From: Eledone cirrhosa
Taxonomy: Eukaryota
Reading direction: 5' to 3'
Assembly: GCA_964016885.1 (NCBI GenBank)
Contig: OZ024749.1
Coordinates: 20,708,001 to 20,772,000 of the forward strand
Length of the DNA: 64,000 nt
Shown here: one piece after another, positions 1 to 64,000 of the stretch
Layout: each line of letters starts with the position of its first letter
Numbering within the stretch: position 1 is the stretch's first letter
Program-made: the position numbers and the translations under genes
Notes under the pieces: generated by a model
What the model saw: the letters and a program-made list of their open reading frames with translations, nothing else
Told to the model about the DNA's origin: nothing
The model's database searches: none

Positions 1-3000
1 CAGACTGTGGTCCCTACTTACAGCTAGGTGGACTGTGACTGTTGGCAGTACAGTGGACTATACCAGACTGTGGTACCTACTTACAGCTAGGTTGACTGTG
101 ACTGTTGGCACAGTACAGTGGACTATACCAGACTGTGGTACCTACTTACAGCTAGCTGGACTGTGTCTGTTGACAGTACAGTGGACTATACCAGACTGTG
201 GTACCTACTTACAGCTAGGTGGACTGAGCTGTTGACATAGTACAGTGGACTATACCAACTGTGGTACCTACTTACAGCTAGGTGGACTGTGACTGTTGAC
301 AGTACAGTGGACTATACCAGACTGTGGTACCTACTTACAGCTAGGTGGACTGTGACTGTTGGCACAGTACAGTGGACTATACCATACTGTGGTACCTACT
401 TACAGCTAGCTGGACTGTGACTGTTGACACAGTACAGTGGACTATACCAGACTGTGGTACCTACTTACAGCTAGGTGGATTGAGCTGTTGACATAGTACA
501 GTGGACTATACCAACTGTGGTACCTACTTACAGCTAGGTGGACCGTGACTGTTGGCACAGTACAGTGGACTATACCAACTCTGGTACCTACTTACAGCTA
601 GGTGGACTGTGACTGTTGACAGTACAGTGGACTATACCATACTGTGGTACCTACTTACAGCTAGGTGGACTGAGCTGTTGACATAGTACAGTGGACTATA
701 CCAACTGTGGTACCTACTTACAGCTAGGTGGACTGTGACTATTGACAGTACAGTGGACTATACCATACTGTGGTACCTACTTACAGCTAGGTGGACTGAG
801 CTGTTGACATAGTACAGTGGACTATACCATACTGTGGTACCTACTTACAGCTAGGTGGACTGTGACTGTTGACATAGTACAGTGGACTATACCATACTGT
901 GGTATCTACTTACAGCTAGGTGGACTATACCACACTGTAGTCAGTACTTACAGCTAGGTGGACTGTGACTGTTGACACAGTACAGTGGACTATACCATAC
1001 TGTGGTACCTACTTACAGGTAGGTGGACTGTGACTGTTGACATGGTACAGTGGACTATACCATACTGTGGTACCTACTTACAGCTAGGTGGACTATACCA
1101 TACTGTGGTACCTACTTACAGCTAGGTGGACTGTGACTGTTGACATAGTACAGTGGACTATACCATACTGTGGTACCTACTTACAGCTAGGTGGACTATA
1201 CCAGACTGTGGTACCTACTTACAGCTAGGTGGACTGAGCTGTTGACAGTACAGTGGACTATACCATACTGTGGTAGCTACTTACACCTAGGTGGACTGTG
1301 ACTGTTGGCACAGTACAGTGGACTATACCAGACTGTGGTACCTACTTACAGCTAGGTGGACTGAGCTGTTGACATAGTACAGTGGACTATACCAGACTGT
1401 GGTACCTACTTACAGCTAGGTGGACTGTGACTGTTGGCACAGTACAGTGGACTGTACCAGACTGTGGTACCTACTTACAGCTAGGGGGACTGTGACTGTT
1501 GACAGTACAGTGGAATATACCATACTGTGGTACCTACTTACAGCTAGGTGGACTGTGACTGTTGACAGTACAGTGGACTATACCATACTGTGGTACCTAC
1601 TTACAGCTTGGTGGACTATACCACACTGTGGTACCTACATACAGCTAGGTGGACTGTGACTGTTGAAAGTACAGTGGACTATACCAGACTGTGGTACCTA
1701 CTTACAGCTAGGTGGACTGTGACTGTTGACGGTACAATGGACTATACCATACTGTGGTACCTACTTACAGCTAGGTGGACTGTGACTGTTGACAGTACAG
1801 TGGACTATACCATACTGTGGTACCTACTTACAGCTAAGTGGACTGTGACTGTTGGCACAGTACAGTGGACTATACCATACTGTGGTACCTACTTACAGCT
1901 AGCTGTACTGTGACTGTTGACAGTACAGTGGACTATACCATACTGTTGTACCTACTTACAGCTAGGTGGACTGTGACTGTTGACATAGTACAGTGGACTA
2001 TACCAACTGTGGTACCTACTTACAGCTAGGTAGACTGAGCTGTTGACATAGTACAGTGGACTATACCATACTGTGGTACCTACTTACAGCTAGGTGGACT
2101 GTGACTGTTGGCAGTACAGTGGACTATACCATACTGTGGTACGTACTTACAGCTAGGTGGACTGTGACTGTTGACAGTACAGTGGATTATACCATACTGT
2201 GGTACCTACTTACAGCTAGCTGGACTGTGACTGTTGACAGTACAGTGGACTATACCAGACTGTGGTACCTACTTACAGCTAGGTGGACTGTGACTGTTGG
2301 CACAGTACGGTGGACTATACCAACTGTGGTACCTACTTACAGCTAGGTGGACAGTGACTGTTGACATAGTACAGTGGACTATACCAACTGTGGTACCTAC
2401 TTACAGCTAGGTGGACTGTGACTGTTGACAGTACAGTGGACTATACCATACTGTGGTACCTACTTACAGCTAGGTGGACTGAGCTGTTGACATAGTACAG
2501 TGGACTATACCAACTGTGGTACATACTTACAGCTAGGTGGACTGTGACTGTTGACATAGTACAGTGGACTATACCATACTGTGGTATCTACTTACAGCTA
2601 GGTGGACTATACCACACTGTAGTCACTACTTACAGCTAGGTGGACTGTGACTGTTGACACAGTACAGTGGACTATACCATACTGTGGTACCTACTTACAG
2701 GTAGGTGGACTGTGACTGTTGACATGGTACAGTGGACTATACCATACTGTGGTACCTACTTACAGCTAGGTGGACTATACCAGACTGTGGTACCTACTTA
2801 CAGCTAGGTGGACTGAGATGTTGACATAGTACAGTGGACTATACCATACTGTGGTACCTACTTACAGCTCGGTGGACTGTGACTGTTGACTGTACAGTGG
2901 ACTATACCATAGTGTGGTACCTACTTACAGCTAGGTGGACTGTGACTGTTGGCACAGTAAAGTGGACTATACCATACTGTGGTACCTACTTACAGCTAGC

Positions 3001-6000
3001 TGGAGTGTGACTGTTGACAGTACAGTGGACTATACCAGACTGTGGTCCCTACTTACAACTAGGTGGACTGTGACTGTTGACAGTACAGTGGACTATACCA
3101 GACTGTGGTACCTACTTACAGCTAGGTGGACTGTGACTGTTGGAAGTACAGTGGACTATACGATACTGTGGTACCTACTTACAGCTAGGTGGACTGTGAC
3201 TGTTGGCACAGTACAGTGGACTATACCAGACTGTGGTACCTACTTACAGCTAGCTGGACTGTGACTGTTGACAGTACAGTGGACTATACCAACTGTGGTA
3301 CCTACTTACAGCTAGGTGGACTGTGACTGTTGGCACAGTACAGTGGACTGTACCAGACTGTGGTACCTACTTACAGCTAGGGGGACTGTGACTGTTGAGA
3401 GTACAGTGGACTATACCATACTGTGGTACCTACTTACAGCTAGGTGGACTGTGACTGTTGACAGTACAGTGGACTATACCATACTGTGGTACCTACTTAC
3501 AGCTTGGTGGACTATACCACACTGTGGTACCTATTTACAGCTAGGTGGACTGTGACTGTTGAAAGTACAGTGGACTATACCAGACTGTGGTACCTTCTTA
3601 CAGCTAGGTGGACTGTGACTGTTGACAGTACAATGGACTATACCATACTGTGGTACCTACTTACAGCTAGGTGGACTGTGACTGTTGACAGTACAGTGGA
3701 CTATACCATACTGTGGTACCTACTTACAGCTAAGTGGACTGTGACTGTTGGCACAGTACAGTGGACTATACCATACTGTGGTACCTACTTACAGCTAGCT
3801 GTACTGTGACTGTTGACAGTACAGTGGACTATACCATACTGTTGTACCTACTTACAGCTAGGTGGACTGTGACTGTTGACATAGTACAGTGGACTATACC
3901 AACTGTGGTACCTACTTACAGCTAGGTAGACTGAGCTGTTGACATAGTACAGTGGACTATACCATACTGTGGTACCTACTTACAGCTAGGTGGACTGTGA
4001 CTGTTGGCAGTACAGTGGACTATACCATACTGTGGTACCTACTTACAGCTAGGTGGACTGTGACTGTTGACAGTACAGTGGATTATACCATACTGTGGTA
4101 CCTACTTACAGCTAGCTGGACTGTGACTGTTGACAGTACAGTGGACTATACCAGACTGTGGTACCTACTTACAGCTAGGTGGACTGTGACTGTTGGCACA
4201 GTACGGTGGACTATACCAACTGTGGTACCTACTTACAGCTAGGTGGACAGTGACAGTTGACATAGTACAGTGGACTATACCAACTGTGGTACCTACTCAC
4301 AGCTAGGTGGGCTGTGACTGTTGACAGTACAGTGGACTATACCATACTGTGGTACCTACTTACAGCTAGGTGGACTGAGCTGTTGACATAGTACAGTGGA
4401 CTATACCAACTGTGGTACCTACTTACAGCTAGGTGGACTGTGACTGTTGACAGTACAGTGGACTATACCATACTGTGGTACCTACTTGCAGCTAGGTGGA
4501 CTGAGCTGTTGACATAGTACATTGGACTATACCATACTGTGGTACCTACTTACAGCTAGGTGGACTGTGACTGTTGACATAGTACAGTGGACTATACCAT
4601 ACTGTGGTATCTCCTTACAGCTAGGTGGACTATACCACACTGTGGTCACTACTTACAGCTAGGTGGACTGTGACTGTTGACACAGTACAGTGGACTATAC
4701 CATACTGTGGTACCTACTTACAGGTAGGTGGACTGTGACTGTTGACATGGTACAGTGGACTATACCATACTGTGGTACCTACTTACAGCTAGGTGGACTA
4801 TACCAGACTGTGGTACCTACTTACAGCTAGGTGGACTTTGACTGTTGACATAGTACAGTGGACTATACCATACTGTGGTACCTACTTACAGTTACGTGGT
4901 CTATACCAGACTGTGGTACCTACTTACAGCTAGGTGGACTGTGACTGTTGACAGTACAGTGGACTATACCATACTGTGGTAACTACTTACAGCTAGGTGG
5001 ACTGAGATGTTGACATAGTACAGTGGACTATACCATACTGTGGTACCTACTTACAGCTCGGTGGACTGTGACTGTTGACTGTACAGTGGACTATACCAAC
5101 TGTGGTACCTACTTACAGCTAGGTGGACAGTGACTGTTGACATAGTACAGTGGACTATACCAACTGTGGTACCTACTTACAGCTAGGTGGACTGTGACTG
5201 TTGACAGTACAGTGGACTATACCATACTGTGGTACCTACTTACAGCTAGGTGGACTGAGCTGTTGACATAGTACAGTGGACTATACCAACTGTGGTACAT
5301 ACTTACAGCTAGGTGGACTGTGACTGTTGACATAGTACAGTGGACTATACCATACTGTGGTATCTACTTACAGCTAGGTGGACTATACCACACTGTAGTC
5401 ACTACTTACAGCTAGGTGGACTGTGACTGTTGACACAGTACAGTGGACTATACCATACTGTGGTACCTACTTACAGGTAGGTGGACTGTGACTGTTGACA
5501 TGGTACAGTGGACTATACCATACTGTGGTACCTACTTACAGCTAGGTGGACTATACCAGACTGTGGTACCTACTTACAGCTAGGTGGACTGAGATGTTGA
5601 CATAGTACAGTGGACTATACCATACTGTGGTACCTACTTACAGCTCGGTGGACTGTGACTGTTGACTGTACAGTGGACTATACCATAGTGTGGTACCTAC
5701 TTACAGCTAGGTGGACTGTGACTGTTGGCACAGTAAAGTGGACTATACCATACTGTGGTACCTACTTACAGCTAGCTGGAGTGTGACTGTTGACAGTACA
5801 GTGGACTATACCAGACTGTGGTCCCTACTTACAACTAGGTGGACTGTGACTGTTGACAGTACAGTGGACTATACCAGACTGTGGTACCTACTTACAGCTA
5901 GGTGGACTGTGACTGTTGGAAGTACAGTGGACTATACGATACTGTGGTACCTACTTACAGCTAGGTGGACTGTGACTGTTGGCACAGTACAGTGGACTAT

Positions 6001-9000
6001 ACCAGACTGTGGTACCTACTTACAGCTAGCTGGACTGTGACTGTTGACAGTACAGTGGACTATACCAACTGTGGTACCTACTTACAGCTAGGTGGACTGT
6101 GACTGTTGGCACAGTACAGTGGACTGTACCAGACTGTGGTACCTACTTACAGCTAGGGGGACTGTGACTGTTGAGAGTACAGTGGACTATACCATACTGT
6201 GGTACCTACTTACAGCTAGGTGGACTGTGACTGTTGACAGTACAGTGGACTATACCATACTGTGGTACCTACTTACAGCTTGGTGGACTATACCACACTG
6301 TGGTACCTATTTACAGCTAGGTGGACTGTGACTGTTGAAAGTACAGTGGACTATACCAGACTGTGGTACCTTCTTACAGCTAGGTGGACTGTGACTGTTG
6401 ACAGTACAATGGACTATACCATACTGTGGTACCTACTTACAGCTAGGTGGACTGTGACTGTTGACAGTACAGTGGACTATACCATACTGTGGTACCTACT
6501 TACAGCTAAGTGGACTGTGACTGTTGGCACAGTACAGTGGACTATACCATACTGTGGTACCTACTTACAGCTAGCTGTACTGTGACTGTTGACAGTACAG
6601 TGGACTATACCATACTGTTGTACCTACTTACAGCTAGGTGGACTGTGACTGTTGACATAGTACAGTGGACTATACCAACTGTGGTACCTACTTACAGCTA
6701 GGTAGACTGAGCTGTTGACATAGTACAGTGGACTATACCATACTGTGGTACCTACTTACAGCTAGGTGGACTGTGACTGTTGGCAGTACAGTGGACTATA
6801 CCATACTGTGGTACCTACTTACAGCTAGGTGGACTGTGACTGTTGACAGTACAGTGGATTATACCATACTGTGGTACCTACTTACAGCTAGCTGGACTGT
6901 GACTGTTGACAGTACAGTGGACTATACCAGACTGTGGTACCTACTTACAGCTAGGTGGACTGTGACTGTTGGCACAGTACGGTGGACTATACCAACTGTG
7001 GTACCTACTTACAGCTAGGTGGACAGTGACAGTTGACATAGTACAGTGGACTATACCAACTGTGGTACCTACTCACAGCTAGGTGGGCTGTGACTGTTGA
7101 CAGTACAGTGGACTATACCATACTGTGGTACCTACTTACAGCTAGGTGGACTGAGCTGTTGACATAGTACAGTGGACTATACCAACTGTGGTACCTACTT
7201 ACAGCTAGGTGGACTGTGACTGTTGACAGTACAGTGGACTATACCATACTGTGGTACCTACTTGCAGCTAGGTGGACTGAGCTGTTGACATAGTACATTG
7301 GACTATACCATACTGTGGTACCTACTTACAGCTAGGTGGACTGTGACTGTTGACATAGTACAGTGGACTATACCATACTGTGGTATCTCCTTACAGCTAG
7401 GTGGACTATACCACACTGTGGTCACTACTTACAGCTAGGTGGACTGTGACTGTTGACACAGTACAGTGGACTATACCATACTGTGGTACCTACTTACAGG
7501 TAGGTGGACTGTGACTGTTGACATGGTACAGTGGACTATACCATACTGTGGTACCTACTTACAGCTAGGTGGACTATACCAGACTGTGGTACCTACTTAC
7601 AGCTAGGTGGACTTTGACTGTTGACATAGTACAGTGGACTATACCATACTGTGGTACCTACTTACAGTTACGTGGTCTATACCAGACTGTGGTACCTACT
7701 TACAGCTAGGTGGACTGTGACTGTTGACAGTACAGTGGACTATACCATACTGTGGTAACTACTTACAGCTAGGTGGACTGAGATGTTGACATAGTACAGT
7801 GGACTATACCATACTGTGGTACCTACTTACAGCTCGGTGGACTGTGACTGTTGACTGTACAGTGGACTATACCATAGTGTGGTACCTACTTACAGCTAGG
7901 TGGACTGTGACTGTTGGCACAGTAAAGTGGACTATACCATACTGTGGTACCTACTTACAGCTAGCTGGACTGTGACTGTTGACAGTACAGTGGACTATAC
8001 CAGACTGTGGTCCCTACTTACAGCTAGGTGGACTGTGACTGTTGACAGTACAGTGGACTATACCAGACTGTGGTACCTACTTACAGCTAGGTGGACTGTG
8101 ACTGTTGGCAGTACAGTGGACTATACGATACTGTGGTACCTACTTACAGCTAGGTGGACTGTGACTGTTGGCACAGTACAGTGGACTATACCAGACTGTG
8201 GTACCTACTTACAGCTAGCTGGACTGTGACTGTTGACAGTACAGTGGACTATACCAACTGTGGTACCTACTTACAGCTAGGTGGACTGTGACTGTTGACA
8301 GTACAGTGGACTATACCATACTGTGGTACCTACTTACAGCTAGCTGGACTTAGACTGTTGACAGTACAGTGGACTATACCAGACTGTGGTACCTACTTAC
8401 AGCTAGGTGGACTGAGCTGTTGACATAGTACAGTGGACTATACCAACTGTGGTACCTACTTACAGCTAGGTGGACTGTGACTGTTGACAGTACAGTGGAC
8501 TATACCAACTGTGGTACCTACTTACAGCTAGGTGGACTGTGACTGTTGACACAGTACAGTGGACTATACCATACTGTGGTGGTGCCTACTTACAGCTAGG
8601 TGGACTGTGACTGTTGGCACAGTACAGTGAACTATACCATACTGTGGTGGTGCCTACTTACAGCTAGGTGGACTGTGACTGTTGGCACAGTACAGTGGAC
8701 TATACTATACTGTGGTACCTACTTACAGCTAGGTGGACTGTGACTGTTGACAGTACAGTAGACTATACCATACTGTGGTACCTACTTACAGCTAGGTGGA
8801 TTGTGACTGTTGGCACAGTACAGTGGACTATACCATACTGTGGTACCTACTTACAGCTAGGTGGACTGTGACTGTTGACAGTACAGTGGACTATACCATA
8901 CTGTGGTATCTACTTACAGCTAGGTGGACAGTGACTGTTGACATAGTACAGTGGACTATACCATACTGTGGTACCTACTCACAGCTAAGTGGACTGTGAC

Positions 9001-12000
9001 TGTTGACAGTACAGTGGACTATACCATACTGTGGTACCTACTTACAGCAAGGTGGACAGAGCTGTGACATAGTACAGTGGACTATACCAACTGTGGTACC
9101 TACTTACAGCTAGGTGGACTGTGACTGTTGACAGTACAGTGGACTATACCATACTGTGGTACCTACTTACAGCTAGGTGGACTGAGCCGTTGACATAGTA
9201 CAGTGGACTATACCATACTGTGGAACCTACTTACAGCTAGGTGGACTGTGACTGTTGACATAGTACAGTGGACTATACCAACTGTGGTATCTACTTACAG
9301 CTAGGTGGACTATACCACACTGTGGTCACTACTTACAGCTAGGTGGACTGTGACTGTTGACACAGTACAGTGGACTATACCATACTGTGGTACCTACTTA
9401 CAGCTAGGTGGACTGTGACTGTTGACATGGTACAGTGGACTATACCATACCGTGGTACCTACTTACAGCTAGGTGGACTATACCAGACTGTGGTACCTAC
9501 TTACAGTTAGGTGGACTGTGACTGTTGACATAGTACAGTGGACTATACCATACTGTGGTACCTACTTACAGCTATGTGGACTATACCAGACTGTGGTACC
9601 TACTTACAGCTAGGTGGACTGTGACTCGACAGTACAGTGGAATATACCGTACTGTGGTACCTACTTACAGCTAGGTGGACTGAGATGTTGACATAGTACA
9701 GTGGACTATACCATACTGTGGTACCTACTTACAGCTCGCTGGACTGTGACTGTTGACAGTACAGTGGACTATACCATACTGTGGTACCTACTTACAGCTA
9801 GATGGACTGTGACTGTTGGCACAGTACAGTGGACTATACCATACTGTGGTACCTACTTACAGCTAGCTGGACTGTGACTGTGGACTATACCAGACTGTGG
9901 TCCCTACATACAGCTAGGTGGACTGTGACTGTTGACAGTACAGTGGACTATACCAGACTGTGGTCCCTACTTACAGCTAGGTGGACTGTGACTGTTGGCA
10001 GTACAGTGGACTATACCAGACTGTGGTACCTACTTACAGCTAGGTTGACTGTGACTGTTGGCACAGTACAGTGGACTATACCAGACTGTGGTACCTACTT
10101 ACAGCTAGCTGGACTGTGTCTGTTGACAGTACAGTGGACTATACCAGACTGTGGTACCTACTTACAGCTAGGTGGACTGAGCTGTTGACATAGTACAGTG
10201 GACTATACCAACTGTGGTACCTACTTACAGCTAGGTGGACTGTGACTGTTGACAGTACAGTGGACTATACCAGACTGTGGTACCTACTTACAGCTAGGTG
10301 GACTGTGACTGTTGGCACAGTACAGTGGACTATACCATACTGTGGTACCTACTTACAGCTAGCTGGACTGTGACTGTTGACAGTACAGTGGACTATACCA
10401 GACTGTGGTACCTAGTTACAGCTAGGTGGATTGAGCTGTTGACATAGTACAGTGGACTATACCAACTGTGGTACCTACTTACAGCTAGGTGGACTGTGAC
10501 TGTTGGCACAGTACAGTGGACTATACCAACTCTGGTACCTACTTACAGCTAGGTGGACTGTGACTGTTGACAGTACAGTGGACTATACCATACTGTGGTA
10601 CCTACTTACAGCTAGGTGGACTGAGCTGTTGACATAGTACAGTGGACTATACCAACTGTGGTACCTACTTACAGCTAGGTGGACTGTGACTATTGACAGT
10701 ACAGTGGACTATACCATACTGTGGTACCTACTTACAGCTAGGTGGACTGAGCTGTTGACATAGTACAGTGGACTATACCATACTGTGGTACCTACTTACA
10801 GCTAGGTGGACTGTGACGGTTGACATAGTACAGTGGACTATACCATACTGTGGTATCTACTTACAGCTAGGTGGACTATACCACACTGTAGTCACTACTT
10901 ACAGCTAGGTGGACTGTGACTGTTGACACAGTACAGTGGACTATACCATACTGTGGTACCTACTTACAGGTAGGTGGACTGTGACTGTTGACATGGTACA
11001 GTGGACTATACCATACTGTGGTACCTACTTACAGCTAGGTGGACTATACCATACTGTGGTACCTACTTACAGCTAGGTGGACTGTGACTGTTGACATAGT
11101 ACAGTGGACTATACCATACTGTGGTACCTACTTACAGCTAGGTGGACTATACCAGACTGTGGTACCTACTTACAGCTAGGTGGACTGAGCTGTTGACAGT
11201 ACAGTGGACTATACCATACTGTGGTAGCTACTTACACCTAGGTGGACTGTGACTGTTGGCACAGTACAGTGGACTATACCAGACTGTGGTACCTACTTAC
11301 AGCTAGGTGGACTGAGCTGTTGACATAGTACAGTGGACTATACCAGACTGTGGTACCTACTTACAGCTAGGTGGACTGTGACTGTTGGCACAGTACAGTG
11401 GACTGTACCAGACTGTGGTACCTACTTACAGCTTGGTGGACTATACCACACTGTGGTACCTACTTACAGCTAGGTGGACTGTGACTGTTGAAAGTACAGT
11501 GGACTATACCAGACTGTGGTACCTACTTACAGCTAGGTGGACTGTGACTGTTGACAGGACAATGGACTATACCATACTGTGGTACCTACTTACAGCTAGG
11601 TGGACTGTGACTGTTGACAGTACAGTGGACTATACCATACTGTGGTACCTACTTACAGCTAAGTGGACTGTGACTGTTGGCACAGTACAGTGGACTATAC
11701 CATACTGTGGTACCTACTTACAGCTAGCTGTACTGTGACTGTTGACAGTACAGTGGACTATACCATACTGTTGTACCTACTTACAACTAGGTGGACTGTG
11801 ACTGTTGACATAGTACAGTGGACTATACCAACTGTGGTACCTACTTACAGCTAGGTAGACTGAGCTGTTGACATAGTACAGTGGACTATACCATACTGTG
11901 GTACCTACTTACAGCTAGGTGGACTGTGACTGTTGGCAGTACAGTGGACTATACCATACTGTGGTACGTACTTACAGCTAGGTGGACTGTGACTGTTGAC

Positions 12001-15000
12001 AGTACAGTGGATTATACCATACTGTGGTACCTACTTACAGCTAGCTGGACTGTGACTGTTGACAGTACAGTGGACTATACCAGACTGTGGTACCTACTTA
12101 CAGCTAGGTGGACTGTGACTGTTGGCACAGTACGGTGGACTATACCAACTGTGGTACCTACTTACAGCTAGGTGGACAGTGACTGTTGACATAGTACAGT
12201 GGACTATACCAACTGTGGTACCTACTTACAGCTAGGTGGACTGTGACTGTTGACAGTACAGTGGACTATACCATACTGTGGTACCTACTTACAGCTAGGT
12301 GGACTGAGCTGTTGACATAGTACAGTGGACTATACCAACTGTGGTACCTACTTACAGCTAGGTGGACTGTGACTGTTGACAGTAAAGTGGACTATACCAT
12401 ACTGTGGTACCTACTTGCAGCTAGGGGGACTGAGCTGTTGACATAGTACAGTGGACTATACCATACTGTGGTACCTACTTACAGCTAGGTGGACTGTGAC
12501 TGTTGACATAGTACAGTGGACTATACCATACTGTGGTATCTACTTACAGCTAGGTGGACTATACCACACTGTGGTCACTACTTACAGCTAGGTGGACTGT
12601 GACTGTTGACACAGTACAGTGGACTATACCATACTGTGGTACCTACTTACAGGTAGGTGGACTGTGACTGTTGACATGGTACAGTGGACTATACCATACT
12701 GTGGTACCTACTTACAGCTAGGTGGACTATACCAGACTGTGGTACCTACTTACAGCTAGGTGGACTGTGACTGTTGACATAGTACAGTGGACTATACCAT
12801 ACTGTGGTACCTACTTACAGCTACGTGGTCTATACCAGACTGTGGTACCTACTTACAGCTAGGTGGACTGTGACTGTTGACAGTACAGTGGACTATACCA
12901 TACTGTGGTACCTACTTACAGCTAGGTGGACTGAGATGTTGACATAGTACAGTGGACTATACCATACTGTGGTACCTACTTACAGCTCGGTGGACTGTGA
13001 CTGTTGACTGTACAGTGGACTATACCATAGTGTGGTACCTACTTACAGTTAGGTGGACTGTGACTGTTGGCACAGTAAAGTGGACTATACCATACTGTGG
13101 AACCTACTTACAGCTAGCTGGAGTGTGACTGTTGACAGTACAGTGGACTATACCAGACTGTGGTCCCTACTTACAGCTAGGTGGACTGTGACTGTTGACA
13201 GTACAGTGGACTATACCAGACTGTGGTACCTACTTACAGCTAGGTGGACTGTGACTGTTGGCAGTACAGTGGACTATACGATACTGTGGTACCTACTTAC
13301 AGCTAGGTGGACTGTGACTGTTGGCACAGTAGAGTGGACTATACCAGACTGTGGTACCTACTTACAGCTAGCTGGACTGTGACTGTTGACAGTACAGTGG
13401 ACTATACCAACTGTGGTACCTACTTACAGCTAGGTGGACTGTGACTGTTGACAGTACAGTGGACTATACCATACTGTGGTACCTACTTACAGCTAGCTGG
13501 ACTTAGACTGTTGACAGTACAGTGGACTATACCAGACTGTGGTACCTACTTACAGCTAGGTGGACTGAGCTGTTGACATAGTACAGTGGACTATACCAAC
13601 TGTGGTACCTACTTACAGCTAGGTGGACTGTGACTGTTGACAGTACAGTGGACTATACCAACTGTGGTACCTACTTACAGCTAGGTGGACTGTGACTGTT
13701 GACACAGTACAGTGGACTATACCATACTGTGGTGGTGCCTACTTACAGCTAGGTGGACTGTGACTGTTGGCACAGTACAGTGGACTATACCATACTGTGG
13801 TGGTGCCTACTTACAGCTAGGTGGACTGTGACTGTTGGCACAGTACAGTGGACTATACCATACTGTGGTACCTACTTACAGCTAGGTGGACTGTGACTGT
13901 TGACAGTACAGTAGACTATACCATACTGTGGTACCTACTTACAGCTAGGTGGACTGTGACTGTTGGCACAGTACAGTGGACTATACCATACTGTGGTACC
14001 TACTTACAGCTAGGTGGACTGTGACTGTTGACAGTACAGTGGACTATACCATACTGTGGTATCTACTTACAGCTAGGTGGACAGTGACTGTTGACATAGT
14101 ACAGTGGACTATACCATACTGTGGTACATACTCACAGCTAAGTGGACTGTGACTGTTGACAGTACAGTGGACTATACCATACTGTGGTACCTACTTACAG
14201 CTAGGTGGACTGAGCTGTGACATAGTACAGTGGACTATACCAACTGTTGTACCTACTTACAGCTAGGTGGACTGTGACTGTTGACAGTACAGTGGACTAT
14301 ACCATACTGTGGTACCTACTTACAGCTAGGTGGACTGAGCTGTTGACATAGTACAGTGGACTATACCAACTGTGGTACCTACTTACAGCTAGGTGGACTG
14401 TGACTGTTGACAGTACAGTGGACTATACCATACTGTGGTACCTACTTACAGCTATGTGGACTGAGCCGTTGACATAGTTCAGTGGACTATACCATACTGT
14501 GGTACCTACTTACAGCTAGGTGGACTGTGACTGTTGACATAGTACAGTGGACTATACCAACTGTGGTATCTACTTACAGCTAGGTGGACTATACCACACT
14601 GTGGTCACTACTTACAGCTAGGTGGACTGTGACTGTTGACACAGTACAGTGGACTATACCATACTGTGGTACCTACTTACAGCTAGGTGGACAGTGACTG
14701 TTGACATGGTACAGTGGACTATACCATACCGTGGTACCTACTTACAGCTAGGTGGACTATACCAGACTGTGGTACCTACTTACAGTTAGGTGGACTGTGA
14801 CTGTTGACATAGTACAGTGGACTATACCATACTGTGGTACCTACTTACAGCTATGTGGACTATACCAGACTGTGGTACCTACTTACAGCTAGGTGGACTG
14901 TGACTCGACAGTACAGTGGACTATACCGTACTGTGGTACCTACTTACAGCTAGGTGGACTGAGATGTTGACATAGTACAGTGGACTATACCATACTGTGG

Positions 15001-18000
15001 TACCTACTTACAGCTCGCTGGACTGTGACTGTTGACAGTACAGTGGACTATACCATACTGTGGTACCTACTTACAGCTAGGTGGACTGTGACTGTTGGCA
15101 CAGTACAGTGGACTATACCATACTGTGGTACCTACTTACAGCTAGCTGGACTGTGACTGTGGACTATACCAGACTGTGGTCCCTACTTACAGCTAGGTGG
15201 ACTGTGACTGTTGACAGTACAGTGGACTATACCAGACTGTGGTCCCTACTTACAGCTAGGTGGACTGTGACTGTTGGCAGTACAGTGGACTATACCAGAC
15301 TGTGGTACCTACTTACAGCTAGGTGGACTGTGACTGTTGGCACAGTACAGTGGACTATACCAGACTGTGGTACCTACTTACAGCTAGCTGGACTGTGTCT
15401 GTTGACAGTACAGTGGACTATACCAGACTGTGGTACCTACTTACAGCTAGGTGGACTGAGCTGTTGACATAGTACAGTGGACTATACCAACTGTGGTACC
15501 TACTTACAGCTAGGTGGACTGTGACTGTTGACAGTACAGTGGACTATACCAGACTGTGGTACCTACTTACAGCTAGGTGGACTGTGACTGTTGGCACAGT
15601 ACAGTGGACTATACCATACTGTGGTACCTACTTACAGCTAGCTGGACTGTGACTGTTGACAGTACAGTGGACTATACCATACTGTGGTACCTACTTACAG
15701 CTAGCTGGACTGTGACTGTTGACAGTACAGTGGACTATACCAGACTGTGGTACCTACTTACAGCTAGGTGGATTGAGCTGTTGACATAGTACAGTGGACT
15801 ATACCAACTGTGGTACCTACTTACAGCTAGGTGGACCGTGACTGTTGGCACAGTACAGTGGACTATACCAACTCTGGTACCTACTTACAGTTAGGTGGAC
15901 TGTGACTGTTGACAGTACAGTGGACTATACCATACTGTGGTACCTACTTACAGCTAGGTGGACTGAGCTGTTGACATAGTACAGTGGACTATACCATACT
16001 GTGGTACCTACTTACAGCTAGGTGGACTGTGACTGTTGACATAGTACAGTGGACTATACCATACTGTGGTATCTACTTACAGCTAGGTGGACTATACCAC
16101 ACTGTAGTCACTACTTACAGCTAGGTGGACTGTGACTGTTGACACAGTACAGTGGACTATACCATACTGTGGTATCTACTTACAGCTAGGTGGACTATAC
16201 CACACTGTGGTCACTACTTACAGCTAGGTGGACTGTGACTGTTGACACAGTACAGTGGACTATACCATACTGTGGTACCTACTTACAGGTAGGTGGACTG
16301 TGACTGTTGACATGGTACAGTGGACTATACCATACTGTGGTACCTACTTACAGCTAGGTGGACTATACCAGACTGTGGTACCTACTTACAGCTAGGTGGA
16401 CTGTGACTGTTGACATAGTACAGTGGACTATACCATACTGTGGTACCTACTTACAGCTACGTGGTCTATACCAAACTGTGGTACCTACTTACAGCTAGGT
16501 GGACTGTGACTGTTGACAGTACAGTGGACTATACCATACTGTGGTACCTACTTACAGCTAGGTGGACTGAGATGTTGACATAGTACAGTGGACTATACCA
16601 TACTGTGGTACCTACTTACAGCTCGGTGGACTGTGACTGTTGACTGTACAGTGGACTATACCATAGTGTGGTACCTACTTACAGCTAGGTGGACTGTGAC
16701 TGTTGGCACAGTAAAGTGGACTATACCATACTGTGGTACCTACTTACAGCTAGCTGGAGTGTGACTGTTGACAGTACAGTGGACTATACCAGACTGTGGT
16801 CCCTACTTACAGCTAGGTGGACTGTGACTGTTGACAGTACAGTGGACTATACCAGACTGTGGTACCTACTTACAGCTAGGTGGACTGTGACTGTTGGCAG
16901 TACAGTGGACTATACGATACTGTGGTACCTACTTACAGCTAGGTGGACTGTGACTGTTGGCACAGTACAGTGGACTATACCAGACTGTGGTACCTACTTA
17001 CAGCTAGCTGGACTGTGACTGTTGACAGTACAGTGGACTATACCAACTGTGGTACCTACTTACAGCTAGGTGGACTGTGACTGTTGACAGTACAGTGGAC
17101 TATACCATACTGTGGTACCTACTTACAGCTAGCTGGACTTAGACTGTTGACAGTACAGTGGACTATACCAGACTGTGGTACCTACTTACAGCTAGGTGGA
17201 CTGAGCTGTTGACATAGTACAATGGACTATACCAACTGTGGTACCTACTTACAGCTAGGTGGACTGTGACTGTTGACAGTACAGTGGACTATACCAACTG
17301 TGGTACCTACTTACAGCTAGGTGGACTGTGACTGTTGACACAGTACAGTGGACTATACCATACTGTGGTGGTGCCTACTTACAGCTAGGTGGACTGTGAC
17401 TGTTGGCACAATACAGTGGACTATACCATACTGTGGTGGTGCCTACTTACAGCTAGGTGGACTGTGACTGTTGGCACAGTACAGTGGACTATACCATACT
17501 GTGGTACCTACTTACAGCTAGGTGGACTGTGACTGTTGACAGTACAGTAGACTATACCATACTGTGGTACCTACTTACAGCTAGGTGGACTGTGACTGTT
17601 GGCACAGTACAGTGGACTATACCATACTGTGGTACCTACTTACAGCTAGGTGGACTGTGACTGTTGACAGTACAGTGGACTATACCATACTGTGGTATCT
17701 ACTTACAGCTAGGTGGACAGTGACTGTTGACATAGTACAGTGGACTATACCATACTGTGGTACCTACTTACAGCTAGGTGGACAGTGACTGTTGACATGG
17801 TACAGTGGACTATACCATACCGTGGTACCTACTTACAGCTAGGTGGACTATACCAGACTGTGGTACCTACTTACAGTTAGGTGGACTGTGACTGTTGACA
17901 TAGTACAGTGGACTATACCATACTGTGGTACCTACTTACAGCTATGTGGACTATACCAGACTGTGGTACCTACTTACAGCTAGGTGGACTGTGACTCGAC

Positions 18001-21000
18001 AGTACAGTGGACTATACCGTACTGTGGTACCTACTTACAGCTAGGTGGACTGAGATGTTGACATAGTACAGTGGACTATACCATACTGTGGTACCTACTT
18101 ACAGCTCGCTGGACTGTGACTGTTGACAGTACAGTGGACTATACCATACTGTGGTACCTACTTACAGCTAGGTGGACTGTGACTGTTGGCACAGTACAGT
18201 GGACTATACCATACTGTGGTACCTACTTACAGCTAGCTGGACTGTGACTGTGGACTATACCAGACTGTGGTCTCTACTTACAGCTAGGTGGACTGTGACT
18301 GTTGACAGTACAGTGGACTATACCAGACTGTGGTCCCTACTTACAGCTAGGTGGACTGTGACTGTTGGCAGTACAGTGGACTATACCAGACTGTGGTACC
18401 TACTTACAGCTAGGTGGACTGTGACTGTTGGCACAGTACAGTGGACTATACCAGACTGTGGTACCTACTTACAGCTAGCTGGACTGTGTCTGTTGACAGT
18501 ACAGTGGACTATACCAAACTGTGGTACCTACTTACAGCTAGGTGGACTGAGCTGTTGACATAGTACAGTGGACTATACCAACTGTGGTACCTACTTACAG
18601 CTAGGTGGACTGTGACTGTTGACAGTACAGTGGACTATACCAGACTGTGGTACCTACTTACAGCTAGGTGGACTGTGACTGTTGGCACAGTACAGTGGAC
18701 TATACCATACTGTGGTACCTACTTACAGCTAGCTGGACTGTGACTGTTGACAGTACAGTGGACTATACCATACTGTGGTACCTACTTACAGCTAGCTGGA
18801 CTGTGACTGTTGACAGTACAGTGGACTATACCAGACTGTGGTACCTACTTACAGCTAGGTGGATTGAGCTGTTGACATAGTACAGTGGACTATACCAACT
18901 CTGGTACCTACTTACAGCTAGGTGGACCGTGACTGTTGGCACAGTACAGTGGACTATACCAACTCTGGTACCTACTTACAGTTAGGTGGACTGTGACTGT
19001 TGACAGTACAGTGGACTATACCATACTGTGGTACCTACTTACAGCTAGGTGGACTGAGCTGTTGACATAGTACAGTGGACTATACCATACTGTGGTACCT
19101 ACTTACAGCTAGGTGGACTGTGACTGTTGACATAGTACAGTGGACTATACCATACTGTGGTATCTACTTACAGCTAGGTGGACTATACCACACTGTAGTC
19201 ACTACTTACAGCTAGGTGGACTGTGACTGTTGACACAGTACAGTGGACTATACCATACTGTGGTACCTACTTACAGCTAGGTGGACTATACCAGACTGTG
19301 GTACCTACTTACAGCTAGGTGGACTGTGACTGTTGACATAGTACAGTGGACTATACCATACTGTGGTACCTACTTACAGCTAGGTGGACTGTGACTGTTG
19401 ACATAGTACAGTGGACTATACCATACTGTGGTACCTACTTACAGCTAGGTGGTCTATACCAGACTGTGGTACCTACTTACAGCTAGGTGGACTGTGACTA
19501 TTGATAGTACAGTGGACTATACCATACTGTGGTACCTACTTACAGCTAGGTGGACTGAGATGTTGACATAGTACAGTGGACTATACCATACTGTGGTACC
19601 TACTTGCAGCTCGGTGGACTGTGACTGTTGACTGGACAGTGGACTATACCATAGTGTGGTACCTACTTACAGCTAGGTGGACTGTGACTGTTGGCACAGT
19701 AAAGTGGACTATACCATACTGTGGTACCTACTTACAGCTAGCTGGACTGTGACTGTTGACAGTACAGTGGACTATACCAGACTGTGGTCCCTACTTACAG
19801 GTAGGTGGACTGTGACTGTTGACAGTACAGTGGACTATACCAGACTGTGGTACCTACTTACAGCTAGGTGGACTGTGACTGTTGGCAGTACAGTGGACTA
19901 TACGATACTGTGGTACCTACTTACAGGTAGGTGGACTGTGACTGTTGGCACAGTACAGTGGATTATACCAGACTGTGGTACCTACTTACAGCTAGGTGGA
20001 CTGTGACTGTTGGCAGTACAGTGGACTATACGATACTGTGGTCCCTACTTACAGGTAGGTGGACTGTGACTGTTGACAGTACAGTGGATTATACCAGACT
20101 GTGGTACCTACTTACAGCTAGCTGGACTGTGACTGTTGACAGTACAGTGGACTATACCAACTCTGGTACCTACTTACAGCTAGGTGGACTGTGACTGTTG
20201 ACAGTACAGTGGACTATACCATACTGTGGTACCTACTTACAGCTAGCTGGACTTAGACATTTGACAGTACAGTGGACTATACCAGACTGTGGTACCTACT
20301 TACAGCTAGGTGGACTGAGCTGTTGACATAGTACAGTGGACTATACCAACTGTGGTACCTACTTACAGCTAGGTGGACTGTGACTGTTGACACAGTACAG
20401 TGGACTATACCATACTGTGGTGGTGCCTACTTACAGCTAGGTGGACTGTGACTGTTGGCACAGTACAGTGGACTATACCATACTGTGGTGGTGCCTACTT
20501 ACAGCTAGGTGGACTGTGACTGTTGGCACAGTACAGTGGACTATACCATACTGTGGTACCTACTTACAGCTAGGCGGACTGTGACTGTTGACAGTACAGT
20601 AGACTATACCATACTGTGGTACCTACTTACAGCTAGGTGGACTGTGACTGTTGGCACAGTACAGTGGACTATACCATACTGTGGTACCTACTTACAGCTA
20701 AGTGGACTGTGACTGTTGACAGTACAGTGGACTATACCATACTGTGGTACCTACTTACAGCTAGGTGGACTGAGCTGTGACATAGTACAGTGGACTATAC
20801 CAACTGTGGTACCTACTTACAGCTAGGTGGACTGTGACTGTTGACAGTACATTGGACTATACCATACTGTGGTACCTACTTACAGCTAGGTGGACTGAGC
20901 TGTTGACATAGTACAGTGGACTATACCAACTGTGGTACCTACTTACAGCTAGGTGGACTGTGACTGTTGACATAGTACAGTGGACTATACCAACTGTGGT

Positions 21001-24000
21001 ATCTACTTACAGCTAGGTGGACTATACCACACTGTGGTCACTACTTACAGCTAGGTGGACTGTGACTGTTGATACAGTACAGTGGACTATACCATACTGT
21101 GGTACCTACTTACAGCTAGGTGGACTGTGACTGTTGAAATGGTACAGTGGACTATACCATACCGTGGTACCTACTTACAGCTAGGTGGACTATACCAGAC
21201 TGTGGTACCTACTTACAGTTAGGTTGACTGTGACTGTTGACACAATACAGTGGACTATACCATACTGTGGTACCTACTTACAGCTAGGTGGACTATACCA
21301 GACTGTGGTACCTACTTACAGATAGGTGGACTGTGACTTGACAGTACAGTGGACTATACCATACTGTGGTACCTACTTACAGCTAGGTGGACTGAGATGT
21401 TGACATAGTACAGTGGACTATACCATACTGTGGTACCTACTTACAGCTCGCTGGACTGTGACCGTTGACAGTACAGTGGACTATACCATACTGTGGTACC
21501 TATTTACAGCTAGGTGGACTGTGACTGTTGGCACAGTACAGTGGACTATACCATACTGTGGTACCTACTTACAGCTAGCTGGACTGTGACTGTGGACTAT
21601 ACCAGACTGTGGTCCCTACTTACAGCTAGGTGGACTGTGACTGTTGACAGTACAGTGGACTATACCAGACTGTGGCCCCTACTTACAGCTAGGTGGACTG
21701 TGACTGTTGGCAGTACAGTGGACTATACCAGACTGTGGTACCTACTTACAGCTAGGTGGACTGTGGCTGTTGGCACAGTACAGTGGACTATACCAGACTG
21801 TGGTACCTACTTACAGCTAGGTGGACTGTGTCTGTTGACAGTACAGTGGACTATACCAGACTGTGGTACCTACTTACAGCTAGGTGGACTGAGCTGTTGA
21901 CATAGTACAGTGGACTATACCAACTGTGGTACCTACTTACAGCTAGGTGGACTGTGACTGTTGACAGTACAGTGGACTATACCAGACTGTGGTACCTACT
22001 TACAGCTAGGTGGAATGTGACTGTTGGCACAGTACAGTGGACTATACCATACTGTGTTACCTACTTACAGCTAGCTGGACTGTGACTGTTGACAGTACAG
22101 TGGACTATACCAGACTGTGGTACCTACTTACAGCTAGGTGGATTGAGCTGTTGACATAGTACAGTGGACTATACCAACTGTGGTACCTACTTACAGCTAG
22201 GTGGACCGTGACTGTTGGCACAGTACAGTGGACTATACCATACTGTGGTACCTACTTACAGGTAGGTGGACTGTGACTGTTGACATAGTACAGTGGACTA
22301 TACCATACTGTGGTACCTACTTACAGCTAGGTGGTCTATACCAGACTGTGGTACCTACTTACAGCTAGGTGGACTGTGACTGTTGACAGTACAGTGGACT
22401 ATACCATAATGTGGTACCTACTTACAGCTAGGTGGACTGAGATGTTGACATAGTACAGTGGACTATACCATACTGTGGTACCACTTACAGCTCGGTGGAC
22501 TGTGACTGTTGACTGTACAGTGGACTATACCATAGTGTGGTACCTACTTACAGCTAGGTGGACTGTGACTGTTGGCACAGTAAAGTGGACTATACCATAC
22601 TGTGGTACCTACTTACAGCTAGCTGGACTGTGACTGTTGACAGTACAGTGGACTATACCAGACTGTGGTCCCTACTTACAGCTAGGTGGACTGTGACTGT
22701 TGACACTACAGTGGACTATACCAGACTGTGGTACCTACTTACAGCTAGGTGGACTGTGACTGTTGGCAGTACAGTGGACTATACGATGTTGTGGTACCTA
22801 CTTACAGCTAGGTGGACTGTGACTGTTGGCACAGTACAGTGGACTATACCAGACTGTGGTACCTACTTACAGCTAGCTGGACTGTGACTGTTGACAGTAC
22901 AGTGGACTATACCAACTGTGGTACCTACTTACAGCTAGGTGGACTGTGACTGTTGACAGTACAGTGGACTATACCATACTGTGGTACCTACTTACAGCTA
23001 GCTGGACTTAGACTGTTGACAGTACAGTGGACTATACCAGACTGTGGTACTTACTTACAGCTAGGTGGACTGAGCTGTTGACATAGTACAGTGGACTATA
23101 CCAACTGTGGTACCTACTTACAGCTAGGTGGACTGTGACTGTTGACACAGTACAGTGGACTATACCATACTGTGGTGGTGCCTACTTACAGCTAGGTGGA
23201 CTGTGACTGTTGGCACAGTACAGAGGACTATACCATACTGTGGTGGTGCCTACTTACAGCTAGGTGGACTGTGACTGTTGGCACAGTACAGTGGACTATA
23301 CCATACTGTGGTACCTACTTACAGCTAGGTGGACTGTGACTGTTGACAGTACAGTAGACTATACCATACTGTGGTACCTACTTACAGCTAGGTGGACTGT
23401 GACTGTTGGCACAGTACAGTGGACTATACCATACTGTGGTACCTACTTACAGCTAGGTGGACTGTGACTGTTGACAGTACAGTGGACTATACCATACTGT
23501 GGTATCTACTTACAGCTAGGTGGACAGTGACTGTTGACATAGTACAGTGGACTATACCATACTGTGGTACCTACTTACAGCTAAGTGGACTGTGACTGTT
23601 GACAGTACAGTGGACTATACCATACTGTGGTACCTACTTACATCTAGGTGGACTGTGACTGTTGACAGTACAGTAGACTATACCATACTGTGGTACCTAC
23701 TTACAGCTAGGTGGACTGTGACTGTTGGCACAGTACAGTGGACTATACCATACTGTGGTACCTACTTACAGCTAGGTGGACTGTGACTGTTGACAGTACA
23801 GTGGACTATACCATACTGTGGTATCTACTTACAGCTAGGTGGACTGAGCTGTTGACATAGTACAGTGGACTATACCAACTGTGGTACCTACTTACAGCTA
23901 GGTGGACTGTGACTGTTGACAGTACAGTGGACTATACCATACTGTGGTACCTACTTACAGCTAGGTGGACTGAGCTGTTGACATAGTACAGTGGACTATA

Positions 24001-27000
24001 CCAACTGTGGTATTTACTTACAGCTAGGTGGTCTATACCATACTGTGGTACCTACTTACAGCTAGGTGGACTGTGACTGTTGACATAGTACAGTGGACTA
24101 TACCAACTGTGGTATTTACTTACAGCTAGGTGGTCTATACCACACTGTGGTCACTACTTACAGCTACGTGGACTGTGACTGTTGACACAGTACAGTGGAC
24201 TATACCATACTGTGGTACCTACTTACAGCTAGGTGGACTGTGACTGTTGACATGGTACAGTGGACTATACCATACCGTGGTACCTACTTACAGCTAGGTG
24301 GACTATACCAGACTGTGGTACCTACTTACAGTTAGGTGGACTGTGACTGTTGACATAGTACAGTGGACTATACCATACTGTGGTACCTACTTACAGCTAG
24401 GTGGACTATACCAGACTGTGGTACCTACTTACAGCTAGGTGGACTGTGACTTGACAGTACAGTGGACTATACCATACTGTGGTACCTACTTACAGCTAGG
24501 TGGACTGAGATGTTGACATAGTACAGTGGACTATACCATACTGTGGTACCTACTTACAGCTCGCTGGACTGTGACTGTTGACAGTGCAGTGGACTATACC
24601 ATACTGTGGTACCTACTTACAGCTAGGTGGACTGTGACTGTTGGCACAGTACAGTGGACTATACCATACTGTGGTACCTACTTACAGCTAGCTGGACTGT
24701 GACTGTGGACTATACCAGACTGTGGTACCTACTTACAGCTAGGTGGACTGTGACTGTTGACAGTACAGTGGACTATACCAGACTGTGGTCCCTACTTACA
24801 GCTAGGTGGACTGTGACTGTTGGCAGTACAGTGGACTATACCAGACTGTGGTACCTACTTACAGCTAGGTGGACTGTGACTGTTGGCACAGTACAGTGGA
24901 CTATACCAGACTGTGGTACCTACTTACAGCTAGGTGGACTGTGTCTGTTGACAGTACAGTGGACTATACCAGACTGTGGTACCTACTTACAGCTAGGTGG
25001 ACTGAGCTGTTGACATAGTACAGTGGACTATACCAACTGTGGTACCTACTTACAGCTAGGTGGACTGTGACTGTTGACAGTACAGTGGACTATACCAGAC
25101 TGTGGTACCTACTTACAGCTAGGTGGACTGTGACTGTTGGCACAGTACAGTGGACTATACCATACTGTGGTACCTACTTACATCTAGCTGGACTGTGACT
25201 GTTGACAGTACAGTGGACTATACCAGACTGTGGTACCTACTTACAGCTAGGTGGATTGAGCTGTTGACATAGTACAGTGGACTATACCAACTGTGGACCC
25301 TATTACAGCTAGGTGGACCGTGACTGTTGGCACAGTACAGTGGACTATACCAACTCTGGTACCTACTTACAGCTAGGTGGACTGTGACTGTTGACAGTAC
25401 AGTGGACTATACCATACTGTGGTACCTACTTACAGCTAGGTGGACTGTGACTGTTGACAGTACAGTGGACTATACCATACTGTGGTACCTACTTACAGCT
25501 AGGTGGACTGAGCTGTTGACATAGTACAGTGGACTATACCAACTGTGGTACCTACTTACAGCTAGGTGGACTGTGACTATTGACAGTACAGTGGACTATA
25601 CCATACTGTAGTACCTACTTACAGCTAGGTGCACTGAGCTGTTGACATAGTACAGTGGACTATACCAACTGTGGTACCTACTTACAGCTAGGTGGACTGT
25701 GACTGTTGACAGTACAGTGGACTATACCATACTGTGGTACCTACTTACAGCTAGGTGGACTGTGACTGTTTACATAGTACAGTGGACTATACCATACTGT
25801 GGTACCTACTTACAGCTAGGTGGACTGTGAATGTTGACATAGTACAGTGGACTATACCATACTGTGGTACCTACTTACAGCTAGGTGTACTGTGACTGTT
25901 GGCACAGTACAGTAGACTATACCATACTGTGGTACCTACTTACAGCTAGCTGGACTGTGACTGTGGACTATACCAGACTGTGGTCCCTACTTACAGCTAG
26001 GTGGACTGTGACTGTTGACAGTACAGTGGACTATACTAGACTGTGGTCCCTACTTACAGCTAGGTGGACTGTGACTGTTGGCAGTACAGTGGACTATACC
26101 AGACTGTGGTACCTACTTTATAGCTAGGTGGACTGTGACTGTTGGCACAGTACAGTGGACTATACCAGACTGTGGTACCTACTTACAGCTAGGTGGACTG
26201 TGTCTGTTGACAGTACAGTGGACTATACCAGACTGTGGTACCTACTTACAGGTAGGTGGACTGAGCTGTTGACATAGTACAGTGGACTATACCAACTGTG
26301 GTACCTACTTACAGCTAGGTGGACTGTGACTGTTGACAGTACAGTGGACTATACCAGACTGTGGTACCTACTTACAGCTAGGTGGACTGTGACTGTTGGC
26401 ACAGTACAGTGGACTATACCATACTGTGGTACCTACTTACAGCTAGCTGGACTGTGACTGTTGACAGTACAGTGGACTATACCAGACTGTGGTACCTACT
26501 TACAGCTAGGTGGATTGAGCTGTTGACATAGTACAGTGGACTATACCAACTGTGGTACCTACTTACAGCTCGGTGGACCGTGACTGTTGGCACAGTACAG
26601 TGGACTATACCAACTCTGGTACCTACTTACAGCTAGGTGGACTGTGACTGTTGACAGTACAGTGGACTATACCATACTGTGGTACCTACTTACAGCTAGG
26701 TGGACTGTGACTGTTGACAGTACAGTGGACTATACCATACTGTGGTACCTACTTACAGCTAGGTGGACTGAGCTGTTGACATAGTACAGTGGACTATACC
26801 AACTGTGGTACCTACTTACAGCTAGGTGGACTGTGACTATTGACAGTACAGTGGACTATACCATACTGTGGTACCTACTTACAGCTAGGTGGACTGAGCT
26901 GTTGACATAGTACAGTGGACTATACCAACTGTGGTACCTACTTACAGCTAGGTGGACTGTGACTGTTGACAGTACAGTGGACTATACCATACTGTGGTAC

Positions 27001-28420
27001 CTACTTACAGCTAGGTGGACTGAGCTGTTGACATAGTACAGTGGACTATACCATACTGTGGTACATACTTACAGCTAGGTGGACTGTGACTGTTGACATA
27101 GTACACTGGACTATACCATACTGCGGTATCTACTTACAGCTAGGTGGACTATACCACACTGTTGTCACTACTTACAGCTAGGTGGACTGTGACTGTTGAC
27201 ACTGTACAGTGGACTATACCATACTGTGGTACCTACTTACAGCTAGGTGGACTGTGACTGTTGACATGGTACAGTGGACTATACCATACTGTGGTACCTA
27301 CTTACAGCTAGGTGGACTATACCAGACTGTGGTACCTACTTACAGCTAGGTGGACTGTGACTGTTGACATAGTACAGTGGACTATACCATACTGTGGTAC
27401 CTACTTACAGCTAGGTGGACTGTGACTGTTGACAGTACAGTGGACTATACCATACTGTGGTACCTACTTACAGCTAGGTGGACTGTGACTGTTGGCACAG
27501 TACAGTGGACTATACCATACTGTGGTACCGACTTACAGCTAGGTTGACTGAGATGTTGACATAGTACACTGCACTATACCAGACTGTGGTACCTACTTAC
27601 AGCTCGGTGGACTGTGACTGTTGACAGTACAGTGGACTATACCAATTGTGGTACCTACTTACAGCTAGGTGGACTGTGACTGTTGACACAGTACAGTGGA
27701 CTATACCATACTGTGGTGGTGCCTACTTACAGCTAGGTGGACTGTGACTGTTGGCATAGTACAGTGGACTATACCATACTGTGGTGGTGCCTACTTACAG
27801 CTAGGTGGACTGTGACTGTTGGCACAGTACAGTGGACTATACCAGACTGTGGTGGTGCCTACTTACATCCAGGTGGACTGAGCTGTTGACATAGTACAGT
27901 GGACTATACCATACTGTGGTACCTACTTACAGCTCGGTGGACTGTGACTGTTGACAGTACAGTGGACTATACCAACTGTGGTACCTACTTACAGCTAGGT
28001 GGACTGTGACTGTTGACACAGTACAGTGGACTATACCATACTGTGGTGGTGCCTACTTACCGCCAGGTGGACTGTGACTGTTGGCACAGTACAGTGGACT
28101 ATACCATACTGTGGTGGTGCCTACTTACAGCTAGGTGGACTGTGACTGTTGGCACAGTACAGTGGACTATACCATACTGTGGTACCTACTTACAGCTAGG
28201 TGGACTGTGACTGTTGACAGTACAGTGGACTATACCTTACTGTGGTATCTACTTACAGCTAGGTGGACTATACCATACTATGGCCCCTAATTACAGCTTG
28301 GTGGACTGTACCATACTGTGTTCCCTACATACAGCTAGGTGGACTATACCACACTGTGGTACCTACATACAGCTAGGTGGACTATACTACACTGTGGTAC
28401 CTACTAACATTTAGGTAGAC
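1..28420. repeat. Satellite array, ~63 bp monomer (38 bp subunit A + 25-27 bp subunit B), roughly 450 monomers, running off the left edge of the window
   Basis: Continuous repeats of GTGGACTATACCATACTGTGGTACCTACTTACAGCTAG (A) and GTGGACTGTGACTGTTGAC(AT)AGTACA (B). Monomers are 62-65 bp, with occasional A-only units. Confidence 0.98.
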
Positions 28421-28859
28421 AGGCTGGTGTCTGATTCCTATCATATTTATTCTCTCCTTCAATACCTATTTATCACCTTAGCTTAGCATAAGGGAGAAAA
28501 ACCAACAGATCAGCGGAAGCAGATCTTTGTTATTACCAGGGACAATGAACGCTATGTTGACTCAGCAAAACACTCTGTAATCTATGATGACATCAGCACA
28601 GCGTATTGACCGGCAGCCATTTTGTTTGGCAACACGTCTCGTCGAAGTTGAAAGCGACACCGAAAGTTATTTTAATGGTCAGGCAGACGATAATATGGAC
28701 ACTAGTGTCCACTGACGCTGTACTCGCAGCTATCATCGTTTAAACATCATAAAACATCAAAGAATTTGATGAAGCCGACATGACTTAACATGGGAGAATG
28801 TCATATCAGATGTGCTAAAGGTAAATAGCTGACATGTTAAAACTGTATTTGTAAAGACT

Positions 28860-29207
28860 GAAGAAAGGGGAGAGAAGAGGGAGGAGAGAAGATGATGGAA
28901 GATGGAGAGAGGGGGAAGAGGGACTGAAGAGGGGAGACGGAAGAGTTGAGAGAGGGGAGAGAAGGGAGGGAAGAGAGAAGATGCCGGCAGACGGGGAGAG
29001 GGGAGAAGAGGACTGAAGAGGGGAGACTGAAAATGTGAGAGGGGAAAAAGGAAGAAGGGAAGGAGTGAGGGAGACGAAAGAGAGGGGAGCGGAAGATAGG
29101 AAGGAGAAAGAGAGTAGGGAGTGAGGGAGTAGAAAGGGAGAGAAGTGAAAAGAAGGGGAGAGAGGGGCTAGAGGGGATAGGAAAGAGAGGGGAGAGGAGA
29201 GGGAAGA
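28860..29207. repeat. Purine-rich (GA) low-complexity tract
   Basis: Almost only G and A on the + strand; contains an imperfect internal repeat (GACTGAAGAGGGGAGA). Confidence 0.9.
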
Positions 29208-29333
29208 CGTGTCGTCTGCAATCTTATATCACAGGACAAGATTGTGTTAACGATGTAAAAATAAACGATAAAACATGATGTTTGAGTTCATATTTTGAGA
29301 CATGTTGTTAATGTTGTTACTGTTGTTCTTATT

Positions 29334-29840
29334 GATTGGAAGAATCGGTAGAACGCCATGCTTTACGGTATAAAATTACGGCCCTTTACGTTCTGAGTTC
29401 AAATCCGGCCGAGGTTAACTTTGCCTTTCATCCTTCCCGGGTCGATAAAATAGACTTTCCCCTCCCCACAAATTGCTGGCCTTGTGCCTAAAGTAGAAAC
29501 AATTATTATTATTGAGGGCGGGGAATTGGCAGAATCATTAAAATGTCGGACAACATGCTTTCCGGCATATAGTTCCGTTCGTTACATTCTACGTTCAAAT
29601 CCCGCCGAGGTTAACTTTGCCTTTCATCCTTACGGGGTCGATAAAATAAAGTACCAGTGACGTACTGGGGTCGATTTAATCGAGTTTCCCCTCCCCCTAA
29701 ATTACTGGTCTTGAGCCTATACTAGAAATCATTCTTATGGGGCCAATAAAATAAAGTACCAGTAATACACTGGGTCGTTTTAATAGACTTTTTCCATCTC
29801 TTCAAATTGCTGTCTTTGTACCAAAAGTAGAAACAATTGT
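29334..29840 (+). mobile_element. Three tandem copies (29334-29504, 29514-29733, partial 29738-29840) of tRNA-derived SINE family 1
   Basis: B-box GAGTTCAAATCC, conserved core GAGGTTAACTTTGCCTTTCATCCTTACGGGGTCGATAAAATAAAGTACCAG (resembles the MetaSINE central domain, from memory), tail GCTGGCCTTGTGCC..AGTAGAAACAATT. Confidence 0.85.
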
Positions 29841-30061
29841 TGTTATTAGAGAGTGGTGGATGACAGAATCAGTAGAATGGTTAATATCGTACGGGCTTCG
29901 GCAGTACACCCTGTTTCACTGATAAGGGTTGGCTTGAATCCAGTCTATGATCAACAGACTTGTCTAACATGCCGCGATATATCGAGAATAAGCAAGACAA
30001 ACACTGAGATGCAAAAACACAAAGTCTTATGAGTTTCACACTTGGGAAGAAGTAAAAGAGG

Positions 30062-30099
30062 ATTTCAACGTTTCGGATATAAGTCCTTCTTCAGGAAAT
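30062..30099 (-). ncRNA. Minimal type I hammerhead ribozyme motif (PLE type)
   Basis: Minus strand AUUUC-CUGAAGA-A-GGA(CUUAUA)UCC-GAAAC-GUU-GAAAU. Stem I AUUUC/GAAAU; loopless palindromic stem III. Confidence 0.65.
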
Positions 30100-30283
30100 A
30101 GCAAGCTCGGAGAGAGAGAAAGTTGGAACAAACAACAGAGTTTTAGAAAAGAAAAAGAAACTATGCAGAAGGCTGGGGGGGGGGGAGTAGTCCAGCGTTC
30201 GGCGGGTGCGAGCCTAGGTGTGGAGTCAGGGTGTGTCATGGGTGCTGTTACGAGTGTGCATTTCGTTGGTGTGCATTATTGCT

Positions 30284-30316
<33 letters not shown>

Positions 30317-30697
30317 ATGGTTTGTGCATCGTTGATGGAAGTGTGTGTGTGTGTGGTTTGTGTATCGTTGATGAAAGTGTGCGTGCGCGCGTGTGTGGTC
30401 AAATGCCAGTATATCCACACAATATACAGCAGATGTGAGTTCGCATCACACGGGTGACGCTGCCCATTTTTTCTGTCTCCAGGGGACTTACGTGCCCAAC
30501 TTGTGAGACTATCTTTCATAGTCAAAAACGTCCGTTGAAGCTGTTAACTTTAAGTTAGCATAAATAAACTAATACTTCTTTATTGAAACTAGTATTTCTA
30601 TTACAACTAGTTGAAACCAACAGAAGTACATACATATATATCGCCAAACACCATCAAATTGTGTTACTTGTCAGTTAAACCGGCCGTTAAACCCATC

Positions 30698-30926
30698 TTA
30701 ACCCTTTAGCATTTAAACCGGCCGTATCCGACCAGAATTCTCTCACCTCTTTCTGTTCAAACCGACCATAACCGCCCGCTCATACTAATGTTATGGTATT
30801 GTTCTCGAAATAAATAACATCAAAATCTCATAGATTCGATATTATGTGAGATAATTATGTGAGGTAAAGCCTTTATCACAAAAATACAATAGTATATATA
30901 GAGTAATGTAAATGGTAAAGGGTTAA
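30698..30926. mobile_element. piggyBac-like MITE
   Basis: TTAA at both ends; terminal inverted repeats CCCTTTAGCATTTA / TAAATGGTAAAGGG. Confidence 0.7.
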
Positions 30927-31112
30927 GTGCCTCGTTGTGAGATCGAATTCGAATTCACGACTTTACAACCGTGAGCCGAACGCCCTAACAACTAAGCCAC
31001 GCGTACGTCCACTGCCACGAGTCCCGCTAAACCAGCTATAGCCATTGATTTCTGGTGAGATCGATATCAATAGAAGAGAGTCAATACATATCACGTGTCT
31101 TTATCGATACAA

Positions 31113-31445
31113 TAACCGACTGCAACCGATTGCAGGCAACCGATAGCAGGCAACCGATAGCGAGCAGCCGATAACGGGAAACCGATAGCGCGCAACCGAT
31201 AGCAGGCAACCCATTGTAAGCAACCGATGGCAAGCGACCGATAGCGGGCAAACCAGGCAACCGATGGCAAGCAACCGATAGCGGGCAAACCAGGCGACCG
31301 ATCGCGGGCAACCGATGGCAAGCAACCGATAGCGGGCAAACCAGGCAACCATCGCAGGCAACCGATAGCAGGCAACCCAGGCAACCGAACGCAAGCAACC
31401 GATAGCAGGCAACCCAGGCAACCCAGGTAATCGATGGCAGCCAGT
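31113..31445. repeat. GC-rich minisatellite, ~14 bp core GCAACCGAT(A/G)GCAG with interspersed 9 bp units
   Basis: Directly visible tandem GCAACCGAT motifs. Confidence 0.9.
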
Positions 31446-31575
31446 CACTTTAAGATACAGTAGTGGCCAGAAGTGTTATGGTGAAACTCTAGGATTACTA
31501 AAACGTACTTTTAACTGGATCTCTTATCATTTATGTTACATCGACTGAAATTGTATATACATGTTTATCTGTTTA

Positions 31576-31577
<2 letters not shown>

Positions 31578-31631
<54 letters not shown>

Positions 31632-31850
31632 TGTATGTGTGTATGTGTGTATGTGTGTATGTGTGTGTGTCTGTGTATGTGTGTGTGTCTGTGTATGTGT
31701 GTGTGTCTGTGTATGTGTCTGTGTCTATATGTATGTCTGTGTATGTGTGTATGTGTCTGTGTATGTGTGTGTGTCTATATGTGCATGTGTCTGTGTCAGT
31801 GTCTGTGTCTATATGTGTGTTTGTGTATGTGTGTCTGTGTTTGTGTCTGT
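31578..31850. repeat. (TG)n and degenerate TG-derived microsatellite
   Basis: Visible in sequence. Confidence 0.95.
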
Positions 31851-32136
31851 GGTAATAAGTCCAATACTCTAACCACTAGGCTACCTGCCTTCCACAGTAT
31901 TGCTACATGGTAAAGATGTTTAGGGATTTAGTTAGTGACCGTAGAAAATTATTACGTATAATTCAATTATATAATTCAAAATATTATATGTAATGGTTTG
32001 ATTATAAAAATTATTACATATAGAATTTAATTGTAAAAAAAATATAGAGGGGGTTAAAAAAATGTGATATGAATGGCTCATTCCTAAGGTTGTCACATTA
32101 AAATATATATTGTGAATTAGTGTTATAATGTTGACA

Positions 32137-32311
32137 AATTTTGGCACAAGGCCAGCAATTATCCTAGTCTATTGCTGGTACTTTATTTTATCGACCCCGT
32201 AAGGATGAAAGGCAAAGTTAACTTCGGCGGGATTTGAACTCAGTCCATAAAGGGACGTAACTGTGCTGCAAAGCATGGCGTCCGACCCTCTACCGATACT
32301 GCCAATCCACC
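32137..32311 (-). mobile_element. SINE family 1 copy with 22 bp target-site duplication
   Basis: Reverse complement of the family 1 core; flanked by AATTAGTGTTATAATGTTGACA at 32115-32136 and 32312-32333. Confidence 0.88.
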
Positions 32312-32529
32312 AATTAGTGTTATAATGTTGACACATTTTGAGGAATAAATCTTATATCGTTCAACATTAAATCTGCTCAGTTTCTGGGATATTCACATCT
32401 CAAATGATATCGACAACTCATATATATCGACAGTCGTTCGACTTTCGTCAAATCGGACCGAGGAAACAATGTTTCCGTCGGTCTTTCCAATTGCTAATAC
32501 TATCTAACGGTCGCAAATCCAGGTAGAAG

Positions 32530-32640
32530 AAGCAACGCGAAATATAGTATCTTGCTCAAGGAATCGCCTGGTCCGGGAATCGAACGCACAAACTCGCGAT
32601 TGCGAATCCAATTCTCTAACCACTCAGCCACGCGCATTCA
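32530..32640 (-). mobile_element. tRNA-derived SINE family 2 fragment (V-domain-like)
   Basis: Minus strand GCGCGTGGCTGAGTGGTTAG..GTTCGATTCCCGGACC..CCTTGAGCAAGATAC; related to 59963-60289. Confidence 0.7.
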
Positions 32641-32848
32641 CCCCCCCCCCCCACATACACACAAGTATATATATATAAAACAAATAGTAAAAAGAAAAAG
32701 AAGCCAGTAGAAAATGGTAGAGGGGATTTTTTCAGAATAACATCAAAACATTTATTTACAAAGTAGGGATTTCCGCATTTAATTGTACCGGTTTCAGCTC
32801 TATATGATTTTTCAAGGTTCAGTAATGAAACACACACGCATGCACGCA

Positions 32849-32918
<70 letters not shown>

Positions 32919-32920
32919 AA

Positions 32921-33050
32921 ACGGTGAATTGGTAGAGTCGTTAGAGCGTCGTATAGAATGCTTTGTTGTATTCGTTTCGGCTCTCTACTCTCCGAATTCA
33001 AATCCCGCCAGGGTCAACAAAGAAAGTACCAGTCTTATACTGGGGTCCAT
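32921..33050 (+). mobile_element. Diverged SINE family 1 fragment
   Basis: GGTGAATTGGTAGAGTCGTTAGAGCGTC..GAATTCAAATCCCGCC..AAAGTACCAG. Confidence 0.7.
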
Positions 33051-33533
33051 CATTCCTCGATTATATCTTTTACTTCCATTCATACACACACTCTCTATCC
33101 TTCTCTGCGCATTACAGACCTGGAGAGGTATGGTCTCTGCCAGGTTTAGAAATACGCTCCTAAAACGCTGTATGTCAATATGGCCCCCTTACGGCGGTTC
33201 CCTCAGAAGTTATGGAATCATACATACAATTCACCACTCAGATGTCTGCTCCCTAGGGGTTTATCTAATTGACTTTAACGGCAGCACCAGCCCACAATAC
33301 GACGGTTACAAAGGGATCAAAAGCAACGATATCCGGTCAAGATACAGATCAATAGATTTCATATAAAAAGTAACAAGATCGATAAAAGATTCTAATTGCT
33401 TCATATTCTTTGGTGTTTTCTACTCAATACTAATCACTATTAATCTATGATCTGATGAAATACCTTCCTACATCAGCATGTGTATATATGTATATATGTA
33501 TATATATACATATATACAGCATGTGTATATATG

Positions 33534-33602
<69 letters not shown>

Positions 33603-33629
33603 GTACATGTATATACAAATATATATGCA

Positions 33630-33703
<74 letters not shown>

Positions 33704-33743
33704 TTTAGCGAGGTTTTTTATATGAAATCGTGTGTCGAAACAG

Positions 33744-34038
33744 ATATTGTTATACTTGGGGAGGGTCATATTTGCGTAATATTGCCAGAATTAATAACAG
33801 AACACACTCACTGTTTGGTTGGTTTTCGCTTCTCGCTGTCTTTTATATCTGCTACCTAACTTACTCGGTCCTCAATGTTGCCATTGACTGACCGACGGTC
33901 AGTCAATGGCAACATTGAGGACCGAGTAAGTTAGGTAGCAGATATAAAAGACAGCGAGAAGCGAAAACCAACCAAACAGTGAGTGTGTTCTGTTATTAAT
34001 TCTGGCAATATTACGCAAATATGACCCTCCCCAAGTAT

Positions 34039-34046
<8 letters not shown>
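33744..34046. repeat. Perfect palindrome with ~151 bp arms and a 1 nt centre (33895), made of a PLE-like 3' terminus
   Basis: Arms are reverse complements. The terminus TGACCCTCCCCAAGTATAACAA(TA)n matches the 3' end of the PLE at 48891. Confidence 0.9.
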
Positions 34047-34109
<63 letters not shown>

Positions 34110-34122
34110 TACATATATATAT

Positions 34123-34155
<33 letters not shown>

Positions 34156-34520
34156 TATATATATACATATATACATATATATATATACATATATACATAT
34201 ATATATACATATATACATATATATATACATACATACATACACAGAACACGATTCAGCAGGTGTTTCCTCTCTACCATCTACCATTCAAAAGTAATGGTTG
34301 CATGGGGGGGGGGGGAATACTTGCTGGAGGTGTCAGACAATGGGATTGAACTTGGATCAATGCGATTACGAGGTGAATGTCTTAACCACACGCAGCCAAG
34401 TCTGAGCTGTCTATCACAGACAGATAGATAGGTAGAGAAATAGACAGACAGATAGGTAGATCGATATATAGATAGACAAACAAGGAGGTAGATAGGTAGA
34501 CAGACAAACAGATTGGTATA

Positions 34521-34600
34521 TACAGAGTGTCCACAACTATGTATACAGATATTTATTAGAATACTGTTGATGTGTGTATACATTTTTTGGTGCACCCTGT
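34521..34600. mobile_element. Possible 80 bp Tc1/mariner-type MITE
   Basis: TACAGAGTGTCCA...TGGTGCACCCTGT imperfect TIRs resembling CAGGGTGTCC ends. Confidence 0.45.
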
Positions 34601-35162
34601 GTGTGTTTGTGTATATATATATATGTCAATATATATAAATACATAATCGGAGAAAGCTAATAGCGATACTCCGGCCAAATTCCAACACACTCAACAAACA
34701 TTAGGAAATATCTGAGTATATTCCTAATTAAACGTTCGGGTGCTAACTAAATGTATTGTGTGGAAAATTGGCTGTATCATTTCATAAGAGATATATCAAA
34801 TATATCTCTCCCCAGACGACTCGTTTCATTATAAGATTTCTACACGTTGGGTGAAATTATACCAAATTATGTAGAAGCTTGTATAAGATCAACAAATACT
34901 TATTCAAGTGGGCTCTTATAATTCTTCAGTGAGTGCCCAATAATATTAATATTGATAACCAAATCAACATCAATATTTAGCGATAATCACCATCAGTGCT
35001 TGAGGGAGCTGCTAGGTTGTTAGTCCAGCAGTTCTAAAGAAAATCTCACACTGTCCCGAAAATAGTAGGATATATATATATATATCTTAGGGTAAATATT
35101 GATGCAATTCAATTCAAGCACTTAACGTACTTTTTCCACATAGGAGTGACGGAGTAAATATC

Positions 35163-36151
35163 GAATAAGGAAAAGCGAAGTAGTTTCAGATGTTCAAGAC
35201 CTTTAATAATAATTGTTTCTACTTTAGGCACAAGGCCAGCAATTACCCAGTGCATTACTGGTACTTTATTTTATCGACCCCGTAAGGATGAAAGGCAAAG
35301 TCAACCTCTGCGGGATTTGAACTCAGATCGTAAAGGGACGTAACTATGCTGGAAAGCATGGCGTCCGACCCTCCACCGATACTGCCAAATGCTGTGATAT
35401 ATATTTCAATGACGACACTGGCCACACTGTTCTGTGTGCGAGTGTCGTGACATCATCAGACAGCTTGTTACATAATAAGGTTATGTTTCCGAGGCAATCC
35501 AAATTGAATCGACATGTGAACGGATGAAGTGTGTGCTTTTGGGTTCTTCATCCGTTCCCCTGTGAGTACCAATTCACCCCCACCGGTCTGCGCAGGCGCA
35601 TGTCCGAAGGAAGTTGACCATTAGCTACCGCAGATTTCAACGAAATTCGCTTAATCAGTTCACCCTCTCAGCCAAAGAATGGCCCACCTAGGCCTGTACC
35701 ATAGTTTACTGCTACCCATCCCGACTGTGGAAGTCAACCGAAAGCCAGAGGGGATGGGAGAGTGTTAGTTTTTACAGGTCACAATACTACTTCTCACCAA
35801 GCGTGGACAGTACGACTGACCATCAACTCATAAGAGAAAATAAACTTAATTCTAGGTATCATGGTTTTACATTGGAAGTTAAGAGTGAGAGTTGGAAATA
35901 AAAATTAAAATCCTAAATCAAATATCAGAAATTATAAATTAAACACAGAACAGTGTGGCCAGTGTCGTCATTGAAATATATATTACAGCATTATTATTAA
36001 AGGACCGCCGAGGTTAACTTTGCCTTTCATCCTTACGGGGTCGATAAAATAATGTACCAGTAATACACTGAGTAATTGCTGGCCTTGTGCCTAACGTAGA
36101 AACAATTATTATTAAAGGACTTGAACATCTGAAACTACTTCGCTTTTCCTT

Positions 36152-36155
<4 letters not shown>
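35163..36155. mobile_element. PLE remnant with inverted terminal repeats, each interrupted by a SINE family 1 copy (35210-35387 minus; 36005-36106 plus)
   Basis: GAATAAGGAAAAGCGAAGTAGTTTCAGATGTTCAAG at 35163 has its reverse complement ending at 36155. Inner arms 35388-35437 / 35943-35992. A hammerhead overlaps the left arm. Confidence 0.75.
35391..35464 (-). ncRNA. Type I hammerhead ribozyme motif with long stem II
   Basis: Minus strand GCUGU-CUGAUGA-UGUCACGACACU...AGUGUCGUCAUU-GAAAU-AUAU-AUC-ACAGC; stem I GCUGU/ACAGC. Confidence 0.75.
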
Positions 36156-36242
<87 letters not shown>

Positions 36243-36578
36243 TCCAGAATCCTTTTTCGCCTGCTTCCTAACTAGCCTAATTTCACACACTCCTTAGAAT
36301 TTGCTGTATAGAATCACTTTTAACGCTTGATCGGCTCCACCCACTCCCTCATTGTTCTACAGGCAAGTTCAACCACCCCCACCTCTCACCCACTGCCATG
36401 AAAGATTTAATTGTGTTTACAAGAAATTTTGACCAATCCCCTTGACAACTACAATCTTCCCATATAAGGAATTACCCCTTGAAAAGTTCGGCTATTTATT
36501 ACCAAGCTAAAAATTCTAATTTACTCCAGAAATAGCCGTCGAAACGGCTTGAGCTCTGCCGTCGGAGTTAAACATTTT

Positions 36579-36647
<69 letters not shown>

Positions 36648-37138
36648 AATGAATAATAACAGGTAGACATCATAAAAAGGTAATTTATTCCGTGTGCTTA
36701 CAAGTGTTTCCACGGTGGTACTGCAGCCTAGTTACACTACGTGCAAATTCACAAGTACTTGCAGAACTCGAATATCCAATGCTGTGACCACTGTTTCCTC
36801 AGAGCAGAATGGTAAATGTACAATGTAAATACCCTTAAGTGGGGTTGTTGGGGAAGATAGAGTAGAACAGGAAGAGAGAAAAGTAGGGAAGAGGGAGAGA
36901 GAAAGAAAGATATGCAGGGGTTGGAGAAGTAGGAGAGAGTGGCTTGTAGATATCTTAATCAAAATGTTATGGTAGGGGTTTTATTATACTGGTTACTTTT
37001 GGAGAGATGCGTTGATAGTTAAGGTCGGAATTATTTATTGCCCCAGAGGGCAGGTTCATAGATGTTGAGAGGGAGGTAGGTCAAAGGTGAGAGAGAGAGA
37101 GTGTATTAACCATTACTACATCTTGGATAATCCTATAC

Positions 37139-37139
<1 letters not shown>

Positions 37140-37228
<89 letters not shown>

Positions 37229-37233
37229 ATTAG

Positions 37234-37325
<92 letters not shown>

Positions 37326-37729
37326 ATTAGGTAGACACATGGGTAGATAGATAGATATATAGATAAATAGTTAGTGAATGAGAGAGAAGGGTCAAGAGGT
37401 GTGTGGAGGGATGGGGAAGGTGATGTAAAAGAGCAACAGATGGTTGGTATCGAGATTAATGGAAATATTAATCGGTCAAACATTTCCCAAGGACCACGCC
37501 TTCTAATGATCGGTGTTCTGTTAGCGAGGGCAGGGTGAGGTGGGAGTTGGTAGGTGACAATAGACCGTAGCGAAGTAGCCAGGATTGTGGGGACAAAACA
37601 TCCCATACACATACAGTACATAGACTCACACAGAGACACTAACACACATGCACACCTATTCACAGAGAGAGAGACACGCACACTCACACAAAGACACACA
37701 CATATGCATACTTACACAGAGAGACACAA

Positions 37730-37803
<74 letters not shown>

Positions 37804-38100
37804 GCACACAAAAAAACACAAACAAACACACATACGCACTCACAATCACACTCGGATACACACACATTCTAAGGGGACACACACACACAAACAAACACAC
37901 ACACAAACACAGCCACACACACACACACACACACAAACACATGCACACACACAAGCACACAAACACACAACCACACATACACACAGCCACAGACACACAC
38001 ACAGCCACTGATACACACCCACAGACACACACACACACAGCCACATACACACACACAGCCACAGATACACACACACACAGATACATACACACATCACATA
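37140..38100. repeat. Microsatellite-rich block: (TA)n 37140-37320, (GA)n 37733-37802, degenerate (CA)n to 38100
   Basis: Visible in sequence. Confidence 0.9.
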
Positions 38101-38193
38101 CTTGTCTAACAAATAACCAGAACATAGCTGATAACTGAACAATAACCAGATCAACATAATTTTCAGGCTGACGCCATATTGACACTTAGTATC

Positions 38194-38380
38194 GGTGGAT
38201 TGGCAGTATCGGTAGAGGGTCGGACGCTATGCTTTGACGCATAGAGTTACGGCCCTTTCCATTCTGAGTTCAAATCCCGCCGAGGTTAACTTTGCCTTTC
38301 TTCCTTACGGGGTCGATAAAATAAAGTACCAGTAATACACTGGGATAATTGCTGGCCTTGTGCCAAAAGTAGAAACAATT
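38194..38380 (+). mobile_element. SINE family 1 copy
   Basis: GGTGGATTGGCAGTATCGGTAGAG..GAGTTCAAATCCCGCC..core..AGTAGAAACAATT. Confidence 0.88.
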
Positions 38381-38545
38381 ATATATATATATATATATAT
38401 TCGTCGGGTTTGAAGGTTCACCACTGGATAGAGCTGGTCAATTCCGTATGGTCAATCTTAATGTAATAATATAGAGAGTACTCAACGTAAAGCAGTTCAA
38501 CCGTCTTCTTTTTGTAGTTGGTGGTGCGAGTACGGAGTTAAATAT

Positions 38546-38906
38546 TATAATAAAATGACAGGAGGCTGGATTTGTGTAAATCCTTGAAAGGTTTATTATA
38601 ACTATGATCATTTCAATGACCAGGTTTCGTATGAATCTGGTGATATCATCAGGTATTGGAAATACAATAAATGAATGTAATAGGTAAAATCCAGGGCGAC
38701 TGGATAAAGTGGAAGATGCTAGATGGTCGGTCGTCCTCCTGTCTTTGATTTTCAGCCCCATGGATTTTACTTATTACATTCATTTATTGTATTTCCAATA
38801 CCTGATGATATCACCGGATTCATACGGAACCCGGTCATTGAAATGATCATAGTATAATAAACCTTTCAAGGATTTACACAAGTCCAGTCTCCTGTCATTT
38901 TATTAT
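38546..38906. repeat. Inverted repeat (arms 38546-38693 / 38761-38906) of a hammerhead-bearing PLE end
   Basis: ~146 bp arms with a few mismatches and a ~67 bp spacer; the right arm abuts (TA)n. Confidence 0.9.
38798..38855 (+). ncRNA. Type I hammerhead ribozyme motif (mirror copy on minus strand at ~38599-38655)
   Basis: AUAC-CUGAUGA-UAUCACCGG...CCGGUCAUU-GAAAU-GAUC-AUA-GUAU; palindromic GAUC loop III, AUA cleavage triplet. Confidence 0.75.
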
Positions 38907-38921
38907 ATATATATATATATA

Positions 38922-39115
38922 TAACGAAGGAAATGTGGTAAGGAACCAGGTGGACCATAACGCACCAAAGTACTCAATACTTAGGGTAGTAGAGTGGGTA
39001 ATAGGAACGAGTAGGACCCCGACGGCTGAGCTCAAGCCGTTTCGACGACTAATTCTGGACGTCCAGAATTAGCCGTCGAAACGGCTTGAGCTCAGCCGTC
39101 GGGGTCCTACTCGTT

Positions 39116-39120
<5 letters not shown>
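38922..39120 (-). mobile_element. ~200 bp asymmetric hairpin element (PLE-end derived) inserted in (TA)n
   Basis: 60 bp arms centred at 39060/39061 plus a ~79 bp unpaired tail. Near-identical reverse complement of 63284-63480. Confidence 0.85.
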
Positions 39121-39154
<34 letters not shown>

Positions 39155-39215
39155 GTAGAACACTGGAAGGTAATATCCGTAGTGGTAGAACACTCAGTCC
39201 ATGGGACGAGTTAGG

Positions 39216-39284
39216 TAGAAGTGGTTACACAACAGGTAGTTCACCATACCGAGTGGTGAACTAACTGTTGTGTAACCACTTCTA
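39216..39284. repeat. Short hairpin with ~30 bp arms next to (TA)n
   Basis: TAGAAGTGGTTACACAACAGGTAGTTCACCA / TGGTGAACTAACTGTTGTGTAACCACTTCTA. Confidence 0.85.
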
Positions 39285-39599
39285 TATATATATATATATA
39301 TATTGAAACGTAATTTTGGTATGTTTAGATACATTTTTCTTCTAACTTTGATTTCATACCTAATTGTGTATGGTTGACGATATATTTAATCGATTCCCAC
39401 GTGCTATTGGAAATACTGGGTAAATATTCTATGGCTGTTGATCGCGAATAGTTAGCTGTCGTTTATTTATCTATTATTTCTTCATAGGTGTCTTTTAATC
39501 TTATAGCCTGGTTTAATTGGTTTTTTGTGAGGTTGATTATGCTGATTGGGAGAGGAAATGGTGTATATATTTTATCAAATGATTCTATGGACATACTTT

Positions 39600-39631
<32 letters not shown>

Positions 39632-39835
39632 TATATATACTACAGTTGAAAATTGCAAACTTGATTGTCACCACTGAATATGAATCTGAAGATTTCGAGA
39701 GGATGAAAGTACTTGTTCAATTAACAAATTAACATTTAACATCTAATATTCTACCATGCTATTTCATTCTAATACCATTATAAATTTTAAAGGATTGTAA
39801 ATAAAACGAGTAAATCAGACAAAGTTGGAATTCAT

Positions 39836-39976
<141 letters not shown>

Positions 39977-40206
39977 GAAAAGTATAGAAATTATTATGAG
40001 CAAGAAGCCAACAGTATTTCATAATATATAAGTGACTATAGCGGCAAAATGGGAAAATAGTTAACGTAAGATGTGGGAAAAATAATTCAAACTCAAATCA
40101 AAAAGAATCAGGATATAGATTCATCCAACAGAATTTAGTGAAATCCAGGGAAAAATCAATAGAGCCTTAATTCATGATAAAATAAAGTTTAAAATACTCA
40201 TCCTTC

Positions 40207-40344
<138 letters not shown>

Positions 40345-40585
40345 CAAATATAAATTAGCGAGAATCGCATTTCGGCTATTGGAAATTAGCGAAAAACAAC
40401 TTCCGAGATGTGTGGCAAGCGCTCCATAGAAGCTAATGAACTAGAGCAACAACATACGTTAAAAGGCCAAACACACTGAGACGATGTTTAAACCATTATC
40501 CGCAAAGCCATAGAAACGACCAAGCTATTCGGGTCAAACAAATAATAAACTATGATTGAAAATTATACCCGGACCCCTGGAAACG

Positions 40586-40622
<37 letters not shown>

Positions 40623-40627
<5 letters not shown>

Positions 40628-40834
40628 ATAATAATAAATTTGAAGACTAAAATCCAAAGAGGGCTCGATAAGGATAAATATATATCAAATATATAAGAAC
40701 CGTAGAGCAAATATTTATTAAAATAACAGATTATAGTTTAAGCAAAGAATCGCTGCTTTCACCCTTAACGGGAGTTTCAGAAGATCCCGTTAAGGATGAA
40801 AGCAGCGATTCTCTGCTTAAACTTTAATCTGTTA

Positions 40835-40841
<7 letters not shown>
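40623..40841. mobile_element. Asymmetric hairpin of the PLE-C family terminus (arms ~40716-40773 / 40784-40841, tail 40623-40715)
   Basis: Same sequence as 50821-50891 and 52932-53018; bracketed by (TA)n. Confidence 0.82.
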
Positions 40842-40917
<76 letters not shown>

Positions 40918-40922
40918 CATAC

Positions 40923-40967
<45 letters not shown>

Positions 40968-40970
<3 letters not shown>

Positions 40971-41226
40971 ACAATAATAAAAGGATGGTTTGTTATATCT
41001 TCGTTGCGTTTATTTGATTGGTGACGCGCGTTTCGCTATTGATCAGCTCAAGGTTCGATCTGTATTGATCTGGCCCGAATTTGGAATCAAAAACTCGTCG
41101 GACCTCTGCTGTGGTAATGAGAGAATGAACATATAAGGCATAGACATCTCTATATTTTGATTCCAGAGTCGGGCTAGATCGACACAGATCGAACCTTGAA
41201 CTGATCAATAGCGAAACGCACGTAAC

Positions 41227-41231
<5 letters not shown>
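40968..41231. repeat. Inverted repeat (arms ~41017-41092 / 41155-41231) with one-sided tail, between (TA)n tracts
   Basis: Arms contain GAAACGCGCGUC, resembling the 3' half of a hammerhead with palindromic loop III. Confidence 0.82.
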
Positions 41232-41276
<45 letters not shown>

Positions 41277-41363
41277 GTAAAAGTTCTATTTAAATTGTTG
41301 GGACACAACAAGCAAATACTTTTATAACTGATATAAAGCACTCAACAAATTATTGGAGTAAAA

Positions 41364-41645
41364 ATACGATATTAACAAATGGAAATTATATTTATAAAAC
41401 CATATTTATTTCATTATACATATTTCAAGGAGACCAAGTTAAATTATGGTGTGCTTTCGTCAGGTAAAATATAATATAGATCAGTTTTATAAATAAATAT
41501 TGACATACCCTTAAAGAATGCGACCATTTCTGTTGGAAGCTCCCGGATAGAACTATCCGGGAGCTTCCAACTTGGTGTCCTTGAAATATGTATAATGAAA
41601 TAAATATGGTTTTATAAATATAGTTTCCATTTGTTAATATCGTAT
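41364..41645. repeat. Inverted repeat (arms 41364-41440 / 41569-41645) with an internal perfect hairpin at 41532-41571
   Basis: Arms are reverse complements; internal GTTGGAAGCTCCCGGATAG-AA-CTATCCGGGAGCTTCCAAC. Confidence 0.88.
41403..41472 (-). ncRNA. Probable type I hammerhead ribozyme motif
   Basis: Minus strand UAUUUUAC-CUGACGA-AAG..ACCA...UGGU..CUU-GAAAU-AUGU-AUA-AUGAAAUA; imperfect stems. Confidence 0.55.
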
Positions 41646-41886
41646 ATATATATATATAATCACTGTGATATTGATACGGCTTATCAAGAGACCCCTCAGA
41701 AAAAAAGGACTGTTTCTTGACGCGTTCGTAGCAAGTGAGAATATCTCGAGAGGAGGAGGGAGAGATTAACACGTGATACAGTGGTCACAGAACGGCAGTA
41801 AAGTGGACAGTGAGCGAATAACGTATTTGTGAGAAAAAGCAGTTAGTACACTCCTGGGTTAACGCGACCATAAGGGAGTTTGGGAC

Positions 41887-42340
41887 TTGTTTCTACTTTT
41901 TAGCACAAGGCCAGCAATTACCCAGTGCATTACTGGTACTTTATTTTATCGACCCCGTAAGGATTAAAGGCAAAGTTAACCTCGGCGGGATTTGAACTCA
42001 GACCATAAAGGACCGTAACTCTTTGCTGCAAAGCATGGTGTCCGACTCTCTACCGATACTGCCAGAAATGCAAACACATATTCATATGTATATATGTGTC
42101 TGTGGTGTCCGCCTTAACAAGTTTTGCTCGATGGCAGAGTCAGTAGAGCGTTAGACGCCATGCTTTGCAGCATAGAGTTACGTCCCTTTACGGTCTGAGT
42201 TCAAATCCCGCCGAGGTTAACTTTGCCTTTCATTCTTACGGGGTCGATAAAATAAAGTACCAGTAATGTACTGCGGTCGATTTAATCGGCTTTCCCCTCC
42301 CCTTAAATTACTGGCCCTGTGCCTATACTAGAAATTCTTA
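41887..42340. mobile_element. Two head-to-head SINE family 1 copies (41887-42064 minus; 42128-42340 plus)
   Basis: Family 1 core present on both strands. Confidence 0.88.
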
Positions 42341-42639
42341 TATTATATACATATATAAAAGGCGGTGCATAAAACTGCATTGTTTTCATCACGTATGTTT
42401 GCTTAACCAGTTTCATACCGACCCACCCGAAACCACCTCTGTTTCTAAGAAACAAAACTATCCAATCTTTAAAGAGTTCCTTTATATATATTAGAGTTAC
42501 CTTGAAAGGAGATTGGTTGGGTTCCACCAGGTTTTAAAACGACCAACCCGAAACCACCTCTGCCTCTAAGAAACAAAAATTTCAGTAATTAAACAAAAAT
42601 ACCAGTATAGTTTTGGGGTTAATTCTCTCTCTCCCTCAG

Positions 42640-42715
<76 letters not shown>

Positions 42716-42776
42716 AAAGGTAAACAGAAATAACAACACAATAGTTGGTACAGTATATGGAAGGTATATATTAGGG

Positions 42777-42814
42777 TCTTAACGTTTCGGACGCGCTAGT
42801 CCTTCATCAGAAGA
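42777..42814 (-). ncRNA. Minimal type I hammerhead ribozyme motif
   Basis: Minus strand UCUU-CUGAUGA-A-GGAC(UAGCGC)GUCC-GAAAC-GUU-AAGA. Confidence 0.7.
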
Positions 42815-43358
42815 AAGAATGAGAAATAAAATAGATTGAGGGGACGGGCGGGATGGAATTGGAAAAAATGCCTGATAAAAATAACAGGCCCATATATATA
42901 TATATATATAATTCTCCCTGGTACTAGGCTTGATTCTTCTGTCTTCAGATCTTGAGAGAAGATGGGACCCCACCAGGTTTAAGATATCCAAGACCCGCCA
43001 TATTTCACTATGATGTTCCTCCACTCCATCAAGAGGTACAAGCCTATATATAGATACATTTAAATGAAAATCTTCGAAAATAATTTTATATAAGAACCAG
43101 ATGTTAACTGTTTTGATACCAACCTGCTGAAAAGTCACCCCAGCTTCTACGAACCCAAACCACCCATTTTAAAGGGTTCCTATTTAGATTAAAATCTTCC
43201 AACATAATTTTATATAAGAATTATATGTTAACACTTTTCCCACCATCCAACTAAAATCAATTCTAGTTCCGTGGAACAAAACTATCCATTTTAAAGGGCT
43301 TCTATTGAAATAAAAAATCTTCCAGCATTATTTTATATCAGAACTGCCAATCCACGTC

Positions 43359-43542
43359 GTGGATTGGCAGAGTCGGTAGAGCGTTAGACGCCATGCTTTG
43401 CAGCAAAGAGTTATGACACCTTTACGTTCTGAGTTCAAATCCCGCCGAGGTTAACTTTGCCTTTCATCCTTATGGGGTTGATAAAATAATATACCAGTAA
43501 TGCATTAGGTAATTCCTGGCTTTGTGCCAAAAGTAGAAACAA
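43359..43542 (+). mobile_element. SINE family 1 copy with ~18 bp target-site duplication
   Basis: Family 1 core; ATTATTTTATATCAGAACT on both sides (~43327 and ~43542). Confidence 0.85.
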
Positions 43543-43837
43543 TTATTTTATATCAGAACTATGTTAACTTACTGCCTTAGTTATGAAATAGTTAACAATT
43601 TTAGTAAACCCCTCAAAATGCTTCATTAACCCATTTGATACCAACACGCTGATGGTCGTCTTAGCTACTACGAACCCAAGCCATCCATTTTAAGGTGTTC
43701 CTATTTGAAATAAAACTTTCGATCATAATGCCATATACGGGCAATTTATTTCACCTTTTGATACCAACTCGCCTAAAACACTTCAGGTTCTATGAAACAA
43801 AACAATCCATTCTAAAGAGCTCTTATTTAAATTAAGT

Positions 43838-43960
43838 GAAGGCGCGTGGCAATTGCATTCGCAATTGTGAAATCACGAGTTTGATTCACGGACCGGGTGA
43901 TGAGTTATGTCCTTGAGCAAGACACTTTATTTCATCTTGCACTTACTACCTGGAGTTGCA
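43838..43960 (+). mobile_element. SINE family 2 fragment
   Basis: GAAGGCGCGTGGC..GAGTTTGATTCAC..TGTCCTTGAGCAAGACACTTTATTTCA. Confidence 0.7.
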
Positions 43961-44161
43961 ACCAATAGATAGTATCAGCAATCTAAAGACCGGTGTAAAA
44001 ATTGTTTCCTTGATCCGATTTGACGAGTTCCAGAAATTACATAGGGAGGTGGAGGGAGAATCATTTTAGTCATTTAAATACAGGCAGGCAGGCAAACAGG
44101 CAGACACACACAATGTTAAATTCACTTTCTATGTATTTTTTGGTGTCAAAATATCTGTTAC

Positions 44162-44269
<108 letters not shown>

Positions 44270-44360
44270 ATATATACACACACAAATATACATATATATC
44301 GATACCACAATTAACTTCAGCTGCTACTATTATATATATATATATACGTATGACTGTCTG

Positions 44361-44408
<48 letters not shown>

Positions 44409-44795
44409 TAACAGCTGGTGTTAATTGCAAAGTTGTTCTGGTTTTCAGACCACAACCAAACATGGCCTGGATTTCCCACATAGCCAAAGCATCGCACTAG
44501 AGAGGGGGGGGGGGGGTAGAGAGGAGGAGGAGAATAAAACTATCAATAGGTGAACAAAGCAAAGTGATCGATCTTCATACAGACTTTTTGAATTATTCCT
44601 TTCCTTTCCACACACCCCATTTCGATTCCAAGACCCCGTCTTCGTATTTCATGCGTACCTTTATGTCTTATACGCTGACCTGCTCATTACAGTTCTTTGC
44701 TGAGCTGCTTTTCAGTTAACTTTGGCAGAGCATCTTAAAGAAGATTACCTGATTGTCAAGCTTCTGTGTGAGTGCTCACGTCTTACAAGTATATA

Positions 44796-44975
44796 ATTGT
44801 TTCTACTTTTGGCAGAAGGCCAGCAATTTTAGGGGAGGGGAAAGTCGATTAAATCGACCTCGTAAGGATGAAAGGCAAAGCTAACCTTGACAGGATTTGA
44901 ACTGAGAACGTAAAGGTCCGTAACTCTATGCCGCGAAGCATGGTGTCCGACGCTCTACCAATTACTGCCAATCCA
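44796..44975 (-). mobile_element. SINE family 1 copy
   Basis: Reverse complement of family 1 head, core and tail. Confidence 0.8.
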
Positions 44976-45009
44976 TATATATAATAAAACATAATCAAGT
45001 GAGTCTTAG

Positions 45010-45275
45010 TCTTAGGTCCTCTCATACCCTGGGGGCATATTCAGCAATGGGTTTTCTCCATTTTACACGATCAGCTTCGGCATCTTCCGTAGTTTCCCAG
45101 TTCGGGCCAGTCCTCTAGAGATCTTTGAAAGTTGAGTGCCAGGTTTCCTTGGATCTCCCTTTTTCCCGCTTACCACCATCTCACTGCCACAGAGTACTCA
45201 GACATGCGCTAAATGTGTCCAGGCAGTTTTAGTCACCTTTCACCAATGGCGTCAGTCAGTAGCCTCTGTTCACTT
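45010..45275 (-). mobile_element. Degenerate RTE-type LINE 3' fragment
   Basis: Minus strand translates in pieces to ALWQ..GKREKGRSKETW..TFKDL, typical of RTE C-termini, followed by a short repeat tail. Confidence 0.5.
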
Positions 45276-45563
45276 CTCTTCAGCACCTCCACATAATCCG
45301 GTCTTGATTTTAGTGATTTTTAGGATTTTTCTTATGTGTCTTTGTTGGAAAACGTTGAGCGTCTTTAGAATTCTTTAGAATCAACATAGACGTGTATATA
45401 AATACCCCCCCCCCCCACACACACACACACACATACGAATACCCACACATCCAAGAGATGACAAAATGAAAAGACCAGCTTTTCATCGAAGAAATTTTTT
45501 TTTCGTTTCTACCCCTGCTCACTCTCCTCTATATTTCTGTTTCTTCTTTAATTTTTCATTCTA

Positions 45564-45599
45564 TTTTCTGATGAAGCGCTACCGTCCGAAACGTTAAAA
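45564..45599 (+). ncRNA. Degenerate minimal hammerhead motif
   Basis: UUUU-CUGAUGA-AGCGCUACCGUCC-GAAAC-GUU-AAAA; weak stem II. Confidence 0.45.
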
Positions 45600-45681
45600 C
45601 TTCCTACTATATTGTACTTCATTATCCGTTGGGTTTTCCGTCTATTTTTCGCATACATACACGCACACACACACACACATA

Positions 45682-45741
<60 letters not shown>

Positions 45742-45787
45742 CACGCACACGCACACACACATTATATATATATATATATATATATAT

Positions 45788-45855
<68 letters not shown>
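45788..45855. repeat. (TAG)n microsatellite
   Basis: Visible in sequence. Confidence 0.95.
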
Positions 45856-45915
45856 CAGATTAAAAGTTTAAGCAATGAACTACTGCTTTCACTCAAAGAG
45901 GGATCTTCTGAAACT
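45856..45915 (-). mobile_element. Diverged PLE-C family terminus with CAGAAGA-core hammerhead-like motif
   Basis: Homologous to 50833-50891. Confidence 0.65.
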
Positions 45916-46645
45916 GACACACATACATATGTATGTATCTATGCGGGTGTGTGTATGTCTGTGTCTGTATGTACGTACGTACGACCATCCAATAAAAAAA
46001 AATTTTCTGTGGAGTCAGAGACTCCTAGTCTTCATTAAGACATCTCTCTAGAAGGTCACTCTGATATAAAACCTGCAACTGCGTTTGCATCCAATGATGT
46101 AGACCAGTTCTTCTTTTTGGGAAAATGCATTCGATGTTCAGAGAGTGGGATTGACCCAGCGCAAAGCCTTTCCTCACTTAAAAAAGCTTCAAGCACAGAC
46201 AGACATCGCTTGATATGTGACATTTTTGCGATGCTTGGCATTGCTGACCATAGGCAAGTCCCTTGCAGGACTAAAAAGTCACGTCCGTGATGGCATTACT
46301 CGACGAGTTACAGCCATCATGTTTGTAAATATGTATGTATGTATGTATGTATGTATCTATGTATGTATGTATGTATGTATGTATGTATGTATGTATGTAT
46401 GTTCTTCTGGTTTTATAATTTCACAAATTTTTGCCAATAGAGAGAGAGTCGGTTTCTAACATAGGCACCAGACTCTCTCATTGGAATTTACACATCAACT
46501 AGGTAGATATGTATGTATGCATGTATGCATGTGTAGATATGGATGTTATTGAATGTATGGATATGTATGTTTTGAGTTGTATGTGTGCATGCGCATATGC
46601 TTTGTATCTGTACAAGTGTATATGCAGTTATTAGATGCAAAATTT

Positions 46646-46870
46646 TTAGAATGTTTTACATATTTTTACTGTTCCATTAATGGATTGTACTTGTAATTTC
46701 CTAACTAGTCGTGTTCTTTCTGTTTCTGTGAAGCCCAGCTTCTCAAGTTTTGTACTGAGGAAGTTACTAACATACCCCAATGCCCCAATAATCACAGGTA
46801 TAAATTTGAAGGTATAGTCAGGGTGGAGTATGTGAAGATTTCTCATTACTTCTGCTTAAATATTCTCCTT
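46646..46870 (-). mobile_element. R4/Dong-like (RLE) non-LTR retrotransposon C-terminal fragment
   Basis: ORF with FIPVIIGALG...RKLQVQSINGTVKICKTF, characteristic of the restriction-like endonuclease C-terminus. Confidence 0.65.
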
Positions 46871-46888
46871 TGTATGTATGTATGTATG

Positions 46889-47080
46889 ACGGGTCACTCT
46901 TAAGTGCTACTGGTAACATGTAACCCAGTACAACCTGTCGCATGGTCGGGTCGTCGGCGACTAAACCGGCAACCCCACCAAGTTTACTTGGTGAGGAGGG
47001 GGATTTTGGACTCCCTGCATGACAAAAACAAAACCTGACAAAAGGCAGAAGAACTCATAAGAGTCAATGGCCATCCAAAA
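46889..47080 (+). mobile_element. Dispersed repeat (probable LINE 5' region or SINE) in (TATG)n; second copy at 58148-58260
   Basis: Shared GGCAACCCCACCAAG..TTGGTGAGGAGGG..AAAAACAAAACCTG..AAGAGTCAATGGCCATCC. Confidence 0.6.
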
Positions 47081-47159
47081 ATGTGTAAAGATGTATATAC
47101 ATGTATGCATGTGTATGTGTATATGTGTATATATGTATATGTATATATATATGTATGTG

Positions 47160-47246
<87 letters not shown>

Positions 47247-47680
47247 GTGTATGCATGTGTATGTATATTCGCGGGGACATAGAAATAATCGGGCTGGATA
47301 TCCGATCGCGCAGTTAAACCACTGGGAGTGAAGGACCCCAAGCCTTTGTCAGGGCATTCTTCTAGGAGAATGCAACTCAGGAAACTGGGATAACTCCGAC
47401 ATAAAACCTGTGGCTCAGGTTGATCTTTTCTTCCTTTCGGGTTACAGCTACTGTCGCTCGGGGAGTGGCAGTCGCTCAGTGCACAGTCTTTCCTCACTTT
47501 AAAAACAAATCTTCCCGCACAGGCATTGCAGGATAGCATGTAATGGCCATACTTGATAACGAGGGGGCAGTCATCATGTATGTATGTATGTATGTATGTA
47601 TGTATGTATGTGTAGGTGTGTATGTATGTAAGTGTATGTGTGTATGTGTGTAAGTGTATGTGTGTATGTGTGTATGTGTG

Positions 47681-47711
<31 letters not shown>

Positions 47712-48271
47712 GTGTATGTGTGTATGTGTGTAAGTGTATGTGTGTATGTGTGTATGTATGTATGTATGTATGTATGTATGTATGTATGTATGTATGTATG
47801 TGTATGTGTGTATGTGTGTGCGTGTGTGTACAGCAATGAATGATGTCTGATGAGTTTAAATGTGACAGGTAACTAGAGACATCTACAGAAGTACAAGTCT
47901 GATAGTATTACCTTTAATTAACAGACGGTTCCTATATGGTTCCCATATGAACAGACACATATGATAGCAACTTCATTAGATTAATTAACCGGCCAGATTG
48001 CTAATTAATTATAAACTATGGTAATATAATCGCAGTTTAGTGGATACGTACTTTTAACAATTCGTGCCAAGTTCACGTCTCAAATTGTTACATCGGGTAC
48101 ATAGGGTATCTGAAATATTCTATCGGGTATATATATAACGCTCAAGTACATACATAGCTGTCAGATGTATATACATATCTATCAGTTATATAATTTTCAA
48201 GTATATATACACAGTTGTCGGTTATACATACATAACTATCAGGCACATGATTGTTTATATCTAGCTGTCGA

Positions 48272-48342
<71 letters not shown>

Positions 48343-48407
48343 AAAGTGAGGTTTTTTTTTCAAAAATGAAAAAAAAAACGAGGTGTCCTACACGAGTGAA
48401 AGTATAA

Positions 48408-48574
48408 GGAAAAAAGAAGAAATCGAAAATGCAACTGGAGTCTGTTTTTTACAAAAATATATAATTATATGAGATGGAGGGTTTGTGGTTTTTGAGAAAA
48501 ACCACAAACCCTCCATCTCAATTCTACTTTTGAAAAAAAGACTCCAGTTGCATTTTCGATTTCATCTTTTTTCC
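48408..48574. repeat. Imperfect hairpin with ~80 bp arms centred near 48495
   Basis: GAAATCGAAAATGCAACTGGAGTC / GACTCCAGTTGCATTTTCGATTTC and TGAGATGGAGGGTTTGTGGTTTT / AAAACCACAAACCCTCCATCTCA. Confidence 0.85.
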
Positions 48575-48630
48575 GAATATATATATTTTCGAAACAGCGA
48601 ATATTTTCGAAACAGTGCGCGGGTTTGAAA

Positions 48631-48864
48631 TTATTATAAATGTAAGCTATCGCCGTATTTTGACTAAAGAAATTAAAGAAATTACTTAGCCTGATAGTGG
48701 GGTTAAGAACCCTCGGAGAAATGGAAAAAGATGAGTATTGACGTGCATGTACGTCAATACTCATCTTTTTCCATTTCTCTGAGGGTTCTTAACCCCACTA
48801 TCAGGCTAAGTAATTTCTTTAATTTCTTTAGTCAAAATACGGCGATAGCTTACATTTATAATAA
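48631..48864. repeat. Near-perfect palindrome with ~117 bp arms and no spacer (centre 48747/48748)
   Basis: Arms are reverse complements with about 2 mismatches; mirrored ORFs appear in the ORF track. Confidence 0.92.
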
Positions 48865-49038
48865 TAATAATAATATATATATATATATATATTGTTATAC
48901 TTTGGGAGGGTCATGTTGCCAATAAGAAACACACGCACCAGTTGCTTTCACTTCAATTTATTATATATTTATAAATTTACAAATTTATAAATTTCTGGTT
49001 GGTTGGTTGGTTCCACAACCAGATAGTTGTTTATATAT

Positions 49039-49083
49039 AGTCATAGTTCTTTCGTCACACACTCTGTGACCTCTTCAGTGACT
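49039..49083 (-). ncRNA. Type I hammerhead ribozyme motif in the PLE-A 3' terminus
   Basis: Minus strand AGUCA-CUGAAGA-GGUCACA(GAGUG)UGUGAC-GAAAG-AA-CUA-UGACU; same sense as the ORF. Confidence 0.8.
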
Positions 49084-49281
49084 GGGGATTCCTTTCTTTG
49101 TTTCTGTGCCTCTCCTTTGTTCTGTCCTACGCCATTTTGTTTCTGTGTGTGTGTTGTGTGCTCAGTCTGCGCATGCCCCACATCCGGGTGTCTGTGTGTT
49201 TATGTTCATTTATCTATTTGTTTATTTACATGTTACTGGTTGGTTGTTTGTTCTATGTGTGTGTGTGTTTTCATTTTGTCC

Positions 49282-50007
49282 TTAATCGTAAGTTGTGATG
49301 TTGCTGTTCCACTCATATTTTCTATTTAATTTTGGTTGTAATTCTTTTATGTTTATTGCCTCTGTAATTTGTCTAAACATTGCGTCTTTTCTGTGTGTAG
49401 ATTCTATTTTTATTTCTATGTTCTCTAATTTACCCTTGTGTTCTATCTTAGCATGTTGGTAGAGTACAGATGATTCTTTATTATCTTGAAGGTCTCGCCA
49501 GTGTTCATTTATGCGTTCCCCTACACTACGAGCTGTCTCACCTATGTACACTATATTTTTGTCTCTACATTGTCCTTCAGTACATCTTATGCTATACACT
49601 ACATTTCTGGTTTTACAGTTAATATGGGGGCTTATTTTACAGGTTACACATTTCTTATCTATACATGAGGGTCTTTGAAAAGGGTATGTCTTGCTAATAA
49701 GTGTTTTTACGGAGGTACCTGGTCTTTCTACTATCTTAATATTGAGTTTATGTTTATTTAGGACCCTTCTAAATTTGAAAGCTAGTTCACCTCTAGGGGT
49801 TGTATCGATGAACATTACACTCTGGTATTTATTGCTATCATACCATGAGTTTATTCTATTAGCCTTGTTCCTAGTTCTTTCTATTCTATTCCAAAATTTG
49901 CTCCTATACAAGGGGCAGGTCCCATTTATGTCATTATTTACCATTTTTTCCCATTTGGTTCTGGCTCCTCTATACACTCTGATAACTCCCCTTAGCCACA
50001 CACACAC
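49282..50007 (-). pseudogene. PLE ORF fragment: Cys-rich linker plus GIY-YIG endonuclease
   Basis: CIDKKCVTC...CKTRNVVYSIRC...VYIGETARSVGERINEH...RQITEAINI...LN; the RT domain is missing. Confidence 0.9.
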
Positions 50008-50010
50008 TTC

Positions 50011-50790
50011 CGGGTAGTATTCAATGTCGATTCTCGAAACGTAACAGCCTCCTGTATTGAACTAAAGAACATCAGACTACGATTCTCTAACTGGATTGTC
50101 AAACGCTCAATATCGAATTGTCGTGGATTATGTGAGGGGCATATAATCTGAAAAATACACTCCCCTGACTATGAAAATGTCGAAGTACATGAAGTCCATA
50201 ACATCCCTTCGCTGTGCATTTCCAATACTCTTAATATTTTTAATGCTTGCACTATTTTTAATGCTTATATCATTTCTCCACACACAGACTATAACAATCA
50301 TATAAAGAATTTGCCACCAGATCAACCAACCTAACACTCTTGTTTACCTACCTAAGTGCTTCTACTACACGTAACGCTCTGCCACACTACATAAACAAGA
50401 CGCACGTGCTTGCCACACATAACATTTGCACTATATAACCGCTTATTTTCATGTTGTATTTTAACCTGTATTTTTGATTTTTGATTGTACCTTTTAATAT
50501 GAATGTAATCTCTAAGTGTGTACTGCCACTCTAAATGCTGTAATGAATGTTGACCCACAATATTTGCATATGTATCTGTATGTCTCTTGGGTGAAAAGGA
50601 GGTCATATAACTGTCCATTCATTAATAAATTGCTCCGATGAATCCAAACCTCGGTTTGGAGGAAACAGTTGTAAGCACAAACATGTTTTGAACAGTTCTT
50701 TGATTCTTATATTTCATATAACTGCTCTGTAAATTATCTGATGTTTTTACATTGAGCTACTTAACTTACTGGTAATAAGGTAGTAATATA
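50011..50790 (+). mobile_element. PLE-B: degenerate Penelope-like 3' fragment
   Basis: Broken frame containing HSPDYENVEV, resembling a GIY-YIG C-terminal part, followed by AATAAA and a hammerhead motif, ending at TA repeats. Confidence 0.55.
50630..50677 (+). ncRNA. Hammerhead motif with CCGAUGA (U4C) core
   Basis: UGCU-CCGAUGA-AUCCAAACC(UC)GGUUUGGAG-GAAAC-AGUU-GUA-AGCA. Confidence 0.65.
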
Positions 50791-50840
50791 TTATATATAT
50801 CTATATATACATATATATATATATTAAAGAAACAGATTAA

Positions 50841-50891
50841 AGTTTAAGCAAAGAATCGCTGCTTTCACCCTTAACGGGATCTTCTGAAACT
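50841..50891 (-). ncRNA. Hammerhead-like motif with CAGAAGA (U4A) core
   Basis: Minus strand AGUUU-CAGAAGA-UCCC(GUUAA)GGGU-GAA-AGCA(9 nt)UGCU-U-AAACU. Confidence 0.55.
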
Positions 50892-51820
50892 AACAAAGTC
50901 AATCTGTAAACTCAGAACTGGATATTTCAAAAAACGTTACAACCGGAGGAAGACAGGAAGACGATACTTTGGTTCGTGGAAAACGTTCGGTGGCAAAGAA
51001 CGGGAAAAAACGAATAATACGTCATTAATAGGAGCGGTGAAAAACAATTACGCGCAAAGACAGAACCACGTTTATGGTATAATAGAGGTCGTAGACTAAT
51101 GTTCTCTTAGGTGGTGCATAGAGACGTTCTCTGGCAATGAACGAAAAAACAAAGATAATAAGTCATATGTGGAGCGTGGAGAACAATAGCACGCAAAGAC
51201 AAAACCACGTAAATGGTATAGCAGAAGTCGTAGACTAAAATTCTAACTAGGAGACCAAATGAATCTCCGCTACAGAGTTAAGAACAAAGTAAATAAATAC
51301 AATACAGAAGTAATAGAAACAAATAAATACATACACGCAAACAGATACGTACATACACAAGCATGCGCAAAACCTTACCATAGGTATACAAAACCACGCA
51401 CATATAAATATGTGTGTGTGTGTATGCTTGTGTACAAATAAATAAATAATTATATAAACGTATATAAGTAAATAAATACGTATATAACAAGCGCACACAC
51501 ATACCTACATATAAATACACGAATGTTCGGAGACGTAAGTCAACTAAAACAAGAAGTACACATATACACACACCCACCATACGTACGAACCTGCATACTC
51601 ACGCAGACGCAAAACTCCCGTATACATATAGCCAAACCCTAGATACCAGAATATGTAAAAATTATACGCCATAACAGTCAAATATACGTACGAGAAGGTA
51701 TACATACCTTCACAAAACATACGGGTAATATATACTTACCTATGCAAATAAGTAAAGGAATAAACAAAACATATACTTAGCTCCCACATCAAGACGTAAA
51801 ATATCCACGTATAGATCGTG

Positions 51821-52918
51821 CTATCCGTTAGGGTATAACGTGGGGCTGTAATACAGGAAAGTTTTGTGCAATTTATGTTTACAAGCCGAAATTGCCTCAG
51901 ATTTTTTGTTTAAGATGTGGTCTGTGGCGTAGAGTATTTCCAGGGCCTGAGCGGCGCAGAGGTCACATGGTCTTTTATTTCCGTTATACGATCTAGCCCT
52001 AGCTAGGATCTCCCAGTGTAACTTATATTGGGTGTGGTTCTCTTTTAGACTCCAGATATAAGCTGAAAGTGACGTCATATTCCTTCTTAGAGGGTAACGA
52101 AAAGAATGAGTATGCATGTAAAGACGCTGCTTGAAACTATTGGCGGTTAACCCTATGTAGGCCCTACGGGACGTGGGTGTTACAACCTTACATTTGTAGA
52201 CAATGTTACTAGAGAGGCATTTCCCGGATAGGGGGCAATCAACCCGATTCCTACAATTACAGTCAGTACTAACTACAGGGTTGCACGTGTTCCTACGGCT
52301 AGGTAGTTTAGCTAAATTTGAAGCTGTGATGTTATGTGCAAGGTTAGGTGTCGTAGAGTAAGAAATTTTAATAGTATTTCTATTAAAAATGTTACTATAT
52401 TTATGTGTAGGGGGAAAATGCTTCGTAATAATGGAAAGAAAGATCTTAGCTAATGGTGTGGCCACCTCCATATTATATGGTGGGTTAAACCAACAAATGC
52501 GACGGGATCTATTTCTTCTAGGTCTATTTTCGTACTCTGTATATGCTACCTTATCGTCAAATCCACTTCGAGCAAGAGCTTCATTGTAATAAGTGGAATG
52601 GTCGTTGAAAATGCGCTCGTTGGTGGAAAGACGGGAAAGCCTCAACGAAACGTTTCTTACCAGGTTCTTGGTTATGCTGGCAGGATGGTTGGAATGCTTA
52701 CTTATGTAATTAAGCGTATCATTCGGCTTTCTATACGGGTAATACAACCCATTCAATAAATTGAGGGTAACGTCGAGGTAATTAACGACCAAGAGATTGG
52801 CCTCAACCTGTATAGAGAGGTTGAAGCCTTTAAAGAGGGCTGTGAGTTCTTTTCTGAACCTGTCGCAAGCACGAGGTCCGCACTTAGTCATGGTCAAAAG
52901 ACCATCGTCACGGTACAA
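51821..52918 (-). pseudogene. PLE ORF fragment: RT C-terminal half plus GIY-YIG endonuclease (365 aa open, 5'-truncated)
   Basis: YRDDGL catalytic motif, NYLDVTL, YRKP..SNHP thumb, CNCR..CPL..KC linker, IVYKC...AYIGLTANSFKQR endonuclease. Confidence 0.93.
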
Positions 52919-53013
52919 ACCACCGCCCGCGTTTGCTCTACGGTTCTTATATATTTGATATATATTTTCTTTATCGAGCCCTCTTTGATTTTAGTCTTCA
53001 ATTTTATTATTAT

Positions 53014-53302
<289 letters not shown>

Positions 53303-53318
53303 TAATATATATATATAT

Positions 53319-53422
53319 GGCTCGATAAGGATGAATATATATCAAATATATAAGAACCGTAGAGCAAATATCTATTAAAATGACATTAAAGTTTAAGCAA
53401 AGAATCGCTGCTTTCACCCTTA
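53319..53422 (-). mobile_element. Further PLE-C terminus fragment
   Basis: Matches 40662-40766. Confidence 0.8.
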
Positions 53423-53453
53423 TATATATATATCGCTCTCTGTATATATATAT

Positions 53454-53534
53454 ATTACCCACTCTACTACCAAAAGTTTCGAGTACTCTGGTGCCTTATG
53501 GTCCACCTGGTTCCTTACCACACTTCCTTCGTTA
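53454..53534 (+). mobile_element. Isolated tail of the 38922/63284 hairpin element family
   Basis: ATTACCCACTCTACTACC...CCTTCGTTA between (TA)n tracts. Confidence 0.8.
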
Positions 53535-53607
53535 TATATATATATATGTATATATATATTTATATATATGTATGTATATATATATATGTATGTATATATA
53601 TATATAT

Positions 53608-53790
53608 GGACATGCTCACCGACATTCAGAGTTGACACTACACTCAGTGCTCCTGTGGGAGCCCCTACCCTACACTGGCACACTAGAAGAAGGTGACCGA
53701 AGTTGACAAATATTGATGCCCTAAGGACAGACACTGGTCTCTTGGAGACGCTGGACATAGCGGCAATGATGGACAGAGACCGCTGGATCT
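53608..53790 (+). mobile_element. RTE-type LINE 3' fragment
   Basis: GHAHRHSELTLHSVLLWEP; homologous to 56640-56815. Confidence 0.7.
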
Positions 53791-53864
53791 CGGGAATTTT
53801 ACCCGCCCTAGATATATATATTTGTATTAGTGCTCCGGCATAAATGTAAGTATTGTATATTAAA

Positions 53865-54010
53865 AATTGTTTCTACTATAGGCACAAGGGCAGCAATTTT
53901 GGGGAAGGAGATAGTCGATTAAATCGACCCCAGTGCATTACTGGTACTTTATTTTATCGAATCCGTAAGGATGAAAGGCAAAGCTAACCTCGGCAGGATT
54001 TGAACTCAAC
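53865..54010 (-). mobile_element. SINE family 1 copy (5'-truncated)
   Basis: Reverse complement of the core and tail. Confidence 0.82.
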
Positions 54011-54154
54011 TTTAAATAATGTACAGGACTTTTATGAAAAACATTTGAAGGCCATTCGCTATGAATTTATTAGGTTATGACCATCGTCACACACCCAGCC
54101 TCAGTAAAAACAGGGGAAGTAATTGATACGTTTCTGGCTTATTAGAGAATAGTG

Positions 54155-54218
<64 letters not shown>

Positions 54219-54369
54219 TATTGAAGTTTGCTTGAAGCATTGTGGAATAATAAGGTAAATTTCTTTAAGTCGTTTGGAAGCCTCGACAATGCAGATGGGT
54301 AAATCTCCGGGTAACAAGATCCGGTGGTGGAGAGAGAGATGTAAGTGGGTGTACGTTGAGATGCGTGGC

Positions 54370-54425
<56 letters not shown>

Positions 54426-54495
54426 TTCTCAATGTATGTCTTATTTTTTCTTGCCGAATTTATTTATTTAAAAACTTCATCTCTTTCTCTCCCCC

Positions 54496-54543
<48 letters not shown>

Positions 54544-54805
54544 TTTCTTTCCCCTCCCCTCCTCTCTTTCTTTCCTCTCCATCACTCTTTCTCTCTCTAA
54601 ACATCTAATGACTTGTTCTAGATAATGACTTCTACCTAAAAAAACAACTGAAATTAGTCGTATTTTATTGCCCCAAACTGAACAGATTTAACGGCTAATG
54701 GCTTCTACAGCCTCATTTTAGACCGATAAGTAGCAACCATAATGGATGAAACAAAATCCATCCACTACCCATCTATCGATCTACCCACCTACGTACATAT
54801 CTATT

Positions 54806-54888
<83 letters not shown>

Positions 54889-54988
54889 AGATCTCGATCT
54901 CTCTCTCTCGCTCAGTTTGTCTGCATCCGTTCTTCTGTAACTATCTAGTCAACCATCTATCTATCTATCTATCTATCTACCCACCCAA

Positions 54989-55033
<45 letters not shown>

Positions 55034-55568
55034 CATCTAACTCCGTTCCTCTCTCGTATTTATCGTCTGCTACCACCAGACAAGAAACAAACAACAGCTA
55101 TTAGGATTATATTATATTATATTATATTATATTATATCTATGTGTCGGTTTAACGTGAAATGAGAGATATCTGAACATGTTATTATCCGGCTTTAATGCT
55201 CATCCAATTCGTTCACCTCTACACACAACGAAGATATATCAATGTGGGACTCTGTTTAATACATAACAATTTAAACTAATCCCCACAAATCCTCCGCCAT
55301 TACTCACACTTCTGTCTGTCTGATGACTGCATGTCTGTCTTCCCGCCTCCCCTGCCCCCCTCTGTCTCTCCCTCTCTTTCTCTCACTCTTTTTCTCTCTC
55401 TCTTTCTCCTCTACGCATGCCACAGAAATGTTCAATTTATGTATGCACACACACACGCACACACATATATTATACACGCGCACACACCCACCCACACACC
55501 CACACCCACACCCACACACATATATATACATATATACATATTTATATATATATATATACAATCGCACA

Positions 55569-55668
<100 letters not shown>

Positions 55669-55926
55669 ATCGCACACACATATATACCCATATATACATA
55701 CGCACACACACACATACCCATATATACATATGCACGCACACACATACCCATATATACATATATATATACACGCGTGTGTGTGTGTGAGTGTGTGTGTTAG
55801 AAGAGTGTGTAAACAAAAAAAGAGAGTACTCAATACATGCTATGATGGATGGGTTCTCCGCCCGTTTCAACGATGAACATTCAGTTCTTCGATCGACTCA
55901 AAGTTCAACTAATATTTTATATTAGG

Positions 55927-56203
55927 TAAGGCTTAGATTGATTCAAGGCTGGTGTTGATTCAAGGTTGAGTTTGATCCATGGTTTGGGTTGATTCAAGAT
56001 TTAGGTTGATCCATGGCTGAGGTTGACCCAAAGCTTGGTTTGATCCAAGGATTAGTTTGATACAAGGATTAGTTTGATACAAAGCTTGGTTTGATACAAG
56101 GCTTGGGTTGATACAAGGCTTGGATTGTTACAAGGCTTGGGTTGATACAAGGCTTGGTTTGATACAAAGCTTGGGTTGATACAAGGCATGCGTTGATCCA
56201 AGA
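55927..56203. repeat. 17 bp minisatellite (AAGGCTTGGGTTGATAC), about 16 copies
   Basis: Visible tandem units. Confidence 0.9.
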
Positions 56204-56448
56204 ATGGGGTATAAAATAGAAATACATTAAAAATAAATTAAAATAAAAAGATTCTTCGCAGTGGGATGGAATCCGAAACCCCATGATTGCGAAGTGAACT
56301 TTTTAACCGTTCATCTATCTCGGTTACAGAACATATTAATATATTTTATTGCAAGTATAACGGTATATATTCAAAATTTCGGGTAATAGGTGGAGTTGGG
56401 TGGGAGGTCGGTCCTGGATCGAACTCCGTCGTACCGGCACCCATTAAA

Positions 56449-56513
<65 letters not shown>

Positions 56514-56639
56514 ACTCGTGATAGAGTTGTAGGGGTACCGTATTGACATACCCCGTTTCTTGGGCATTTTAAGCCTGGTGAAGCCCATCTCTCTCCAGAC
56601 CATATTATATGTGATAATTTCTCCTTTCGAAAATTGTAA

Positions 56640-56815
56640 CTCGTAGCGGTGTGTCCATGTAGGGGCTCCCAAAGAAGCACTGAGTGCAATGTCAACTCTG
56701 GATGTCGGAGAGCATGTCCAGCTAACCTCAGTCTCCTCTGTTTATATATATAAACACACAAATTCTGTCTAACTGCTGATGCAATATTTGAGCGTTTACA
56801 CACAAAGAGAAGCCA
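56640..56815 (-). mobile_element. RTE-type LINE fragment
   Basis: QRRLRLAGHALRHPELTLHSVLLWEPLHG. Confidence 0.72.
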
Positions 56816-56920
56816 ATCATACATTTGAACATGTGTGTGTGTGTTTGTGTATGTGTGTGTATGCGTGTATGTGCGTGTTTGTGTGTGCGTATTTGTGTGT
56901 GTGTGTATGCGTGTATATGT

Positions 56921-56998
<78 letters not shown>

Positions 56999-57264
56999 TT
57001 GGTTGGATGTATGAATAAATGTACGTATGTATTGTTGGATGTATGTATGTCAATATGTCTACGTATCTATGTATGTATGTATGCGTGTGTGTATGTATGT
57101 GTGTATGTATGTGTGTATGTATGTGTGTATGTATGTATGTGTGTGTATGTGTGTATGTATGTGTGTGTGTGTGTGTATGTATTGTGTGTGTATGTATGTG
57201 TGTATGTATGTATGTGTGTGTGTGTATGTATGTATGTGTGTGTGTATGTATGTGTGTATGTATG

Positions 57265-58065
57265 TCCGGGAGAGATGACCCCTTATCCTTTGTCAATGCA
57301 GAATTCTAGAAGGAAAACTGATATAACACCTGCAACCCTGATGGTATCCAATGATGTTGACTTGTTCTTCTTTTTGGTAAATATCATCTTGGTTAAGAGA
57401 GTGGGACTGGCTTTGTGCAGTGCCTTTGCTCACTATAAAAGCTTCACGGCACAGGCATTGCTTTATATCTGGAGATCTCTCTGCACTTGTCGTCACATGG
57501 TACCATGGGCCCAGCACTATGTGTCAATAATTGTCACAGGTGTAGTGTTTGTACCAGAGTTTTCAAGTCGCTGGCTGGACTAAAAAGTCACACTTGTTCA
57601 GCGCATCGGCAGGGGTTCTCCTACATGGATATAAAGTAGTGGCCGTACTCGAGAACGAGTTGGCAGCCACCATGTATGTATGTGTGTGTGTATGTATGTG
57701 TGTATGTATGTGTGTATGTATGAATGTGTGTATGGATGGATGGATGGATAGGTGGCTGCATGTATTTAAGTGTATATAACCATATCGACCCCTAAATCAA
57801 TAGTTATACGCACTTTGAATTGATCCACTCATTAACTAGATCAAACTACTTGTTAGACCAACTTCAAAAGGTTTAGAATATCCACGCACACACACACATA
57901 CATAGGCACACACATATACATACATACATGTAAAAGGCCGCACGCTCATACACACAGATATGCTTGTCTTGAGTACCTTTGGCAATGTACCCATACTGTT
58001 TCTCATTGTCTATGTTCCTGAGACACAGACACAGACACACAATATATATATATATTGTATGTATG

Positions 58066-58099
<34 letters not shown>

Positions 58100-58677
58100 T
58101 GTATGTATGTATGTATGTATGTATGTATGTATGTATGTATGTATATATGGCAACCCCACCAAGGTTTCTTGGTGAGGAGGGTGACTTTGGACATGCTGCA
58201 GGACTAAAAACAAAACCTGTCAAAGGGCAAAGGAGCTCTTAAGAGTCAATGGCCATCCCAAATCACCGGGAGAGATGACCCCTTATCCTTTGTCAAGGTA
58301 GAATTCTAGGAGAAGAAAAACTCTGATATAACACCTGCAACCCTGATGGTATCCAATGATGTTGACTTGTTCTTCTTTTTGGTAAATATCATCTTGGTTA
58401 AGAGAGTGGGACTGGCTTTGTGCAGTGCCTTTGCTCACTATAAAAGCTTCACAGCACAGGCATTGCTTTGTATCTGGAGATCTCTCTCCACTTGTCATCA
58501 CATGGTACCATGGGCCCAGCACTATGTGTCAATAATTGTCACAAGTGTAGTGTTTGTACCAGAGTTTTCAAGTCGCTGGCTGGACTAAAAAGTCACACTC
58601 GTTCAGCGCATCGGTAGGGGTTCTCCTACATAGATATAAAGTAGTGGCCGTACTCGAAAACGAGTTGGCAGCCACCA
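57265..58677. repeat. ~410 bp direct repeat pair (57265-57673, 58266-58677), probable retroelement fragment; diverged relative at 46040-46320
   Basis: CCGGGAGAGATGACCCCTTATCC...GAGTTGGCAGCCACCATG occurs twice about 1.0 kb apart, each followed by (TATG)n. Confidence 0.85.
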
Positions 58678-58875
58678 TGTATTTATGTATGTATGTGTGT
58701 GTGTATGCAGCCACCCATCCATCCATACACACATTCATACATACACACATACATACATACACACATACATACACACACACATACATGCATACACACATAC
58801 ATACACACACACATACATACACACATTCATACATACACACATACACACACACATACATACATACATACATACATA

Positions 58876-59131
<256 letters not shown>

Positions 59132-59216
59132 TATATATATATATATATAAATGTAGGAGGTGAGTTTTAAAAGTCCTACATTTCTCCTTTTGACGTTAGA
59201 ATATTCACCCACAATT

Positions 59217-59705
59217 ATTATTTTTTTCTCTCTATCTCCATACATAATCTCCCTTCGTTATTTTTTTCTCTCTATCTCCATACATAATTTCCCTTCGTTA
59301 ATTTTCAAATTCCTTTAATTTATACATTATCTTCCAACGGTTCCCAACCTCTCTATATTAAAACATTATATCTTTTTCTCAGTTATAAAAACTATCTCTT
59401 TCTCTCTATCACCCATCTCTCCCTTTCCACCTTCACTCTCATCTCCTCCCCTTTTTTTCATCCTTTCCACCCCCACCCCTCCCTAAATATAATATATTTT
59501 TACCTCGCACATATCCTCCCTTCGTTAATTTTCAAAATTTTTAATTTATACAGTATCTTCCAACGGTTTTCAACCCCTCTATATAAAATATATCTCCTCT
59601 CTGTTATAAAAACTATCTCTTTCTCTCTATCACCCATCTCTCCCTCTCATCTCCTTCCCTTTTCATCCTTTTCTCTCCCCCCCTCTCTAAATAAAATATT
59701 TTTCC
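59217..59705. repeat. Local tandem duplications (~41 bp x2, then ~225 bp x2), pyrimidine-rich
   Basis: TTTTTTCTCTCTATCTCCATACATAAT occurs twice; CCCTTCGTTAATTTTCAAA...CTAAATA starts at 59291 and 59518. Confidence 0.8.
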
Positions 59706-59900
59706 CAATATCACACATCAATCTAAAACCACTTTTCATATGTTGATTTAAAACTGCACTATCAACAAGTGTTTTTTTAGCCTTCATATCATGTTCTCCT
59801 GTTTTATCTGATGAAAACACAAATATTATTGTTTGATGATGTTTGTTTTTGAAATGCGCATAATAAAATATATTGAACTCCTTTAACCATCTTTTGATCT

Positions 59901-59962
<62 letters not shown>

Positions 59963-59968
<6 letters not shown>

Positions 59969-60289
59969 AAGAGCCCCCTTCTGTCACGAATGAGCATGGG
60001 ATTTTCACCTAGAAAGTACCTCTCCGAAGCACAAGCCCAGGCAAGGTTGTTTGAGGAAGACGAGCAGTCGCCCATGCATACCAGTCTCCCCTCTTCACGC
60101 CACTGATGTTACCCAAGGGATAGGCTAAGGCCAATACAGCTTGGCATCAGTGACGTTGCAACTGAGTAAACTGGAGCAACGTGAAATAAAGTGTCTTGTT
60201 CAAGAACGCAACGCACTACCCGGTCCGAGAATCGAACTCACAACCTTCCGATTACAAGTCTAATGCTCTAACCACTAAGCCATGCGCCT
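59963..60289 (-). mobile_element. Near full-length SINE family 2 (tRNA head, V-like domain, RTE-like tail)
   Basis: Minus strand AGGCGCATGGCTTAGTGGTTAG..GAGTTCGATTCTCGG..TTCTTGAACAAGACACTTTATTTCAC...CTTTACCTT. Confidence 0.8.
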
Positions 60290-61540
60290 ATATATATATA
60301 TATAGAGAGAGAAAATTTGCTCCGAAAGCATTGCATGTGTCCGAAGAACCTGCAGCCGTAGAATCAGGCAGATCCACACAATGATCATGTCTCGAGCTAT
60401 CTGCCGGAGAAACAATTGTAACACGCAGATGCATCACTGATTTTTCGTTTGTTTATATTATATATATATATATATATAAAGGGAAGATGGACATTGTTTG
60501 GTGTTCCCAACTTGCATGCTACACCGTTCATCCAATGTTCATGAAACCTCACACATATATAAAACTCAACGCGTAGAGTGGAATAGGCTACTTGAAATTT
60601 TCGAAAAATCCATAATCGGGCCCTATGACAGAATGTTTTTCGATTCCAATGAAATTTTATGTGAATTCGAACACAAGAACTCTTAGTTTACATCTGGCGC
60701 ACTAAAAATAAATTTCATATGCCCATATAAGGACGTGCGTTATTGATTGGACGGCCAGCTGCATGTCTTCCCAGCTGTCTCAGTAAACGACCGACCATTA
60801 AAGAGTTTATCTTCTCATATTCCACCTTATCCAAGTGGAAATACAGTATTATCCCTATCTGAAAAGGGAACCAAATTTAATGGTGTCTTTTGTGATGCTA
60901 AAAGCTGTGAGTAAATTTTCAAACAGTCTTAAATAATCATGCTTTTTGAAAAAAAAAATTACTAAATAATACGTTGACCAAGTTGTATTGTACACATACA
61001 AAGTTGTAAAAAATGTTGCGTCCGTACCAATGTTTTCCTTTTTTAAACAAAAGATTCTAAAAAATTACTTAATTTATAATACAGTCTTTTGCACAGGAAG
61101 TGAGTAACTTTTCGGGTGTTTAAACGTAAGTTCACCAGGGTTTGTGTCTTCATTATTAGCCCACCTCTAATGGCATTTTTTGTTCTGCTTACGACTAAAT
61201 GTTATGAGCGTATTTGCAATTAATTGCGCACACGTGCACACCTGCATACAGATAGACACTGACACCCAATAAAAAATCGATAACTTGCTTATTAAGATAT
61301 CGGTCAAAAAGATAGATTGAATGTACTTTAGAACATTTTTTGAATATATTGTTCTTTTTGGCATGATATGTCAGAAATATAGCTACTATACACTTTGGTT
61401 ATTTTTTTGTAACTAAAAAACGGTTCCTTTTGGGTGGATACTTAACGAGAAAAATCCTAGGGTTTTGGACAAGTTTGTTTCAGGCGCTGTATAGATGCCT
61501 ATTTTGTCACACCTTGGTCATGAATTCGTATTCTTTTCCA

Positions 61541-61800
61541 ATAGATATTTTCCGCTCTATAAGGCTCACCAGGATATAAGGCGTATCATTTAAAATCAGG
61601 TCCGCGCAACTGCGTGTAAGGCCAACCAGGAAAATGCTATCTTCTTTACTTTTAGTCTAGATCTATTACTTCTGTTAGAGCCGTGATTGATTACCATTGT
61701 ATTATTTATACATAAGGCTCACCGGAGTATAAAGCGCAGAGCTGTTTTTCGATTAAATTTAATTATTTTAAGTGCAATTTATAGACCGGAAAATTCGGTA
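61541..61800. mobile_element. pogo/Tigger-like MITE nested in the Helitron
   Basis: TATTTTCCGCTCTATAAGGCTCAC ... TTATAGACCGGAAAATTCGGTA inverted ends; internal repeat ATAAGGCTCACC. Confidence 0.6.
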
Positions 61801-61922
61801 AGTTATTGTAATCATATTTCCAAACCTTCCCATTCACCAGTAACCATGCTAACGAATCTGGTGTCATCTCTCTCTGTATTTAATCACCTCTCTCTAACCT
61901 AACAGCTTCGTTACACGTCGTT

Positions 61923-62430
61923 ATGCCCACACGGAAATGTTCAAGACTTACCTCCAAAAAAGTTACAGCTACTGCTTTGAGACAACGAATTAGGCGTTCT
62001 CAGGTATGAGTTCATTCACAATTGATTAATCCTTTATGCAATATTCTCCCTTAATGTTAGCAAGTACTGCGTTTATCCTAACTGTCACCACTTTTAAGCA
62101 ACTACAACATTCTAATCGTAGTTATATTAAATTTATTGTCTTACCTTGATTCCCTTTTGTTCATGTTAGACTTTTCTCATTTACTATTGACACTGCCATT
62201 GGCTTAGCTAACCAGTAGAATTAATTAATTTTCTCTAGGAAACACCTGCTGAGCGCGAATCTCGACTCGCTGATAGACGTCTTTCCCGGCTGGTTGAGTC
62301 ACCAACATCACGTACGACAAGGCTTGCTGATGTTCGCCTTCGTCGCCAACAAGCGCTGAAGCGCTGACGGAGGAATCACCAACATCCCGTCAGACGAGGC
62401 TTGAGGCTGTGGCAAAGGGCAATAACCCTA
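61923..62430 (+). pseudogene. Spliced N-terminal fragment of a Helitron protein with STPR-like 23 aa repeats (exons 61923-62003 and 62239-~62430)
   Basis: MPTRKCSRLTSKKVTATALRQRIRRSQ | phase 0 GT..AG intron | ETPAERESRLADRRLSRLVESPTSRTTRLADVRLRRQQAL; an 8 bp duplication at 62351-62366 causes a frameshift. Confidence 0.65.
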
Positions 62431-63025
62431 GATACAATTTTGATCAACTTTTTTTCACCTATAGCAAATTTACCGGGACAGGTTTTTAGCTACTCAAATC
62501 TACTTCAGAGATCACGCATTGATGTAAAAAATCAATAAAACTGAAGCGGGGCTCGACTTTGCGCAAAAAAACAAGGCAAAGTTACACATGGGAAAACTTT
62601 TTACAGGAACGTCCTATATTCTTGAAAACTGTCACAAAAGACTCGCCATTATGCCGCGGTTAAGATAAAGGCCCTTTTAATTCTTCTTCTGCACATGTGA
62701 GCGCAAAAATTGTAAAAAAAAAAAGCCCTGAAAGTAATCGACATTTTCACCCTGCTTTAAATTAACTGAACATTCAATATCAAGCGATTTTGACTTCCAT
62801 CAGTCGTGCAGAGAACAATTTCAACGATACACTGTGTAACTACAATTAATAAATTACACACCTGTGTCTACTAACCTATTTTTTTTCATTGAAGTTCGAA
62901 GTTTTGAACCTGTGATGCGCGGGAAGTAACTTTCACACATTCTAACAGACCAAAGGTCGACTTACACCCGGGAAACGCCGGGTACTTCTGCTAGTATATA
63001 TATATATAGATAGATATATATTTAT

Positions 63026-63214
63026 ATATGAAAGAGCCGGGATCCCGACGGCTGATCTCTTGCCGTTTCAACAATTTGTTCCAACTATCTGTTGAAACGG
63101 CAAGAGCTCAGCCGTCGGGGGTCCCGACTCTTTCATATTACCACATTGTACTACCCCAAGTATCGAGTACTCTGGTGAGTAATGGACTAACAAGTTTTTA
63201 CTGCATCTATTTTG

Positions 63215-63220
<6 letters not shown>
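63026..63220 (+). mobile_element. Diverged relative of the hairpin element (arms 63026-63073 / 63090-63138 plus tail)
   Basis: GAAACGGCAAGAGCTCAGCCGTCGGGGTCC and tail TACTACCCCAAGTATCGAGTACTCTGGTG. Confidence 0.78.
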
Positions 63221-63283
<63 letters not shown>

Positions 63284-63288
<5 letters not shown>

Positions 63289-63477
63289 AACGAATAGGAC
63301 CCCGACGACTGAGCTCAAGCCGTTTCGACGGCTAATTCTGGACCCAGAATTAGCCGTCGAAACGGCTTGAGCTCAGCCGTCGGGGTCCTACTCGTTCCTA
63401 TTACCCACTCTACTACCCTAAGTATTGAGTACTTTGGTGCGTTATGGTCCACCTGGTTCCTTACCACATTTCCTTCG

Positions 63478-63480
<3 letters not shown>
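63284..63480 (+). mobile_element. ~200 bp asymmetric hairpin element, second copy
   Basis: Centre at ~63342; reverse complement of 38922-39120. Confidence 0.85.
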
Positions 63481-63545
<65 letters not shown>

Positions 63546-63590
63546 AAGTTAAATAAAAGTCAAATGATTAAAATTTAGCTTCGTTTATTA

Positions 63591-63643
63591 CTGCTATATA
63601 TATTTCAGTCACAGCCATCTTTGGCTGTGACCTCTTCAGGCAG
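63591..63643 (-). ncRNA. Type I hammerhead ribozyme motif
   Basis: Minus strand CUGC-CUGAAGA-GGUCACAGCCA(AAGA)UGGCUGUGACU-GAAAU-AUAU-AUA-GCAG; all three stems intact. Confidence 0.82.
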
Positions 63644-63672
63644 TTTGAATTAGTATGGTATAGACAAGTACA

Positions 63673-63851
63673 TATGTTTTTTAGGTGTATAATATTGTCA
63701 ATACTCTGATATGCCCAGTTCCTTGTTGGGTTGTTATTTCACTGAGGAACTGGAGTCATATCATATGACTCCAGTTCCTCAGTGAAATAACAACCCAACA
63801 AGGAACTGGGTATATCAGAGTATTGACAATATTATACACCTAAACAACATA
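63673..63851. repeat. Near-perfect palindrome with ~89 bp arms and a 1 nt centre (63762)
   Basis: Arms are reverse complements with about 2 mismatches; lies just 5' (minus-strand sense) of the 63591 hammerhead. Confidence 0.9.
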
Positions 63852-64000
63852 ACGAATTTTTCAGTATAACGAATTTAATATTATGAGTATGTGTATATAC
63901 GAAAAGGTTTGTTCCCTATTCCTGAAACAATGTGTGTGCGTGTGGTGGTGGTGGTGGGAGGGGGGATACTTGTCCAGTGGTACCCCCTGAAACAAGGCCC

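Follow-up and report, generated by a model that had tools for sequence, protein, structure and literature searches.

The inverted repeat at positions 38922-39120 of the window—the 64,000-nucleotide stretch of Eledone cirrhosa DNA analysed here—belongs, judging from its sequence, to a population of short head-to-head copies, tens of thousands in number, of the front end of a Penelope-like element (PLE). Each insertion has one outer end at +43 and one at +126, a sharp inner edge at −18 often marked by an extra G, and a variable junction. We consider it likely that such hairpins are two cDNAs that ran off a PLE RNA starting inside stem II of the element's own hammerhead and were joined head to head. 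An inverted copy and a one-sided tail are known PLE features (PMC8557442, PMC3846280, excerpts); the novel part is the putative cap-marked RNA start inside a PLE hammerhead, no description of which came up in searches of largely open-access literature.

A two-armed copy with half a hammerhead in each arm

Positions 38922-39120 comprise a 59-bp perfect-type hairpin with a one-sided 81-nt tail, and (TA)n runs lie on both sides (Table 1). As the initial annotation had proposed, each arm carries the 3′ half of a hammerhead, GAAACGGC-TTGAGCTCA-GCCGTC-GGGGTCC, and inspection of the arm sequences found the 5′ core box in neither. With +1 defined as the G of the hammerhead GAAA, the arms begin ~40 nt downstream of the parental 5′ core box, so the hairpin lacks the core box by which a hammerhead is recognized. 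A 25-mer from one arm had 44,497 exact matches in the 3.0-Gb genome and its reversed control none, which is far beyond chance.

Table 1 Features of the hairpin and of related copies in the window (numbering from +1, the G of GAAA)
Feature	Position	Strand	Description
Long (tailed) arm	38918..39060	-	Parent -17 to +126; 95% identity to parent unit over 143 nt
Long-arm content	38918..39060	-	Hammerhead 3′ half: GAAA from 39043, cleavage triplet ending 39021
Long-arm tail	within 38918..39060	-	81 nt, up to distal copy-end site, merging into (TA)n
Short arm	39061..39120	+	Parent -17 to +43; GAAA at 39078, stem III, GTC cleavage triplet ending 39100
Short-arm end	39061..39120	+	Stem I 3′ strand, then stop at proximal copy-end site
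Head-to-head junction GGAC/GTCC	39057..39064	.	Each arm starts one base short of the inferred RNA 5′ end (-18)
(TA)n target, left flank	38902..38923	.	
(TA)n target, right flank	39118..39151	.	
Second two-armed copy	63284..63484	+	Short arm -17..+43 on minus strand (63343-63284); long arm -15..+126 on plus strand (63344-63484)
Single long arm, another subfamily	58882..59025	+	Begins at -18; preceded by 7-nt duplication of its own start
Longer 5′-truncated parent fragment	36282..36585	+	-263..+45; complete but decayed hammerhead, 5′ core TTGAAAA 36479-36485, GAAA 36541
Diverged older relative	63026..63218	+	Short-arm and long-arm layout as in the 38922 hairpin
Tail-only fragment	53453..53538	+	+41..+126

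The copy at 63284-63482 is 97.5% identical to the 38922 copy, lies in opposite orientation and shares its short end and tail end, as had been described; the centre, said to be shared too, is not, reading GGAC/GTCC (arm starts −17/−17) in one copy and GGAC/CCAG (−17/−15) in the other. A common beginning near CCAGAA had been read into several copies. It applies to the one at 58882 and fails for the one placed at 36525, which continues upstream as parent sequence to ~36282 and whose TTGAAAA core makes it a complete, decayed hammerhead and not a short arm. The relative at 63026, in turn, has the layout of the 38922 hairpin, a short arm facing a long one.

An Rfam search of the window returned weak miRNA-type matches on hairpins and no hammerhead match. 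Hairpin elements of unrelated families, likewise flanked by (TA)n, occupy 33703-34042, 38400-38901, 39152-39282, 40624-40836, 40970-41228, 41273-41642, 48470-48870, and 63543-63847. By eye, a fragment at 42704-42891 (minus strand) holds an apparently complete minimal hammerhead with CTGATGA, a short stem II, GAAAC, and a palindromic stem III. Positions 1-31500 are taken up by a large satellite array with a 63-bp repeat and higher-order repeats.

The parent is a Hydra-clade Penelope-like element

A gapped search for the 5′ core yielded copies that share upstream sequence, these led to the end of an endonuclease-like ORF, and a protein search completed the route to the parent. The parent forms tandem arrays, one of which has units of 3,531 bp that are 99.97-100% alike, each with one 716-aa ORF starting at +214. 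In this ORF we recognized by eye the reverse transcriptase (RT) motifs FDI and YRDD and a GIY-YIG motif in the form VIY..YIG—that is, a single RT with a C-terminal GIY-YIG endonuclease—and atlas neighbours of the protein carry GIY-YIG and RVT_1 at 0.96-0.97. A Pfam search of the 716-aa protein gave no match; Pfam and PDB sequence searches were uninformative. Partial tandems, an inverted 5′-truncated copy, and a one-sided tail, traits of endonuclease-bearing (EN+) PLEs, are all present.

The Hydra clade is defined as EN+ PLEs with RWK, DKT, CxCX5C, and CxxC/CxH motifs, no CCHH, and a (TA)n target (Craig et al. 2021, PMC8557442, excerpts). Our ORF matches this definition with an RWK-like RWR, DKT, the CxCX5C linker CNCPDRSIC, CNLC, and CKH, lacks CCHH, and belongs to a family whose copies show the (TA)n insertion preference; the hammerhead, the partial tandems, the inverted 5′-truncated copy, and the one-sided tail are further points of likeness. 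These motifs place the parent among the Hydra-clade EN+ PLEs and displaced our first reading of it as Neptune. It departs from the clade, as the excerpts describe it, in unit length (3.5 kb versus generally <3 kb) and tail length (81 nt versus 30-40 bp), in a hammerhead that differs from the one given for Hydra-1_oBim, and in that 76 of 90 arms here are only 60-145 nt long and start inside the ribozyme.

Other searches led elsewhere. One for the continuation of the tail missed the parent, in which the letters after the tail include an A, and the first search for CTGANGA retrieved mainly chance junctions and cores of other families. The candidate L039 proved to be a cross-family join: at L039:900-1660 (minus strand), the CTGATGA core of another family, whose stem II is also ~60 nt long, is joined ahead of the GAAA and stem III of the hairpin's family. 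In the window, an old fragment at 52584-52746 (minus strand) has 67% likeness to the parent ORF.

The parental ribozyme is modelled as a type I hammerhead with a long stem II

That the parent would be a PLE carrying a hammerhead 5′ half had been anticipated by the initial annotation, as had a long stem II, and both are present in the tandem units: in a computed fold, the unit of the youngest array adopts a type I hammerhead with a three-way junction and a 56-nt stem II, and 97.8% of cells are paired across 21 copies. A 5′ core box is present as foreseen, albeit not in the expected CTGANGA form; it usually reads TTGANAA or CTGAGAA, and CTGAGGA occurs only in copies chosen for CTGAGGA. In 59 unselected copies, the core was U3-A8 in 47 and had a C3-A8 mismatch in 10, the latter form accompanying the subfamily nearest to the window copy. 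The covariation score was reached by 83 of 500 shuffles and is not significant, the copies being too alike, and the fold was no more stable than those of shuffled sequences. As modelled, the parent holds a complete type I hammerhead fold, mostly with a U3-A8 core, whose catalysis is putative.

U3-A8 is a described variant of PLE hammerheads (Cervera and de la Pena 2014, PMC4209133), with which the parent also shares type I topology, a G10.1-C11.1 pair, and a palindromic loop 3. Compared with the ribozymes in the excerpts of that paper, it has a 5-bp stem III and the long stem II instead of a minimal motif, the C3-A8 mismatch in one subfamily, and an apparent start site that splits the motif. 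The starts of three read-through copies (L322, L329, and L375) coincide with or adjoin the ribozyme cut site, which hints weakly, and post hoc, at in vivo cleavage; no start peak was seen there among 192 tailed arms (mixed sampling). Trans-cleavage of the half-ribozyme by the parental element, also suggested earlier, is geometrically possible but unsupported: in a hairpin transcript, the half-ribozyme would be buried in a −134 kcal/mol duplex, and a co-fold with a natural parent 5′ half gave no hammerhead shape.

Insertions pair one short with one tailed arm around variable centres

To sample the family we took 90 of the first 100 arms listed on contig C1, not chosen by centre, which resolved into 73 insertions: 14 long ones, 50 same-family pairs, and 9 short arms without a called partner. 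A short arm was paired with a tailed arm in 50 of 50 pairs (49 by script, 1 corrected by eye), and wherever both arms of a long insertion were visible, one side ended at +43 and the other at +126. A bulged hairpin folds just behind +126 according to a computed fold; a twin behind +43 was seen by eye, where the energy minimum favours another fold. In 10 of the 14 readable junctions of long insertions, the truncation points of the arms lay >300 nt apart, which argues that these arms are separate cDNAs.

Hairpin centres differed in 21 of 21 cases, many with templated duplications or poly(A), and no arm-specific substitution bias was found in these 21 hairpins. Templated insertions are a signature of repair. 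Runs of 12-16 T immediately before the start point at three loci (L141, L145, and L078), equivalent to poly(A) on the cDNA strand, suggest tailing of run-off cDNA ends. Approximately 3 of 44 comparable arm pairs were discordant in subfamily. Even cross-family joins exist (in L093, for instance, each arm begins at its own start point); they were retrieved by searches selecting for CTGANGA, and deletion between neighbouring copies may explain some of them.

This variability bears on the proposal, raised in the initial annotation, that the ~200-bp hairpin is itself a non-autonomous element, whole copies being made from master hairpins. Near-identical matches do occur genome-wide, 38 of 40 scored candidates span the whole query, and the GGAC/CCAG centre recurs among matches that are query-biased. 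Yet in samples not picked by centre no centre was seen twice, so that the fixed internal structure of a MITE- or SINE-like unit is missing; arm spacing varies from 40 to 87 among the arm matches listed, arms of different families or subfamilies are sometimes joined, and every parent subfamily has short copies of its own. A hairpin transcript would, moreover, be fully paired and devoid of sequence downstream of +126. We regard the master-hairpin account as highly improbable and caution that such hairpins can be misclassified as DNA foldback elements.

A sharp inner edge inside stem II often carries an extra G

Start positions of the 76 short arms were clearly non-random, as had been predicted of the fold-back points: 61 fell at −22..−11, 7 at −35..−24, and 8 at −6..−2. 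The mode is at −18/−17, and the A of TYAGT (TTAGT or TCAGT) forms the edge. The initiator consensus is TCAKTY or YYANWYY. Genome-wide, the base before −18 was G in 1,136 cases and A in 190 (counted in contexts excluding a partner arm in register), as against 19 G and 59 A in the same test at control position −15 (odds ratio 18.6), and position −19 was T or C in 78 of 78 parent-like copies. In none of 30 G loci viewed did parent sequence continue upstream of the extra, untemplated G; the partner, an insert, or (TA)n stood there instead. In a public DNA run, which may be the assembly's own sample, contig depth stepped up ~8-fold in the bin after −18 and dropped ~240-fold past +126.

An edge within stem II is also what one would look for if a single cDNA stalled in the long stem, folded back and copied itself. 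Such self-priming, raised by the initial annotation, has been proposed for rotifer PLE palindromes (PMC3846280, excerpts), and it would fit the 56-nt stem II, the arm starts on its 3′ strand, and the mostly concordant arms, the largely shared subfamily variants being predicted by fold-back as well. The parental loop, though, is retained in few centres (L114, L151), and most contain neither the loop nor the 5′ strand of stem II. The predicted apex lies at −27..−24, 6-9 nt away from an edge that is an A with an extra G, and just 7 of the 76 short arms extend as far as −24 or further, two by way of poly-T. Fold-back also leaves the fixed +43 end without a reason and is at odds with the non-palindromic junctions of 10 of 14 long insertions and with the cross-family and discordant pairs; in its favour, non-nested short arms could come from later deletion in a palindrome. 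It seems very unlikely as the general route and would account for a minority at most.

In full-length L1 insertions, an additional 5′ G is a known sign of the cap (PMC11702581, excerpts), and the pseudo-LTR promoter of D. virilis Penelope has an initiator (PMC2377424, excerpts). Together, the extra G and the sharp edge point to a putative capped start of transcription within stem II, dividing the ribozyme in two, although an uncapped processed end combined with a C-adding RT would yield the same extra G. Small samples of other families gave similar starts: in those at 40624 and 63660, an initiator-like A preceded by a G marks the arm start, and the arms of a third family start at an initiator-like A. 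Since these families start alike, and two of the three do so upstream of the core, the start site appears to be general and the split ribozyme family-specific.

Two cDNAs could also have met at −18 if this were a processed end or an RT block, produced by a nuclease cut in stem II or by a splicing-related stop at TYAG. TTTCATTYAG can indeed be read as a splice acceptor too, and none of 12 full-ORF copies, nor any of the read-through copies followed, was a full-length copy starting at −18. Against this, the arms retain the AG without a constant upstream exon, and families that start outside stem II likewise show one G ahead of an initiator-like A. We consider a processed or blocked end unlikely.

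A proposed origin from two run-off cDNAs joined head to head

How the tandem and inverted ends of PLEs form is called an open problem in PMC8557442 (excerpts). Under the joining of two run-off cDNAs, which we favour, the two ends of a cut (TA)n would each prime cDNA synthesis, using two sites close to where the element RNA begins, with a single RNA usually serving both primers. Both cDNAs would run off the probably capped RNA 5′ end inside stem II—with −18 as the presumed Pol II start, given the initiator-like TYAGT and the cap-derived G—and their ends would likely be joined head to head via end-joining repair, by microhomology or with templated insertions. On this account the catalytic core, which the initial annotation thought deleted, is not deleted, because it lies upstream of the inferred start; the whole ribozyme would be carried only by read-through RNA. 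The tens of thousands of junctions in the hairpin's family favour two separately primed cDNAs, and copies of the family seem to preserve the exact base, within the family's ribozyme, at which its RNA starts. A start at −18 predicts a CAGE peak, cap-dependent addition of C, and a run-off product.

A PLE protein has been found to extend both strands in vitro and to start synthesis at two internal sites, one on each side of the tail (PMC11167929, excerpts). This system, Poseidon_Ac (Frangieh et al. 2024), resembles ours in its AT-rich target, in the cutting and extension of both strands, in the two internal initiation sites that bound the tail, and in the hammerhead immediately upstream of both; the parent here belongs to a different clade. 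L1 twin priming, as described in excerpts of PMC11702581, is similar in that two target ends are extended by RT, joining is inverted with microhomology or inserts, and an extra G marks a complete 5′ end. Here, by contrast, the cDNAs overlap and both reach one 5′ end, giving a palindrome and not an inversion.

Longer copies and possible template jumps

With none of the full-length copies beginning at −18, the long ones require a different template or a homologous jump. Read-through, cleaved, or circular RNA, as put forward in PMC4209133 (excerpts), may provide that template. Hairpins outnumber long copies ~5:1. In the read-through set (149 exact junctions, 95 examined), 72 copies continue upstream of −30, 5 start at −21..−15, and 18 further downstream. 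These five, all of them short copies, are more than would be expected from the local background of 16 events in 320 nt (Poisson p ~3e-5). Among 16 read-through copies that start at −21 or further downstream and were followed, 7 run to +185..+349 and then restart on the same strand at −21..−7; an eighth restart (L410) occurs at −17 after a short insert, and L403 has two starts at −18, of which the outer one carries a G. These restarts suggest that the RT can jump after running off at the RNA 5′ end.

It is conceivable, if rather doubtful, that the PLE is copied like retroviral strong-stop DNA. Capped transcription would start inside the hammerhead and the RNA would end at the next hammerhead cut, creating a 41-nt terminal repeat; an RT primed near the 5′ end from target DNA could produce pseudo-LTRs and tandem arrays only by jumping to the RNA 3′ end, and hairpins would be failed jumps. 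If so, an mRNA starting inside the hammerhead would be unable to cut off its own cap.

At one locus (L401; G000:C1:424496000-424502000), each of the three segments of one insertion has parent position +184 directly followed by the first base past the ribozyme cut site. This single case is what a circular template of 161 nt, closed where the ribozyme cleaves, would be expected to give.

Another locus (L396; G000:C2:356028800-356032800) is a 299-bp tandem array of 7 to 8 units, each spanning parent −76..+244 minus 21 nt in stem II and retaining the U3-A8 core and both end sites. It looks like a nascent retrozyme derived from the parent PLE. The hairpin itself resembles animal non-LTR retrozymes (bioRxiv 10.64898/2026.07.22.740005, excerpts) in being short, non-coding, PLE-derived, and hammerhead-related. 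Retrozymes as described there consist of tandem units with a complete hammerhead in each, unlike the head-to-head arms and half ribozyme of the hairpin; only the L396 array fits that description. Elsewhere, a long PLE insertion (L229-L230; G000:C1:91487000-91493000) has at its junction a 55-bp piece of the ORF that is tandemly repeated >60 times.
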